From Klebsiella pneumoniae (GTDB lineage: Bacteria > Myxococcota_A > UBA9042): DNA of 64,000 nt. Positions 1 to 64,000 of the stretch are shown here, in pieces. The notes under the pieces were generated by a model. It made no database searches, was not told the DNA's origin, and saw nothing but the letters and a program-made list of their open reading frames with translations. The position numbers and the translations under genes were made by a program. The DNA lies in the NCBI GenBank assembly GCA_945889325.1, contig CAMDBH010000001.1, forward strand, positions 27,096 to 91,095, read 5' to 3'. Every line of letters begins with the position of its first letter. The stretch's first letter is position 1.

Positions 1-575
1 GGCGCGGAGGCCGTGAGCATATTCACGACACTGTGTTGCGGGTGCCTGGGCATGAACCGTACCTTGTTGAACTTTTTGAGATTGCCCGAGGTGGATCGGT
101 GACGTTTCATGCGCCTGGGCAGTTGGTGATCTATCCCATCGTTCAATTGGCGCAGATTGAGGGGCCGTTAGGGCACGGTCCTTTGGGCGATCTGCCTAAA
201 TTTCTACGGCTTTTGGAAACGGCGATGCAACAGGCCTGTCTGGTATTTGGCTTGAAAACCCAAACGCGGCCGGGATTTGCCGGTCTGTGGCTGGATGACA
301 CGCACAAACTGGGCAGCGTCGGCGTAGCGCTGCGAAATGGCTGGACATTTCACGGACTGGCCATCAACGTATGTCCGCGCGAGGAGGGCTTTGCCCTGTT
401 GACGCCCTGTGGTTTGGACGGCGTGAGGCTGACGACACTATGGAAAGAGCTGCAAATTCGTGGTCTTCCGCTGCCGAGTGTGGAGCAAGTCGAGCGCGAA
501 ATCGTCGGCGTGCTGCAAGCCCAGCTTCGCCGAGGCTGCATTTCGGAAAAAGGCCACCTTCCGTTTACTCGCTGA
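1..575 (+). CDS. lipB: Lipoyl(octanoyl) transferase LipB, 5' end outside window
   Basis: Motifs RGGSVTFHAPGQLVIYPI, KLGSVGV, TFHGLAIN and PCG. The frame is open back to the window edge. Confidence 0.9.
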   Translation, partial: RGGREHIHDTVLRVPGHEPYLVELFEIARGGSVTFHAPGQLVIYPIVQLAQIEGPLGHGPLGDLPKFLRLLETAMQQACLVFGLKTQTRPGFAGLWLDDTHKLGSVGVALRNGWTFHGLAINVCPREEGFALLTPCGLDGVRLTTLWKELQIRGLPLPSVEQVEREIVGVLQAQLRRGCISEKGHLPFTR

Positions 576-604
576 TATTATATATTTTTTCCCGCGAGTT
601 CGGC

Positions 605-814
605 CTAGTTCAGTTCATCTTTGTTCGGCGCGATCTGCGGCGTTTCGTCGTGCTGCGTGCTCTCTTCGGCCTCAATCGGCACGCGGTAGGTTTCGCTCAG
701 CCATTGCCCAAGATCGATGCTGCGACATCGCTCACAACAGAATGGAAAGGTGGGATTTTTCGCCCGTTCGGTCGTTGGCTTGCCGCATTGCGGACATCGG
801 TTCGTCATGGTCAA
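605..814 (-). CDS. yacG: DNA gyrase inhibitor YacG (Zn finger)
   Basis: CPQCG...FPFCCERCRSIDLGQWLSETYRVP matches the YacG signature. Confidence 0.9.
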   Translation of the reverse strand: MTMTNRCPQCGKPTTERAKNPTFPFCCERCRSIDLGQWLSETYRVPIEAEESTQHDETPQIAPNKDELN

Positions 815-841
815 CTCCGCTAAATCGCGCTGAAAAGGCCG

Positions 842-3487
842 CTATTCGTAACCCAACGCTGTGACGATCGGCACACCCGCGGCGACTCGCGACGGATATA
901 GCCCGGCCAGCATGCCAACGACCACCAGCACGCCGGCGTATAACAGGGCAGTATCAACGGGAAAATGCACAGGAACCTGCCAACCGGTGTCCTGCGCGTT
1001 GACGACTTTGAGAATAATCGTGCCGTTGATGGCGCCAACGACAATGCCAATCAGCGCTCCGATCAAAGAAAGCATAAGTGATTCAATAAGAATCAACCGC
1101 GTGAGCTGGCCTCGCAATAGGCCAATGGCGCGCAACACCCCAATTTCACGCATGCGATCCAAGATCGAAGTCAGCAGCGTGTTGACCACCGACATCAGCG
1201 AAATAAAAATGGTCACAAACTCCAAGGCGCGGGTAACGCTGAAAATTCTCGTCACCATCTGCCCAATTTCATTGCGAAATTCCTTGTTTGTCAGCGCGAA
1301 CAGCTTGTACGGCTTGCCCCAGCGGCGCAGAATTTCCGCCCGCACTTTTTCGGCATCGGCACCAGGCTTTAGGTACGGTTCAAACGTGTCGACTTTGTCG
1401 TCTTGCCACCAATCGATGTACAGGCGGCGATCCATAAAGACGGCACCTTGGTCGCTCGAATAGTCTGTGATCGCGCCGATGACCGTGAACTCCTTGCGGC
1501 CTTTGGCGGTTTGGAGTTCAATATTTTTACCCACTTGTACGCCAAATCGGTGCATCAGCGTTTCACTGACGATGACGCCCTCTCCGGCCAACATGCGCTG
1601 GATGACCGTGTCTTTGTCGCCAACCCACTTGGTGATCGGCCAAACCGTTTTGTGCGCAAAGCGGATGCGTACATCCAGACTCAGTAGCAATATCCGTGAG
1701 TTCGCATAATCGATGTTGCGCAATCTCACCAAGTCGACACCCTCGACGCCGTCGACTGTGGCCATTTCTTTGCCGAGGCCTGGGGCCAAAGGCTGATTCT
1801 TGATGCCGCCGACGGTGGAGTTGGAGGTCACAAAGAGGTCGGCAGGCACCGACTGCTGAATCCAAGTATCGATGCTGTAACGGAAACTGTGGGTCAAGAT
1901 CGCGCTGCCCATGACCATGGACAGGCCGACCATCAGCGATGCCACCGTAACGGCCGCTTTCTGGCTGCCTCGGGTGACATTGTCGGCAGCAAGGCGCCCT
2001 TCAATACCGAACAACATTCGCACGATCGGGCCCAAAACGCGGTTGAGCAGCAGCACCAACCAGCGGGCCAGCGCCGTGGTCCCCAAAACGACAAAGAACA
2101 TGCCGCTCAGACCGAAAACGGGAAAGCCTTGCACCGACGGCCCTTGAATAACGATCGGCACCAGCAGGTAGCAAAGAATACCGACCCATTCGCGCGGACC
2201 AAACTTCAGCGTGCTGGGCGCGCCGAAATCAAAGGCGGCGTTGCGAATCGTTTCGACGGGCGACAGGCGCGAGGCCTGCCACGACGGCATCAGCGACGCC
2301 ACTGCCGAACAGCCAGTGCCGACGGCCAAACCGAAAAACAACACCCAATTGGGCACATGCACGTCGGTGACGTGCACGCGGATGTAGATTTCGCTGATGC
2401 TTCCCGCGGCCGTTTGCATCATCACGCGCGCCAGCATGGCCCCCAAACCGAGGCCAAGCAGCGAGCCGACCAAGCCGAACACGCTGCCTTCGAGGGTAAA
2501 AAGTTGAATAATCTGGCGACGGGTAGCGCCAGTCGCGCGCAAAATGCCGATCTCCGAGCGGCGTTGGGCCACAGAAATCGATAAAGTGTGATATATCAGG
2601 AACATCCCGACAATCAGAGCCACACCGGCGCCCACTGCCAGTGCCGTCTTGAACGATTTGAGCAGCTGCTCTTGGCGCTCTTGGCGTTTTCCGGGACGTT
2701 CCACGTCGAACTTGTCGGCCAGCGCAGCTTTGACTCGCGCCGCAACCGCCTCGATTTGCCCTGGTTTTTGCGGATCGTCCACCGCCACATCGAAACGATC
2801 TACCCGACCTTTTTGCGCAAAGACTTCCTGAGCGTCCATGTAATCGACGATCGCCAGACTGCCGCCAAATGCCTTTTGCGGTCCTTTGGGGGCAACGATT
2901 GAAAAAATCGTAAAATTTTGGCGCCCTTGTGGCGTCATCAACTCAATGGCGTCGCCCTTCTTCTTTTTGTATTTTGCCGCGAACGCATCCGTTACGATCA
3001 ACTGGCGCGGCGTGTCGAGGGCGGCGAAGGGATCTTCAGCAAAATCTTCCTGCGGCTTGTTCGCTTTGGCGCCTTCATCGCCATTTTTGGCCTTTTTTAG
3101 TTCGTCGCCCTTCAAACCGTAAAAGAACTCTAGGGCTTTGGGGTCTTCTGTGAAATTGATGCCCAAGATGGCCAGCGATTCTCCATCGCTGTCGGCAACA
3201 TCGAGGGTGCGCTGAATGACCGGTGTGGCAAAGCGCACGCCAGGCACAGCAAGGATCTGATCTTGCAATGTTTCTGCGAGACCGGTGTCGCCGCCGCGCA
3301 CTTCCAGGTGCACTTTGCCGCTAATTTGATCAAGCGTGTCGGAAAACGAGCCAATGATGCCATCGTTGACCGTCACGACCGCGACAAGTACCGCTACACC
3401 AAGGGCAATGCCGACGACGGTCATGGCTGTGCGCAGGCGGTGTTGCGCGATGCGGCGCAAGGTTATCGGGCGCAAAAGGGGAAACAT
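842..3487 (-). CDS. Double FtsX/MacB-type ABC transporter permease (~880 aa)
   Basis: Two FtsX repeats (SVAQRRSEIGILRATGA and SILDRMREIGVLRAIG), with RTAMTVVGIALGVAV at the N-terminus. Start taken at ATG 3487 (MFPLLRP). Confidence 0.85.
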   Translation of the reverse strand: MFPLLRPITLRRIAQHRLRTAMTVVGIALGVAVLVAVVTVNDGIIGSFSDTLDQISGKVHLEVRGGDTGLAETLQDQILAVPGVRFATPVIQRTLDVADSDGESLAILGINFTEDPKALEFFYGLKGDELKKAKNGDEGAKANKPQEDFAEDPFAALDTPRQLIVTDAFAAKYKKKKGDAIELMTPQGRQNFTIFSIVAPKGPQKAFGGSLAIVDYMDAQEVFAQKGRVDRFDVAVDDPQKPGQIEAVAARVKAALADKFDVERPGKRQERQEQLLKSFKTALAVGAGVALIVGMFLIYHTLSISVAQRRSEIGILRATGATRRQIIQLFTLEGSVFGLVGSLLGLGLGAMLARVMMQTAAGSISEIYIRVHVTDVHVPNWVLFFGLAVGTGCSAVASLMPSWQASRLSPVETIRNAAFDFGAPSTLKFGPREWVGILCYLLVPIVIQGPSVQGFPVFGLSGMFFVVLGTTALARWLVLLLNRVLGPIVRMLFGIEGRLAADNVTRGSQKAAVTVASLMVGLSMVMGSAILTHSFRYSIDTWIQQSVPADLFVTSNSTVGGIKNQPLAPGLGKEMATVDGVEGVDLVRLRNIDYANSRILLLSLDVRIRFAHKTVWPITKWVGDKDTVIQRMLAGEGVIVSETLMHRFGVQVGKNIELQTAKGRKEFTVIGAITDYSSDQGAVFMDRRLYIDWWQDDKVDTFEPYLKPGADAEKVRAEILRRWGKPYKLFALTNKEFRNEIGQMVTRIFSVTRALEFVTIFISLMSVVNTLLTSILDRMREIGVLRAIGLLRGQLTRLILIESLMLSLIGALIGIVVGAINGTIILKVVNAQDTGWQVPVHFPVDTALLYAGVLVVVGMLAGLYPSRVAAGVPIVTALGYE

Positions 3488-3601
3488 GGCGGTCGCCTGC
3501 GGGCGCAAATTTGCGCACGGGCGTAAGGTACTTGCGCAAGCGGCCACCTGCAAGCGGGAATAGATTTTGGGCGCCAACGGTTTTTTCCGGCGCTTTTGTC
3601 C

Positions 3602-3630
3602 TTGACACCAACGCTCTTGCCCCCTACCCT
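3602..3630 (+). promoter_or_regulatory. Putative sigma70 promoter for the DsbA gene
   Basis: TTGACA (3602-3607), 17-bp spacer, TACCCT (3625-3630). Confidence 0.45.
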
Positions 3631-3736
3631 TCCGCGCCCAACGCCACAGCGTGCCCGATTTATCCGAACGCAAAGTGTCAATAAGTCTCTAGTGCATAAC
3701 GGAATTTTGCTGAAACGCCAAAAAGGAATTTGAACC

Positions 3737-5743
3737 ATGAAGAAAGAAACCATGCTGCTCGTCGTCATCGCCGCGGTGATCATCGGCTTTGTGGCCGGAC
3801 GGGCCTCCAACAACGTCGCCAAGCCGACCGCAGCTGCGCCTGTCGCCGTCGCCGCCGCGCCCGCGGATGCCCAAGCACCCGCCGCTAAAGGTGATTCCCT
3901 GTTTGCCGCCACGAGCCCGGTCAAAGGCGCCAAAGACGCGCTGGTCACCATCTTTGAAGTTTCAGACTTTCAATGCCCGTTTTGCAGCCGCGTCGGCCCG
4001 ACGATCAAGAAGCTGATGGAAGATTACCCCAATGATGTCCGCGTCGTGTGGGTCAACCAGCCGCTGCCGTTTCACGATCGCGCCAAGCCCGCCGCCATGG
4101 CCGCCTTGGCCGCCCATCGTCAGGGCAAATTCTGGGAAATGCACGACAAACTTTTTGCCAACCAGCGCGAACTGACCGACGACAATTTGAAAAAATTTGC
4201 CGGTGAAATCGGCTGCGACATGGCGAAGTGGGAAAAAGACAGCAAGGACGACGTGTTGGTCAAACAAATTGAGAAAGAAATTGCCTCCGGCAACGCCTTG
4301 GGCGCGCGCGGCACACCGGCGTTTTTCATCAACGGCAAGCTGCTGAGCGGTGCGCAACCGTATGAAGCGTTTAAGAAAGAAGTCGATGAAGCATTGGCTG
4401 CCGCCAAGCCGCTTGCCGCGACCAAGAAAGGCATTGAATTCATGGAAGCCGCGTTTGCTGCGCGCGATGCAGCGGTCGGCGCTAAGGTCGTGGCTTATTT
4501 TGTCAAAGGTGAAGCAGCGCCGGCCGAAGCCGCTGCGCCTCGCGGCGAGGAGAAACCGGAAGCCCACGATGATGGTCCGGCCAAGGCTCCGCCAGACAGC
4601 TATGACATTTGGAAAGTGCCGGTCGACGTGAAGAAAGATGCGGTCAAGGGTGACAGCGGCAAAGCCATTGTGACTATTGTTGAATTTAGCGATTTCCAAT
4701 GCCCGTTCTGCTCGCGCGCCGCGGCCACCGTGGCCGGGCTGGAGAAGGAATACGGCGACAAGGTTCGCCTTGTTTTCAAGCACACGCCGCTGCCGTTCCA
4801 CGATAACGCCAAACCGGCGTCGATGGCCGCCGTCGCTGCTGGCAAACAAGGTAAGTTTTGGGAATTCCATGACAAGTGCTTTGCCAACCAAGGCACATTG
4901 ACCGACGACAACTTGCAAGCTTGGGCCAAGGAAATTGGCCTCAACGTCGACAAATTTAACGCCGATCGCAAAAGCGACGCCGTGGCCAAGCAGATCGAAG
5001 ACGACATGGCCATGGGCCAATCGGTCAGCATCCGCGGCACGCCTGGCTTCATGATCAATGGCCGCAAGGTCGTCGGTGCGCAGCCCGCCCCGGTGTTCAA
5101 AGCCGTGATTGATGAAGAAATCGCCAAAGCTGAAAAAGCCGGCAACAAGAAAGGCGCTGCATACTACGACGAGATCGTATCCAAAGGCAAGACTTTCAGT
5201 GAATTGGGCGACAAAGCGGCGGAATTGAATTTGGATGGATTGCCGTTCAAAGGCCCCAAGGACGCCCCCATCACGATCACGGAGTTCAGCGATTTCCAAT
5301 GCCCGTTCTGCTCACGCATCAATGATCCGGTCAAGGCCGCCATGGACAAGTATCCGGGCAAAGTCAAAGTTGTGTTCGCGCACTTCCCGCTAGGTTTTCA
5401 CCAGATGGCGCGCCCCGCTGCGACTGCTGCGCAAACCGCGTGGGAGGACAGCCCAGAGAAATTTTGGAAATTGCATGAGGCGCTGTTCGCCAATCAAAAA
5501 GATCTGAGCGAAGAAAAAATCGACGCGCTGGCCAAAGAAGCCGGCGTCGACATGGCCAAGCTGGCCGACAACAAGAAGAACAAGAAATTCGATCCGCTGT
5601 TCGACAAGACCACGGAAATGGGTACCAAGGCGGGCGTTGAAGGCACACCGACGATTTTGATCAACGGCCGCAAGTTTGAGCCACTCGCGGGCTTTACGCC
5701 GGAATCGATCGGCGCCGCGATCGACAAGCTGCTGAAAAAATAG
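3737..5743 (+). CDS. Membrane-anchored protein with three DsbA/thioredoxin domains
   Basis: N-terminal hydrophobic anchor, three SDFQCPFCSR active sites and three cis-Pro G-T-P loops. Confidence 0.9.
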   Translation: MKKETMLLVVIAAVIIGFVAGRASNNVAKPTAAAPVAVAAAPADAQAPAAKGDSLFAATSPVKGAKDALVTIFEVSDFQCPFCSRVGPTIKKLMEDYPNDVRVVWVNQPLPFHDRAKPAAMAALAAHRQGKFWEMHDKLFANQRELTDDNLKKFAGEIGCDMAKWEKDSKDDVLVKQIEKEIASGNALGARGTPAFFINGKLLSGAQPYEAFKKEVDEALAAAKPLAATKKGIEFMEAAFAARDAAVGAKVVAYFVKGEAAPAEAAAPRGEEKPEAHDDGPAKAPPDSYDIWKVPVDVKKDAVKGDSGKAIVTIVEFSDFQCPFCSRAAATVAGLEKEYGDKVRLVFKHTPLPFHDNAKPASMAAVAAGKQGKFWEFHDKCFANQGTLTDDNLQAWAKEIGLNVDKFNADRKSDAVAKQIEDDMAMGQSVSIRGTPGFMINGRKVVGAQPAPVFKAVIDEEIAKAEKAGNKKGAAYYDEIVSKGKTFSELGDKAAELNLDGLPFKGPKDAPITITEFSDFQCPFCSRINDPVKAAMDKYPGKVKVVFAHFPLGFHQMARPAATAAQTAWEDSPEKFWKLHEALFANQKDLSEEKIDALAKEAGVDMAKLADNKKNKKFDPLFDKTTEMGTKAGVEGTPTILINGRKFEPLAGFTPESIGAAIDKLLKK

Positions 5744-5777
5744 ACACTCACGCCAGTTCGCGGGCGCTGGTTTGTTG

Positions 5778-5833
5778 CCAAGCCGTTGGTTGCTGTCGTG
5801 TCAAAGCGCGTAACCAGCGGCTTGGGCGTTTTT
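5778..5833 (+). terminator. Probable intrinsic terminator
   Basis: Stem ccaagccgttggtt / aaccagcggcttgg followed by gcgttttt, downstream of the DsbA stop. Confidence 0.5.
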
Positions 5834-5966
5834 GACGGTTGCGGGCCACAACAGTGTCGCTTGCCGACGTCGGGCATTTCGCCTAGTTTGCGCAGCGCAG
5901 CTGGTTGCCGTGGCGATGGCCCGCAACAGACGGCTCCGCTTGTGCAGTCGCAGATCTGAGGTCTTT

Positions 5967-8528
5967 ATGGGTTGCAATTCGCATAGTAGCCACGGTCATT
6001 TCGCTTTGTCGCACGCCGTGTTGGCGCGGGCGCCCAAGGATTTCGCGACCGCGACGACACCAGCGCATTTCCCGCCCGATGTGCCGGTGGATTGGCAGGA
6101 ATTGACGTTGACCGTCGAAGTCGACGTTTTGGCGCGCCGCATCTTTGGCACCGCGACCTATGAAGGCGTTGTGCGCAAGCAAACGCTTCAGCGTGTGCGC
6201 TTTGACGCCGATGCGATTGAAATTCTGAGGGCGTTCGATGGCGCTGGCGCCGAATTGAAGCGCGAACACGATGGCAAAACTTTATGGCTCGAGCTGGGAA
6301 ACACGCTACAGCGCGGCGAGAACCTGCGCGTAAGCGTTGATTTTGACACGCGTGATCCGCGGGCTGGGTTCTATTTCATCCTGCCGGACGCCGATCACCC
6401 CGATCGTCAGGCGCACGCTTGGACACAAGGCCAAGACGAAGACAGCAAGTTTTGGTTTCCTTGCCACGACAGCCCCAACCACAAGCTGCGCTTGCACGTG
6501 ATCGCTACGGCGCCCGAGGGCATGTCTGTGTTGTCCAACGGGGCTTTGCGCAATATTTACGCGGCGGCAGAGGGTGGCAAGCGCATTTTCGATTGGCAGC
6601 TGGCGCGGCCGACGCCGACGTACCTGTTGACGCTGGCCGTGGGGCCTTTTGTCGAGATCAAGCAAAAGAGTGAACCATTTCCCATTAGTTACTATGTGTT
6701 GCCGGGACGAGAAGCCGATGGCGAACGCGCGTTTGGCCGCACACCGCAGATGGTCCAGTGTTTTGAGACGTTGCTAGGTGTCGCCTATCCATTTGAAAAA
6801 TATGCACAAGTTGCCGTGAGCGAGTTCGTTTTCGGTGGCATGGAAAATACGTCCATGACCACCCAAACCGATCTGACCCTGCACGACGCCCGCGCTCATC
6901 TGGATTTTTCATCCGAACCGCTTGTTTCACATGAGCTTGCCCACCAATGGTTCGGCGATTTTGTCACGTGCAGGTCTTGGTCGCACGGCTGGCTAAATGA
7001 GGGATTTGCTACCTATTTTGAGCAGTTGTGGCGTGAACATTCCGATGGCGATGCTGAGTTCGACTATGGCCGTCTGCAGGCGCAGCGCAGCTATTTGGCG
7101 GAAGATTCAGGGCGTTATCGGCGCGTCGTGGTGACCAACCAATACCAAGAGCCGATCGACGTTTTTGACGCCCACTTGTACGAAAAAGGCGGCGCGATTT
7201 TGCACATGCTGCGCAAGTACCTGGGCGACGTCACGTTTTTCGGCGGCATCGGCGCGTATTTGCGCCTCCACGCCGATGGCAACGTCGAAACCCCCGATCT
7301 GCGCAGGGCTTTGGAGCATCACAGCGGCTTGGATCTGGGCCGATTCTTTGCGCAGTGGGTCGAGCAGGGCAAAGGCCACCCAGAGCTAAAGATTTCCGGC
7401 AGTTGGGATGCAGACGCGCGGCAGTACAAACTCACGATCGAGCAAACGCAAGATACCGCGAGTTCGCAACTTTTCTGGTTGCAGATCGCGCTGGAGTTGC
7501 ACGGCGAGTCTGGGCAGCCGCTGCAAAAGACCCTGATTGCGCAGCAGAAAATCGAAAATTTCTTTTTCGATCTGCCGGCAGCCCCGCGCCTGGTGCTGGT
7601 CGATCCGCGCGGCGATTTGCTGGCGACCGTCGATTTGGCCTTGGGCGACGTGGTGTTGCGGGCGATCTTGCAAACCGCGCCGCAGGGTATTGCACGGCTG
7701 CAAGCGGCGATTGCACTGGGAAAACACGCCGCCTCGGGCAATGTCGAGGCGTTGGGCAAAGCGCTACTCGCCGACCAAGCTTGGTTCGTCCAGGCCGAGA
7801 TCGCTCGTGTTTTGGCCAAAATTGGCTCGCCTGCGGCGTTCGCGGCGCTCGCTGCTGCGGTGGAGTTGCCGCACCCCAAAGCGCGGCGGGCCGTCGTGGC
7901 GGGTTTGGGCAAGTTTTCAACCGCTGCCGCGGGTGATTTGCTCATTGGCTTGTTGGCCAAGGGCGACGCCAGTTATTTCGTTGAGGCGGAGGCGGCGCTT
8001 TCGCTCGGTCAGACACGGGTTGCCGGTGCATTTGCGGCGTTGGCGGCAGCGCTTAGTCGCGAGTCGTGGAACGACACGTTGCGCATTGGCGTGCTCGATG
8101 GCTTGGCCGCGTTGCAGGATCCGCAAGCTTTGCCTCTGGTTGCGCCCTTTTTGGCCGCGCACTACTTCAGCTTGCTGCGCTGCGGCGCGCTGCGCTGCCT
8201 CGGCGCGTTTTACACGGAACCCGCGCGAGTGATTGATCTTTTGCGCCCGTACGCCGCCGATACATCGTTTCGTTTTGCGCTCAACCTTGCTCTTGCATTG
8301 GGCAATTTGGGGGATGGCCGCGCAATTCCTCTGTTGCAATCCGTCGCTGAACGCGCCGTCGACGGACGGGTCAAGAAGCGCGCCCAAGAAGCCATCGCGT
8401 CCGTGCGTCAGGGGCTGGGTGCGGGCAAACAGGTCGACGCGCTGCGCGGGGATTTGGAGTCGCTGCGAGCCTCCCAGCGTGAACTAGCTGAGCGCATTGA
8501 GAAAACTGAAAAATTGCGCCAGACCTGA
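5967..8528 (+). CDS. M1 family aminopeptidase with C-terminal HEAT repeats and coiled coil
   Basis: GGMEN, HELAHQWFG...WLNEGFA and YEKG motifs, with an Ala/Leu-rich HEAT-like C-terminus. Confidence 0.9.
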   Translation: MGCNSHSSHGHFALSHAVLARAPKDFATATTPAHFPPDVPVDWQELTLTVEVDVLARRIFGTATYEGVVRKQTLQRVRFDADAIEILRAFDGAGAELKREHDGKTLWLELGNTLQRGENLRVSVDFDTRDPRAGFYFILPDADHPDRQAHAWTQGQDEDSKFWFPCHDSPNHKLRLHVIATAPEGMSVLSNGALRNIYAAAEGGKRIFDWQLARPTPTYLLTLAVGPFVEIKQKSEPFPISYYVLPGREADGERAFGRTPQMVQCFETLLGVAYPFEKYAQVAVSEFVFGGMENTSMTTQTDLTLHDARAHLDFSSEPLVSHELAHQWFGDFVTCRSWSHGWLNEGFATYFEQLWREHSDGDAEFDYGRLQAQRSYLAEDSGRYRRVVVTNQYQEPIDVFDAHLYEKGGAILHMLRKYLGDVTFFGGIGAYLRLHADGNVETPDLRRALEHHSGLDLGRFFAQWVEQGKGHPELKISGSWDADARQYKLTIEQTQDTASSQLFWLQIALELHGESGQPLQKTLIAQQKIENFFFDLPAAPRLVLVDPRGDLLATVDLALGDVVLRAILQTAPQGIARLQAAIALGKHAASGNVEALGKALLADQAWFVQAEIARVLAKIGSPAAFAALAAAVELPHPKARRAVVAGLGKFSTAAAGDLLIGLLAKGDASYFVEAEAALSLGQTRVAGAFAALAAALSRESWNDTLRIGVLDGLAALQDPQALPLVAPFLAAHYFSLLRCGALRCLGAFYTEPARVIDLLRPYAADTSFRFALNLALALGNLGDGRAIPLLQSVAERAVDGRVKKRAQEAIASVRQGLGAGKQVDALRGDLESLRASQRELAERIEKTEKLRQT

Positions 8529-8535
8529 GCGAAAG

Positions 8536-9648
8536 ATGCTGCCGCGCCCGCTGTTGCAACAGGCCATCGGTGATCGCGTCGCCTCGGCGATCGCGCTGGC
8601 GTATAGCGTCAACGGCGAAAACAATTGCATTGACCTTGGCAGCACCAGTCAGGTCGATACCGCCGAAAACGCAACGCTATTTGCCGCCACGCCTGTGGGA
8701 CCCAATACTGTTTTTGACCTCGCATCGCTCACCAAGCCGATGGCGACGCTGACGCTGCTGGCGCAACTATTGAGCGAGCAAACGCTGCGACTTGAAGACA
8801 CATTGGAGCGACATTTGCCGCTTGCCCGAAACACGCCGCTTGGATCGGCCACGATCGGACAATTGGTCAGCCACACATCGGGGGCACCGGCGTGGCTAGA
8901 TTTCTATGCCGCAACAGCCGCGGTCGCTAGCCATCGAGTTGAAGAAATCCAACATCGTGTGCTCAATACGCCGCTCACCCACCGGCGGGGCACGGTCGCG
9001 GTTTACAGCGATTTGGGTTATATGTCAATGGGTTGGATGCTTGAGGCGGTGCTCGGGCAGCCACTGAACGACGCGTTTGCCCTGCGCATCGCCCAGCCGC
9101 TGCAAATATCGGCGCATTTTCGGCCCAGTTCACAAAACTTGCCGCCAACCGACGTGGTGGCAACCGAAATCTGGCCGCCGCGTTGCCCAGACGGTTCACC
9201 CTTGCGCGGTGCCGTCCACGACGACAATGCAGCCGCGCTCGGTGGCGTTGCCGGCCACGCTGGCCTGTTCTCGAGCAGCCGCGACGTTTTAAGGTGGGCC
9301 CAAGCTTGGTTGGCTGCGATTTCTTGGGATCACCAATCGGCAGCCGCACCACTCGGCCTTTCGCGCGAAGTGTGCCGTCGGCTGGTCGCGACAGCCGGCT
9401 GCGATCAAACGAGTTGGCGCCATGGCTGGGACACGCCCACGCAGCCCGGGTCGAGCGCGGGCGACCGAGCCCCCACAGACACGTTTGGACACTTGGGTTT
9501 TACCGGGACCAGCGTGTGGATTTCACCGCAACACGGCATATGCATCGTACTTTTGACCAATCGCGTGCATCCGACGCGCGATCGTGTGGGGGGAATTCGC
9601 GCGCTGCGGCCGGCGTTGCACGATTGCTTGTGGCAGTTGCTTTTGTAG
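8536..9648 (+). CDS. Serine hydrolase, beta-lactamase class C-like family
   Basis: FDLASLTK (SxxK), SHTSG, YSD, GAVHDDNA, GHAGLF, FGHLGFTG and LTNRVHP. Confidence 0.85.
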   Translation: MLPRPLLQQAIGDRVASAIALAYSVNGENNCIDLGSTSQVDTAENATLFAATPVGPNTVFDLASLTKPMATLTLLAQLLSEQTLRLEDTLERHLPLARNTPLGSATIGQLVSHTSGAPAWLDFYAATAAVASHRVEEIQHRVLNTPLTHRRGTVAVYSDLGYMSMGWMLEAVLGQPLNDAFALRIAQPLQISAHFRPSSQNLPPTDVVATEIWPPRCPDGSPLRGAVHDDNAAALGGVAGHAGLFSSSRDVLRWAQAWLAAISWDHQSAAAPLGLSREVCRRLVATAGCDQTSWRHGWDTPTQPGSSAGDRAPTDTFGHLGFTGTSVWISPQHGICIVLLTNRVHPTRDRVGGIRALRPALHDCLWQLLL

Positions 9649-9861
9649 CAGTGGCGCCAAGCGTTGACCGATTTGGCATGGCGCTGCTATTCTGCGTGCC
9701 CGTGCATTTTTTCTCCCGCGCACTGTGCGCAGGGGTACGGGCCGTGTTTGTGAGCCGACCCCTAACTTCGCGCAAACTCTGAGTCTCAAGTCCGCTAATC
9801 GGAAAGAGTATCCGGATTTTGTCATGGGCTTTGCTTAAGTCTTTTGGCCGGGAGGAATGGA

Positions 9862-11226
9862 GTGTCCGAGGCTCGGCCCATTACAAATATCACCGACTTT
9901 GTCTGCGGTAACTGCTGGAATTCGTTTAGTCGCAACGACCCTGGTGTGGATCAGGGCGACAACGTGCTTTGCCCGCATTGCGGCAATCTTTTGCCTGTTG
10001 CTGGTGCGGGCGCCTCGCTGACGGAATTGGTTCGATCGGCCCCTTCTACACGCGGCGATTCTGACAACTACGACGCACCAGTCGCACCGACCGTCTCCCA
10101 GCCGGGCGGCTTTCCGGAGTTGGTGCGTGAAAGCGGCTACGGTTGGTTGCCGCCAGAAATGGCTGAACTCATGCCGATCAAGCCTGGATCATCCGGCTAC
10201 GTCGTTGGTGAGGCAGATGATTTTGGCTTTGCGGAAACCACGTTGCCGGGCCAGCAGGGCCCAATGGGGCTGTTGGACCAAGTGCGCGCAGCACCCTCAC
10301 GTCCGGTTTCTGTGGGCACCAACCGCGGTGGGTCCGACGATTTCGATGTCGCCGTGGACGAGCCGACGCCCGTGGATTTCGACCCGCACGTGCAACAGGC
10401 TTTGCAGCAAGCGATCCGCGAATCTCAATCCATCCAAGGATCAGCCCTAGCTGACCTGACTGCCGCGCTGCAAGAGGCTGCCGACGCGCCAGATCTGCCT
10501 GATTTACCAAATGATTCAGAGCCTTCTGCGCCTGTTGTGCCTGTATTGGCCGCAATGGAAGACTTGACGGTGGGCATCGCCGCCTCGCAAGCACAGAATG
10601 CCGAATTGGAGCACCGCGACTGGAAGCTCAAGGCGATGGGATTAACCTATAACTTTCATGGATTGGATGCGCTTATCGGCTGGGCGAGCAACAAGTCAGG
10701 CCAAACGCTGTCGGTGTCCATGGACGGCGTGGCGTGGAAGGATTTCGGCAGCTTCTTTGAATCGGTCAAGGGTGGCCTGCCGTTGCAAGTGGCGTTTGAC
10801 ACGGCGCACGAACCGGGCACCGCCCCAACTGCGCAGGCAACACCGATTCAAGGCGGTCGTAGCGGTGGGCGGGCCAGCACCGTCAGCGCCAAAGCATTGG
10901 TCGGCGCACCCGAATTGCAAATGACCCGTCCAACTGTCGGGCCAGAGGATACCCAGCCAGCCCTAGGATCCGGAAGCGCGAGCAACGCGGGCGGCGCCGT
11001 GGCAAACCCAAACGGGCGCGTTAGCGGCGGCTCGTCGGTTCAGATCGCGACGGCCGATAAGGGGCAAGGCGCGAGCAACGCGGGCGCCACTGGCAAGCGT
11101 TCCAAGGTCGAGACACCGGCGGGCTCTGCCAAGAAGACTTCGCCAGTGGTCATTGCGGTGGCCGTGATCGTCGGTCTGGCAGCCATTGTCGGCGTACTGC
11201 ACGCGATGGGCGTAAAGCCCTTCTAA
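9862..11226 (+). CDS. Zn-ribbon protein with low-complexity linker and C-terminal TM helix
   Basis: CGNC...CPHC near the N-terminus and a hydrophobic C-terminal helix. GGAGG precedes GTG 9862. Confidence 0.65.
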   Translation: MSEARPITNITDFVCGNCWNSFSRNDPGVDQGDNVLCPHCGNLLPVAGAGASLTELVRSAPSTRGDSDNYDAPVAPTVSQPGGFPELVRESGYGWLPPEMAELMPIKPGSSGYVVGEADDFGFAETTLPGQQGPMGLLDQVRAAPSRPVSVGTNRGGSDDFDVAVDEPTPVDFDPHVQQALQQAIRESQSIQGSALADLTAALQEAADAPDLPDLPNDSEPSAPVVPVLAAMEDLTVGIAASQAQNAELEHRDWKLKAMGLTYNFHGLDALIGWASNKSGQTLSVSMDGVAWKDFGSFFESVKGGLPLQVAFDTAHEPGTAPTAQATPIQGGRSGGRASTVSAKALVGAPELQMTRPTVGPEDTQPALGSGSASNAGGAVANPNGRVSGGSSVQIATADKGQGASNAGATGKRSKVETPAGSAKKTSPVVIAVAVIVGLAAIVGVLHAMGVKPF

Positions 11227-11279
11227 TTTTATAGCATTGCCGGCTGGCCCGCGCATTGCCGGCGTCTGCGCGCAGATGC

Positions 11280-11975
11280 CTACGGCGGCGCGCAGATGCC
11301 ACCGAAATCAGGCGCGTCTTTGCCGTCAAACTTCAGAATAAAACACGTTAAGCCGGGCGCGCATTTCGTTGGCGATGGGTCGTTGGTCGCGCAGGTCGCG
11401 TAGCATTTCTTGTCTTGGGTGTCGCAAATAAGCGGCTCTCCGGCAGCGCCAGCGCCGCATGGCGGCACGACGGAATCCGGATCGCACAACGCCTTGGCCG
11501 CCAGGGAGCCGTGCCACTGGCAGCGCGGGACCTTGGTCAATGGATTGTAATAACAGCCGGATCCGGCGGGACAAGGCTTCCAAGTTGCCAAATTGCAAGG
11601 TCCAGTTGGCAGTGCGGGCACATCAGGTGTGTCTGCGGGTGCGACATCTGGCGGCGATGCGTCAACTCCGCTGTCTTGCAACGAATCGGCGCTGTCGGGG
11701 TTTGCCGTCTCGGCAACAAGGGCATCTTGAACAACGCCGTCGCCGGATACAGCATCCTGACCCGCGTCGGCCCCGTTGCTGCCATCACACACTGAATTAT
11801 TTATAGATTCTGGCTTTTGGCAAAATCCGCACAGGCAACTGTAACCGACCAGGCAGTCGCTGCCCTGACTACAACCGTACAGTGCACCGGCATCGGTTGC
11901 CGTTTGACCGCCGCATCCCGCGAGCGCCAACGCGTAAACGCAGACGAACGTTAAATTTATCAGCTTGTGCCGCAT
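11280..11975 (-). CDS. Cys-rich lipoprotein
   Basis: Lipobox LAGC, a small Cys knot, an acidic D/A-rich linker and a Cys-rich C-terminal module. Confidence 0.7.
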   Translation of the reverse strand: MRHKLINLTFVCVYALALAGCGGQTATDAGALYGCSQGSDCLVGYSCLCGFCQKPESINNSVCDGSNGADAGQDAVSGDGVVQDALVAETANPDSADSLQDSGVDASPPDVAPADTPDVPALPTGPCNLATWKPCPAGSGCYYNPLTKVPRCQWHGSLAAKALCDPDSVVPPCGAGAAGEPLICDTQDKKCYATCATNDPSPTKCAPGLTCFILKFDGKDAPDFGGICAPP

Positions 11976-12997
11976 CAAAATGCCCCGCCCACGGAGATTA
12001 CCGCGCCATCGCCGGCCCAAGCGATCGAAGGCGACCAGGTAGGCGTTTGCCGGGCAGATCGCTTTGAACTTGGCGTATTTGCTTTGCTATCCAACCACCA
12101 GAGTGCGACTCCGCCGCCGACTGCAAGCGCCCCCGTGACGCCGAGCAGTGTCGACCATGACTGGCGGCTGCTGTGGGCGCTGTAAGCCGCGTCTGCTTGT
12201 TGTTGCGTAACGGTTGGATACAAGGTGGTTCCGTCGGCGGCTGTTGTCGCACCGGCGTCGCGGGATGTAGAAAAATCGCTGTAATTTCCGCCAAATCCGA
12301 CGACCATCGCCGCGATTATCAGGCCACCACCCGCGCCCAGACAGGCAATCGCCGCTACCTTTTGCGTCGACATCTGCCCGCCCACAGCGGTCGAACTCGC
12401 TTTGATCGGATCGGGCGGCTCCAACGGCGGATTGCCCAATTTGGGTCCTGGTTGGTCGATTTTGTCAGGCGTGTTGGCGGGTTGGACAGGCTTGACCGGT
12501 TCTGCGGGTTTGATCGGGTCGGCTGGTTTGGGTGGGGTTTTGCTGTCGGGCAGCTTGCTGTCCATCGCCTTCAATGTGCCTTGGATCCGATCGATGTGCG
12601 CCCGAGCGTCGGCGCGCCCTGCCCTAGATTCCGCATCGTCGCCGCGGACGACCGATAAATACAGTTCAAACAACGGCAAAGCTTGTTCCAACTTGCCGGC
12701 AGCTTCAAACGATCTGGCGGCGTTGAACAGCGAATTGGGCCGTTTGGCCAAACCGTACGCTTCAAAAAAATAGTTGGCGGCAGCGAGATAAGCGCCATTC
12801 TGATAGCGGCGCCGCGCCTCATTGTCTAAATCTTCCGCGTGCTTGAGCGGATCTGCAACTGGCGCGGCCGCGGGCGGCACCGCCAAGGCGATCTGGCTGG
12901 CGAGCAGCAACGGCAAAACCAACCAGCGGAACCGAGCGGCAAACAAGAAATCACCGGATGCGGGACAAATTTGACGCATTTTTGTCTCAAATGGCAT
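11975..12997 (-). CDS. Secreted TPR-domain protein with C-terminal hydrophobic segments (start uncertain)
   Basis: Signal-like segment, a TPR-like region (AANYFFEAY...LFNAARSFE...ALPLFELYL), a Pro-rich linker and a C-terminal ..GGAF. Confidence 0.65.
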   Translation of the reverse strand: MPFETKMRQICPASGDFLFAARFRWLVLPLLLASQIALAVPPAAAPVADPLKHAEDLDNEARRRYQNGAYLAAANYFFEAYGLAKRPNSLFNAARSFEAAGKLEQALPLFELYLSVVRGDDAESRAGRADARAHIDRIQGTLKAMDSKLPDSKTPPKPADPIKPAEPVKPVQPANTPDKIDQPGPKLGNPPLEPPDPIKASSTAVGGQMSTQKVAAIACLGAGGGLIIAAMVVGFGGNYSDFSTSRDAGATTAADGTTLYPTVTQQQADAAYSAHSSRQSWSTLLGVTGALAVGGGVALWWLDSKANTPSSKRSARQTPTWSPSIAWAGDGAVISVGGAF

Positions 12998-13062
12998 GGA
13001 CGTAAGCATGGCAACGGGCAGGCTGGCTGTCAAACGCCAGACGCACAGGCCCCTAGCAAGAT

Positions 13063-14307
13063 TCAAGCGAGTTGGGCCACTAGACCATCGAGCCAATGCA
13101 TCTGGGTCGGATCGACACGCAGGTAATGATTCTCAATAATAAAACTGGATCCGCGGGTTTTTAGGCGGGCCACGCGCTCGAGCAACTGAGCGACCCATTG
13201 GGCGCCGATGTCGCGGCGCAACGCAGCAAGATCTAGGCCGGCATCAAGGCGGAGCCCAGTCAACAGGCGTTCCGTCAAATGGCTCGATCTATCGATATCT
13301 TCCTGAAATTCCTCGGCCAACTTATGAGTTTGCAGGGCGGTCAGCCAGGCGTGATGCGCCCGCGTGTTGGCGTAACGCCTGCCCACGTGCCCCGCCTGCG
13401 GCAAAAAACCGTGGGCGCCCACGCCGACGGCCAGATAATGATCGCCCTGCCAATACGCCAAGTTATGGCGGCACTGCAGGTCGGGACGGGCAAAATTGGA
13501 CACCTCGTAGCGAGTCAGCCCGTAAGCCGCGACCCATTGCGGCACGACTTGCAGCATTTCGGCCTGCAAATCATCGTCGGGCGGCCGCTGCAGACCGCGT
13601 TTAATCCGCGTAAATAATGGCGTTTCTGGCTCAACCGTCAGGCTGTAGGCGCTCAAATGCGGCAGGCCGTAATCGAGCACCGCGCGCAAGTCCTGTCGCA
13701 GGTCGTCGCGGGTTTGCCCTGGACCGCCAAAAATCAGATCGGCGCTGGCGCTTTTAAGTCGACCATTTTGCAGCAGTTGTTGCAGCTGCGCCAAAGTCGA
13801 GTGCGCGCCTTGCGCGTCGTGCAGGCGATCAAGCGCGCGCAAACGATCATCGTCAAGGGCCTGAACGCCGATCGAAACGCGGTTGATCCCAGCCGCCGCA
13901 TAGCCGGCCAAATCGCCAATTTCCAGCGCGCCGGGGTTGGCCTCCATTGTAATTTCAGTGTCTTCTGAAATACCTCCCCATTTGTCCAGCCACGCCAGTA
14001 CGGCGGCGATGCAAGCGGCACCCCAAAGCGACGGCGTGCCGCCGCCAAAGAAAATGGTGCGCATCGGCGCTGCCTCTAATGCGGCGGTCCGCAGCGTCAA
14101 CTCGTTCAAAATGGCCGCGAGATAGGCCTGACGCGGGATGTCGCGCGCCACGGTTGTGGCGAAATCGCAGTACGAACAGCGGTGTAAACAATAAGGAAAA
14201 TGTACGTATACGCTCCAGCCCGCTGGGCGCGGCCCAGCCGATTCCGGCAGCGCGATCAACGCGGGAGGCCCAACCATGGACAGGACATCGGGGGTCAACG
14301 AGGTCAT
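13063..14307 (-). CDS. hemW: Radical SAM heme chaperone HemW
   Basis: YVHFPYCLHRCSYCDF (CxxxCxxC), FFGGGTPS, EANP, YEVSN and HNLAYW. Start taken at ATG 14307. Confidence 0.9.
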   Translation of the reverse strand: MTSLTPDVLSMVGPPALIALPESAGPRPAGWSVYVHFPYCLHRCSYCDFATTVARDIPRQAYLAAILNELTLRTAALEAAPMRTIFFGGGTPSLWGAACIAAVLAWLDKWGGISEDTEITMEANPGALEIGDLAGYAAAGINRVSIGVQALDDDRLRALDRLHDAQGAHSTLAQLQQLLQNGRLKSASADLIFGGPGQTRDDLRQDLRAVLDYGLPHLSAYSLTVEPETPLFTRIKRGLQRPPDDDLQAEMLQVVPQWVAAYGLTRYEVSNFARPDLQCRHNLAYWQGDHYLAVGVGAHGFLPQAGHVGRRYANTRAHHAWLTALQTHKLAEEFQEDIDRSSHLTERLLTGLRLDAGLDLAALRRDIGAQWVAQLLERVARLKTRGSSFIIENHYLRVDPTQMHWLDGLVAQLA

Positions 14308-14320
14308 CGTTTTTGCCAAC

Positions 14321-15685
14321 TCAACGTCGGATCTTGCCGACTTCGGCGGGCAATTGCCGGCGCGCAAAAAGTTGAGAAAAATCCTTGCCGACCAAGACGC
14401 GCACCGTGACTTGCCCGCGAGAACCGACGTCGATGGCGCTGATCGAATCCACTTGACAGGCGTCGCTACCCAAAAGATGTGGACAGCCCTGTACTTGCGC
14501 AGAACCGATGCCGACGACAAACACGCCGCCGAAATGACCGTCGTAAAATACGCCTGATGTCGCTGAAACAACAAAATTTGTTTGTTGGCGCAAGGCGTGT
14601 TCGTACAGGCGATAGGCGCGGTCGGCGATCAATTCACCGTCGCGCATCAAGGTCAGCGGCCGTGCGCTGAGCAACAAGCTTGAATGATAGGCACCTGCGA
14701 CCACCAGGGCGTCGCGAACGCGTTTGAGTTCCGGCTCAGCGATGGTTTCAGCGCGGGTGTCGGCGGCAACAATGGCGAGTTCGCCGAGCGCCAGAACACC
14801 CAAGTCGCGATCGCCCTTGGCAACGTGCGCGAGCTTGCTCGCAGGATCGCGCAGGATTGTCAGCGACGGCGATGCCTGCCCTTGGGCCGCGACGTTGAGG
14901 GACCAGTGCAAAATAGCCAATGTCGGCGCGTGTTTTTGTGCGGCGTCGCTGACGGCTTGGGCGCTGTCGGCTTCGGACGCGACGATCAGCAGATCGGCCT
15001 CAGCGCGATCAGCAGCGCGGACCACCAGCGCGGCGCGCATTGCGTCGATACTGCCACCAGCGATGATCAGGCGGCTTCCCGACGAATTGGGCAAAACTTC
15101 CGCGGACGCGGTCCCGTCGCCATCCAACGGCACGACTTCCAAGCGCTCAACGGGCAAGCGCCGCGTGACCACAACCGGGGTGCCACTGCGAAAAGCCTCC
15201 ATAGTTACATGGCGATCGCGCACACTTTCGGCAAAAACGTGCTCGACTTCGACGCCCTGCACGGGGTCGCTGCCATCTTCAAAGTGCCAGACATACTTAT
15301 CAAATTCTTGACCATCGTCACTTTCCACCCGCAGACGCACGCGGGTGTTGGCCCACACGCGCAATTCTGCTGGGTCTGCCTCAATGTGCAGCGGTCCATG
15401 GGCATTTTCCGTTGTGTCTTCCGCGGCGTGGTCCGTATCGGCGCCGGCATCGGCCGCAGTAGCGGCGTCGGGCACTGGCAAAGTGTCGGGCAGCGCAACG
15501 CCATCGGCAGCAGCGGCTACGTCGGGCAACTGCTCAACGTCAGGCTTGCCAACCCGTGAATGAACATTGGGATTGCTGGATTGGCCCGTCCAAACCATGG
15601 CCAACAACGCCATGGCGCCGCCCAGCAGCGCGGCAATCAGCCACTGCACAAATTTGGAAGTTTGGGCGGGCGGAGGGGAAGTCAA
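14321..15685 (-). CDS. Membrane-anchored protein with PKD-like domain and degenerate metallophosphoesterase-like C-terminus
   Basis: N-terminal TM helix and YVWHFEDGSDPVQGVEVEHVF (PKD-like). Probable TTG start at 15685 after CAGGT. Confidence 0.55.
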   Translation of the reverse strand: MTSPPPAQTSKFVQWLIAALLGGAMALLAMVWTGQSSNPNVHSRVGKPDVEQLPDVAAAADGVALPDTLPVPDAATAADAGADTDHAAEDTTENAHGPLHIEADPAELRVWANTRVRLRVESDDGQEFDKYVWHFEDGSDPVQGVEVEHVFAESVRDRHVTMEAFRSGTPVVVTRRLPVERLEVVPLDGDGTASAEVLPNSSGSRLIIAGGSIDAMRAALVVRAADRAEADLLIVASEADSAQAVSDAAQKHAPTLAILHWSLNVAAQGQASPSLTILRDPASKLAHVAKGDRDLGVLALGELAIVAADTRAETIAEPELKRVRDALVVAGAYHSSLLLSARPLTLMRDGELIADRAYRLYEHALRQQTNFVVSATSGVFYDGHFGGVFVVGIGSAQVQGCPHLLGSDACQVDSISAIDVGSRGQVTVRVLVGKDFSQLFARRQLPAEVGKIRR

Positions 15686-15837
15686 ATGAATTACCTGAGC
15701 AAGTGCGCGGCATGAATCGTTTTGCGCCAGCTTGCGTTGACCCTGACTACGCGTGGCGGCTAGTATGCGCGACGGTTGAGGCTGACAGCAAGCGCCAACA
15801 ACTGACCGAGCAATTGCACAGATTTTGAGGTACGCCC

Positions 15838-17322
15838 ATGACAGAGCATAAACAAGGGTGCGGATCCGTTTTAAGGGTCTGGATATTGCTGGGAAACCCG
15901 GGGTTAAAACCCCGGGCTCGCACTCAAGAAACCCGCCTTCGCGGGTTGGGTTCAGCCCGCGGAGGCGGGCTTCTCGACACGGAGCCCAGGGTTTCAACCC
16001 TGGGTCCTCAGGTTCGGTCCCCAGACCCCCATTTTGGAACCGCACCCCACAAACAACACACTGCCTTATTCTGGCGACGCAGCGGATTATTGTGCGCTGC
16101 TTGGGCAGCAGCCGCGCTCGGGTTTGCGGCAGTTACGCCATCCGCTTGGGCCGGGGATTGGGACAATCAGTCCAAGGACTGCCTGAAGGCATTTGGCGAA
16201 CCGGAAAAAACCGAAGAGAAAAAGCTGATGGGCTGTGCCGATGTCTTTGGCATGGATGCGCATTTGGACAAATTGAGCGGCGGAGAAAAGTCGACGATTG
16301 AGAAGGGTTGTCGCTGGCTGTACGACAACGGCAGCGACGTGGGCGCAAAAATCGCCCGCGAGGCGTTGGCGCGTCTGGAGATCAAACTGCCCGCCCGCGC
16401 AGCCAAAGGTTCGGCCAAAAGCGACGGCAAGGCGGCGACCGAAGTCGAACGCATCAAATACGATCCGCCTGAAGCCAAGGATGCCGATCGGAAACTCGCT
16501 GACAAGACTGCCAAAGATGGTGTTGTGCTGCTCAAGAAGAAGAAGTGGAAAGAAGGCGTGGCGCTGTTGGACAAGGCGTTGGCCAAAGATGGCCGCAGTG
16601 AATACACGCTGTTCAACATGGCCTGCGGTGAAGCGAATATGGATGGCAAAGCCAAAGCGGCGACCGGACACTTGCAGATGTTGGCCGATCTGGGGACGGA
16701 CAACGCCGTTGAAAAATTGATGAAAGCCCGCACCGATGCCGATTTGGAGCCGCTGCACGACGACGCGGATTTCAAGCGCATCACTGGGTATTTGCGCATC
16801 CAAGTGGTCAACACCATCGGCGATCCCGGCGACAAAGCCGTTGATAATATTAAAAAATTGTTGGAGAAGTTGCAGCACAAAAAGCCGGATTTGGCCGAGA
16901 TCGACAAACCTCAGGAATTTCCGACCGTGCTGTTCAAACCGCACGCTAAGGCGCAAACCGCGCTGATCGCTGACCTTTTGAATCATCCAAAGACCCGCAT
17001 CGATCCTTTGGAAGGCGAGTCCAAGTACGATTTGATCATCCGGTGGGGCGCCAAAACGGAAATGATCGATGGCAAGGCGGTTTTGGACAGTGTCGGGCCC
17101 GACACGGCGGATGAATCGATCGAGGCGGCGCGCAAGAAACAGAACAAGATTCTAGCCCAACCCGACGCCGCGATCGCCAAAGTGAACAAGGTTGTGGGCA
17201 CGCCCGAGCGCGCCTACGGCCAAGCGGAAGCCATGGGCAAACGCGTCACCGGCACCGTCGACAAAGCCAAGGGTACGGTCGACAAGGTCAAGGGCCTCGG
17301 CGACAAGCTTAACAAGCTGTAA
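15838..17322 (+). CDS. Secreted TPR-like/LytR_C-like protein whose signal peptide carries an in-frame MITE
   Basis: GAGGT before ATG 15838, a signal peptide ending SAWA, TPR-like TLFNMACGEA, and LRIQVVNT...YDLIIRWG resembling the LytR C-terminal domain. Confidence 0.7.
   Translation: MTEHKQGCGSVLRVWILLGNPGLKPRARTQETRLRGLGSARGGGLLDTEPRVSTLGPQVRSPDPHFGTAPHKQHTALFWRRSGLLCAAWAAAALGFAAVTPSAWAGDWDNQSKDCLKAFGEPEKTEEKKLMGCADVFGMDAHLDKLSGGEKSTIEKGCRWLYDNGSDVGAKIAREALARLEIKLPARAAKGSAKSDGKAATEVERIKYDPPEAKDADRKLADKTAKDGVVLLKKKKWKEGVALLDKALAKDGRSEYTLFNMACGEANMDGKAKAATGHLQMLADLGTDNAVEKLMKARTDADLEPLHDDADFKRITGYLRIQVVNTIGDPGDKAVDNIKKLLEKLQHKKPDLAEIDKPQEFPTVLFKPHAKAQTALIADLLNHPKTRIDPLEGESKYDLIIRWGAKTEMIDGKAVLDSVGPDTADESIEAARKKQNKILAQPDAAIAKVNKVVGTPERAYGQAEAMGKRVTGTVDKAKGTVDKVKGLGDKLNKL
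15856..16047. mobile_element. 192-bp MITE with 27-bp imperfect terminal inverted repeats and 9-bp target-site duplication
   Basis: Left end gggtgcggatccgttttaagggtctgg versus reverse-complemented right end gggtgcggttccaaaatgggggtctgg (20/27). Flanks are cataaacaa (15847-15855) and cacaaacaa (16048-16056). Confidence 0.85.
15896..16005. repeat. REP-doublet (REPIN-like) hairpin inside the MITE
   Basis: acccggggttaaaaccccgggct (15896-15918) and agcccagggtttcaaccctgggt (15983-16005) are inverted copies of each other, each self-palindromic. They flank a central stem agaaacccgccttcgcgggttg / cagcccgcggaggcgggcttct. Confidence 0.8.
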
Positions 17323-17331
17323 TTCTTTGAG

Positions 17332-17598
17332 GTGACCGTGCTGCAAGAGTTGGGCGAACTCACTTCCATCGAGTGGGCGGTAGTGGCAGTCTCGACGGCC
17401 ATCTGTCTGCTGGGTTCCTTGCTGCCGAAGATCGGAAATTTGCTGGGGAAACTATTTCTGGGCGAAGATCCGCTGCTCGCGCGCTGGCAGGCGCAACGCG
17501 CCGTGCGCAAGGCGTCGGCGCTGTTGGAGCGCAAAGCGCGCAAGGAAGCAGCAAAAGAGCGCAAGACCCTGGCGCGACAGCAGAAGATCTCAAAGTAG
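17332..17598 (+). CDS. Small membrane protein, possibly TatA/B-like
   Basis: Single hydrophobic helix, then LPKIGNLLGK (amphipathic, TatA-like) and a basic tail. Confidence 0.5.
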   Translation: MTVLQELGELTSIEWAVVAVSTAICLLGSLLPKIGNLLGKLFLGEDPLLARWQAQRAVRKASALLERKARKEAAKERKTLARQQKISK

Positions 17599-17632
17599 CT
17601 GCGCCTCAACTGGCAATCTCGAGGATTCACCT

Positions 17633-18322
17633 ATGGCCGCGCCGCTAACGCTTGCCTCCAGTTCACCGCGACGCAAAGAACTGCTGGAAAAGCTGGGCTT
17701 TACCGTGCGTGTGGTGCTGGCCGCCATCGATGAGACCGCGGCACCCGGTGAGTTGCCGGAGGACTATGCCAAGCGCGTGGCGCGCGCCAAAGTTTTGGCG
17801 GCCGTGCGGCGGCTGCAGGCAACGCTGTACATGACAGATCAGGAGGCGCGACGCGTACTTACCCAAGGCCAAGCGCTGACGCCGACGACCACGCGCGGCG
17901 ACGACGCGTTGCGTTGGGTGATCGGCGCCGACACGGTTGTTGTCGTCGACGATGTCATCTACGGCAAGCCCGCTGATATTCAGGAAGCACGCGAGACCTT
18001 GCAAAGACTTTCAGGACGCGAACATTTGGTGATTACTGGGTTTTGCCTGTTCGATCTCAAACGCAACCGCGAAGGCCTACAGGCCGTGACAACCGTAGTA
18101 AAATTCAAGGAATTGACGCGCACCGAAATCGACGCCTACGTGTCGGCCGGCGAAAGTATGGACAAAGCAGGCGCTTACGCTGTTCAGGGCGTCGGCAGCT
18201 ATTTGGTGGAGTATCTGCGCGGCTCTTACACCAATGTGGTCGGATTGCCTTTGTGTCAGGTTATTGAAATGATGGAAGAAATGGGCGCGCGCGACATTTT
18301 GCCCTGGGCAGCGCGCGAGTAG
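17633..18322 (+). CDS. maf: Maf/YhdE nucleoside triphosphate pyrophosphatase
   Basis: LASSSPRRKELL, IGADTVV, GKP, DKAGAYAVQG and NVVGLP. Confidence 0.92.
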   Translation: MAAPLTLASSSPRRKELLEKLGFTVRVVLAAIDETAAPGELPEDYAKRVARAKVLAAVRRLQATLYMTDQEARRVLTQGQALTPTTTRGDDALRWVIGADTVVVVDDVIYGKPADIQEARETLQRLSGREHLVITGFCLFDLKRNREGLQAVTTVVKFKELTRTEIDAYVSAGESMDKAGAYAVQGVGSYLVEYLRGSYTNVVGLPLCQVIEMMEEMGARDILPWAARE

Positions 18323-18345
18323 CCGTTGAGGATCAATCCATCGCG

Positions 18346-19059
18346 ATGACGCCACAAAATGTCGATATTGCCCGCAATCTGGCCGATGTGCGGGCGCAAA
18401 TGGCCGACGCGGCCCGCGCATCAGCGCGCGATCCCCATGAAATTACGCTGATTGCCGTCAGCAAGGGCCAGCCGGTGGCCGCGATTCGCGAGGCCTTTGC
18501 TGCGGGGCAACGCGATTTTGGCGAGAATTATGTGCAGGAATGGCAGCAAAAGGCCGCGGAACTGCAGGATTTGGCCGAACTGCGCTGGCATTTCATCGGC
18601 CACCTGCAGCGCAACAAAGTCAAAAATGTGATTGGAAAAGTACACTTGCTGCACACCGCCGATGACATGCAGGGCATGGATGAAATGGCGCGCTTTGCCC
18701 ACAGCCAACGGGTCTCGCAGCATGTTTTGCTCCAAGTGAGCCTAGCGGGCGAAGCCCAAAAGCGCGGATGCACAGCTGATGATGTTGAAATATTTGCAGA
18801 AGTGCTCCTTCGCTCACCCGGTTTGCGTTTGCAGGGTTTGATGACCGTGCCCCCCGCCGCAAACGACGCCCAAGCCAATCGCAGCTATTTCGCGCAATTG
18901 CGTCACCTGCGCGATCAACTGCAGGCCGCCGTCGGCGCCCACCCGCTGGCGCCCCAGCGCTGGCTGCTCTCCATGGGCATGAGCGCTGACTTCGGCGTGG
19001 CCATTGAGCAAGGTGCGACGCATGTTCGTGTCGGAACAGCGATTTTTGGTAAGCGTTGA
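18346..19059 (+). CDS. yggS: PLP homeostasis protein YggS
   Basis: LIAVSK, FGENYVQE, WHFIGHLQRNK, LSMGMSAD and GATHVRVGTAIFG. Confidence 0.95.
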   Translation: MTPQNVDIARNLADVRAQMADAARASARDPHEITLIAVSKGQPVAAIREAFAAGQRDFGENYVQEWQQKAAELQDLAELRWHFIGHLQRNKVKNVIGKVHLLHTADDMQGMDEMARFAHSQRVSQHVLLQVSLAGEAQKRGCTADDVEIFAEVLLRSPGLRLQGLMTVPPAANDAQANRSYFAQLRHLRDQLQAAVGAHPLAPQRWLLSMGMSADFGVAIEQGATHVRVGTAIFGKR

Positions 19060-19208
19060 GCGCCGTCGTCGCCGATGTCGCACAAAAGTAACGGCGTTTT
19101 GGCTTGACCTCAGCCGCCGCTGCGCGTACCACTGCCCGCGCAGTAACGGACTTCGGTTTGACGTTGCCGCAAAAATCGCAGATGCGTCGCGAACATAGGC
19201 TTGATATT

Positions 19209-20024
19209 ATGGGTGAAACTAGTTACTTGCACATCGATCACGTCGGCGAAATGCAGCACTGCTACGGGCCGCGGGTGCACCTGTTGCGCGATCCGCTGGC
19301 GCTGACTTGGCTGGCTCGCCTTTGCCACCCACAGTGCGTGCAACCCGAAGTAAATCGTTTAATTTCACTACTTTACCGCGGGCTGATGCGTGAAGTCATC
19401 AACCGCGAACTGCCGCGGCGCGTAGTGCGTTCGGACACGCGGATGCGCGAACACACGCCGCTGGGGGTGTATGAAGGACAAATTATTGATCCTTCAACGG
19501 AAGTGACGACTGTCGACATTGCCCGCGCGGGCATTTTGCCTTCGATGGTTTGCTTTGAAGCGCTGTGTGAAGTCCTTGATCCCACACGGGTTCGTCAGGA
19601 CCACATCTTGATGAATCGCTTGGTCAATGACGCAGCCCAGGTCACGGGGGCTGGCATGTTCGGTCGCAAGATCGCGGGGCCTGTCGCCGGCAGGACCGTG
19701 CTTTTTCCGGATCCGATGGGCGCCACCGGTGGTTCTCTCACCGAAGCGATCAACTTCTACCTGACCGAACTGGACGGGCCGCCGCAACATATTTTCGCGA
19801 TAAATTTGATGATTACGCCTGAATATATCCGCAAATTGATGACGTCTCTGCCTGAGAACGTGCATATTTACGCCTATCGCTTGGATCGCGGCCTGTCGCC
19901 CGCGGATGTGCTGGCCGACGTGCCGGGCGCGCAATGGGACCGCGAGCGCGGCTTGACCGAACACCAATACATCGTACCCGGTGCCGGCGGTATGGGCGAA
20001 ATCATGAACAACGCCCTGACCTAA
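19209..20024 (+). CDS. upp: Uracil phosphoribosyltransferase (divergent type)
   Basis: IARAG, the PRPP loop DPMGATGGS and a C-terminal YIVPGAGGMG. Confidence 0.8.
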   Translation: MGETSYLHIDHVGEMQHCYGPRVHLLRDPLALTWLARLCHPQCVQPEVNRLISLLYRGLMREVINRELPRRVVRSDTRMREHTPLGVYEGQIIDPSTEVTTVDIARAGILPSMVCFEALCEVLDPTRVRQDHILMNRLVNDAAQVTGAGMFGRKIAGPVAGRTVLFPDPMGATGGSLTEAINFYLTELDGPPQHIFAINLMITPEYIRKLMTSLPENVHIYAYRLDRGLSPADVLADVPGAQWDRERGLTEHQYIVPGAGGMGEIMNNALT

Positions 20025-20069
20025 ATCATACTTGTTGCTTTGAATCCATCCAGTTTGGGAGTGCCTGCC

Positions 20070-20621
20070 ATGATCGAGCGCGTCGAATCCTACCTCAATG
20101 CAGCGCAAATCGCCGGGAGGACGGCAGAATTGGGCCAAGAGCTCGATGCGTTGCCGTCCACAAAGCAGCCCATGATTCTGGTTTGCGTGCTCAAGGGCTC
20201 CATTCATTTTTTTTCCGATCTGGCGCGTCAGATGCAACGCGATGTAAATCTGGTATTTCTGGCGGTTTCATCGTACGCGGGTGGCTTGGAGTCGTCGGGG
20301 GCGGTGCGCCTGACCCACGACTTGACGATGGATATCGCCGGTCGCGATGTGCTGGTGGTCGAAGACATCGTCGACACTGGCTTGACCATGAGTTATTTGA
20401 TGAATTTGCTGCAAGCCCGCCATCCGGCGAGCCTGCGTGTATGCACGCTGCTGCACAAACCTGCGCGCAAAAAGATCGAAGTGCCGCTAGATTACGTGGG
20501 TTTTACCATTCCCGACGTGTTCGTCGTCGGCTACGGGCTGGATTACGAAGAACGCTACCGCAATTTGCCCTTTATCGGCGTGATGCACTTTGACCACGCC
20601 GCTTCGCCCGAGTCGCACTAG
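20070..20621 (+). CDS. hpt: Hypoxanthine phosphoribosyltransferase
   Basis: VLKGS, VSSY, VLVVEDIVDTGLT and FVVGYGLDY. Confidence 0.95.
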   Translation: MIERVESYLNAAQIAGRTAELGQELDALPSTKQPMILVCVLKGSIHFFSDLARQMQRDVNLVFLAVSSYAGGLESSGAVRLTHDLTMDIAGRDVLVVEDIVDTGLTMSYLMNLLQARHPASLRVCTLLHKPARKKIEVPLDYVGFTIPDVFVVGYGLDYEERYRNLPFIGVMHFDHAASPESH

Positions 20622-20627
20622 ACGCAA

Positions 20628-21278
20628 ATGTCGAGCAAGTCCGTATTTCAACTCCATTTTTTGGGCCATGCGGCGTTTGACTTGCGCATGGGTGACATGC
20701 GTTTCTGCCTCGATCCGCACAAGCCCGGCGCTTTGGGAGGCCGTTTTCACTTCCCTGAAATCCAAGGGCCTTTTGACGCGATCGTCCACACCCACGCCCA
20801 CGAGGATCACAGCGCGTGGACCCCAGCGCTGGGCACAACGCGAATCGTCGATGGCGACTGCGACGTCGGGTCGGTGCAACTGCGCGTGCGGCCAGCGTTT
20901 CATGACGCCCACGGCGGCAAGCGCATGGGTTTGGTGCGCATGGTGTCGCTGCAAAGTGGCGCGCTGCGGGTCGTACATTGCGGCGACATCGCGGCATGGA
21001 ATGATCGTGATGTCGGTTGGTTAAAGCACACCGACGTGCTTTTGGTGCCCGTTGGCGGCACGTATACGCTCAACGGCGATCGCGCGGCAGAATTGGTGCG
21101 CGCCGTGCAACCGCGGGTGTGTGTGCCGATGCATGCGGCTGATAGACTTGTCGATTTGCCGCTCGATCCCATTGCCGACTTCATGGACAAAATGAATTGG
21201 CCCACCGCGGCGTGCGAAAAACTGGAGAGCCCGCTGCCGCAAACGCAGACGGTTTGCGTGATGCTGCGACCAGAATAG
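20628..21278 (+). CDS. MBL-fold metallohydrolase
   Basis: LGHAAF, THAHEDH, HCGD, PVGG and PMH. Confidence 0.85.
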   Translation: MSSKSVFQLHFLGHAAFDLRMGDMRFCLDPHKPGALGGRFHFPEIQGPFDAIVHTHAHEDHSAWTPALGTTRIVDGDCDVGSVQLRVRPAFHDAHGGKRMGLVRMVSLQSGALRVVHCGDIAAWNDRDVGWLKHTDVLLVPVGGTYTLNGDRAAELVRAVQPRVCVPMHAADRLVDLPLDPIADFMDKMNWPTAACEKLESPLPQTQTVCVMLRPE

Positions 21279-21417
21279 CCACAGAATATCTCTTGAGGTT
21301 AGCATAGTTACACTTTGTTGCTGCCCTTGCACTTTCGCGGGGCGGTTGCTAAACTTGTCGACTTGCCGCGGTTTGACTGCGCAGCTCTTGTCTTTTCACC
21401 GCCCCAGAGGTCTCGCC

Positions 21418-23652
21418 ATGAACGCCTTCTCCTCCTCAGTGACTTGGAACCAACGTTGTCGCTTCGTCGCTGTTACCACGATGATCGCCGCAATTTTAGG
21501 TGGTTGTGGCAACACGAACGGCGCGGCTGCGGGCAACAGCCCCTCGCCGGACACGGGACCAGCGGACGTGGCGGTGGCCAACGATACCGGGCCAGGCGGC
21601 GGCGATGGCGTTTCCGGTGGGGATACTGTTGGGCAAAATGACGTTGCGGTCGGTGATTCACTGGCGGTCGGCGATTCTCCAGCGTCGGGCAAAGATGCAG
21701 ACAACAAGGATGCTGTGTTGGACAGCAATATTTCAGACGGCACGGCCATGGATGCCATCGACGGCAAAGTCACCGATATCATTCCGAGCGACGGCAGCAG
21801 CGACATCAAAAAGACGGATAGTGCAAGCTCCGACGTCAGTTACGATATCGCCCCCACGGCCAAGTGCAAACTGGACGCCGATTGCAAGGACAAAGGATTT
21901 TCGCTGTGCTTGCCGGCGGTTTGCAACGTGGCCAGCGGCAATTGCGAGTTGAAACCGGCATCCGATAGCACCGTTTGCACCGTCGGTGGGATTTGCGGCG
22001 GAGCCGGCACCTGTAAACAGGGCGCGTGTTCGGCGCCAGACGGCTGCGCGCCGGTAGCCTGCGCGCCCAAGGCGGTTGCTTGCGGTGATGTGATCCAGAT
22101 CGATGCGACAAAAATGAATGGTTCTGCGATGCAAGCCTACAAATGCTCCACGCAGAAATGGGACGGAGCCGAGAACGTCTACGTGTTGTCGGCGGATAAA
22201 ACCACTGTCGTCCACGTGACTTTGGCCAGCACGGTGACGGAAGTCGCGTCGCCGCCGATGACGGTCATCAGCATGCCGCCAAACGCCGCCAACACCTGCG
22301 CGACCAACGAATGCGACGCGCAAGACAATGATTTCATGGCGGGTATCCCGGGCGGTAGCAAGCGGATTTTCGTCATTGAGACAACGAAAAACGCGGTCGG
22401 CACCTACAAACTGACGTTTAAGTGCACGTTGCCAACCGTTTGCGGCGATGGCCAGTGCGGCGAAGGCGAAGCCTGCACGAGTTGCCCGAAAGATTGCGGG
22501 CCTTGCAAGGCCTGTGGCGACGGCAAATGCGACGCGGCGACAGAGGATTGTGGCGCGTGTCCGGCGGACTGCGGCGCATGTGCGCCGGAATGTGTCGCCA
22601 AAAAAGCGGGCGATCCCAACCCATCGGGCTGCGGCGGCTGCGGTTGCGAAAAATGCGTCTGCGCGATGGACTCATTTTGCTGCAAAACGGCTTGGGACAG
22701 CAGTTGCGTCGACGAATGCAGTCAGCAGTGCAAAGGCCCTGAGTGCGGCGGCAAAGCTGTTTGCGGCAACAATACTTGCGACGACACCGAGGATCCCACA
22801 ACCTGCCCGAACGACTGCCCTCTAACGCCGGACTGCGGCGACGGGTACTGCGTCGCAACGGAAAAATGCGACAGCTGTTCGATCGACTGCGGTGGCTGCC
22901 CGGGCGGACAGCCGAGCGGCCCAACCTGTGGCAACGGCAAATGCGACGGTGCGGAACACTGTGGCACGTGCCCCGCCGATTGCGGTGTGTGTTCGCCGAA
23001 TTGTGCATCGCCCGGTTTGTCACAGGGCAGTGGCGCGGGCTGCGGCAACTGTGATTGCCAAGCGGTTGTTTGTGCACAAGATCCCTTCTGCTGCAAGACC
23101 AAATGGGACAGCGCTTGCGTCAACGAATGCATCGCCGCGTTGGGTGGAGCCGCGCCCAAATGCCCCAAAGTCAGTTGCGGCGATGGGTCGTGCTCTGCTG
23201 GCGAAACTTGCAGCGGCTGCCCCAAGGATTGCGGCGAATGTCCGCCCACTTGCGGCGACTCCAAATGCAACGGCACCGAGACGGCCGACAGTTGTCCCAA
23301 GGATTGCGGCGTCGGCTGCAAAGGTTTGTGCAACGATTACAGCAAGAACAAGACGGGCGGCATGTGCTCGTGCAAAGCGAATTGTTCAGCGAACGGCTTT
23401 CCGCCGTGCTGTGACGATTCTGCCGCCATGTGCCCGCCCAAATGTGGCGACGGTTTCTGCAATGGCACCGAAACCAAAGAGTCTTGTGCGGAGGACTGCG
23501 CAGGGCATTTCTGCGATAAGAACTGCGGTGGCCAAGGCAACGGCTGTTACTGCGATGCGACTTGCAAATCGGCGGGCGATTGCTGCGATGCGAGCGGCAG
23601 CAAAGTAGCTGGCAAGTCGTGTGCCGGGTCCACGTGCGCCAACTGCAAGTAA
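21418..23652 (+). CDS. Large Cys-rich repeat lipoprotein
   Basis: Lipobox LGGC, an acidic linker, about 8 CG(D/N)xxC..E.C..CP.DC repeats, two C..D.FCC...WD..C modules and two somatomedin-B-like modules. Confidence 0.8.
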   Translation: MNAFSSSVTWNQRCRFVAVTTMIAAILGGCGNTNGAAAGNSPSPDTGPADVAVANDTGPGGGDGVSGGDTVGQNDVAVGDSLAVGDSPASGKDADNKDAVLDSNISDGTAMDAIDGKVTDIIPSDGSSDIKKTDSASSDVSYDIAPTAKCKLDADCKDKGFSLCLPAVCNVASGNCELKPASDSTVCTVGGICGGAGTCKQGACSAPDGCAPVACAPKAVACGDVIQIDATKMNGSAMQAYKCSTQKWDGAENVYVLSADKTTVVHVTLASTVTEVASPPMTVISMPPNAANTCATNECDAQDNDFMAGIPGGSKRIFVIETTKNAVGTYKLTFKCTLPTVCGDGQCGEGEACTSCPKDCGPCKACGDGKCDAATEDCGACPADCGACAPECVAKKAGDPNPSGCGGCGCEKCVCAMDSFCCKTAWDSSCVDECSQQCKGPECGGKAVCGNNTCDDTEDPTTCPNDCPLTPDCGDGYCVATEKCDSCSIDCGGCPGGQPSGPTCGNGKCDGAEHCGTCPADCGVCSPNCASPGLSQGSGAGCGNCDCQAVVCAQDPFCCKTKWDSACVNECIAALGGAAPKCPKVSCGDGSCSAGETCSGCPKDCGECPPTCGDSKCNGTETADSCPKDCGVGCKGLCNDYSKNKTGGMCSCKANCSANGFPPCCDDSAAMCPPKCGDGFCNGTETKESCAEDCAGHFCDKNCGGQGNGCYCDATCKSAGDCCDASGSKVAGKSCAGSTCANCK

Positions 23653-23729
23653 ATCTCCGACTTGTGCATGAGCGTATGCCGCTGGTGCAACGCGCCAAGC
23701 CGCAAAACTTCCAAACAATTTGAGGCAGT

Positions 23730-26462
23730 ATGGCCAATCGTCCGCTTTTGCTGCTGATCGACGGATCGCACGCTGTATTTCGGGCTTTTTTTGCCGTGCG
23801 CGGCCTGACTTCGCCGGTGGGGCAGCCGACGGGCGCGGTGTTCGGCTTTGTTTCCATGCTGCAAAAATTGCTGCGCGATCGCCAACCCGCCAAGATTGCG
23901 GCCTGTTTTGATACGTCGGCACCGACTTTTCGCCACGAGTTGGATCCAAATTACAAAGCCAATCGCCCGGATATGCCGCCGGATCTTCAGATTCAGTGGC
24001 CGATCGCGCAACGCGTTTGCGTGGAGTTAGGCGTGCCGTTGCTGGTGCTCCCTGGGATGGAAGCCGATGATCTGATTGCCACTTTGGCGATTCGCGGCCG
24101 CAAAGCGGGCCACGACGTGCTGATCGTCAGTGGCGACAAAGATCTGATGCAGTTGGTGATCGAGGCCGACGGCGATCAAGGCTGGATCCGCCAACTCGAC
24201 GATGGCAAGGGACTGGTCTATACGCCCAAACAAGTGGAAGAAAAATGGGGGGTTGGACCCGATCGCATCGGCGATTTGTTGGCGATCATGGGCGATTCCT
24301 CGGACAACATCCCCGGCGTCAAAGGCATCGGCGAAAAAGGCGCGGTCAAATTGCTGCAGCAATGGGGCACGCTGGATGGGATTTACGCGCAGATTGACAA
24401 GGTAGAACCGCCAAGAACACAACAGCTTTTGCGCGACAGCGCCGATGCGGCCAAGCTCGCGCGGCAAATGGTGGCGTTGGATATGGACGCGCAGTTGCCG
24501 TGGCAACTGGATGACTTGAAACGCCAACCCGATGATCGCGACGCGTTGGCAAAAACTTTTGCCGAACTGGGCTTCAAACGGTTGCAAACAGAATTCACAG
24601 ACGTCCCCGCGGGCCAAGAACAGCAACTTCAGTTTGAAATCCTCACTGATCTCTCAGATATCCAAGGCGTGGCCGAGCAAATTCGCCTCAGTCGGCAAGT
24701 GGCGATCGCCACCGTGACCAGTCAGGCCGATCCGGAGAGATTGCAGCCGATGTGGGGCAATTTGGTCGGCATCGGCCTGAGTTGGACGGCGCGGCATGTG
24801 GCGTACATTCCCCTGCAACACGTGGATCAGCTCGGCGGCAGAGCGCTGGGTCAAACCCAAAAAGACGAAGTGCTGCGTATCCTCAAGCCCGTGCTGGAAA
24901 ATCCGCAAATCGGCAAGATCGGGCATCACAGCAAGTACGACACGTTGGTACTGCGGCGCCACGGCGTGCAAGTGCGCGGATGGATAGGTGATGTGCAACT
25001 CGCGAGCTATGTGCACGATGCGGAACGCTACACGCATTCGCTGCGCAACATCGCGTCAGGGCTGAGCAATACGATTTTGGCCGCGGAAGATGAATGGCTG
25101 GGCAAAGGCAAGAATCAAACCGGTTGGGACAAAGTGCCAGTCGACAAAGCTGCGGCGCACGTCGCGCAACGGGCCGCGCTGATTTGGCAACTGCATGCGC
25201 TGTTGCTGCCCTTGCTCGATGAAGTCCATGTGCGCGGTATTTATCGCGATATGGAAGTTCCACTGGCCGATGTGCTGGGCCAGATGGAGTGGAACGGCAT
25301 TCGGGTTGAACCGGATGAATTGGCCAAGCAAAGTCTTTGGTTGGCCGGTGAGATTGCGGCGGAAGAAGCGCAGATTCATGAACTTGCTGGGCAAAAGTTC
25401 AATGTTGGCTCGCCGTCGCAACTGGGCGACATTTTGTTTGTCAAACTCGCATTGCCGGCGAAAAAGAAAACGCAGACGGGCTATTCCACCGATCAAAGTG
25501 TGCTGGAAGCGCTGGATCATCCGATCGCGGCCAAGGTGCTGCGGTATCGCCAGTTGGCCAAGTTAAAGGGCACTTACACCGACGCTTTGCCCGAAGTGAT
25601 TTTGCCGCTTGATAGCCGAATTCACACGTGTTTTGCCCAAGCCGTCGCGTCAACTGGTCGGCTTTCGTCCATCGAGCCAAACTTGCAAAACATTCCGATT
25701 CGCAGCCAAGAAGGCAAACGCATCCGGCAGGCGTTCGTGGCAGCGGAAAATTGCGTTCTGATGTCAGCAGATTACAGCCAAATCGAATTGCGCGTGATGG
25801 CGCACATGGCCGATGAACCGACGATGCAATCGGCCTTTGTGCGCGGTATGGATATTCACCGTGAGACGGCCGCGCAAATTTTCGGCGTTATGCCCGGCTT
25901 GGTGACGAGCGAGCAGCGCAGCGCGGCAAAAACAATCAACTTCGGGATCTTGTACGGCATGGGGCCGCAGCGTCTGGCGCGCGAGATCGGCGTCTCCCTC
26001 AAAGAGGCCAAGGCGTTCATCGAACGGTACTTTGCCAATTTTTCAGGTGTAAAAACTTGGGTGGAAAAAACGCTAGCCGATGCCAATGAAACTGGTGAAG
26101 TGCGCACGCTTTTTGGCCGACGCCGCACCCTGCCCGGCCTCAAGCAGCCGCCGGGGATGGAGCGCGCAGCAGCCGAGCGCGTGGCGGTCAACACGCCGGT
26201 GCAGGGAACGGCGGCTGATTTGATCAAAATCGCGATGATCGCGGTGCAAAAGCAGCTCAACGAGGGCAATTTTGCCGCCAAGTTGCTGCTGCAGGTGCAC
26301 GATGAACTGGTACTGGAAGTGCCAAACAGCGAGGTCGACGCCGTCACGATTTTGGTGCGCAACGCTATGGAAGGTGCCGGGATTTTGCCGGATGGGACGC
26401 CGATGAAAGTGCCGCTGCAAGTTGATCTGCGCTGCGGGCATTCTTGGGCCGATGCGCATTGA
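23730..26462 (+). CDS. polA: DNA polymerase I
   Basis: 5'-3' exonuclease motifs (LIDG, YKANR, EADD, SGDKD, GDSSDNIPG) and polymerase motifs (TGRLSS, ADYSQIELR, AKTINFGILYG, QVHDE). Confidence 0.97.
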   Translation: MANRPLLLLIDGSHAVFRAFFAVRGLTSPVGQPTGAVFGFVSMLQKLLRDRQPAKIAACFDTSAPTFRHELDPNYKANRPDMPPDLQIQWPIAQRVCVELGVPLLVLPGMEADDLIATLAIRGRKAGHDVLIVSGDKDLMQLVIEADGDQGWIRQLDDGKGLVYTPKQVEEKWGVGPDRIGDLLAIMGDSSDNIPGVKGIGEKGAVKLLQQWGTLDGIYAQIDKVEPPRTQQLLRDSADAAKLARQMVALDMDAQLPWQLDDLKRQPDDRDALAKTFAELGFKRLQTEFTDVPAGQEQQLQFEILTDLSDIQGVAEQIRLSRQVAIATVTSQADPERLQPMWGNLVGIGLSWTARHVAYIPLQHVDQLGGRALGQTQKDEVLRILKPVLENPQIGKIGHHSKYDTLVLRRHGVQVRGWIGDVQLASYVHDAERYTHSLRNIASGLSNTILAAEDEWLGKGKNQTGWDKVPVDKAAAHVAQRAALIWQLHALLLPLLDEVHVRGIYRDMEVPLADVLGQMEWNGIRVEPDELAKQSLWLAGEIAAEEAQIHELAGQKFNVGSPSQLGDILFVKLALPAKKKTQTGYSTDQSVLEALDHPIAAKVLRYRQLAKLKGTYTDALPEVILPLDSRIHTCFAQAVASTGRLSSIEPNLQNIPIRSQEGKRIRQAFVAAENCVLMSADYSQIELRVMAHMADEPTMQSAFVRGMDIHRETAAQIFGVMPGLVTSEQRSAAKTINFGILYGMGPQRLAREIGVSLKEAKAFIERYFANFSGVKTWVEKTLADANETGEVRTLFGRRRTLPGLKQPPGMERAAAERVAVNTPVQGTAADLIKIAMIAVQKQLNEGNFAAKLLLQVHDELVLEVPNSEVDAVTILVRNAMEGAGILPDGTPMKVPLQVDLRCGHSWADAH

Positions 26463-26465
26463 CGG

Positions 26466-26891
26466 TCATTTTTTTTCCAACAATTCCACCAACGCGCCAA
26501 CTGTCGATTTTGGATGCGCAAAACGCACAGGATACCCTTCTGCGCCGATGCGCGTGCCGGTGCCGAGCATTTTGATGCCCTGCCCTTCTGCTTGGGCGGT
26601 AGACACAGCGATATCATCCACTTCCAAGCAAATGTGGTGGATGCCGCCGCCGCGTTTTTCCAAAAAATTGCCGATCTCACTGCCGTCGCCCAGCGGCGCC
26701 AGCAATTCGATAAGTGTTTCACCGCATTGCAGAAAGGCCACCCGCAAACCATTTTCAGGCATGTCTATGATTTCTTTGACCTGCAAACCCAGCGCATCGC
26801 GCCACACCAGCAGCGCTTCATCCAGATCTTTGACCGCGATGCCCAAGTGATTGATGCGTTTGGGTGAAATTGGCTGTGCAACGTCGCTCAT
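26466..26891 (-). CDS. mce: Methylmalonyl-CoA epimerase
   Basis: INHLGIAV, IELLAP, GGIHHICLEV and FAHPKSTVGALVEL. Confidence 0.9.
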   Translation of the reverse strand: MSDVAQPISPKRINHLGIAVKDLDEALLVWRDALGLQVKEIIDMPENGLRVAFLQCGETLIELLAPLGDGSEIGNFLEKRGGGIHHICLEVDDIAVSTAQAEGQGIKMLGTGTRIGAEGYPVRFAHPKSTVGALVELLEKK

Positions 26892-27000
26892 CTTTTGCCT
26901 TTTGCGCAGCTTGGGTTGGCGCTGCACGCGCTGGCGACTATTATCTCGCACGCGCGCCGCGTAAACCAACTGCGACCGCCCAATGGGCAGACTGAGCCAA

Positions 27001-27744
27001 ATGATCGAATTTCGAAATATTTACAAATCATTTGGCAGCAAACACGTGCTCAGAAACGTGTCGGTCAACGCGGAAAAAGGCACGATTTTATTTATTGTCG
27101 GTATTTCCGGCGCCGGCAAATCGGTGTTGGTCAAACATTTGGTCGGCTTGATGAAACCCGATGCCGGCCAAGTCCTGCTCGATGGCGTAGATGTCACGCA
27201 TTTTACTGAGAAAGCCTTTTATCCGGTGCGGATGCGCTGCGCGATGGTGTTTCAACATTCGACGCTTTTTGATTCAATGAACTTGGTGGAAAACGTGACG
27301 CTGCCGCTGCGAAAACACAAGGGTTTGAAGGGCAAAGAGGCCACCAATGCGGCGATGGGTTTTCTCAAACGCGTGCAGATGGACCATATGGCTGAGAAAT
27401 TTCCGTCCGACATCGGCGATGGCTTGCGCAAACGCGTCGCGATCGCGCGGGCACTGACGCTGTCGCCGGATTTTGTGATCTTTGACGAGCCGACCACTGG
27501 GCTTGATCCAATGGCAGCGGCCAACGTAGATCAATTGATTCGAGCACTTTCGGTGGAGCAAGGCGTAACATCGATTGTTGTCAGCCACGATCTGCGTTCC
27601 ATTTTTACCGTCGCCGATCGCATTGCTATGATCTATCAAGGCGAAGTGCGTTTAGAGGGGACACCAAAAGAATTTCGCGCGACGGCGGATCCAGTAATTC
27701 AGCAATTTATTCGTGGACTTGCCGAAGGACCGATGATTCTTTAG
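27001..27744 (+). CDS. mlaF: MlaF/Ttg2A-type ABC ATPase
   Basis: Walker A GISGAGKS, VFQ...LFDS, RKRVAIARAL, DEPTTGLDP, SHD and DPVIQQF. Confidence 0.85.
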   Translation: MIEFRNIYKSFGSKHVLRNVSVNAEKGTILFIVGISGAGKSVLVKHLVGLMKPDAGQVLLDGVDVTHFTEKAFYPVRMRCAMVFQHSTLFDSMNLVENVTLPLRKHKGLKGKEATNAAMGFLKRVQMDHMAEKFPSDIGDGLRKRVAIARALTLSPDFVIFDEPTTGLDPMAAANVDQLIRALSVEQGVTSIVVSHDLRSIFTVADRIAMIYQGEVRLEGTPKEFRATADPVIQQFIRGLAEGPMIL

Positions 27745-27833
27745 ACCCGCAAAAGTGCGCGAGCGCTTGCCCATCAAATGAATATGCCGCAAGATTCCGC
27801 GCCTGTCTGAAACTAGCGCAGCCGAGGAAACTG

Positions 27834-28901
27834 GTGAAAGAAAAGTCCATCGAGATCAAAGTCGGCGCGCTGGTGCTCATCTGCACGGCGCTGCTTGTCG
27901 GCTTTATCTTTATTCTTGGCGATATGGGCGGCGCTAGCGGCTATCCAATCTCTGTCGATTTTCAGACGGCGAGCGACATCAAGGCGGCCGCGCCGGTCAA
28001 GATCGCCGGCGTGTCAGCGGGCAAAGTCAATCACGTTGAATACTGGGGTGGCAAGAAGGATCCCAAAAGCGGCAGGCGGGTCACGGTGCGGGTGTTTTTG
28101 GACCTCGATCCGGAAAAAGGCAAAACCTTGCACGGCGACGCGCAGTTCTATATTTCGACCCAAGGTATCTTGGGCGAAAAATATATTGAAATTGATCCGG
28201 GAAGTTACGACACGCCGATCCTCGCGGCCAACTCGACGCGCGAAGGTGTGCCGCCGCTGCGCATGGAAATTCTTGGGCAGCAGCTGACCAAAGTCGCAGG
28301 CGCAATTACGCGGATCTTGGAAAAGAACGAAAAAACGGTCGGTGATCTGCTCACGCACGCAGATGAAACTGTGCTTGAAACCAAGAAAACCGTGCAGGAC
28401 GCCGACAAACTGATTCTGGAAAACCGCGAAACGATCAAAGCGACGATCGCCAAACTCGATGCGGCGGCAAGCAAAGCCGAAGCCTTGGTGGCGACAATGC
28501 AAAGCGCCGTTGGCGATGGCAAACAAATCAAAAGATCGCTCGGCCACGTCGAATCGTTGACCGCCAAGGCCGATGACGCCGCCGACCCCATTTTGCGCGA
28601 TGCCAAAGTGGTCGCGAAAAATGTGCGGACGCTTTCTGAAAAGCTGCGCGATCAACCGACAGCTGAAGTGCTGCTGGGCGACAAAGGCCACGGCAAGATT
28701 ATGACAACGCTGGATAAAGCCGATGCGGCCATGGGCAAAGTCGACGGCGTGATCGACGACGTCAAAGCAGTCAGCGCCAATGCGCGCGCCGGTCGCGGCA
28801 CGGTGGGCGGCTTGCTCATGGACAACGAGCTGTTCATGGATCTCAAGCTTTTGCTCAAAGACTTGAAGCGACATCCGTGGAAGTTCATTTGGCGTGAATA
28901 G
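27834..28901 (+). CDS. mlaD: MlaD/MCE-domain protein with helical C-terminus
   Basis: EIKVG plus a TM helix, APVKIAGVSAGKV, GILGEKYIEIDPG and GTVGGLL. Confidence 0.85.
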   Translation: MKEKSIEIKVGALVLICTALLVGFIFILGDMGGASGYPISVDFQTASDIKAAAPVKIAGVSAGKVNHVEYWGGKKDPKSGRRVTVRVFLDLDPEKGKTLHGDAQFYISTQGILGEKYIEIDPGSYDTPILAANSTREGVPPLRMEILGQQLTKVAGAITRILEKNEKTVGDLLTHADETVLETKKTVQDADKLILENRETIKATIAKLDAAASKAEALVATMQSAVGDGKQIKRSLGHVESLTAKADDAADPILRDAKVVAKNVRTLSEKLRDQPTAEVLLGDKGHGKIMTTLDKADAAMGKVDGVIDDVKAVSANARAGRGTVGGLLMDNELFMDLKLLLKDLKRHPWKFIWRE

Positions 28902-29159
28902 ACCTTCCATTTAATCGCGTAATTGTAGCGACTTGTGCTACTTTTGCCGCAGTTTGAATGCCACGGCACGAGATGATCAAGATCGCACAAGATCGAACGC
29001 GGAGATCTCCCGGCCCAATCTGCGCAAGCGATGAGTCATCCCACTGTAATGCTAACGTTTGCTCGCCTCTTGGCTGGTCCATCGGCGTGCGGCATGAGAC
29101 GATTTCCTACGAAATCTGCAACAGATCGGCAAAAAAGCGCGCTGCGTCACAAAATGCGC

Positions 29160-29188
29160 TTGACAGCAAAGTTGAGATCCCGGATAAC
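29160..29188 (+). promoter_or_regulatory. Putative sigma70 promoter of the ribosomal cluster
   Basis: TTGACA (29160-29165), 17-bp spacer, GATAAC (29183-29188). Confidence 0.6.
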
Positions 29189-29194
29189 AGTGGC

Positions 29195-29692
29195 CCCGCA
29201 GCCAAAGCCGCAAGGTCGGCTGTGTCCCCCCATCGGGAAAGGAGCCTTCGCAGCGCTCCACCAGCCTCGGCTGGAAATCGCTGCAAGAGGATGACGTCCG
29301 GATAAGACGTTGTTCCCTCCGCGAAGGCACGATGGGCGCTATCCGCTCAGTTTCTTTGCGCTTTGCCGCGCAGAGAATGGAGGTTAGCGATCGCGTTGAT
29401 GGCAAATCGCCGGGCTCGTCCTGGAAGATGTCATCACCCGCTGGGTGGCTAAGTCGGCACTTGTGCACGACTTTGAGCCACTTGGTCAAGCGCATCGCCG
29501 GCTGAGACGGTCCCGCGAAGAGGTCCGTAAGAATTTTGCCGTGCTCAAGACGCATCATGGGATGCGTCGGTAGCACGGGGCGGACACGATCGTCTCGCTG
29601 AATGTGCGCAATAGCAATAGGCTTTGTAAAAAAGCGCCCGAACGAACTTCTTGTCTGACACCTAAGTGCTTTTGAAAATGGGAGCGATGTAA
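29195..29692 (+). ncRNA. Candidate ~500-nt structured leader/ncRNA upstream of rpsL
   Basis: Many nested helices are readable by eye (see finding), and there is no credible + strand CDS. Confidence 0.5.
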
Positions 29693-30067
<375 letters not shown>

Positions 30068-30081
30068 TTTTCTGTCCGGCG

Positions 30082-30126
30082 AGAAAAATAAGAGCCAGAA
30101 AAATAAGAGCCAGAAAAGTAAGAGTC
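30082..30126 (+). repeat. 3 x 15-bp tandem repeat in the rpsL-rpsG spacer
   Basis: agaaaaataagagcc twice, then agaaaagtaagagtc. Confidence 0.9.
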
Positions 30127-30161
30127 AGCCGATAAGTCGGCAAATGAATTGGAGATAGACA

Positions 30162-30632
30162 ATGCCCCGTCGTCGCGAAGTACCCAAGCGCCCCGTGCCG
30201 CGTGATCCCAAATACGGCGATCAATTGGTGACCAAGTTCGCCAACTCGTTGATGTATGACGGTAAAAAATCCGTTGCCGAGCGAGTTTTGTACGCCGCCC
30301 TGGCCAAGGTCGAACTGCGCGGCAAGGCCGATCCGGTTCAGCTGTTTCGCACAGCCCTCGACAACATTCGGCCGTCGGTCGAAGTGAAGTCGCGGCGCGT
30401 CGGCGGTTCGAACTATCAGGTTCCCGTGGAAATTCGCCCGGAGCGGCGCACCGCGCTGTCGATTCGCTGGCTCATCGCTTCGGCGCGGGCCCGCGGTGAA
30501 AAATCCATGGACGAAAAATTGGCCAATGAAATTCTGGACGCAGCCAACAACCGCGGCTCGGCGGTCAAGAAGCGCGAAGACGTGCACCGCATGGCAGAAG
30601 CCAACAAAGCGTTTGCGCATTATCGTTGGTAA
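30162..30632 (+). CDS. rpsG: 30S ribosomal protein S7
   Basis: [20 protein letters not shown] and [13 protein letters not shown]. Confidence 0.99.
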
Positions 30633-30723
30633 TCAAATTCGTTTTTCCGGCCCCCTTGCAAGTGAAAAAGATTCTCTTAGCGGCTCCAGTTACTCCCCCC
30701 CCAGCCGAAAAATAGGTAGCCCA

Positions 30724-32814
<2,091 letters not shown>

Positions 32815-32860
32815 ACCTGGTTCATTCGGCCCTTCTCGTTGTTTTCAGTTGGAGTTCATC

Positions 32861-33169
<309 letters not shown>

Positions 33170-33223
33170 GCATTGACGTCAATTTGCGCGCAATGGCAGC
33201 ATTGAAAAGTTAGAGAGGGTGTG

Positions 33224-33844
33224 ATGGCTACAGTCAACGTAGTGAATGTGCAAGGGCAAACGGTCGCAGAGATCGAACTCAACGACGATATTTTCGGCGC
33301 TGAGATCAAGCCGCATTTGCATTGGGAAATCGTGCGCAACCAACTGGCCAATCGCCGAGCGGGCACGCACTCCACCAAAACGCGCACGACGGTTTCCGGC
33401 ACGACGCGCAAGTCGCTGAAGCAAAAAGGCTCGGGCGGTGCACGTCACGGTTCGAAGAAAGCGCCGATCTTTGTCGGCGGCGGCATCGCCCACGGCCCAC
33501 ATCCGCGCAATTACAGCTACGTTGTGCCCAAGCAAGTGCGGCGCGCTGCACTGTGTTCGGCACTGACGACCCGCGCAGCCGCCGGCGACATGATCGTCGT
33601 GGACGAGTTCCATTTTGAAACGCCCAAGACCAAAGAAGCAGCGATCATTTTGCAGCGCTTTGGCGCAACCAAGTCGCTCATTGTCGCGGGTACGGAAAAC
33701 GTGGGCCTGCACAAATCGGTGCGCAATTTGAAATTGGCCAAATATATTCGCGCTGAAGGCGTGAACGTTTTTGATGTTCTGAAACATGACAAGCTGATTT
33801 TGACCGTCGAAGCGGTGCACGCCCTGCACGCGCGTTTGGGCTAA
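33224..33844 (+). CDS. rplD: 50S ribosomal protein L4
   Basis: [20 protein letters not shown] and [11 protein letters not shown]. Confidence 0.98.
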
Positions 33845-33902
33845 ACCCACCTGATATGCATGGATCTGTCAGCTACAGCAGCTGCGACAAAGTGAGATTG
33901 AC

Positions 33903-34199
33903 ATGGCATCGCTTCATTTGACCCAAATTCTAGTTCGGCCGTTGATCACGGAGAAAAACAACCTCGCTCGCGATGCGCGCAATGAGATTGTGTTTGAAGT
34001 CCATAGGGATGCCAACAAGCCGATGATCAAAAATGCCGTCGAGCAATTGTTCGGCGTTCGCGTCGTGGACGTGCGCACGATTTCGCACAAGGGCAAGATT
34101 CGCCGCGTCGGTCGCTTCAGCGGCTTTCGCGCCGATACCAAAAAAGCCATTGTCCAATTGGTCGAAGGCGGCCAGATCGACTTCTTCCAGGGCGTTTGA
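33903..34199 (+). CDS. rplW: 50S ribosomal protein L23
   Basis: RPLITEK, ANKPMIKNAVEQLF and KKAIV. Confidence 0.97.
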   Translation: MASLHLTQILVRPLITEKNNLARDARNEIVFEVHRDANKPMIKNAVEQLFGVRVVDVRTISHKGKIRRVGRFSGFRADTKKAIVQLVEGGQIDFFQGV

Positions 34200-34264
34200 C
34201 CCTTCCGTGGCGTATGGGCCACCAGAATTCGTACCAGTGTCCTGAGCAGGTTTAGGAGAAAGTT

Positions 34265-35086
34265 ATGGGTATCAAGCACTACAGGCCGGTCAGCGCGGGA
34301 ACGCGGCAGCTGGCGCTCAGCGATTACAAAGAAGTCACGACTGACACGCCGGAAAAGTCGCTGATCGCGCCGTTGAGCAAAAGCGGCGGCCGCAATAGCT
34401 ATGGCCGCATCACGGCTTATCAGCGCGGCGGTGGCCACAAGCGTCACTACCGGATTATCGATTTCAAACGCGACAAAGTCGCTGTGCCGGCCAACGTGGC
34501 GACGATCGAATACGATCCGAATCGCTCGGCGCGCATTGCGCTGTTGCATTACGCCGACGGCGAAAAACGCTACATTCTCGCGCCACTGGCCCTCAAAGTC
34601 GGCGACACTGTGATTTCGAGCAAGAACGCCGATATCAAGCCGGGCAATACGCTGCCGCTGGAGTCAATTCCGGTCGGTACAATGATTCACAACATCGAGT
34701 TGCAGCCGGGCAAAGGCGGCCAGATGTGCCGTTCCGCCGGAACTGCAGCGCAATTGATGGCAAAAGAAGGCAAGCATGCCCTGCTCCGCCTGCCCTCGGG
34801 TGAACTGCGCAAGGTCACACGTGATTGCCGGGCAACCATTGGTCAGACCGGCAACCTCGATCACGACAAGATCAATTTGGGCAAAGCGGGCCGCACGCGT
34901 TGGCTGGGCATTCGCCCGCATGTGCGCGGTGTTGCGATGAACCCAGTCGATCACCCGTTGGGTGGTGGTGAAGGTCGGACTTCAGGTGGTCGTCATCCGA
35001 CGACGCCCTGGGGCAAGAAGACCAAGGGACCCAAGACGCGCAGCAACAAGCGGACCAACCGTTTGATCGTTTCGCGGCGCAAGTAA
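34265..35086 (+). CDS. rplB: 50S ribosomal protein L2
   Basis: [15 protein letters not shown] and [17 protein letters not shown]. Confidence 0.99.
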
Positions 35087-35150
35087 CAGCACGATTTTAT
35101 TCTGATGATCGGCTCACGGGCCGGGCAAGTTTAGCAAGCAGAGGAAACAC

Positions 35151-35429
35151 ATGGCGCGTTCGATTAAGAAAGGTCCGTTTGTCGACGGGCACTTGAAAGT
35201 CAAAGTCGAAGAGGCGGTGCGCACGGGCAACAAGCGGCCGATCAAGACCTGGTCGCGGCGTTCGACCGTGTTCCCCGACTTTGTCGGTTTGAATTTCATG
35301 GTCCACAACGGCAAGAAGTTCGTCCCTGTTTTCGTTACGGAAAACATGGTCGGTCACAAGTTGGGCGAGTTTTCGCCGACGCGGACATTTTACGGACACT
35401 CGGCTGATAAGAAAGTTAAAAAACGATAG
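35151..35429 (+). CDS. rpsS: 30S ribosomal protein S19
   Basis: [15 protein letters not shown] and [13 protein letters not shown]. Confidence 0.99.
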
Positions 35430-35503
35430 GGCAAACAGGCCAAGCAGCGTTAGAAATTGTTTGGAAAGCGCGGAGCAACTCCGCGAAGTTCTTGGAGTTT
35501 ATC

Positions 35504-35851
35504 ATGGCTGACACATCAACGAGTTTTCGAGTCCATCTGAGCGATCTCAACATCGCGCCGCGCAAAGTGCGGGTGGTCATCGATCAGATTCGCAACAAAC
35601 CGGTGGCCGAAGCGCTGAACATCTTGGCATTTACTGTCAAGCTGGGCGCGTTGCCGATGAAGAAATTGCTCGACAGCGCCATTGCCAATGCGCGCAACAA
35701 CCACGACGCCGACGTCGATGCGCTGTTTGTCAAAGCGGTTTTTGTCGATCAGGCGCGGATGCTCAAGCGGTTCACGCCGCGGGCGCAGGGGCGCGCGACC
35801 AAGATTTTGAAAAAGTCGAGCCATGTGACGCTCGAACTCGGTGTTCGTTAA
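35504..35851 (+). CDS. rplV: 50S ribosomal protein L22
   Basis: APRKVRVV, SAIANA and PRAQGRA. Confidence 0.97.
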   Translation: MADTSTSFRVHLSDLNIAPRKVRVVIDQIRNKPVAEALNILAFTVKLGALPMKKLLDSAIANARNNHDADVDALFVKAVFVDQARMLKRFTPRAQGRATKILKKSSHVTLELGVR

Positions 35852-35928
35852 CTTGTTGAAATAGTTTTTCGTTCGGCGACTTCTTCGCACGATTGTGCAA
35901 GCGGTTCTAAGAAAGAGTAGAGGGTACA

Positions 35929-36576
35929 GTGGGACAAAAAAGCCATCCGAACGGTCTGCGCTTGGGCGTGATTCGCACCTGGAACTCCAAATGGTTCGAG
36001 GAAAAGAATTATTGCACGTGGTTGCACGAGGATCTGCAGATTCGCAAGCTCATCAAGGGCAAGATGAATCACGCTGGTATTTCGCGCATCGACATCGAGC
36101 GTCGCGCGCGGCAAATTCGCATCGGCGTGCACACCGCGCGCCCGGGCATTCTGATCGGGCCCAAGGGCAAAGAAGCCGAGAAACTCAAGGCCATGTTGGC
36201 CAAGATCGCTCAGGGTGAGATTGTCCTGTCGATTCATGAGATTCGCCGCGCGGAAACCGACGCGCAGCTCGTTGCTGAAAGCATCGCAACCCAGCTCGAA
36301 CGCCGCGTGGCGTTCCGGCGCGCGATGCGCAAGGCCATGCAGGCCGCGCAGAAATTTGGCATCAAAGGCATCCGCGTGGCTTGTTCGGGCCGTTTGGGCG
36401 GCGCCGAAATGGGCCGTTACGAGTGGTACCGCGAAGGCCGCGTCCCCCTGCACACGTTGCGCGCCGACATCCAGTACGGCGAGGCGTTGGCCAAGACGAC
36501 CTTTGGCATTTGCGGCGTCAAAACGTGGATTTACCACGGTGACATTTTGCCGGAACGTTCGGGCCAAGCAAAGTAA
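35929..36576 (+). CDS. rpsC: 30S ribosomal protein S3
   Basis: [20 protein letters not shown] and [12 protein letters not shown]. Confidence 0.99.
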
Positions 36577-36587
36577 CCCAATTCCGG

Positions 36588-36613
36588 GTAGGGGCGGGTC
36601 TCCGTGCCCGCCC
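36588..36613 (+). repeat. GTAG-type REP palindrome
   Basis: GTAG-GGGCGGG-TCTCCGTG-CCCGCCC, a GTAG tetranucleotide followed by a GC-rich hairpin. Confidence 0.55.
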
Positions 36614-36678
36614 CCCGCGAGCAACCGCTCGCGGAAAACACGCGAATTTCGATTCGCAAATTGTGTAGGAGAGCAGCC

Positions 36679-37095
36679 ATGTTGGCTCCCAAGCGCGTCC
36701 TTTGGCGCAAAGTACAAAAAGGCAAGATGCGGGGCACAGCGCACCGCGGCAACGAGGTCAGCTACGGCGACTTCGGCCTAATGGCTACGGAATGCGGCTA
36801 CTTAACCAGCCGCCAGATTGAAGCAGCGCGTATTTCCATGACCCGCAAGGTCAAGCGCGATGCCAAGATTTGGATCCGGATCTTTCCGCACAAGCCAATT
36901 TCCAAGAAGCCCGCCGAAACCCGCATGGGCAAAGGCAAAGGGCCACCGGATCATTGGGTTGCCGTGGTTTATCCAGGCACGATGTTGTACGAAATTCAGG
37001 CGGACGATCCCGCGCTCATCAAGGAAGCGTTGGGCAATGCCGCGCACAAGTTGCCGCTTAAGACGCGCGTTGTGGCCCGTGGCGAGATCGGCTGA
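36679..37095 (+). CDS. rplP: 50S ribosomal protein L16
   Basis: MLAPKR, RQIEAAR, WIRIFP and ETRMGKGKG. Confidence 0.99.
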
Positions 37096-37125
37096 TCCGC
37101 CAAAGTCACAGCTGGGAGAAATCGG

Positions 37126-37365
37126 ATGAATGCGAGTGTTATCAGTGAATTGACGGCAGCCGAGCTGCAGCGCAAAGAGCAGGAACTGCGCGACGAATTG
37201 TTTCGTCTGCGTTTCCAGCACCATACCGGCCAGTTGCCGAGTCCGATCAAGCTGCGCACCGCGCGGCGCGAACTGGCCCGCGTGCTGACGCGCATGCGCG
37301 AACTCGAACTGAGCATCCATAGCGAACGCGGCACAGCGAAAGCCGACGACAAGACGGAGTCCTAA
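37126..37365 (+). CDS. rpmC: 50S ribosomal protein L29
   Basis: ELFRLRFQHHTGQL and RRELARVLT, in the expected position. Confidence 0.96.
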   Translation: MNASVISELTAAELQRKEQELRDELFRLRFQHHTGQLPSPIKLRTARRELARVLTRMRELELSIHSERGTAKADDKTES

Positions 37366-37367
37366 CC

Positions 37368-37700
37368 ATGGTTGATGCAACAGAAATGAGCGCTTCAGAA
37401 ATCGATGCGGCCGAAGCCTCGGTCGATGGTATCGTCGTTGACGAACATGGCCGCCACCGTCGCACCGCGACCGGCATCGTCGTTTCGACGGCGATGGACA
37501 AAACTGTCGTGGTTTCCGTTACTCGCGTGTTTCTGCACCCGAAGTACCGCAAGTACGTTCGTCGGCGCAAGAAATACATGACCCACGATGAACACAGCGT
37601 TTGCGGCATGGGCGACCAGGTCGTGATCGAAGAATGCCGTCCGCTGAGCAAGCACAAACGCTGGCGCTACAAAGCGACGTTGCGCAAAAAAGAAGCGTAA
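37368..37700 (+). CDS. rpsQ: 30S ribosomal protein S17
   Basis: [20 protein letters not shown] and [10 protein letters not shown]. Confidence 0.97.
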
Positions 37701-37758
37701 ATATGGCGGCGATCGGGAAACCGGTTGGCGAACCCTACGCAATGACAGGAGAAAGACG

Positions 37759-38127
37759 ATGATTCAGACCGAAACCTACCTCACAGTGGCCGACAATTCC
37801 GGTGCAAAGCAATTGCGTTGCATCAAGGTGCTCGGCGGCTCCAAGCGCAAGTACGCTTCGCTTGGCGACATTATCGTCTGTTCCGTGCGCGAGGCGCTGC
37901 CGAAATCCAAGGTGAAAAAGGGCGATGTGGTCAAGGCCGTCATCGTGCGCACTACCAAGGAAGTCGGCCGCGAGGACGGCTCGTACATCAAATTCGATGG
38001 CAACGCCGCGGTTGTGATCAACAACCAGAAAGAGCCAGTCGGCACGCGTATCTTTGGGCCAGTGGCGCGTGAATTGCGCGCCAAACGGTTCATGAAAATT
38101 GTGTCCCTGGCACCGGAAGTTCTGTAA
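37759..38127 (+). CDS. rplN: 50S ribosomal protein L14
   Basis: [20 protein letters not shown] and SLAPEVL. Confidence 0.99.
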
Positions 38128-38186
38128 ATCGAACGGAAAAATTTGGCGGCGTTCCGTCAGTCAGTTTGAAGATTGAGGGTTGGATC

Positions 38187-38519
38187 ATGCGCAAGATTAA
38201 GAAAAATGACTTGGTGATGATTATTGCGGGCAAAGATCTCGGCAAAAGCGGCAAAGTGCTGCGGCTGGTCGAAGATGGCAAACGCGTAGTTGTTGAAAAA
38301 ATTAACATGATCAAGCGCCATCAAAAGGCCAAGCGCCAAGGTATGGAAGCTGGGATCATTGAAAAAGAAGCGCCGCTCGATGTGAGCAACGTGGCGCTTG
38401 TCAGCCCGACGACCGGTAAAGCGGTGCGGGTCGGCTTCAAGATGATGGAAGATTCCAAGGGTCGCGAGCGCAAAGTGCGCGTGGTGGCCAAGACCGGCGA
38501 AGTTTTGGATACGCTGTAA
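38187..38519 (+). CDS. rplX: 50S ribosomal protein L24
   Basis: IKKNDLV..IAGKDLGKSG and EAPLDVSNV. Confidence 0.97.
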   Translation: MRKIKKNDLVMIIAGKDLGKSGKVLRLVEDGKRVVVEKINMIKRHQKAKRQGMEAGIIEKEAPLDVSNVALVSPTTGKAVRVGFKMMEDSKGRERKVRVVAKTGEVLDTL

Positions 38520-38586
38520 GAATAGCGGCATACGGTTCATCGTTGGCGCAATCAGGCGCTGACGAAGGGACAAAAAGGGAAAAGCG

Positions 38587-39129
38587 ATGGCTACGCGACT
38601 GCAAGAACGCTACAAGAAAGAAATCGTCCCGGCGCTGACCAAAGAGTTCAGCTATACCAACGTGATGCAAGTGCCGCGTTTGGAAAAGATTGTGATCAAC
38701 TTTGGTTTGGGCGAAGCAACGCAGAACCCCAAGGTGATCGAGAAAACCGTGGAGCACTTGTCGGCGATCGCTGGGCAAAAGCCGATCGTTACGCGCTCGC
38801 GCAAAGCGATTGCGAACTTCAAGCTGCGCGAGAACATTCCGATCGGCGTCAAGGTGACTTTGCGCAGCGATCGCATGAATGAATTTCTCGATCGTTTGTT
38901 GACCGTGGCTTTGCCGCGGGTGCGCGACTTTCGCGGCGTCAGCGCCAAGGGCTTTGACGGACGCGGTAACTTTACGCTCGGTCTGAAAGAGCAGATTATC
39001 TTTCCTGAAATCAGCTACGACCAAGTCGACAAGGTGCGCGGCATGAACATCACCGTGGTCACGACGGCCAAAACGGACGCCGAAGCCAAAGCGCTGCTGG
39101 CGCATTACGGCATGCCATTTCGCAAGTAG
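38587..39129 (+). CDS. rplE: 50S ribosomal protein L5
   Basis: [19 protein letters not shown] and FDGRGN. Confidence 0.99.
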
Positions 39130-39210
39130 GCGAACCGCACCGAACCAAAACGCGCAGGCGCGCGGGCAACACGACGGCGCACAAGCACCGCGGCATCTGA
39201 AGGGTAAATT

Positions 39211-39396
39211 ATGGCCAAGACTAGCAAAATCGTCGCTTCGACGCGCAAGCCCAAGTTCTCAACGCAAGCGCATAGCCGCTGCAAGCGCTGCGGACGGTCC
39301 AAGGCTTACATCCGCAAATTCGGTATGTGCCGCATCTGCTTTCGCGAACTGGCGGTGCGCGGCGAACTGCCGGGCGTGACCAAAGCGTCTTGGTAA
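39211..39396 (+). CDS. rpsZ: 30S ribosomal protein S14 type Z (Zn-binding)
   Basis: RCKRCGR...CRICFR and PGVTKASW. Confidence 0.97.
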
Positions 39397-39505
39397 GGAC
39401 CTGAACTCGCGGGCATTTGGCTTTGCGGGCGCAGGCAATACTGGAACGAAACAGTGTCTTTGAACTGACTTTTAGCGCGCAAACAAGCGCAATTAGAGTG
39501 ACAAC

Positions 39506-39904
39506 ATGGCGACGACAGACCCGATCGCAGACTTCTTGACCCGCGTGCGCAACGGCATCATGGCCCGCCATGATGAAGTGCCCGTGCCGGCTTCCAACAT
39601 GATTCGTTCGATCGCGAACATTCTGTTGCAGGAGGGCTACATCACGGCCGTGACCGAAAAGCAGGAAACTGCCCAGGGCACCATCGTGGTCAAGCTGCGC
39701 TACGCCGCAGACAAAACCAACGTGATTACGGGGATTCGTCGCGCATCGCGGCCGGGTCAGCGGCGTTACGTCGGCGTGGGCACGATTCCTCGCGTCAAAA
39801 ATGGCATGGGTATCGCGATTTTGTCTACATCGGGCGGCGTGCTGACCGGTGCCAAAGCGCGTCAGGCCAATTTGGGCGGCGAATTGCTGTGCACCGTTTG
39901 GTAG
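39506..39904 (+). CDS. rpsH: 30S ribosomal protein S8
   Basis: DPIADFLTRVRN, SRPG and GGELLCTVW. Confidence 0.98.
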   Translation: MATTDPIADFLTRVRNGIMARHDEVPVPASNMIRSIANILLQEGYITAVTEKQETAQGTIVVKLRYAADKTNVITGIRRASRPGQRRYVGVGTIPRVKNGMGIAILSTSGGVLTGAKARQANLGGELLCTVW

Positions 39905-40027
39905 GGCAGAGAAACTTTGGCAGCCCAGAGAGAACTTTGAAGTTAGCGTTTTCAGTCGCTTGTTGACTGAAAAACCAGCCGCGAACGCCGTTGCAAAACC
40001 AACGGCAGAAACATTGAGAGTGCAACC

Positions 40028-40618
40028 ATGGCTCAGGAAATCGCCACCCCGCAAAAAACCATCGTCGTGTCGCGTGTCGGCAAGGCACCGGTTGCGCTGC
40101 CGCCCAAGGTGACCATTAGTGTCGCTGGCGACAACGTGACCGTCAAAGGTCCGCTAGGCCAACTTTCGCGCAAAATCGTCGGCGTGACGATCGAACAAAG
40201 CCAAGGGTCGGCCACGGTGCATCCGCTGGACAATACCCGTCAGAACAAGGCATTGCACGGCTTGGGTCGCAACTTGTTGCGCAACATGGTGCAAGGCGTG
40301 TCCGTTGGTTACAAACGCGAACTCGACGTCATCGGCGTCGGTTTTCGTATCGAAGCCGTGGGCCAAGCGCTGAAATTCTCGATCGGTTTTTCGCACACGG
40401 TGACCTTTCCACTGCCCAAAGAGGTCGTGTGCAAGATCGACAAGCAAACGCATTTGGAGTTGACTTCGGTCGACAAGGAATTGCTTGGCCAAGTGGCCGC
40501 CAATATCCGCGGTTTGCGTCCGCCCGAGCCGTACAAGGGCAAGGGCATCCGCTATTCAGACGAAAAAGTCCGCCAGAAAGCTGGTAAGTCCGGCGGCAAG
40601 GGCGGCAAGAAGAAGTAG
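40028..40618 (+). CDS. rplF: 50S ribosomal protein L6
   Basis: SRVGKAP, VKGPLG and RPPEPYKGKGIRY. Confidence 0.98.
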   Translation: MAQEIATPQKTIVVSRVGKAPVALPPKVTISVAGDNVTVKGPLGQLSRKIVGVTIEQSQGSATVHPLDNTRQNKALHGLGRNLLRNMVQGVSVGYKRELDVIGVGFRIEAVGQALKFSIGFSHTVTFPLPKEVVCKIDKQTHLELTSVDKELLGQVAANIRGLRPPEPYKGKGIRYSDEKVRQKAGKSGGKGGKKK

Positions 40619-40789
40619 CTGCAACGGCAGTTATGACTGCAAGTGTATGGATAATCGGCGAATCTGCCCACTTTGGCGCAGATGCCGCCCCGGCTGCAAG
40701 GTGCCAATCTGGCGATGGACCAGAAAAACGCGCCACGCAACGAGTGAAAGCCGAGTCATCTCAGACTGGGCGAATTGAGGAAGTGCAAG

Positions 40790-41206
40790 ATGTTGATCAA
40801 GAAGTACAAAGATGCGCGCGAGCACCGCAAGGTTCGGTTGCGCTTTACCATTCGCGGCACCGCCGACCGACCGCGCTTGAGCGTGTTTCGTTCGAGCAAA
40901 CACATTTATGTGCAAATTATCGATGACGATTCCGGCGCAACGCTGGCAGCGGCGTCGACGGTTGAAGCCGGGCTTCGCGCATTTGACGGCAACAAGACCG
41001 CCGCTGCGGAAGCTGTGGGTCGGTTGGCCGCGGATCGGGCGATCGCCAAGGGGATCACCAAATTGGTCTTTGATCGCAATGGTTTTCGCTACACCGGCCG
41101 CGTCGCTGGTGTGTCAAAAGCCGCCCATGAGATGGGGCTCTTGAGCAAAGAAGGCTACAACGCAAGCGTCGGCGGCACCCCCCACCCCCACGGCACCCAG
41201 GAGTAA
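40790..41206 (+). CDS. rplR: 50S ribosomal protein L18
   Basis: RPRLSVFRSSKHIYVQIIDD and VFDRNGFRYTGRV. Confidence 0.98.
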   Translation: MLIKKYKDAREHRKVRLRFTIRGTADRPRLSVFRSSKHIYVQIIDDDSGATLAAASTVEAGLRAFDGNKTAAAEAVGRLAADRAIAKGITKLVFDRNGFRYTGRVAGVSKAAHEMGLLSKEGYNASVGGTPHPHGTQE

Positions 41207-41212
41207 TGAAAA

Positions 41213-41824
41213 ATGGCTGAGAATACACGTCAAGGTCCGGGTCAAGGGCAAGGTCAGGGCCCCGGTGGTCACGGTCCCGGTGGTGGTCAAGGACACGGCG
41301 GCCGCGAAGCGCGTCAACCGCGCCGCGATCGTCCGGAGCAGAGCGAAGACGGCTTGGGCAGCGCGACGATCGCGATCAACCGCACAGCCAAGGTTGTCAA
41401 AGGCGGACGGCGTTTTAGTTTTAGCGCGCTCATCGTGGTCGGCGACGGCAAGGGTATGGTCGGCGTCGGCATGGGCAAAGCTGCCGAAGTGCCCGAAGCG
41501 ATTCGCAAAGGCACCGATCAAGCCAAGAAGAACATGTTCAAAGTACCGATGGTCAAAGGCACTTTGCCGCACGACGCGCTCGGCCACTACGGCGCCGGCG
41601 AAGTCATGCTGCGTCCGGCCAGCCGCGGTACCGGCGTCATCGCGGGTGGTCCTGTTCGCGCTGTGCTCGAGCAAGCCGGCGTGCGCGATGTTGTGACCAA
41701 ATGCATCGGCAGCAACAATCCGCACAACGTTGTGCGCGCAACTGTGGCTGCACTCAAGCAATTACGCACTGTCGACCAGATCAGCGCCCGCCGCGGCAAG
41801 CCGATCGAAGAGCTGCGGGGTTAG
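41213..41824 (+). CDS. rpsE: 30S ribosomal protein S5
   Basis: [16 protein letters not shown] and GTGVIAGG. Confidence 0.98.
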
Positions 41825-41949
41825 TTTCCCGAGCAACGCGCCCGTCGCTGGAGCACCAGTTTCGGGCGCGTTTGCTGCTTTTGCCCTTGATTTTTCTGGC
41901 GGTAGCGTTCATACTGCTGCCCCCTCGCAAGTTTTCCGGAGATACGAAA

Positions 41950-42432
41950 ATGGCAAACGAACTCAGCTCCTTGCGCCCGCCTCGCGGCGCCACCAAGACC
42001 CGCAAGCGCCTCGGCCGCGGCGTCGGCTCCGGCTTAGGCAAGACGTCCGGCAAGGGCCACAAGGGCCAAAAAGCCCGCAAAAGCCCCGATGTCGGTACGT
42101 ATTTCGAGGGCGGCCAGATGCCGATGCAGCGTCGGTTGCCGAAAATCGGTTTTACCAATATTTTCGCCAAGAAGTATGCCACGGTCAACGTCGGCGAACT
42201 GACCATCTTTGAAAATGGCGCTTCGATCGACGAAAACATGTTGCGTCGCGCGGGTTTGGTCAAGGGCCGTTGCGATGGCATTAAGATTTTGGGCGACGGC
42301 GAATTGGGCATCGCGTTGACGATCGCCGCAGCCAAATTCACCCAGACCGCGCTGACCAAGATCGCAGCGGCCGGCGGAACTGCGCAAGTGCTGGCGGCGC
42401 ACACCCCATCAGCCGAAACTGCAGAGGTTTAG
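41950..42432 (+). CDS. rplO: 50S ribosomal protein L15
   Basis: [19 protein letters not shown] and FEGGQMP. Confidence 0.98.
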
Positions 42433-42433
42433 T

Positions 42434-43756
<1,323 letters not shown>

Positions 43757-43806
43757 TCCGCCCACCCGCAAACCTCGCTGAAATTTCTCATCCTTTTGGA
43801 GTCTTC

Positions 43807-44553
43807 GTGCCCGACCGTGTCGCCACCCCCCGTGCAGCCGCCCCCCGAGTCGCCAACCGCATCATCCTTCTCGGCGCCCCCGGCGCGGGCAAGGGCACTG
43901 TTGCCAAAGCACTGGTTGATCGTTTTGGCTTGGTTCACCTTTCGACCGGTGACATGTTGCGCGCTGCGGTCGCCGAAGGCACAGCCGTGGGCAAGTTGGC
44001 GCAAACGTTTATGAGCGGCGGCTCCCTTGTGCCCGATGAAGTCATGGTCGGCGTGATCAAAGAACGCGTGCAAAAAGCCGACTGCCGTTTGGCCGACGGC
44101 ACACCGCGCTTTTTGCTCGACGGTTATCCACGGACCATTCCGCAGGCGAACGCGCTAGACGCCGAAGGCCTCTCGCCCGACTTGGTCGTTTACCTCAAAG
44201 TCGACGACGATCTGGTGGTGCGCCGCTTGAGCGGTCGCCGCAGTTGTCCAGCGTGCGGCAATCCGCACCACATTGAATTTGCCCCGCCCGTTGTCAACGG
44301 CAAGTGCGATCGCTGCGGCGCCGACTTGGTACACCGGAGCGACGATTTTGAAGGGCCGATTCGCAAACGATTAGAAGTCTTTGCCGCACAAACAGGGCCG
44401 CTGGTCCAGCGCTATAGCAGCGTCACGCAAACGATCGATGGCAATCAATTGCCCGAGGTTGTCTTCAAATCGGTGATTCACGCGCTGGCTGCTTGGCAGT
44501 CCGATGGCGCGGCGATCGCCGCAGGTGCCCCAACAGGTGTATCGGAAGCATGA
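43807..44553 (+). CDS. adk: Adenylate kinase (Zn lid)
   Basis: GAPGAGKGT, HLSTGDMLR, LDGYPR and CPAC...CDRC. Confidence 0.97.
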   Translation: MPDRVATPRAAAPRVANRIILLGAPGAGKGTVAKALVDRFGLVHLSTGDMLRAAVAEGTAVGKLAQTFMSGGSLVPDEVMVGVIKERVQKADCRLADGTPRFLLDGYPRTIPQANALDAEGLSPDLVVYLKVDDDLVVRRLSGRRSCPACGNPHHIEFAPPVVNGKCDRCGADLVHRSDDFEGPIRKRLEVFAAQTGPLVQRYSSVTQTIDGNQLPEVVFKSVIHALAAWQSDGAAIAAGAPTGVSEA

Positions 44554-44671
44554 CCCGAAATTAACACGCGTTTTTGCGTCGACAGCCGTCGATTTGGCAA
44601 ACGCGGGCGGCAAGGCGGGGGGGTCCGCTTGGCACAAGGCGACCTGGTAGCAACCCCGGATTGGAGCGTGG

Positions 44672-44890
44672 ATGTCGAAAGACGACGCCATTGAAGTCGA
44701 AGGCACTGTGCTGGAACCCTTGCCGAATGCGATGTTTCGCGTTCAATTGGAGAACGGCCACAAAGTGCTCGCACACGTATCGGGCAAGATGCGTATGCAT
44801 TTTATTCGCATCTTGCCGGGCGATCGCGTCAAAGTCGCGCTCAGCCCTTATGATCTGACCCGCGGTCGGATTACTTACCGTGCCAAGTAG
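44672..44890 (+). CDS. infA: Translation initiation factor IF-1
   Basis: [13 protein letters not shown] and [10 protein letters not shown]. Confidence 0.99.
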
Positions 44891-45097
44891 GCCAACGTTG
44901 CCGATTCGGCGCATTTTGAGGCATTTCTGTTTGGCGTGCCGCGTTCGTGCAAAAAATCTCATTCGGCAGCCATTTTGCTCTCGCGTGAATTGAATTTTGG
45001 GTGTATACTTTCGCCCCCCGTGGATTGAGCGATCAGCCACCGAAGCAAATAAAGTAGCTTTTGAACGCGCCAAAGCGCGAACCGGTCGAGGAAGTCA

Positions 45098-45211
45098 ATG
45101 AAAGTGCGCGCCTCTGTCAAACCCATTTGCGATCAGTGCAGCGTTGTCAAACGCCGCGGCATCGTCCGCGTGATCTGCAGCAACCCCAAGCACAAGCAGC
45201 GTCAGGGCTAA
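45098..45211 (+). CDS. rpmJ: 50S ribosomal protein L36 (too short for the ORF track)
   Basis: Manual translation gives [37 protein letters not shown]. Confidence 0.98.
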
Positions 45212-45279
45212 ATCGCCCGCGCCTTTGTGCAGAACTTACGAATATCGCGAATCAATTTGCGATCTGTCAGGAGTGAAAC

Positions 45280-45645
45280 ATGGCCCGTATCGCTGGCGTA
45301 GACTTGCCGCGCAACAAACGCATTGATGTAGCTTTGCGATCTTTGTACGGCGTAGGCCCCAAGGTCGCTGTCGACGTCTGCAACAAGGCCGGCATTCCGC
45401 TGGATCGCAAAAGCGACGAATTGACCGAAGTCGACATCGTCCGCATCCGCGATGTGTTGGAAAATACATTTAAGATTGAAGGCGATCTGCGGCGTCAGGT
45501 GGCCATGGACATCAAGCGCCTGATGGATTTGGGTTGCTACCGCGGCCTGCGCCATCGCAAAGGCTTGCCGGTTCGCGGCCAGCGCACCCACACCAACGCC
45601 CGAACCCGCAAAGGTCCGCGGCGCACGGCGATCAAGAAGAAGTAA
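45280..45645 (+). CDS. rpsM: 30S ribosomal protein S13
   Basis: [10 protein letters not shown] and [17 protein letters not shown]. Confidence 0.99.
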
Positions 45646-45796
45646 GACAGCTGCCACTGCGACCCACGTCGTGGCGGCCGCTTGGAAGGGCCAAAGGGCC
45701 TGCAAAATTCAATTTGCACTGTCCAAAGCGACTGTGCAGGGTCTAAACCGACATTAAAGGGTCTCAACCGACGGTCTCGGGCAGGAAAGAACAAAT

Positions 45797-46201
45797 ATGG
45801 CGACTTCATCGACCAAAACAGCGGCCGCGCGCGTCAAAAAGCGCGTCAAGAAGAATATCCAGTCGGGCGTGGTTCACATCAGCTCGACGTTCAACAACAC
45901 CATGGTGACGGTAACTGACGTTTCCGGCAACGTGTTGTCGTGGTCCAGTTGCGGCCGCCGCGGCTTCAAAGGTTCGCGCAAGTCCACGCCTTTTGCAGCG
46001 CAAATGGCGGCGGAGGATGCGGCAAAACGGGCCCAAGAGCACGGCGTCAAGTCGGTCTCCGTGCTGGTTAAGGGTCCGGGCACCGGCCGCGAAGCCGCGC
46101 TGCGCGCGCTGGCCAACGCCGGTTTCCGCATCACGACGATCCGCGATGTCACACCGATCCCGCACAACGGTTGCCGTCCGCCAAAACGGCGGCGTGTCTA
46201 A
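45797..46201 (+). CDS. rpsK: 30S ribosomal protein S11
   Basis: [17 protein letters not shown] and [18 protein letters not shown]. Confidence 0.99.
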
Positions 46202-46266
46202 GTTTTTTCACGAATTCAAGAATTTGCGTCCAATGCTATTTGGACCACGCAGCGTCTGGAGAAGTC

Positions 46267-46896
46267 ATGGCTCGTTATATTGGTCCAGTTTGCCGTCTGT
46301 GTCGCCGCGAAGGGCTCAAGCTTTTCTTGAAAGGCGAACGCTGTTACACCGAAAAGTGCGCATTTGAACGGCGTTCCTATATCCCAGGTCAACACGGCCA
46401 GGCGCGTCACGGCAAAGTGTCGGAATTTGGTCGCCAATTGCGTGAGAAGCAGAAGGTCAAGCGCATTTACGGCTTGGTGGAAAAGCAGTTCCGCGGTTAC
46501 TACGAATTGGCTGCGCGCAAAGACGGCGTCACGGGCGAGAACCTGCTGGCATACCTCGAACGCCGCTTGGACAACACCGTGTATCGTTTGGGCTTTGCCT
46601 CCAGCCGTTCGGAAGCTCGCTTGCTCGTCACCCACGGTCACCTGTTGATCAATGGCGCGCTTGTCGACATTCCGTCGTACAACCTCAAGCCCGGCGACAC
46701 CGTGGCCGTTCGCGACAAATCCAAAGAGATTACGCGAATTACTGAGGCGCTTGAGGCCGTTGATCGCCGCGGCGTGCCAGCTTGGCTGACCTTGGATCGC
46801 AAGGCGCTCAAGGGTACGGTCAGTTCGTTGCCGACCCGCAGCGATGTGACCACGCCGATCGAAGAGCGGCTAATCGTGGAATTGTATTCTAAATAG
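46267..46896 (+). CDS. rpsD: 30S ribosomal protein S4
   Basis: [23 protein letters not shown] and IVELYSK. Confidence 0.99.
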
Positions 46897-46971
46897 CTGC
46901 GCAAAAATTTCTTAAGGCTGCCTGCACTGCCATCGGATGGTAGGCACAGGCAAGTCGCAATTGGAGGTCCC

Positions 46972-48084
46972 ATGCAACGGAATTGGAAAAACCTAATCCG
47001 GGTCGAGCCGCTCGAAGTCGTTGAACTGTCCGAGACCTACGGCAAGTTTCAGGTTGAGCCGCTCGAACGCGGTTACGGCCAGACGCTTGGCAACAGCCTT
47101 CGACGGGTGCTGCTCTCGAGCATCCGCGGCGCTGCGATCACCGGTGTGCGGATGGCCGCTTTGGGTCGCGTTGTGCGCGAAGACGACGGCGGCAAAGGCA
47201 AAGTTCAGCGCAAGATGGTTGAGCAGATGCAAACCGCCTTGCACGAGTTCCAAGCGTTGCCCGATGTCGTCGAAGACGTTGCGGAAATTGTTCTCAACTT
47301 GAAAGAAGTCAACCTGCGTATGGAGGGCGAAGGCCCCGAGTTCGTCACGCTGGAAGCGGAAGCGCCGGCCAACGGCGGACCGCTGCGCGTCACTGCAGGG
47401 CACTTGCAGACGCCGGCCGGCATTACCGTGCTCAATCCGGACCTGCACTTGATGACCATTGAGCCGGGTGGCCGCGTTGAAATGGAATTGACGGTGAAAG
47501 AAGGCGTGGGCTACGTGCCGGCGACCCGCGAAAATAGCGAAGAAAATCCGGTGGATTTGCTGCCGATCGACGCCATTTACGCCCCCGTTCGGCGCGTCAA
47601 TTTCCGCGTGACCAACGCGCGCGTCGAGCAGCGCACCGACTACGACAAACTGACTTTGGAAGTTTGGACCAACGGCGCCATCGACCCAGAAGCGGCAGTC
47701 AGCGTTGCGGCCAAAATTGTGCGCGATCAGTTGCGGGTATTTATTGGCTTTGACGATGAGGACGGCGAAGTCGAACTCGGCACAGCCGAACAGATCGCCA
47801 CAATCAGCGCGCCGCTCAATGAAAATCTGTGGCGAACCATCGATTCGCTCGAATTGTCGGTGCGTTCGGCCAACTGCTTGCAGAACGCCAACCTGCGTTT
47901 GGTCGGTGAACTGGTTCAGCGCAGTGAGCCGGAAATGCTCAAGACCAAAAACTTTGGGCGCAAGTCGCTCAAAGAAATCAAAGACCTGTTGGAGACGATG
48001 GGACTGAATTTGGGTATGCACATTGAGAACTTTGATCCCGAGAACGTGCCGGCGTCCCTGCTTGTGCCGCCGCCACCGGCCTAG
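46972..48084 (+). CDS. rpoA: RNA polymerase alpha subunit
   Basis: [36 protein letters not shown] and KNFGRKSL. Confidence 0.98.
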
Positions 48085-48149
48085 TTTGCCCGCTAGATCT
48101 GGGAATAATTGGTTTTTCGCAGATAAAATCTGCCCACAGTGAGGAAGTC

Positions 48150-48503
48150 ATGCGTCATAAACTAAGCGGTCGCCATTTCGGCAGAGAGTCGTCCCACCGC
48201 AAAGCCATGTTGCTCAATTTGTGCAAGTCGCTGATCGAGCACGGTCGGATCACCACCACGGTGGCCAAGGCCAAGGAATTGCGCGGCTGGGTCGAACCAC
48301 TGGTGACCTTGGGCAAGGAGGATTCCATCCACCGTCGCCGGTTGGCTTTTGCGCAACTGCGCGACAACGGCTTGGTCACAAAGTTGTTTGCCGAACTCGG
48401 CCCAAAGTTTTCTTCGCGTCCGGGCGGTTACACGCGGTCGTTCAAGCTCGGTCTCCGCTCCGGTGATGCCGCGCCGATGGCGATCATCGAATTTGTCGAG
48501 TGA
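48150..48503 (+). CDS. rplQ: 50S ribosomal protein L17
   Basis: [22 protein letters not shown] and GDAAPMA. Confidence 0.98.
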
Positions 48504-48524
48504 GCAAAATTGTTTGGTTTTTTT

Positions 48525-48560
48525 GCGAGGGCGGGCTCCATGTCCGCCTTCGCGCGTTTT
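48525..48560 (+). terminator. Probable terminator after rplQ
   Basis: Stem gcgagggcgg / ccgccttcgc followed by gcgtttt, between convergent genes. Confidence 0.55.
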
Positions 48561-48570
48561 GCGAGGTGGC

Positions 48571-49227
48571 CTATTGCGGCTGCCAGCGGTAGCCGGTCTG
48601 CCTTACAGTTTGCAAGCATTGCGAGGCATTGCCGAGGGCCACACGCAGGCGCTGCACGTGAACGTCCACCGTCCGCACCCCGCCGTCGTACGACTGGCCC
48701 CACACCGCGGCCAGCAACGCCTCACGCGACCAAGTCCGATCTGGGTGTTGCGCAAAGTGGCGCAACAACGCGAACTCCCGATGAGGCAACGCCAAAAGCC
48801 GTTCACCGACGAAGGCCTGCTGCGCCTGCAAATCGACCAACAGAGGCCCCGAGCGCAACGACACCTCCCGCCCAGGCCGGTGGTCGAGCACGCGTTCCAC
48901 GCGCGCCAGCAGCTCGGCTTGGGTAAACCCGCGTGCGATAAAGTCATTGCAAGTCAGCGCAGACGCCAGATGCAGGCGTTCCAGGTCCAAAACCAGTAGC
49001 CATGGAACCCGACCAACAACGGGATGCTTAGAAATCGCTGGGGAAAGTCTATCGACGGCCTGAAACGGGGCCGGTTCAAAGACCGCCAGATCGGGGGGCA
49101 TGGTCAACGGGCAATCAAACCAATGGCCGCGCAAAAGACGCGGCACGACCTGATAGTCGCTCTGCAGCAGCGCCGAGCGGAGCGGGGACGAGTCGCCAAG
49201 TTCAGAAAAAACAAAGATTTTCTTCAT
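48571..49227 (-). CDS. OmpR/PhoB-type winged-helix regulator with degenerate receiver domain
   Basis: C-terminal REFALL..SREALLAAVWG..RTVDVHVQRLR..TVRQTGY. The receiver has PDLAVFE in place of PDLxxxD. Confidence 0.85.
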   Translation of the reverse strand: MKKIFVFSELGDSSPLRSALLQSDYQVVPRLLRGHWFDCPLTMPPDLAVFEPAPFQAVDRLSPAISKHPVVGRVPWLLVLDLERLHLASALTCNDFIARGFTQAELLARVERVLDHRPGREVSLRSGPLLVDLQAQQAFVGERLLALPHREFALLRHFAQHPDRTWSREALLAAVWGQSYDGGVRTVDVHVQRLRVALGNASQCLQTVRQTGYRWQPQ

Positions 49228-49452
49228 TTCTTCGTCCCTGTTCGCTCACCGCAGTAGCAGCTTGGCCGCAAAAAGTGGTATGTACGCGCCGCCCAAAGTC
49301 TGGCACAGCCGCTGTGCAGACTGCAAAGTTTGATCGTGAATCAGCTAGGCGCTCGATCGCGGTTGTGCGCAAGAATTGCCGGAATCGACAGCAGGACGCT
49401 GCTTCGCTCAAGCCTTTTGTCTCTGCCGAAAGATGTTTGATTATAGGTTGGT

Positions 49453-51081
49453 GTGGCGCAAGTGCCTAAAATTCGCTTACAATCGCAAAGTGTTCTGCGA
49501 CAAGGATTGCCGTGGGCTTTGGCCACGGCTGTGCTCATTACGGCGGCGTATCCGCCTTGGTCGCTGTGGCCATTGGCCTTTTTTGCCTACGTGCCGCTGC
49601 TTTACTGGTTGCACAAACATCCAACGCCCCTGAAGCAGGCCGCGCTGCTCGGTCTGATTCCAGGCACGATTCTTCACGCGGGGGTTTTCTGGTTTCTAAT
49701 TCACACCATGGAAGCGATGAGTGGTTTCCCGCTGCCGCTGGCGATGGCCACCCTGGTCGGGTACGCGCTGGCCATGGGCGTGCATCAGGCCGTGTTCATG
49801 TTGGCGGTGCGTTTGGTATCTCAGAGCGAATTGTCCTTCAATCGCACGCTATTACAGGCACTGGCCTTGGCCACAGTGTATGCGGCGATCGAATTTGGCG
49901 TGCCCTACCTGTTTCCATGGTACTTGGGGAATGCGTTTTTCGACCAGCCGATGTGGATACAAACTGCTGAATTCATAGGTATTTGTGGCACAAGTCTGTT
50001 GGTCATGCTGTGCAATTTGTTGCTGACGCACGCGGCGTTGGCTAAGCAATGGCGCTGGCGTTTTGTGGCAATCGCGAGCGGTTTGCTCGTATTTATGGGC
50101 GCTTACGGCACGATGCGCATGAAACAAATCGATGCTGCGCCGGTACAGAAAACGCTCAAGACCCTGATCGTGCAAGCCAATGCCTCGCTCAAGGAAAAAT
50201 TGTCAGAAGGACGCGCGCGCATGCCGATGCTCGATCGCGCGGAAACAATCATTCGGCAAGCTGACTTAGGCGATCGCGATCTGGTGATCTTGCCAGAAGG
50301 GGCCATGCCATTCTTCTGGATTCCCGACGCCGTGGGTCCAGCGGCCCAAACGGAACGCAAGATCCCAACCCGCTCGCCACCGATCCTGCGCGAAGCCAAG
50401 CAACGCATGCTGACGTTGGTTCACGACGTAAACAAGCCAATTCTGCTGGGTAGTTTACGGCGGTTGGACCGGATGTGGGTGCAAGAAGCTCGCAACGCGG
50501 CGTTTTTGCAGTGGCCAGACGGACGGGAGCAGGTGTACGACAAGAAAATTCTGCTGCCTTTTGGCGAATATCTGCCGTTTACTTCGCTATTTCCGGCGCT
50601 CAAGGAGTCGATTCCGGGCGTGTCGCACATGGATCCCGGCACGGCCAGCGGCAAGATGGACGTCGCTGGCGTCAAAATATTGGTAAACATCTGTTATGAA
50701 GCGCTGTTTGCGAATTTCTTGCGGAGTGAAGGCTCGGACGCCGAAGTCCTGGTCAACCTGACCAACGACGTCTGGTTTGGGCCCGAACCGGCACCAACTC
50801 TGCATTTAATGGTACAACAGGCGCGCGCGGTGGAATTGCGCCGGCCGCTGCTGCGTTCGACGGTCACCGGTATCACCGTGCATGTCAGCGCCGACGGTGT
50901 GATGCACGATCCAACTGAACTTTATGTCGAAGCGACACGGCGTTATGACGCACAAGTCCGCGATCTGGATAGTCCTTATCGCCATTGGGGCGACGCGCCG
51001 ATGTGGCTGCTGACCTTGGGCAGCGTCGCGTTTTTGCTGCATCACAGCCTGCGGCAGCGCAAGGCCGCGAAAATATCTTGA
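49453..51081 (+). CDS. lnt: Apolipoprotein N-acyltransferase
   Basis: Multi-TM N-terminus and nitrilase triad motifs LPEG, YDKKILLPFGEY and ICYE, plus NLTNDVWFG. Confidence 0.93.
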   Translation: MAQVPKIRLQSQSVLRQGLPWALATAVLITAAYPPWSLWPLAFFAYVPLLYWLHKHPTPLKQAALLGLIPGTILHAGVFWFLIHTMEAMSGFPLPLAMATLVGYALAMGVHQAVFMLAVRLVSQSELSFNRTLLQALALATVYAAIEFGVPYLFPWYLGNAFFDQPMWIQTAEFIGICGTSLLVMLCNLLLTHAALAKQWRWRFVAIASGLLVFMGAYGTMRMKQIDAAPVQKTLKTLIVQANASLKEKLSEGRARMPMLDRAETIIRQADLGDRDLVILPEGAMPFFWIPDAVGPAAQTERKIPTRSPPILREAKQRMLTLVHDVNKPILLGSLRRLDRMWVQEARNAAFLQWPDGREQVYDKKILLPFGEYLPFTSLFPALKESIPGVSHMDPGTASGKMDVAGVKILVNICYEALFANFLRSEGSDAEVLVNLTNDVWFGPEPAPTLHLMVQQARAVELRRPLLRSTVTGITVHVSADGVMHDPTELYVEATRRYDAQVRDLDSPYRHWGDAPMWLLTLGSVAFLLHHSLRQRKAAKIS

Positions 51082-51153
51082 TATCTTGAACTATTTTGCT
51101 ACCTTCGCTGATTTGTTCGACCACGATCAGCCCAAGTGCGGCCAAGGACTCCG

Positions 51154-52308
51154 ATGACGAAGCGCAAATCAGCCAAACCCAAGGTGCAAACCGGCGACCG
51201 GCTGCAAAAATTTATCGCCACTTCGGGCGTTGCCTCGCGGCGATCGGCCGAAGAGTTGATCGCGCAAGGGCGGATCGAAGTCAACGGCGTGGTCGTGACC
51301 GAACCGGGTACGCGCATCGATCCGGAGCTGGATCAGGTGCGTTTCGATGGCGAAAAGCTCAAACCTCAATCGCAGCGGGTGGTTCTGCTGCTGCACAAAC
51401 CGGTCGGCTTTCTGTCGTCGGCCAAAGATCCCGACGGTCGACCGCTGGTTTATCATCTGGTGCCCAAGGATTTGGCGCTGCGCACGATCGGTCGTCTGGA
51501 TTTTAACACCGAAGGCGTGCTTTTGTTCACCAATGACGGCGAGTTGGCCGAACGACTCGGGCACGCGCGTTACAGCGTGCAACGCGTCTATGAGGCACGC
51601 GTGCGCGGCATTCCGACGGAAATGACGTTGGCTGCCCTGCGCCGCGGCGTGCGTCTGGAGGACGGACCGGCCCGCGTTGAGAGCGTGGAAGTCGTCAAAG
51701 CGACGGAAAATAACGCTTGGTTGCGCTTGGTTCTGGTTGAAGGGCGCAACCGAGAAGTGCGACGCCTGATGGAACGCGTCGGGCATCCCGTCGTGCGCCT
51801 GCGCCGCGTGGCCTTTGCGGGGTTGACAGTCGGCGCGCTCAAGCACGGCGATTGGCGGATTTTGTTGCCCGAAGAAGTCGATGCCTTGCAAACCCGTGGC
51901 CACGTCGGCGCTTTTGAATTGCCTCCCGATCCACGGCGCAAAGCTGGCGCGCAACGCCTGGAGCGAGAAGCCAAGCGCGGGCAAATCCGCGCGGAAACGC
52001 GCGACAAGCCCACGGCACCGCGATCGACGGCCGTCAAACCGCCGACCCGGGGACGCAAGCGTTTGGTGGATGATCCGAGCGCACCGCCAGCGCAAGATCG
52101 CAGCCAGCGCAAAGCCCTGCAGCAGCAACGCATTTCCGATCGCCGCCGCGGCTCTGCGCAGGAAATTCTGGAACGGGAAACCGACGGCCATCGGCGCACG
52201 GCGCGAAAAAAGATTGTCCCGCTGGGCAAGACGCCGCAGCCCGCCGGCAAATCCGAACGCGCGGCCCCGATCAGCAGCGGCAAGGCCCCGCGCCGAGGTC
52301 GCAAGTGA
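51154..52308 (+). CDS. rluB: RluB/RsuA-family pseudouridine synthase with basic C-terminal tail
   Basis: RLQKFIA..SRR (S4 domain), GRLDFNTEG, TNDG and EGRNREVRR. Confidence 0.85.
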   Translation: MTKRKSAKPKVQTGDRLQKFIATSGVASRRSAEELIAQGRIEVNGVVVTEPGTRIDPELDQVRFDGEKLKPQSQRVVLLLHKPVGFLSSAKDPDGRPLVYHLVPKDLALRTIGRLDFNTEGVLLFTNDGELAERLGHARYSVQRVYEARVRGIPTEMTLAALRRGVRLEDGPARVESVEVVKATENNAWLRLVLVEGRNREVRRLMERVGHPVVRLRRVAFAGLTVGALKHGDWRILLPEEVDALQTRGHVGAFELPPDPRRKAGAQRLEREAKRGQIRAETRDKPTAPRSTAVKPPTRGRKRLVDDPSAPPAQDRSQRKALQQQRISDRRRGSAQEILERETDGHRRTARKKIVPLGKTPQPAGKSERAAPISSGKAPRRGRK

Positions 52309-53408
52309 TTCCACAGCGAATTTGCTGCGTTGTCGGCGCACGTCCCAATTTCATGAAAGTCGCGCCGGTCTATCTGGCGCTCAAACGCCGCGATCTGAAC
52401 GTGCGCTTGGTGCACACCGGGCAACACTACGACCCGAAAATGTCGAGTGTTTTTTTTGACGATTTGGGGATGCCGAGGCCGGACGCCTTTCTGGGTGTCG
52501 GATCGGGCAATCATGCCGAGCAGACCGCCAAGGTGATGACACTTTTCGATCGCGATTGCGAAGACTTCCAGCCCGAACTGGTGCTGGTGGCCGGTGACGT
52601 CAATTCCACGATCGCCTGTGCGCTCGTCGCCAGCAAACGCGGCATCGCGGTCGGGCACGTTGAAGCGGGGCTGCGTTCACGCGATTGGGCCATGCCCGAA
52701 GAGATCAACCGCATTTTGACCGACGCCTGTAGCGATCTGCTTTTTACGCCCTCGCGCGACGGCGACGCCCATTTGCGCGCTGAAGGGGTGGCCGAGCACC
52801 GCATTCATTTCGTCGGCAACTGCATGATCGACAGTCTGCGTACGCACTTGGCGCGGGCCTTGTCGCTGGGGACGGCAAAACATCTGGGCTTTGACCCGGG
52901 CGCCTACGCAGTGGCGACATTGCACCGGCCTTCCAATGTCGACGATCCAGCGCAACTGAAACGTTTGCTCGACGCGCTGGCCCAGGTGGCCAAACATTGC
53001 CCGGTGTTGTTTCCGATCCATCCCCGCACAAAAAAATCCATAATCGACGCGGAGTTGCAGGTTGCTGATGCGATCTCACTGGTGGAGCCGATGGGCTACT
53101 TGCAGTTTTTGGGCGCCATGGCGCAAGCGAAGTTTGTGCTGACGGATTCCGGCGGCATTCAAGAAGAAACCACAGCGCTAGGGGTGCCGTGTTTGACCCT
53201 GCGCGCCAACACCGAACGACCGGTGACTGTCAGCGAAGGCAGCAATATTTTGCTTGGCCTTGATACGGCTGCCATTTTTCCCGCCGTGCGCAACATTCTG
53301 TCTGGACGCGCCAAAACCGGCCAGATACCCGAATTGTGGGATGGACACGCCGCGGAGCGCGTCGCCGACGTCATAAGCGGCGGTTTCCGCACGTTACTCG
53401 AGGGTTAG
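52305..53408 (+). CDS. wecB: UDP-N-acetylglucosamine 2-epimerase (non-hydrolysing)
   Basis: GARPNFMK, HTGQHY, HVEAGLRS, TDSGGIQEE and TERP. Confidence 0.95.
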   Translation: MIPQRICCVVGARPNFMKVAPVYLALKRRDLNVRLVHTGQHYDPKMSSVFFDDLGMPRPDAFLGVGSGNHAEQTAKVMTLFDRDCEDFQPELVLVAGDVNSTIACALVASKRGIAVGHVEAGLRSRDWAMPEEINRILTDACSDLLFTPSRDGDAHLRAEGVAEHRIHFVGNCMIDSLRTHLARALSLGTAKHLGFDPGAYAVATLHRPSNVDDPAQLKRLLDALAQVAKHCPVLFPIHPRTKKSIIDAELQVADAISLVEPMGYLQFLGAMAQAKFVLTDSGGIQEETTALGVPCLTLRANTERPVTVSEGSNILLGLDTAAIFPAVRNILSGRAKTGQIPELWDGHAAERVADVISGGFRTLLEG

Positions 53409-53423
53409 CTGTACAAACGCAAG

Positions 53424-55058
53424 ATGACAGTTGCCGTAGTCGTGTTGGCGGTCGCAGTTGTGGCTGCGGCGGGGCTGTTTCTGCTAAAACCTATTGAGCC
53501 TGAAGCGTTTATACTTGAGCACGTCGTGCCCGAGGACGCCGACGCCTTGCTCTGGCTCGATTCGCTCGCCCCATTGGCGCAAAGTTTGGCGCAGTTAGCC
53601 GCGAGGGTTCCCGGCACCGCGGGGATTTTGGACGCAGGCAAACTGGTTCTCGGCGTCGATCTGCGCGATGCCGACGCGGTTGCGCGCGCAGGTCTGCGCA
53701 ATGATGCGGGGATTTGTGTCTTTCGCTGGCACGGCGCGCTGTGGCTGATTCTACCGATTACTTCGCCCGAGGGTGGGGCACACCTTTCTAGGTTGCTGCA
53801 GGGCCGCGGTTACAGAGTGGGGCCAGGTCTGGGTGCATTCGAAGATCTGCAAAATCATTGGGACATTTTTGATCGCCAACAGGACAAGGTCGCAATAGCG
53901 CACTTGTTCCAGTCCGGCGCGGCGGCGATCTTGCGCTGGCAAATTGCGCCTCGGCCCGCAGACCACGCCAGCGCCGAGTACACTGCTTGGCGCAAAGCCG
54001 CACACATGAAGGAAAAAGCGCTGCACGGCGCCCAAGGGCAAATGCACCTGCGCATGGCGTGGCAAAAAGAGGGCCCAGAAATTGCCGCTTTGCACACGGC
54101 GCTGGGGATTGGCAACTTGGTATTTAGCGGCGCGTTGGACAAAATAGTGAGGATGGAGGCTGACTTTGATATGGCCGCCGGCAAGCCGACCTTGCGAATT
54201 GAATTGGCCTGTCAGCCGGGCGATCTGGCTGAGATTGCAAAATTTCACCAGAATTTTGTCGTGTCTACCGGACCCGGTCTGCTGGATCTCGGCGCGTTGC
54301 TGCCCGATGAAACGCCGTTGTTTTGGCGCGGGCGTCTGAACCCCGCGATTTTGAACATGTTACCCTCGACGCTGCGCGATCGATTCCTGCCCGCGGCGCT
54401 GCTCAGTTTTTGGCATCCTTCCTTGCAAGGGGTCGACGCGCGTTCTGACTTGATCGCGTTTCTGGACGGTCAGGTCGCCGCCGGGTTGCTGGGTGTTGCC
54501 GACGATTTCCCTCTAGATCCCTATCTTTGGACGCCGGCAACCTTGCGCAAAGGCCTGCGGGCTTTCGTGGCCGTGTCGCTTCAAACTGACACCCAAGCCG
54601 CCCATTTCATGGACCGCGTCCGGTCGGCGATCGACACCAGCAGCGAAAAGGCCGTTTCGGTTCAAATGCTTGAATTTAGCGGCTTTTCTGTGGCCGATCC
54701 ACAGGGACCTTGGCTGATGTTGCGCAAGGACGCCCAAGTCGTTTTGGTCAGCGGCATCGGGGCTCAAGACGACTTGCAACACATTGCAGACGGCAAATTC
54801 CCCAGCCTGCAGGCGGCAGTGCGCGGCGAGCTGGAGAAATCCGCGGTCCACGGCGCCCAGCTCTGGACCGCACTGCTCACGAGTACGCCGCGCATCGCGC
54901 GTTCGCTGCGCCGCCGCGGCGTGCCAGATTATGTAGTGCAAATGCTAGCATCGGTCGCTGCCGTGGCCACGACTGTGCAATGGACGCAGGACGGCCTGCA
55001 GATTCGTTTGGCGCTGCGTCCGAGCGAACTCGATGCCGATGCAGGGGAGGCGCCGTGA
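53424..55058 (+). CDS. Hypothetical membrane-anchored protein
   Basis: 544-aa ORF in operon orientation with an N-terminal hydrophobic helix. No family recognised. Confidence 0.65.
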   Translation: MTVAVVVLAVAVVAAAGLFLLKPIEPEAFILEHVVPEDADALLWLDSLAPLAQSLAQLAARVPGTAGILDAGKLVLGVDLRDADAVARAGLRNDAGICVFRWHGALWLILPITSPEGGAHLSRLLQGRGYRVGPGLGAFEDLQNHWDIFDRQQDKVAIAHLFQSGAAAILRWQIAPRPADHASAEYTAWRKAAHMKEKALHGAQGQMHLRMAWQKEGPEIAALHTALGIGNLVFSGALDKIVRMEADFDMAAGKPTLRIELACQPGDLAEIAKFHQNFVVSTGPGLLDLGALLPDETPLFWRGRLNPAILNMLPSTLRDRFLPAALLSFWHPSLQGVDARSDLIAFLDGQVAAGLLGVADDFPLDPYLWTPATLRKGLRAFVAVSLQTDTQAAHFMDRVRSAIDTSSEKAVSVQMLEFSGFSVADPQGPWLMLRKDAQVVLVSGIGAQDDLQHIADGKFPSLQAAVRGELEKSAVHGAQLWTALLTSTPRIARSLRRRGVPDYVVQMLASVAAVATTVQWTQDGLQIRLALRPSELDADAGEAP

Positions 55059-55090
55059 GAGCGTGTGAAAAATCCTTTTTTCACGCTCTC
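55057..55090. repeat. 34-bp palindrome overlapping a stop codon
   Basis: gagagcgtgtgaaaaatccttttttcacgctctc. Confidence 0.7.
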
Positions 55091-55215
55091 GATTGGGGTC
55101 TGGTATTGGCAATTTCTGCCAATCGACCCAAAGTGGGCTCGGATTCAAATTTCTGGTTCCAGTAATATCATTATCTTACGGAGCGTCCATGCAGAAACTG
55201 CTAATACCTGACCCC

Positions 55216-55255
55216 GCTCAGAGGCTGTGAAATGAATATTTCACAGCCTCTGAGC
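55216..55255. repeat. 40-bp palindromic dispersed repeat, copy 1
   Basis: gctcagaggctgtgaaat-gaat-atttcacagcctctgagc, with perfect 18-bp arms. Confidence 0.9.
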
Positions 55256-55996
55256 GAGCTGCCACAAATTCCCGCACCCATAGCGCAACCCGTTGGCGCA
55301 ACTGCACTATTGGCGATCGACGCGCGACAATTGAACCGCACTTTTGCCATTGTCGGCGCGACCGTCCAAGCGCTGGTGAACGTCGACTTGGCGATTGCGC
55401 CTAAGGAAATCGTTGCGATCATCGGGCGTTCTGGCGCGGGCAAATCGACGTTGCTCAATCTGATCGGCGCGCTGGATCGTCAATACCAAGGCGAGTTGCG
55501 GGTCTTCGGTCAGGAGTTGAAGTCGCTGTCCGATGCGCAGCTATCGCGTTTTCGCAATCGACAAATCGGCTTTGTTTTTCAGGCATTCCAGTTGTTACCC
55601 AACATTTCCGTCGGTGAAAATGTCATGCTCCCCGCCTATTTTGGCAGCGACTTGGCCCAAAGCGAGATCGAACGCCGCGCGCGCTGGCTGCTCGGTGAGA
55701 TGGAACTGTCGGCACGATTTGATCAAAACCCGCAACAAATGTCGGGCGGCGAGAGGCAGCGCGTCGCCATTGCCCGCGCCCTGTTGCTGGAGCCACCGCT
55801 GCTGGTCTGCGACGAACCGACGGGCAGCCTCGACGCCGCGACGGCGCAACAAATCTTGCAACTATTCAATAGTATTCGGGATAAATTTGGGACAACCTTG
55901 GTGATGGTGACACACGATCCGTCAGTTGCGGCCGCAGCCGATCGCGTCATTACGCTTGATCGCGGCCTTGTCGCCAGCAACACGGAGGTCGCGTGA
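55232..55996 (+). CDS. LolD/MacB-type ABC ATPase (5' end altered by the palindrome)
   Basis: GRSGAGKST, IGFVFQ, MSGGERQRVAIARAL, DEPTGSLD and VTHD. Confidence 0.9.
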   Translation: MNISQPLSELPQIPAPIAQPVGATALLAIDARQLNRTFAIVGATVQALVNVDLAIAPKEIVAIIGRSGAGKSTLLNLIGALDRQYQGELRVFGQELKSLSDAQLSRFRNRQIGFVFQAFQLLPNISVGENVMLPAYFGSDLAQSEIERRARWLLGEMELSARFDQNPQQMSGGERQRVAIARALLLEPPLLVCDEPTGSLDAATAQQILQLFNSIRDKFGTTLVMVTHDPSVAAAADRVITLDRGLVASNTEVA

Positions 55997-57672
55997 AGCT
56001 GCGGCGCCTTGTGGGCTTGATCGTCGGCAATCTGATCGCCAGCCGCGTCCGCGCGCTGCTGGCGATGGTCGGTATCGTGGTCGGCACTGCTTTGCTGGTG
56101 TTTTTCCTAGGTCTTGGTCAGGGCTTGCGCGAACGTGTGCTCAACCGGATTTTTCCGGTGAACCAGTTGGAAATTGAGCCCCAAGCCGTTCAATTGTTTG
56201 GCACCCAGCAGGTGATCGGCCAAGCGCCGCTCGACGATGCACGCGTGAAACAAGTGGCGGCGATTCCCGGGGTGATGCGCGCGTTTGGCAAGCAAAAATC
56301 GAGTTTTCCCGCGCGGTTATGGGGCGGAAAAGAAATTTTGGGCTACAACCTTTTTACGGAAGCCTTTTTCGACGGCATGCCCGTCGGCATCCTCGCCGAT
56401 GAACTCGCTGAATTCGAAGATGTAACCGGCAAACGCGCCAAAGCCGCCAAGCGCAAAGTCCAACGCTGTGACGTCGACATCGATTGCGACGCCGGTGCAC
56501 AATGCCATGAAAGTGCATGTGAAACTGTGATCTGGGCGAGGCTTTGGCAAGACAACCCGCTGGTGCAGTTGCCGTGTGGCAATGACGGCGACTGCCTCGA
56601 CGGGACTTGCGCGCAGGGCATCTGCCATCGCGCGGATGCGCCCGCGCCGCAGCGCTGCAGCGTGCCCGCCAGCGCTGGCAACGGCCGCGACATGGATTTT
56701 GACAAGGAACACGGGCAGCTAGCGGTCGCGTGCGCCGAACCCGGCGGCTTTTGCAAGGGCGTCGGCACCTGCCCCCCCAACCAGTACTGCGCCACCGACA
56801 ACCCCGACAGCGTGTGGGGCTGGTGCGAATCGCCGCTGCCCGCTGTGCTCAATCCGCTGTTGCTGGAAGTGTTTAACTCCGATATGGCGCGATCGCTGGG
56901 TGCCGCGCCGGTGGGATCTTTGGCCGTGCTCTATGGCGTGCGTTTTCACGTCGCGCTGGGCGATTCGTTCTTCACCAAAGACGCCGAGCGCAACCGCCAA
57001 CAGTACAAGCAGGCGATCGTGGTTGGTTTTTCGCGCAAAGCCCCAGAACTCGGCCTAGCAATGCCGCTGTCTGTAGTCCGCCACTACAATGCGCGCCTGC
57101 GCGGCGCTGAAGCTGCACGGCTGTTCGACGCTGTTTTGCTGGAAACCTCTGACAACCAAGACATTCCTTCGGTCGTTGCGGCCACCGAGTCTCTCGGCTT
57201 CTCTTTGAGCCGCAAGTCTCGCGCCGCGCGCACGTTTGGTACCGTCGTGCTTGTGGTGTCGCTGGCGCTGATGTTGTTGGCAGCGATCGTGCTCGTGGTG
57301 GCGGCGACCCAGATTGCTCAAACCTTTGCCATGCTTGTGCATGAACGGCGCAAAGAGATCGCCGTGTTGCGGGCGCTAGGGGCTGCCCAAACCACCATCG
57401 CAGGTCTTGTTTTGGGCGAAGCGGCGGCGATCGGCCTTATCGGTGGATCTCTCGGATCCGCAGTGGCTTATGCCGCGGCTGCGGCCGTCGACTTCGCCGC
57501 CAAGACCGTGCTTGAACGCGTCCCATTGGTTCCCGACGGCTTTTTTGTGTTTCCGTGGTGGGCGGCGCCGCTGGCGGTCAGCGTGGCACTAATTTTTTGC
57601 TGTGCGGGTGCGCTGTTACCCGCATTGCGCGCCGCGCGGGTCGATCCGGCGCGGGTGCTGTCCGAATCTTAG
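55993..57672 (+). CDS. FtsX/MacB-type ABC permease with Cys-rich periplasmic insertion
   Basis: TM1 LAMVGIVVGTALLVFFLGLG, ERRKEIAVLRALGA, LPALRAARVDP and an internal Cys-rich block. Confidence 0.85.
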   Translation: MKLRRLVGLIVGNLIASRVRALLAMVGIVVGTALLVFFLGLGQGLRERVLNRIFPVNQLEIEPQAVQLFGTQQVIGQAPLDDARVKQVAAIPGVMRAFGKQKSSFPARLWGGKEILGYNLFTEAFFDGMPVGILADELAEFEDVTGKRAKAAKRKVQRCDVDIDCDAGAQCHESACETVIWARLWQDNPLVQLPCGNDGDCLDGTCAQGICHRADAPAPQRCSVPASAGNGRDMDFDKEHGQLAVACAEPGGFCKGVGTCPPNQYCATDNPDSVWGWCESPLPAVLNPLLLEVFNSDMARSLGAAPVGSLAVLYGVRFHVALGDSFFTKDAERNRQQYKQAIVVGFSRKAPELGLAMPLSVVRHYNARLRGAEAARLFDAVLLETSDNQDIPSVVAATESLGFSLSRKSRAARTFGTVVLVVSLALMLLAAIVLVVAATQIAQTFAMLVHERRKEIAVLRALGAAQTTIAGLVLGEAAAIGLIGGSLGSAVAYAAAAAVDFAAKTVLERVPLVPDGFFVFPWWAAPLAVSVALIFCCAGALLPALRAARVDPARVLSES

Positions 57673-57794
57673 GAGTCGTGCAAAAATAACTCGATCGAGT
57701 TATTTGAACGCAAGGAGCCGCGAACCGCATAGGTGAGCTTGGCGACCCCAGCAAAACTGTCAGACAAATGTGCAAGTTATTCTTGCACAGCGCC
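57672..57794. mobile_element. 123-bp MITE with TTA target duplication
   Basis: Left end ggagtcgtgcaaaaataact versus reverse-complemented right end ggcgctgtgcaagaataact (16/20). TTA lies at 57669-57671 and 57795-57797. Confidence 0.7.
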
Positions 57795-58379
57795 TTAGCG
57801 AAACGGGATCGACAGGACAAAGGCCGCGTCCGCCCGATTTTCACCACTGATATCTGCGTCTTGCTGACCCAATTGCCCCAAGACAATCGCGTGGATCGTT
57901 TGTTGCAGCCACTGCCACGTCGGGTCGTGGACAAATTCACCGCGCAACGTGACGACAATCCCCCAAGGCTCGGCCAGCGAGGAAACTTCGAGCTCCCTGT
58001 AAATATAGCGATAAGTTTCTTCAATCCGCTTGTAGGCCTGCCGCACGCCCATCGCCCGCAGGCCCAAACGCCCCAGCATGCCGACCTCGCCATGCACAAA
58101 TGCGTCCAACTTCACAGCGAGTTGCACAAAATCGCCTTGCGCGGCCAACTCGCGCAAACCGTGCAAAAGCGCGATCTGCACCCCCAACGGCAACCAAACG
58201 TCGTTGGCAGGGCATTGGGACAGGTGCTGCTCAGTTAGCCCTGTAAATTCGCGCAATTCATCCGGATTGACGCCAAGCTCACGCGCCAGACGCGGCCAAT
58301 CGCGCAGCGCAACCCCGCGCACGTGCCCCGGCATCGCGAGCCACTGCGACAATACGCCGTTGTCAGTAGTGTCGCTCAA
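57795..58379 (-). CDS. Hypothetical protein, possibly DUF2378/H-NOX-like ligand-binding fold (start 58379 TTG or 58334 ATG)
   Basis: GHVRGVAL...DVWLPL pattern, helical N-part and beta C-part, directly downstream of the prenyltransferase fusion. Confidence 0.5.
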   Translation of the reverse strand: MSDTTDNGVLSQWLAMPGHVRGVALRDWPRLARELGVNPDELREFTGLTEQHLSQCPANDVWLPLGVQIALLHGLRELAAQGDFVQLAVKLDAFVHGEVGMLGRLGLRAMGVRQAYKRIEETYRYIYRELEVSSLAEPWGIVVTLRGEFVHDPTWQWLQQTIHAIVLGQLGQQDADISGENRADAAFVLSIPFR

Positions 58380-60597
58380 GCACGTACCAACCAAAGGCCC
58401 GCAACATGACTTTGGGCAGCGAATCCTCAACCAAGGGGCTCAGTTGCTGCCAAGCGGCTTCGACCAGTTCGGCGGCTTGATCGGCGCAGGCCTGCAAAGC
58501 ACCGCACTGCTCCAAAAGCGCGATCGCTTCCTCGATGAGCGCTTGATCATTGGTTTTTTGCTGGACCGTGTGCCACAACCATTGGCGTTGCGGCAGGTCG
58601 AGCAGCGCCATGGCTTTGGCGATGGGCAGCGTAACCTTGCCGTGGGCAATGTCTTCACCGCGGGCCTTCAAATTGCCGCGAAAACCGCGCAAATTCAGCA
58701 CATCGTCGATGATTTGGAAGGCCAAGCCGACCGATTCAAAAAAACGCCCGACGCCCTCGATCTGGGCCTCACTGCCGTGACCGGCTACGGCGCCCATGCG
58801 CGCCAAACTAGCGGCAGGCGTTGCGGTTTTCAGCCGGTGGACGGCCAGCACACGCCGCACAAGTTCATCGCCCTGCCCGTTGGCCACGGCCACCGGCATG
58901 ATGCGATCCAAGCCGTCCAAATCCAACGCTTGACCGGCATGGCCGGCGCGCAAACTTTCAAAATAAAGGTCGTAGATCAGTAACTTATCAGCCGACGACA
59001 TTTTGTCGGACACCAGCAGTTTTTGCCCCAAAAAGTAGCAGGCCGTACCAGCGTTGATCGCCAGTGCCTCGCCGTAGATCAAATGCGCGGTCGGTCCACC
59101 GCGCCGAACCATCGATTTGTCCTGAACATCGTCGACAATGAGGGAGCCTACGTGCATCAATTCCGGCATCGCCAACCACTGCACGTACTCGCGCGAATCG
59201 CCGCCAACCACGTCGCAGCAAGCCAAAGCCGCATAACTGCGCCAAGATTTGCCACCTCGATCGGTGATATCGCGGACGGGATCGACCATGGTGCGGGCGA
59301 ATTGTTCAATATCGACGCCATCCATGGCCTGCGGACGTTGGGCGCTGGCGATCAGATCGCGGGTTTGTTCCCACGAGGGTCGGCGCGGCAGCAAGGCTTC
59401 CACAGATTTGCGCACCTGCTTGCCAACTGCTTGGAAAAATCCATCCAAATCAGCAATATCGCCAAGGCCGCTGCGTTCAACGTAGCCCAAGCCGGTGATC
59501 GGCACACCGTTCTTGCTACCCGCGACGCTGCTGCGCCCCTCCCAAAAGGCGGGTTTTGAAATTAGTGTAATAAATTCTTGATCTTCCAAAACCGCGTCGA
59601 TCGACAATGCCAAGCCGGCTGACGGAATCTCCAAGCGCCAATGGGTCGGATATTCCTGAAAAGTTCGGGTGCTGACCCAAGTTTTGTCTTCGACAAAGGC
59701 GACGTCGCTGTGCTCGCTCCGGCTGCCATCGGCGGCCACGACAATGGCGCGGGTGGCGTGCAGTCGCCCGTCTTTGCCGTGGATCAACGCATACGCCGTG
59801 ATTTCACTGCCATCGTCCAGTTGGGCGCCGAACCAGTTCCAGCCGATGTCCTCGTCCTCTTGCACCTTGGGCGTGTTTTTGTTGTGGCGGCCAAATTCGT
59901 GATCGTACCAACCTTGGGCGCTGGCGATTTTCTCTTCACCGCCAGCCAGAAGGATTTTTCCCGTGACTTCACAGCGCGGGAGGAAGTAATAAAACATGTC
60001 CTCGCCCGAAACACCGCGAACGACACCATTTTCCCCATGACGAATCGGGCCTTTGCGCGGGGTCAGCGTCAGATCACAGCCCAATTGCAAACGTTCATGC
60101 CGCAAATGCAGCGCGTAACTGCCGTCGGGGTTTTTGGCGAAAGTATTGCCGTCGAAATCCAGTTCGAGTGCATTTTCATTCACAAATACGTCGCCGATGA
60201 ACATGCGATCGGGATACGGCACCTTGCCCGTGTTGAGCACTTCGCGCATGGCGCGGCGCAGTCGATTGTCTTTTGTGCCTTCGCCGCGCTCGATCTGGCC
60301 CAGCCCCATGCGCGGTGCATCCTTGTCAACCCGCGATTCCGAAATATATTTTCCGCTGGAAGCATCGGTCAACGCCCATGTCATAGAATGAGCGTGGCGC
60401 AACGCCAAAGTTTTTTCATCTTGGGCTTTGACAATGCGAAAGAACGACGCAAAAATTGAAATATTACGGCGGCTTTCGGTCACGCCGTGGGCGTTGACGT
60501 ACCACCATTCGGTCGTTGAAGAGGCGTGCGGCAGATCGTGCAGCGCCAAGTCAATCGGCCCGTCGTGGGGCCAATCGAGGGGAAACGTCGAGGTCAT
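58363..60597 (-). CDS. Fusion protein: AttH/CrtC-like beta-barrel domain + trans-isoprenyl diphosphate synthase
   Basis: N-half has TEWWY, GWYDHEFG, GWNWF..QLDDG, YPTHW, DQE, FWEG and GYVE. C-half has GGKSWR, DDVQD..RRG, GQALD, KT, FQIIDDVLN and GEDI..GKVT. GGAG precedes ATG 60597. Confidence 0.88.
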   Translation of the reverse strand: MTSTFPLDWPHDGPIDLALHDLPHASSTTEWWYVNAHGVTESRRNISIFASFFRIVKAQDEKTLALRHAHSMTWALTDASSGKYISESRVDKDAPRMGLGQIERGEGTKDNRLRRAMREVLNTGKVPYPDRMFIGDVFVNENALELDFDGNTFAKNPDGSYALHLRHERLQLGCDLTLTPRKGPIRHGENGVVRGVSGEDMFYYFLPRCEVTGKILLAGGEEKIASAQGWYDHEFGRHNKNTPKVQEDEDIGWNWFGAQLDDGSEITAYALIHGKDGRLHATRAIVVAADGSRSEHSDVAFVEDKTWVSTRTFQEYPTHWRLEIPSAGLALSIDAVLEDQEFITLISKPAFWEGRSSVAGSKNGVPITGLGYVERSGLGDIADLDGFFQAVGKQVRKSVEALLPRRPSWEQTRDLIASAQRPQAMDGVDIEQFARTMVDPVRDITDRGGKSWRSYAALACCDVVGGDSREYVQWLAMPELMHVGSLIVDDVQDKSMVRRGGPTAHLIYGEALAINAGTACYFLGQKLLVSDKMSSADKLLIYDLYFESLRAGHAGQALDLDGLDRIMPVAVANGQGDELVRRVLAVHRLKTATPAASLARMGAVAGHGSEAQIEGVGRFFESVGLAFQIIDDVLNLRGFRGNLKARGEDIAHGKVTLPIAKAMALLDLPQRQWLWHTVQQKTNDQALIEEAIALLEQCGALQACADQAAELVEAAWQQLSPLVEDSLPKVMLRAFGWYVLERHY

Positions 60598-60752
60598 CAG
60601 CACTCCGTCACCAAGTTTGCGCGGCGGCGCCGGCCAAAGCGGCCGCACACGCGGCGCGCGCGGGCGATCGTGTGCCACATTCCGCACTTTTTCGCTACTG
60701 AACGCAGAACGTCCGCGAGGATTGCAGCAAAATGCCGCAAAATCACAAATAA

Positions 60753-61802
60753 TCAATCAAGCGACGTTGGCGGGTGGCGAAGTTGCCATGCACCCAACAG
60801 CGCGAGAACGGGCGCATCCAGCTGCGGCGCCACCAAATGCCTATCCTGTTGATCTGCTAGCAAATGATCCATCGGCAGCAAGGTGTCCGTTAGCCAAGTC
60901 GCGCGCCAAATCCGCCGTCGGCGTGTGGACGCGTCGGCCCCTCGCTCGGTCGGTTCCGGCGCGGCGATTGCCGGCCAAGGTCCTGGTTTGGCTGCAATTT
61001 CGTCGTCCGTAATCTGCCCGAGCAGGCTGGCTGTGCCGCGCAGCGTCCACAAGCCGCCGCAAGCGGTCGGCGCCGGCCACGGCAATTTGTCGACAAGCCA
61101 CTGTTCTTGCAGGACATTAATCGGCAGCCGAAAAAGGCCACCTGTGCCACGGGCCAGCGACTGCGCCGACTTTTCAATCAGCAACGCCAGATGCGCGCAC
61201 AGTTGATCGTGCGGAATTTCGGCGATCTCAGGCGGAATCTCGCGATAATAAGCGCGATTCTCTGGCGCAATCTGCAAGGGCGCCCACTGCACGCCGCGAT
61301 CGCTGAATTGCGCGACTACGCCCGCGGGTACGCTTTGGCGCGGCGCATCGCTGCCGACAATTGACTCCAACACCGTCGGATCACTAGCAATACACGTCGC
61401 GACTGAATCGATCGATGCCCACAATCGGCCCACGCCCATCGGATCGCGGGCGGCCAGAACCTGCCGTTGCCCCAAGTGAGCCACCGCCAGCGCGCCCTGC
61501 CAGCGCAGTGCCCCCAAACCGCTGGGACCTAGGTGAGCGATGGTTTCAGTCGCAATTGCACAATGATCTTGCAATTCTAGGACTATTCCGCGCACGGCCA
61601 AAGCCTGCTGCGCCGCGATATCGTTGGCCAATGCGCCGCTTAGGCAGCCGATCGCGCGGCCGTCCGAACTGCGTCGCTGTTCACCGCGGATGGCCAAAGC
61701 GATTCGGCCGGCCGAAATCACGTCGTGATCTTGCAGATTTTCCAGCCATCGCCGCACCAACGCGCTGTCATTTGGCCACATCGCCACAAAATTCGATCGC
61801 AT
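60753..61802 (-). CDS. Degenerate asparagine-synthetase-B-like protein
   Basis: GCLSGALAN, LAARDPMGVGRL, IASDPTVL and VPAG resemble the class II GATase domain, and VAPQLDAPV resembles the R.PFLD tail. There is no N-terminal Cys and no SGGLDS. Confidence 0.5.
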   Translation of the reverse strand: MRSNFVAMWPNDSALVRRWLENLQDHDVISAGRIALAIRGEQRRSSDGRAIGCLSGALANDIAAQQALAVRGIVLELQDHCAIATETIAHLGPSGLGALRWQGALAVAHLGQRQVLAARDPMGVGRLWASIDSVATCIASDPTVLESIVGSDAPRQSVPAGVVAQFSDRGVQWAPLQIAPENRAYYREIPPEIAEIPHDQLCAHLALLIEKSAQSLARGTGGLFRLPINVLQEQWLVDKLPWPAPTACGGLWTLRGTASLLGQITDDEIAAKPGPWPAIAAPEPTERGADASTRRRRIWRATWLTDTLLPMDHLLADQQDRHLVAPQLDAPVLALLGAWQLRHPPTSLD

Positions 61803-61914
61803 CCGCCGATCATGCCACACCGGCGGCGACGGGCCAAATCGGCCGAATTGTGCTTGAAAAGCGTTGCTCGAATTCGTATACTGCGCGGTTGGCGCTGATG
61901 CCGGAGGTTGCCCC

Positions 61915-63813
61915 ATGTTCGCACGTTCGACCCAAAATGTTCTGTCATTTGTTGCCGTTGTCGCATTGGCCGTAGTCGCCGCATGCGGCAGCGCAACCCC
62001 GTCAGGCACCGGCGGCGGTACGGCGTGCAAAACCAACAACGATTGCGATTCTGGGCAGTATTGCGATGCCGGCACGCTGCTGTGCACAACCAAGCAATGC
62101 GACGACGCCGCAGGCAAGAAGTGCGAGAATGGCAAAAAATGCCAATTGTTTCAGTGCGTAGCGTTGACACAAACCGATGCTGGCACGACAGATTCGGTCA
62201 GCGACAGCGTAAGCACCGACGGCAGCAATCCGGTGGCGGACGTGCCGCCTGGAACGGACGCGCCAGTTGCGGTCGACAACGGCCCACCGGCCGACACGGG
62301 CCCAGCGCCCAAAGATCTTTCCTGCGGCGCGTGCAGCGCCGACGCTGACTGCAAGGACGCCGCCTATCAATGCATTACGCTGTTGTCTGGCAAGTTCTGC
62401 GGCAAAAAGTGTGCAGGGCCTGCAGATTGCGCGGCGGGTTACAAATGCGACAACGCCAGTTCGGATCCCAAAAATACCCAGAAAAATTGCGTATTGCCCA
62501 GTTTTGACTGCGGCGGTTGCGCGGCGGCTGGTTGCGGCGCGGGACAAAAATGCAATTTGAAGGCCAATCCGCCGGTCTGCGCCGACGTCAAAGCCGTGTG
62601 CGATGAATGCGTGCAAGACGCCAACTGCGACGCGGGTTTGCGCTGCGTGAAAATGGGCGACAAGAAGATTTGTGCCCCCGACTGCTCGGCTGGCCAAGCT
62701 TGCCCTGACAAAAGCAGCTGCCAAGCGTTCGTCGTCGGCAAGGTTTGCGCTTTTGCTGCGGCGGCCTGCTGTTATGGCGCAAGCTGCACCGTGGACACCA
62801 AGTGCGCCGCGTGCCCCGACAAATGCGTGGCCGGCCTTTGCGTCGAATGCAACAAGGACGCGGATTGCAAGGCTGGAACTTGCAACGTCAATACCCACAC
62901 CTGCATTGTGGACAGCGCGTGCCCGGCCGACAAGCCGATCAAATTGGCCTCGACCAAACAGTGCGTCGAATGCAGCAACGACACCCATTGCGCTTCCAAG
63001 CCCAACAACAAGAACAAATGCAACGCGGTAACCAACGTTTGCGAAGCGGCCAGCGCCAACAACGAATGCGCCCCGTGCGCCGGCACAGCGTTCCCCGGCT
63101 GCGTGCAACTCAACGGCGTTTGGACTTGCGTTGAATGCATCACCGACAACGATTGCGACGCGAAAAAAGCGGGCACTTGTTCAGGCACGACCTATAGTTG
63201 CAGTGGATCGATCGGGCCAGGCACCGGACCCGCAAAAGGCAGCTGTAAGGTCGACGGCGATTGCGCCAACGGGCCAAACACCACGTTCGTGCTGGCCTGC
63301 GACGCGCCGACGGGCTTGTGTTTCGACAAGGAAGGTCACTGCGACAATGTCGTGGCATTCTGCAATGCTGGCAAAGGTTCCAGCTGCGTGGACGCCGCGG
63401 GTTTGGGCCTGCCGCCGGGTCTGCCGGGCCTGCCCGGCGGTGGTGGCGCGGGCGGCGCGCTCAAAGCCTGTTCGTGCCCGCTCACACCTGCGGGAGCCGG
63501 CGGGGGCGTCAGTCCTGCCTGCAAGGCCCTTGAGGCGATTCTGCCCAATCTGAAGAATTGTGATTGCGCCAAAGATCCCAAAAGTCCGGACTGTCAGGCC
63601 CCCCTGATCGGCGCCTGCTGCGGCGGCGGCGGCGCCGGCGGCATCGGCGATTTGCTCGGTATGTTGGCGTGCTTACAGCCCAAACCCAATCCGGTAGAAG
63701 CCTGCTTCGGCGGAAATTGCACCGATAGCGGTTGCTTGACCTCCATGATGGGCGGCGGTCAAAACAAGGCCACGGGCGAGGGATCTTGCGCCAAGGGCGG
63801 CATCGGCCCTTAA
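61915..63813 (+). CDS. Large Cys-rich lipoprotein
   Basis: GGAGG before ATG 61915, lipobox VAAC, repeated C..D.DC and CVEC..D..C modules, and a Gly-rich C-terminus. Confidence 0.8.
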   Translation: MFARSTQNVLSFVAVVALAVVAACGSATPSGTGGGTACKTNNDCDSGQYCDAGTLLCTTKQCDDAAGKKCENGKKCQLFQCVALTQTDAGTTDSVSDSVSTDGSNPVADVPPGTDAPVAVDNGPPADTGPAPKDLSCGACSADADCKDAAYQCITLLSGKFCGKKCAGPADCAAGYKCDNASSDPKNTQKNCVLPSFDCGGCAAAGCGAGQKCNLKANPPVCADVKAVCDECVQDANCDAGLRCVKMGDKKICAPDCSAGQACPDKSSCQAFVVGKVCAFAAAACCYGASCTVDTKCAACPDKCVAGLCVECNKDADCKAGTCNVNTHTCIVDSACPADKPIKLASTKQCVECSNDTHCASKPNNKNKCNAVTNVCEAASANNECAPCAGTAFPGCVQLNGVWTCVECITDNDCDAKKAGTCSGTTYSCSGSIGPGTGPAKGSCKVDGDCANGPNTTFVLACDAPTGLCFDKEGHCDNVVAFCNAGKGSSCVDAAGLGLPPGLPGLPGGGGAGGALKACSCPLTPAGAGGGVSPACKALEAILPNLKNCDCAKDPKSPDCQAPLIGACCGGGGAGGIGDLLGMLACLQPKPNPVEACFGGNCTDSGCLTSMMGGGQNKATGEGSCAKGGIGP

Positions 63814-63822
63814 CGCCTTCAT

Positions 63823-63862
63823 GCTCAGTGGCTGTGAAATATCCATTTCACAGCCTCTGAGC
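63823..63862. repeat. 40-bp palindromic dispersed repeat, copy 2
   Basis: gctcagtggctgtgaaat-atcc-atttcacagcctctgagc. The arms differ from copy 1 at one base and the loop differs. Confidence 0.9.
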
Positions 63863-64000
63863 AGGGAGCGCCTTCGCCACCACCGGTTTGCCATGCACCG
63901 GGCCTTTTGAGGCCGATTTGCCGTGCAACTTCAGCGCGATCTTACTGCCTTGCTTGCCGTGCGCGGAACGAGCCACGACCGCTGCGTGCTTGCCCGATTT

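Follow-up and report, generated by a model that had tools for sequence, protein, structure and literature searches.

A myxococcal gene joining an AttH/CrtC-type double barrel to a trans-prenyl diphosphate synthase: a candidate bifunctional isoprenoid enzyme

Type-III GGPP synthases are distinguished by a first Asp-rich motif that carries no insertion, small residues at positions -4 and -5 with respect to it and a second motif of the DDxxN type; a YF pair and a His also have a role in chain length. CrtC and the AttH-like hydratases, on the other side of isoprenoid metabolism, are described as hydrating a terminal isoprene double bond in the Markovnikov sense and without a cofactor (PMC4717167, PMC12402844, bioRxiv 10.1101/2025.10.20.683597). 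CrtC is reported to act on acyclic terpenoids of C13-C20, at their terminal prenyl unit and irrespective of the head group, and to depend on the conserved D268 together with W110, W283 and W285 (PMC12402844, PMC4717167); in RgCrtC, H239, W241, Y266 and D268 have all been demonstrated to be essential according to PMC4717167. Furthermore, the formation of hydroxy-GDGT is ascribed to an AttH-like protein (bioRxiv 10.1101/2025.10.20.683597).

Here, a gene is described in which a barrel of this kind and a prenyl diphosphate synthase form one polypeptide. It lies on the minus strand of the window, i.e. the whole stretch of 64,000 nucleotides that was analysed, and is made up as follows:

60603..60606, minus strand: GGAG ribosome-binding-like motif, 5 nt 5' of the fusion ATG (read from the sequence)
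58363..60597, minus strand: fusion gene, 744 aa, AttH/CrtC-type double barrel then trans-prenyl diphosphate synthase (ORF, translation, Pfam)
59890..60513, minus strand: CrtC N-terminal lipocalin domain, residues 29-236 (Pfam, 68.8 bits versus a cut-off of 22.5, E 1.2e-18)
59476..59853, minus strand: Lipocalin_9 second barrel, residues 249-374 (Pfam, 88.8 bits versus a cut-off of 26.2, E 4.4e-25)
58516..59289, minus strand: polyprenyl_synt (PF00348) domain, residues 437-694 (Pfam, 154.4 bits versus a cut-off of 27, E 4e-45; NCBIfam and PDB matches)
59119..59133, minus strand: first Asp-rich motif DDVQD, residues 489-493, no insertion (motif search, invariance)
58693..58707, minus strand: second Asp-rich motif DDVLN, residues 631-635 (motif search; D631 and D632 invariant, N635 in at least 90% of homologues)

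The preliminary description of this DNA had reported an uninterrupted 744-residue frame combining AttH/CrtC and trans-isoprenyl diphosphate synthase motifs, with no signal peptide, and these observations hold: the frame runs from ATG (60597-60595) to TGA (58365-58363) without interruption, the Pfam models CrtC, Lipocalin_9 and polyprenyl_synt all score far above their cut-offs, every motif that had been listed is present in the translation, and the N-terminus (MTSTFPLDWPHDGPIDLALHDLPH), inspected by eye, has no hydrophobic signal-peptide core. The longest frame extends upstream to a TTG at 60756, and the alignments of homologues begin at residue 1-8 of the ATG form. None of the full-length relatives contains internal stops, and the AlphaFold model is one confident body (pLDDT 91.6, pTM 0.89), so that the fusion protein is, as modelled, a single unit.

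A survey of the architecture across taxa, which had been suggested at the outset, places the fusion at 145 loci in species-representative genomes, chiefly of Myxococcota, with Spirosoma panaciterrae DSM 21099, Telluribacter humicola KCTC 42819 and Iningainema tapete BLCC-T55 as cultured carriers. The same three Pfam domains recur in 120/120 homologues among the matches listed. The barrel alone defines 163 clusters at 50% identity (E<=1e-30), and the nearest stand-alone barrel relatives beyond the fusion clade are 25-34% identical. Database records for some fragments read 'carotenoid 1,2-hydratase'. As the preliminary description had supposed, neither a published function nor a characterised example of the fusion was found in the literature; judged by its sequence, from which its function is predicted, it is a real, uncharacterised variant of the bifunctional isoprenoid enzymes.

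The barrel half carries, in order, HASSTTEWWY (residues 24-33), MFYYFLPR (201-208), WYDHE (230-234), GWNWFGAQLDDG (252-263), YPTHW (316-320), EDQE (338-341), FWEG (351-354) and GYVE (371-374). It belongs to the AttH/CrtC superfamily (PF07143 + PF17186) in that both HMMs score above their cut-offs, a solved member is matched and the characteristic residues are conserved; in the model, this second, non-synthase domain is all-beta by DSSP and matches barrel families only. The match to solved AttH (2ich, E 3.5e-19) settles the fold, on sequence comparison, as being of the AttH type, with 72 bits versus the 31 bits of the 'CrtC domain-containing protein' 7a0q. The WxW, QE and WEG motifs and the final E are identical in 2ich and 7a0q, and D232, the acid of the WYD motif (codon 59902-59904), is aligned opposite the Asp of WLDREW (2ich) and of WYDRQW (7a0q). 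No paper was found in the literature for structures 7a0q/7a0t, and a paper on hopanoid transport by the lipocalin-like HpnT turned out to be unrelated, HpnT being a DUF2147 protein.

The presumed correspondence of D232, W253 and W255 with CrtC D268, W283 and W285 was drawn from motif order and from the AttH and 7a0q alignments. The distance from the Asp to WxW is 21 residues in the fusion versus 15 by CrtC numbering, W230 occupies, two residues N-terminal of D232, the position of the Tyr in CrtC, and CrtC His239 and Trp241 (HxW) have, on this mapping, no clear counterpart in the fusion barrel. In an alignment of 58 homologues (48-95% identity), W31, W32, D232, E234, W253, W255, Q340, E341, W352, E353 and E374 are invariant in 58/58; the loss of conserved cavity residues, which had been named as a result that would speak against the proposed enzyme, is thus not seen.

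A barrel that has no catalytic role, acting as a lipid-binding cap which receives or shields the chain, sets its length or delivers the product to a partner in the membrane, for instance ABC/FtsX, is quite unlikely on these data. AttH takes its name from an ABC-transporter locus. Just downstream of the fusion, in convergent orientation (55232-57672), lie genes for an ABC ATPase and for an FtsX permease. That synteny is, however, limited to near relatives (4/12 loci in one set; cluster cl8 in 6/81 loci). The lipocalin/calycin-type fold is known for lipid carriage (PMC2954199), but the invariant residues are those that are catalytic in CrtC, and there would be no reason for a carrier to retain an invariant, buried Asp flanked by Trp. 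Moreover, in the PX-domain homologue P0281 the Asp-rich motifs of the synthase and the WYD/WxW motifs of the barrel have both decayed, which suggests that neither activity is retained without the other.

The synthase half is assigned to the trans-isoprenyl diphosphate synthases by an HMM score above cut-off, both Asp-rich motifs and the invariant K450, R453, K590 and K644. The other recognisable motifs are RRG (498-500), GQALD (555-559) and KT (590-591), and the residues invariant in 58/58 homologues further include D489, D490, D493, R498, R499, Q556, D559, D631, D632 and D649. G484 and S485, at -5 and -4 of the first Asp-rich motif (HVGSLIVDDVQD), are small and invariant, so the domain displays all three sequence hallmarks of a type-III GGPP synthase. 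The DDxxN motif, to which the preliminary description had drawn attention, is present as DDVLN, with N635 in at least 90% of the 58 homologues; it is not universal in the wider family, where a regular-expression search of 70 long representatives returned 38 N versus 18 D.

The description of this half as 'eukaryote-style' stands for one region. For residues 470-565, which take in the stretch between the first Asp-rich motif and GQxxD, every one of the best 20 solved matches is either a GGPP synthase of animal or fungal origin or the prenyltransferase domain of a fungal bifunctional terpene synthase (50.6 to 34.8 bits, bacterial FPP synthases reaching approximately 33 bits), and Y521-F522 and H553 align with the YF and H of eukaryotic GGPP synthases. 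A search with the whole domain, in contrast, ranks bacterial long-chain and plant synthases first among solved structures (3mzv 89.8 bits versus approximately 60 bits for human/yeast GGPPS), and therefore the enzyme is not simply of eukaryotic type; among the NCBIfam models the top scores, 134 bits for encapsulin cargo polyprenyl transferase and 130 bits for IdsA, all lie far below the respective cut-offs. By these comparisons, the synthase is type-III GGPP-synthase-like in its chain-length region and not across the whole domain.

Directly downstream lies a small gene, c4:

57795..58334, minus strand: c4, 179 aa from ATG, no known family (translation; alternative TTG start at 58352)
57769..57789, minus strand: terminator-like hairpin then T-run, 6 nt past the c4 stop (consensus scan)

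The same scan called no terminator-like hairpin between the fusion and c4. It found 7 such sites versus 5.3 expected, a total not above chance, and the position of the c4 hairpin alone is suggestive. c4 adjoins the fusion in 13/15 genome matches and is directly downstream of it in 29/81 loci, being absent elsewhere in those loci; it is missing from 52/81 loci, so the core function does not require it. Nothing above chance level came out of scanning c4 against Pfam and NCBIfam (E up to 10 and up to 1), and a profile search of proteins returned at least 5 proteins. H-NOX domains have a heme-binding motif with a proximal His. The model of c4 (pLDDT 94.5) resembles many H-NOX structures (Foldseek probability 1.00, TMq 0.55-0.65, best E 3.5e-4), and the Atlas structure rows add DUF2378 (TM 0.72), a V4R-containing cluster and sensory regions from histidine kinases and chemoreceptors. 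Among 29 sequences, W13 and G96 are the only invariant residues and no His is invariant, so that c4 is predicted to have an H-NOX-like fold devoid of heme ligands. A complex prediction of the fusion with c4 (score 0.00, mark 0.32) is left without interpretation.

A functional neighbour conserved across all fusion lineages was sought and none was found; apart from c4, what flanks the fusion differs from lineage to lineage (Ppx/GppA, GST, SDR, FMN reductase and a 649-aa ORF without family). No carotenoid genes were found among the ORFs scanned at 51136-63813, in keeping with the preliminary description, and the crt cluster of the genome (CrtI, split CrtB, lycopene cyclase and RPE65-type oxygenase) is on another contig. 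Apart from the fusion, the assembly, which is 84% complete, yielded a single prenyl synthase, FPPS-like, and no squalene-hopene cyclase.

These genes bear on whether the fusion might be a carotenoid enzyme, CrtE for GGPP supply joined to CrtC for the 1,2-hydration of acyclic carotenoid ends. The Pfam label and the fragment records quoted above would fit, as would a crt cluster that has no GGPP synthase alongside and a genome in which the single other prenyl synthase found is FPPS-like; the fusion may at least supply GGPP to carotenoids in this genome. As an account of the fusion itself, however, it is very unlikely. The fusion does not track carotenoid genes: no CrtI scores above the family cut-off in 10/23 fusion-bearing relatives (completeness 58-100%), CrtI is present in 6/17 fusion-less genomes, and a separate prenyl synthase adjoins crtI in 7 fusion-bearing relatives. 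In addition to the separation of fusion and cluster on different contigs, the lycopene cyclase of the cluster implies cyclic ends, for which a 1,2-hydratase is not needed, and the barrel is closer to AttH than to 7a0q.

Both halves of the fusion look, from their conserved residues, catalytically competent. It is tentatively proposed, with slightly less than even confidence, that the protein is a cytoplasmic two-step isoprenoid enzyme, which would make a C20 chain and hydrate its omega end, the product being bound by c4 in this lineage. In the first step, the C-terminal domain would, given its intact motifs, condense IPP with an allylic diphosphate, most likely up to C20 (GGPP) because the chain-length region resembles that of type-III GGPP synthases; as the residues at -4 and -5 are small, the product may be longer than C20. 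In the second step, by homology, the omega end of the chain, or of a close derivative, would enter the cavity between the two barrels, where Asp232 would protonate the terminal trisubstituted double bond, Trp253, Trp255, Trp31 and Trp32 would stabilize the tertiary cation and water would quench it, leading to a tertiary alcohol as with CrtC, kievitone hydratase and archaeal hydroxy-GDGT synthase. The resulting omega-hydroxylated C20 isoprenoid would be glycosylated, sulfated, methylated or oxidized in other lineages, whereas in this one the presumably co-transcribed, H-NOX-like c4, lacking heme ligands, would bind it as carrier or sensor.

Whether the chain is hydrated or cyclized had been left as an alternative in the preliminary description. 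A GT1-type glycosyltransferase is found N-terminal to the same barrel and synthase in the cluster representatives P0293 and P0323, a sulfotransferase takes this place in P0286 and P0294, and a GT28-like glycosyltransferase adjoins the fusion in Bacteroidota and in a cyanobacterium. Because such relatives exist, a hydroxyl-forming barrel (hydratase) is favoured over a hydrocarbon-forming cyclase, and the 'terpenoid synthase/cyclase' half of the original proposal appears less likely, although diphosphate loss could be an alternative source of the hydroxyl acceptor.

A prenyltransferase coupled to a protonation-initiated cyclase, the non-canonical synthase of the preliminary description, with a nearby double bond or an internal hydroxyl trapping the cation to yield a cyclic diterpenoid, is considered unlikely. 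The acid and the Trp residues are equally suited to cyclization and to hydration, and the authors of PMC4717167 likened the CrtC site to squalene-hopene cyclase; the CrtC papers (PMC4717167, PMC12402844) nevertheless report hydration only, and no paper describing C-C cyclization by the AttH/CrtC fold was found in the literature. In 5 Bacteroidota loci two P450s and an FkbM-type methyltransferase, enzymes that typically tailor cyclized terpenes, share an operon with the fusion, but there is no P450 near it in this window or in those Myxococcota loci that were inspected. The layout parallels that of the fungal prenyltransferase-cyclase chimeras, whose prenyltransferase domains best match the chain-length region, while glycosyl- and sulfotransferases, fused or adjacent, require a hydroxyl. 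The vinigrol cyclase VigB was set aside as unrelated, its fold being helical. That the fusion stands for a new class of bifunctional terpenoid enzymes, with a beta-barrel 'protonase' in place of the helical cyclase of the known chimeras, and that its hydroxylated or ring-closed C20 product is a diffusible signal or specialised lipid, read or carried by c4 in Myxococcota, is decidedly doubtful; if it were true, c4 would have the H-NOX fold and serve as receptor of a terpenoid rather than of a gas.

If the two-step hydratase scheme is right, omega-hydroxylated diterpenoid lipids, which would later be glycosylated, sulfated or oxidized, would be made by a route that is so far undescribed, and the rigid prenyltransferase-hydratase body would be a new case of chain synthesis coupled to chain modification. 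The barrel would then be a cofactor-free, regioselective alkene hydratase acting on a prenyl diphosphate, of the kind that PMC12402844 presents as being of interest for biocatalysis, and c4 offers a testable link between the H-NOX-type fold and an isoprenoid ligand. New in this analysis are the c4 partner, the finding that carotenoid genes are not tracked and the versions fused to glycosyltransferases and sulfotransferases.

As compared with known systems, c4 is alike in fold to the H-NOX, V4R and DUF2378 ligand-binding domains, and differs from H-NOX in that it matches no family model, has no invariant heme His and is tied to the fusion gene. With CrtC (EC 4.2.1.131; Rubrivivax gelatinosus, Thiocapsa roseopersicina), kievitone hydratase and archaeal Hgs, the fusion has the double-barrel Pfam domains in common and, with the CrtC/AttH-like hydratases, the Asp, the flanking Trp and the QE and WEG motifs; unlike them, its barrel is joined to a prenyl diphosphate synthase, has no signal peptide and is unlinked to carotenoid genes. 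The uninserted first motif, small -4/-5 residues, YF + H and DDxxN are common to the type-III GGPP synthases (human 2q80, yeast Bts1 2dh4), but the host of the fusion is bacterial and, scored over its whole length, the domain is nearer to bacterial long-chain and plant enzymes. Finally, the fungal chimeras (fusicoccadiene, variediene and Penicillium copalyl diphosphate synthase), whose prenyltransferase domains are the best solved matches of residues 470-565 (6v0k 50.6 bits, 9q3i 48.8 bits), likewise combine a GGPP maker, as the fusion synthase probably is, with a second isoprenoid-modifying domain. In the chimeras that domain is an alpha-helical class I/II cyclase, whereas in the fusion it is an AttH/CrtC beta-barrel, with the modifier N-terminal and the prenyltransferase C-terminal.

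The fusion gene reads as a single open frame of 744 codons, as the preliminary description had it, and encodes an AttH/CrtC-type double barrel followed by a trans-prenyl diphosphate synthase; each motif listed in that description was found in its place, and the three Pfam families that it had named (CrtC, Lipocalin_9 and polyprenyl_synt) all score far over their cut-offs.

Features of the fusion gene (window coordinates) and of its product (residues)
58363-60597, minus strand: fusion gene, single open frame, 744 codons, ATG to TGA
60606-60603, minus strand: GGAG before the fusion ATG, read from the sequence
residues 29-236: CrtC domain (Pfam, E 1.2e-18)
residues 249-374: Lipocalin_9 domain (Pfam, E 4.4e-25)
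residues 437-694: polyprenyl_synt domain (Pfam, E 4e-45)

The longest frame extends to a TTG at 60756, but the alignments with homologues begin at residues 1-8 of the form that starts at the ATG. Both the GC content and the third-position GC of the gene resemble those of its neighbours and, therefore, give no sign of foreign origin. The AlphaFold2 model, built on a 58-sequence alignment, covers the full 744 residues with a mean pLDDT of 91.6 and a pTM of 0.89, values which, for a two-domain protein, indicate a rigid arrangement, the barrel and the synthase being held in a confidently predicted, fixed mutual position.

The synthase half contains the full motif set of trans-prenyl diphosphate synthases, i.e. 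GGKxxR, DDVQD with RRG, GQxxD, KT, DDVLN and the later Lys/Asp, which is invariant among the 58 aligned homologues (48-95% identity) with the exception of N635, conserved in at least 90% of them. The domain falls under the cut-off of every NCBIfam model, the best scores being 134 bits for an encapsulin-cargo polyprenyl transferase, whose cut-off is 450, and 130 bits for IdsA, whose cut-off is 468. When the whole domain is compared with solved structures, the leading matches are the decaprenyl synthase 3mzv, of bacterial origin (89.8 bits), an octaprenyl synthase and GGPP synthases of plants, while the human and yeast GGPPS reach about 60 bits. With residues 470-565, instead, each of the top 20 matches is either a GGPP synthase of an animal or a fungus or the PT domain of a fungal bifunctional terpene synthase (6v0k, 50.6 bits; human 2q80, 46.8; yeast 2dh4, 40.9), and bacterial FPP synthases score from about 33 bits downward. 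The label ‘eukaryote-style’, initially given to the prenyltransferase, thus holds for the catalytic core but not for the whole domain, whose best solved matches are bacterial long-chain and plant enzymes; it is with residues 470-565 that the likeness to eukaryotic (type-III) GGPP synthases was seen. In the alignments of this core HVGSLIVDDVQDKSMVRRG faces HTASLLIDDIQDQSILRRG, Y521-F522 is aligned to YF and H553 to H. We take this stretch to be the one that sets chain length, its aligned residues presumably limiting the product to C20, as in the yeast enzyme; C20 is put forward as a best guess.

Catalytic-type residues are conserved in the barrel half as well. Solved matches of its first 380 residues are AttH from Nitrosomonas (2ich, E 3.5e-19) and, more weakly, a ‘CrtC domain-containing protein’ (7a0q, E 1.2e-6). 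The residues identical in these alignments, namely D232 (WYDHE), W253 and W255 (GWNWF), Q340-E341, W352-E353-G354 and E374, are invariant in the 58 sequences, as are W31, W32, H24, W74, D110, D130, H187 and M201-F202-Y203. According to published accounts, the alanine mutants of CrtC at H239, W241, Y266 and D268 are dead (PMC4717167); D268, W110, W283 and W285 line the inter-barrel cavity, the site at which the terminal prenyl unit takes up a proton, and the enzyme hydrates the far end of many C13-C20 acyclic terpenoids irrespective of the head group (PMC12402844); and the tails of GDGT are hydrated by an archaeal AttH-like protein (bioRxiv 10.1101/2025.10.20.683597). From motif order, D232, W253 and W255 would be the counterparts of CrtC D268, W283 and W285. 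The Asp-to-WxW loop is six residues longer in the fusion than in CrtC, and it is there (241-247) that the model has its one stretch of low confidence.

The reading that we prefer, tentatively and at somewhat less than an even chance, is that the GGPP-type synthase half would make the chain and the barrel half, as an acid-catalysed hydratase, would act on its far end, leading to a putative tertiary-hydroxylated C20 isoprenoid; we infer every chemical step of this scheme. That the barrel is a non-catalytic lipid cap is considered quite improbable.

Hydroxyl-using enzymes are found both fused to the barrel-synthase pair and next to it. Two homologues of about 1050 aa (P0293 and P0323) begin with a GT1-type (EryCIII-like) glycosyltransferase, followed by barrel and synthase, and two of about 1500 aa (P0286 and P0294) consist of a sulfotransferase, about 550 aa of unfamiliar sequence, the barrel and the synthase; in a cyanobacterial locus, the fusion is followed by a glycosyltransferase, and in five Bacteroidota loci it shares an operon with a GT28-like one. 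Since the fused transferases require a hydroxyl acceptor, a hydroxyl-forming barrel is favoured, and hydration with it over a hydrocarbon-forming cyclisation, but the acceptor could alternatively be a primary alcohol formed upon diphosphate loss. A barrel acting as a protonation-initiated cyclase, which we judge unlikely against this evidence, would be in keeping with the conserved operon of these five Bacteroidota loci (L080, L084, L089, L095 and L096), which looks like a terpenoid gene cluster: its members, whose order varies, are the fusion, two P450s, the GT28-like glycosyltransferase, an LMF1/HTTM-like membrane protein of 760 aa and, in three loci out of the five, an FkbM methyltransferase. 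The 888-aa homologue P0281 carries in front a PX domain, which is typical of eukaryotes, and both its Asp-rich motifs and its WYD/WxW barrel motifs are decayed; with both halves affected, it may be a pseudoenzyme, and the joint decay fits two activities serving one pathway.

Apart from the partner gene c4, the neighbours of the fusion are specific to single lineages.

Features of c4 (window coordinates)
57795-58334, minus strand: c4, 179-codon frame starting 31 bases past the fusion stop, alternative TTG start at 58352
57789-57769: terminator-like hairpin 3′ of c4, consensus match only

The consensus scan called no terminator between the fusion and c4. In an iterated HMM search of 80 public loci and the present one (stretches of 5-18 kb), c4 was found in 29 of the 81, in each case no more than 600 nt from the fusion, and was absent from the rest of those stretches (25 directly downstream on the same strand, one convergent, three divergent upstream); it is present in 24 of the 66 loci having at least 700 nt on each side of the fusion. 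A single-sequence search of 41 related genomes gave 15 hits, 13 of them abutting the fusion, one 25 kb off and one weak, in a genome that lacks the fusion. When mapped on the tree of the fusion, the c4 label changes at least eight times against a shuffle mean of 23.2, so that the gene is clustered on the tree but not strictly inherited. It diverges quickly (18-32% identity where the fusion retains 57-68%), Pfam and NCBIfam hold no family for it, and its homologues, where named, are ‘hypothetical’. Among solved folds, its confident model (pLDDT 94.5, pTM 0.86) comes nearest to H-NOX domains, at TMq 0.55-0.65 with probability 1.00 and a best E of 3.5e-4, and to the AraC-type regulator VirS in its ligand-binding part; further neighbours in the ESM Atlas are DUF2378, a cluster containing V4R, and parts of kinases and chemoreceptors that act as sensors. 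With W13 and G96 as the sole invariant residues, c4 has no conserved histidine to ligate heme. It is read as a predicted hydrophobic-ligand binder, whose ligand, as a working hypothesis, would be the product of the fusion enzyme.

Convergent to the fusion-c4 pair lie an ABC ATPase and a MacB/FtsX-type permease (55232-57672, plus strand), preceded by a conserved 544-aa ORF without family (53424-55058); the ABC and permease genes are syntenic in near relatives alone. A 649-aa ORF without a Pfam family (61864-63813, plus strand), with TraA outer-membrane exchange protein as its only, weak match (E 0.0025), is upstream and divergent of the fusion in 14 of 81 loci; its frame is overlapped by that of a GATase_7-like gene upstream of the fusion (longest frame 60753-62135, minus strand).

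The genome also carries carotenoid genes.

Carotenoid gene cluster
contig C4, 43463-50991: crt cluster (L106), outside the window, on a contig other than the fusion's

The cluster encodes a CrtD-like oxidase, an RPE65-type oxygenase, a lycopene cyclase, CrtI and a phytoene synthase, the last of which is split between the overlapping frames 50025-50561 and 50446-50991, through either a frameshift or a fault in the assembly. A GGPP synthase was looked for beside the cluster and none was found, and the sole other prenyl synthase found in the 84%-complete assembly is FPP-synthase-like; hence, the fusion may also feed GGPP to carotenoids in this genome. That it is, altogether, a carotenoid CrtE-CrtC enzyme, a reading suggested by the family name CrtC, draws on the same two observations and is judged improbable. 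CrtI, over its curated cut-off in 20 of the 41 related genomes, is present in 13 of the 23 that bear the fusion, missing in 10 (completeness 58-100%) and present in six of the 17 without it; in seven of the genomes with the fusion, crtI is accompanied by a prenyl synthase of its own; the cluster and the fusion lie on different contigs; and a lycopene cyclase with an RPE65-type oxygenase denotes a cyclic-carotene route, for which a 1,2-hydratase is unneeded. The fusion is independent of carotenoid genes.

Each of the 120 top-ranking homologues in the database (57-95% identity) has the three Pfam domains, and the names that they bear are no others than ‘polyprenyl synthetase family protein’ or ‘GGPP synthase/predicted secreted hydrolase’. 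The 23 carriers of a full or contig-split copy among the 41 related genomes are this genome, 19 of 24 others of its family and three of 16 that share its class but not its family; one genus lacks the fusion in all three of its genomes, and one related genome (G015) has a C-terminal fragment only. Relatives are encoded in 145 stretches of species-representative genomes, of which the 80 kept are titled as eight Bacteroidota, one cyanobacterium, two Acidobacteriota, one Patescibacteria MAG and one Thermoplasmata MAG, the remaining 67 bearing Myxococcota-type, ‘delta’/Proteobacteria, or unspecific or doubtful labels. Of the 81 sequences, 79 entered a FastTree, two rows under 650 aa being left out; in this tree one clade holds 12 of the 13 non-Myxococcota rows, and the Thermoplasmata row stands separate on a long branch; no direction of transfer is claimed because the root is the midpoint. 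Out of 1.84 billion cluster representatives, a barrel-only query retrieved 163 at E<=1e-30, 70 of the best 150 being at least 700 aa long, i.e. fused; stand-alone barrels may exist (P0139 and P0144, on long contigs). A 257-aa barrel piece (P0169) and a 390-aa Lipocalin_9 and synthase piece (P0215) on a common 1.16-Mb contig suggest a split or frameshifted fusion copy in one genome.

Literature searches retrieved no study of the barrel-synthase fusion, and the existence of cultured carriers makes it a good experimental target. In comparison with known systems, the fusion joins two known kinds, the bifunctional isoprenoid enzymes and the AttH-like hydratases, in a new variation rather than a new kind.
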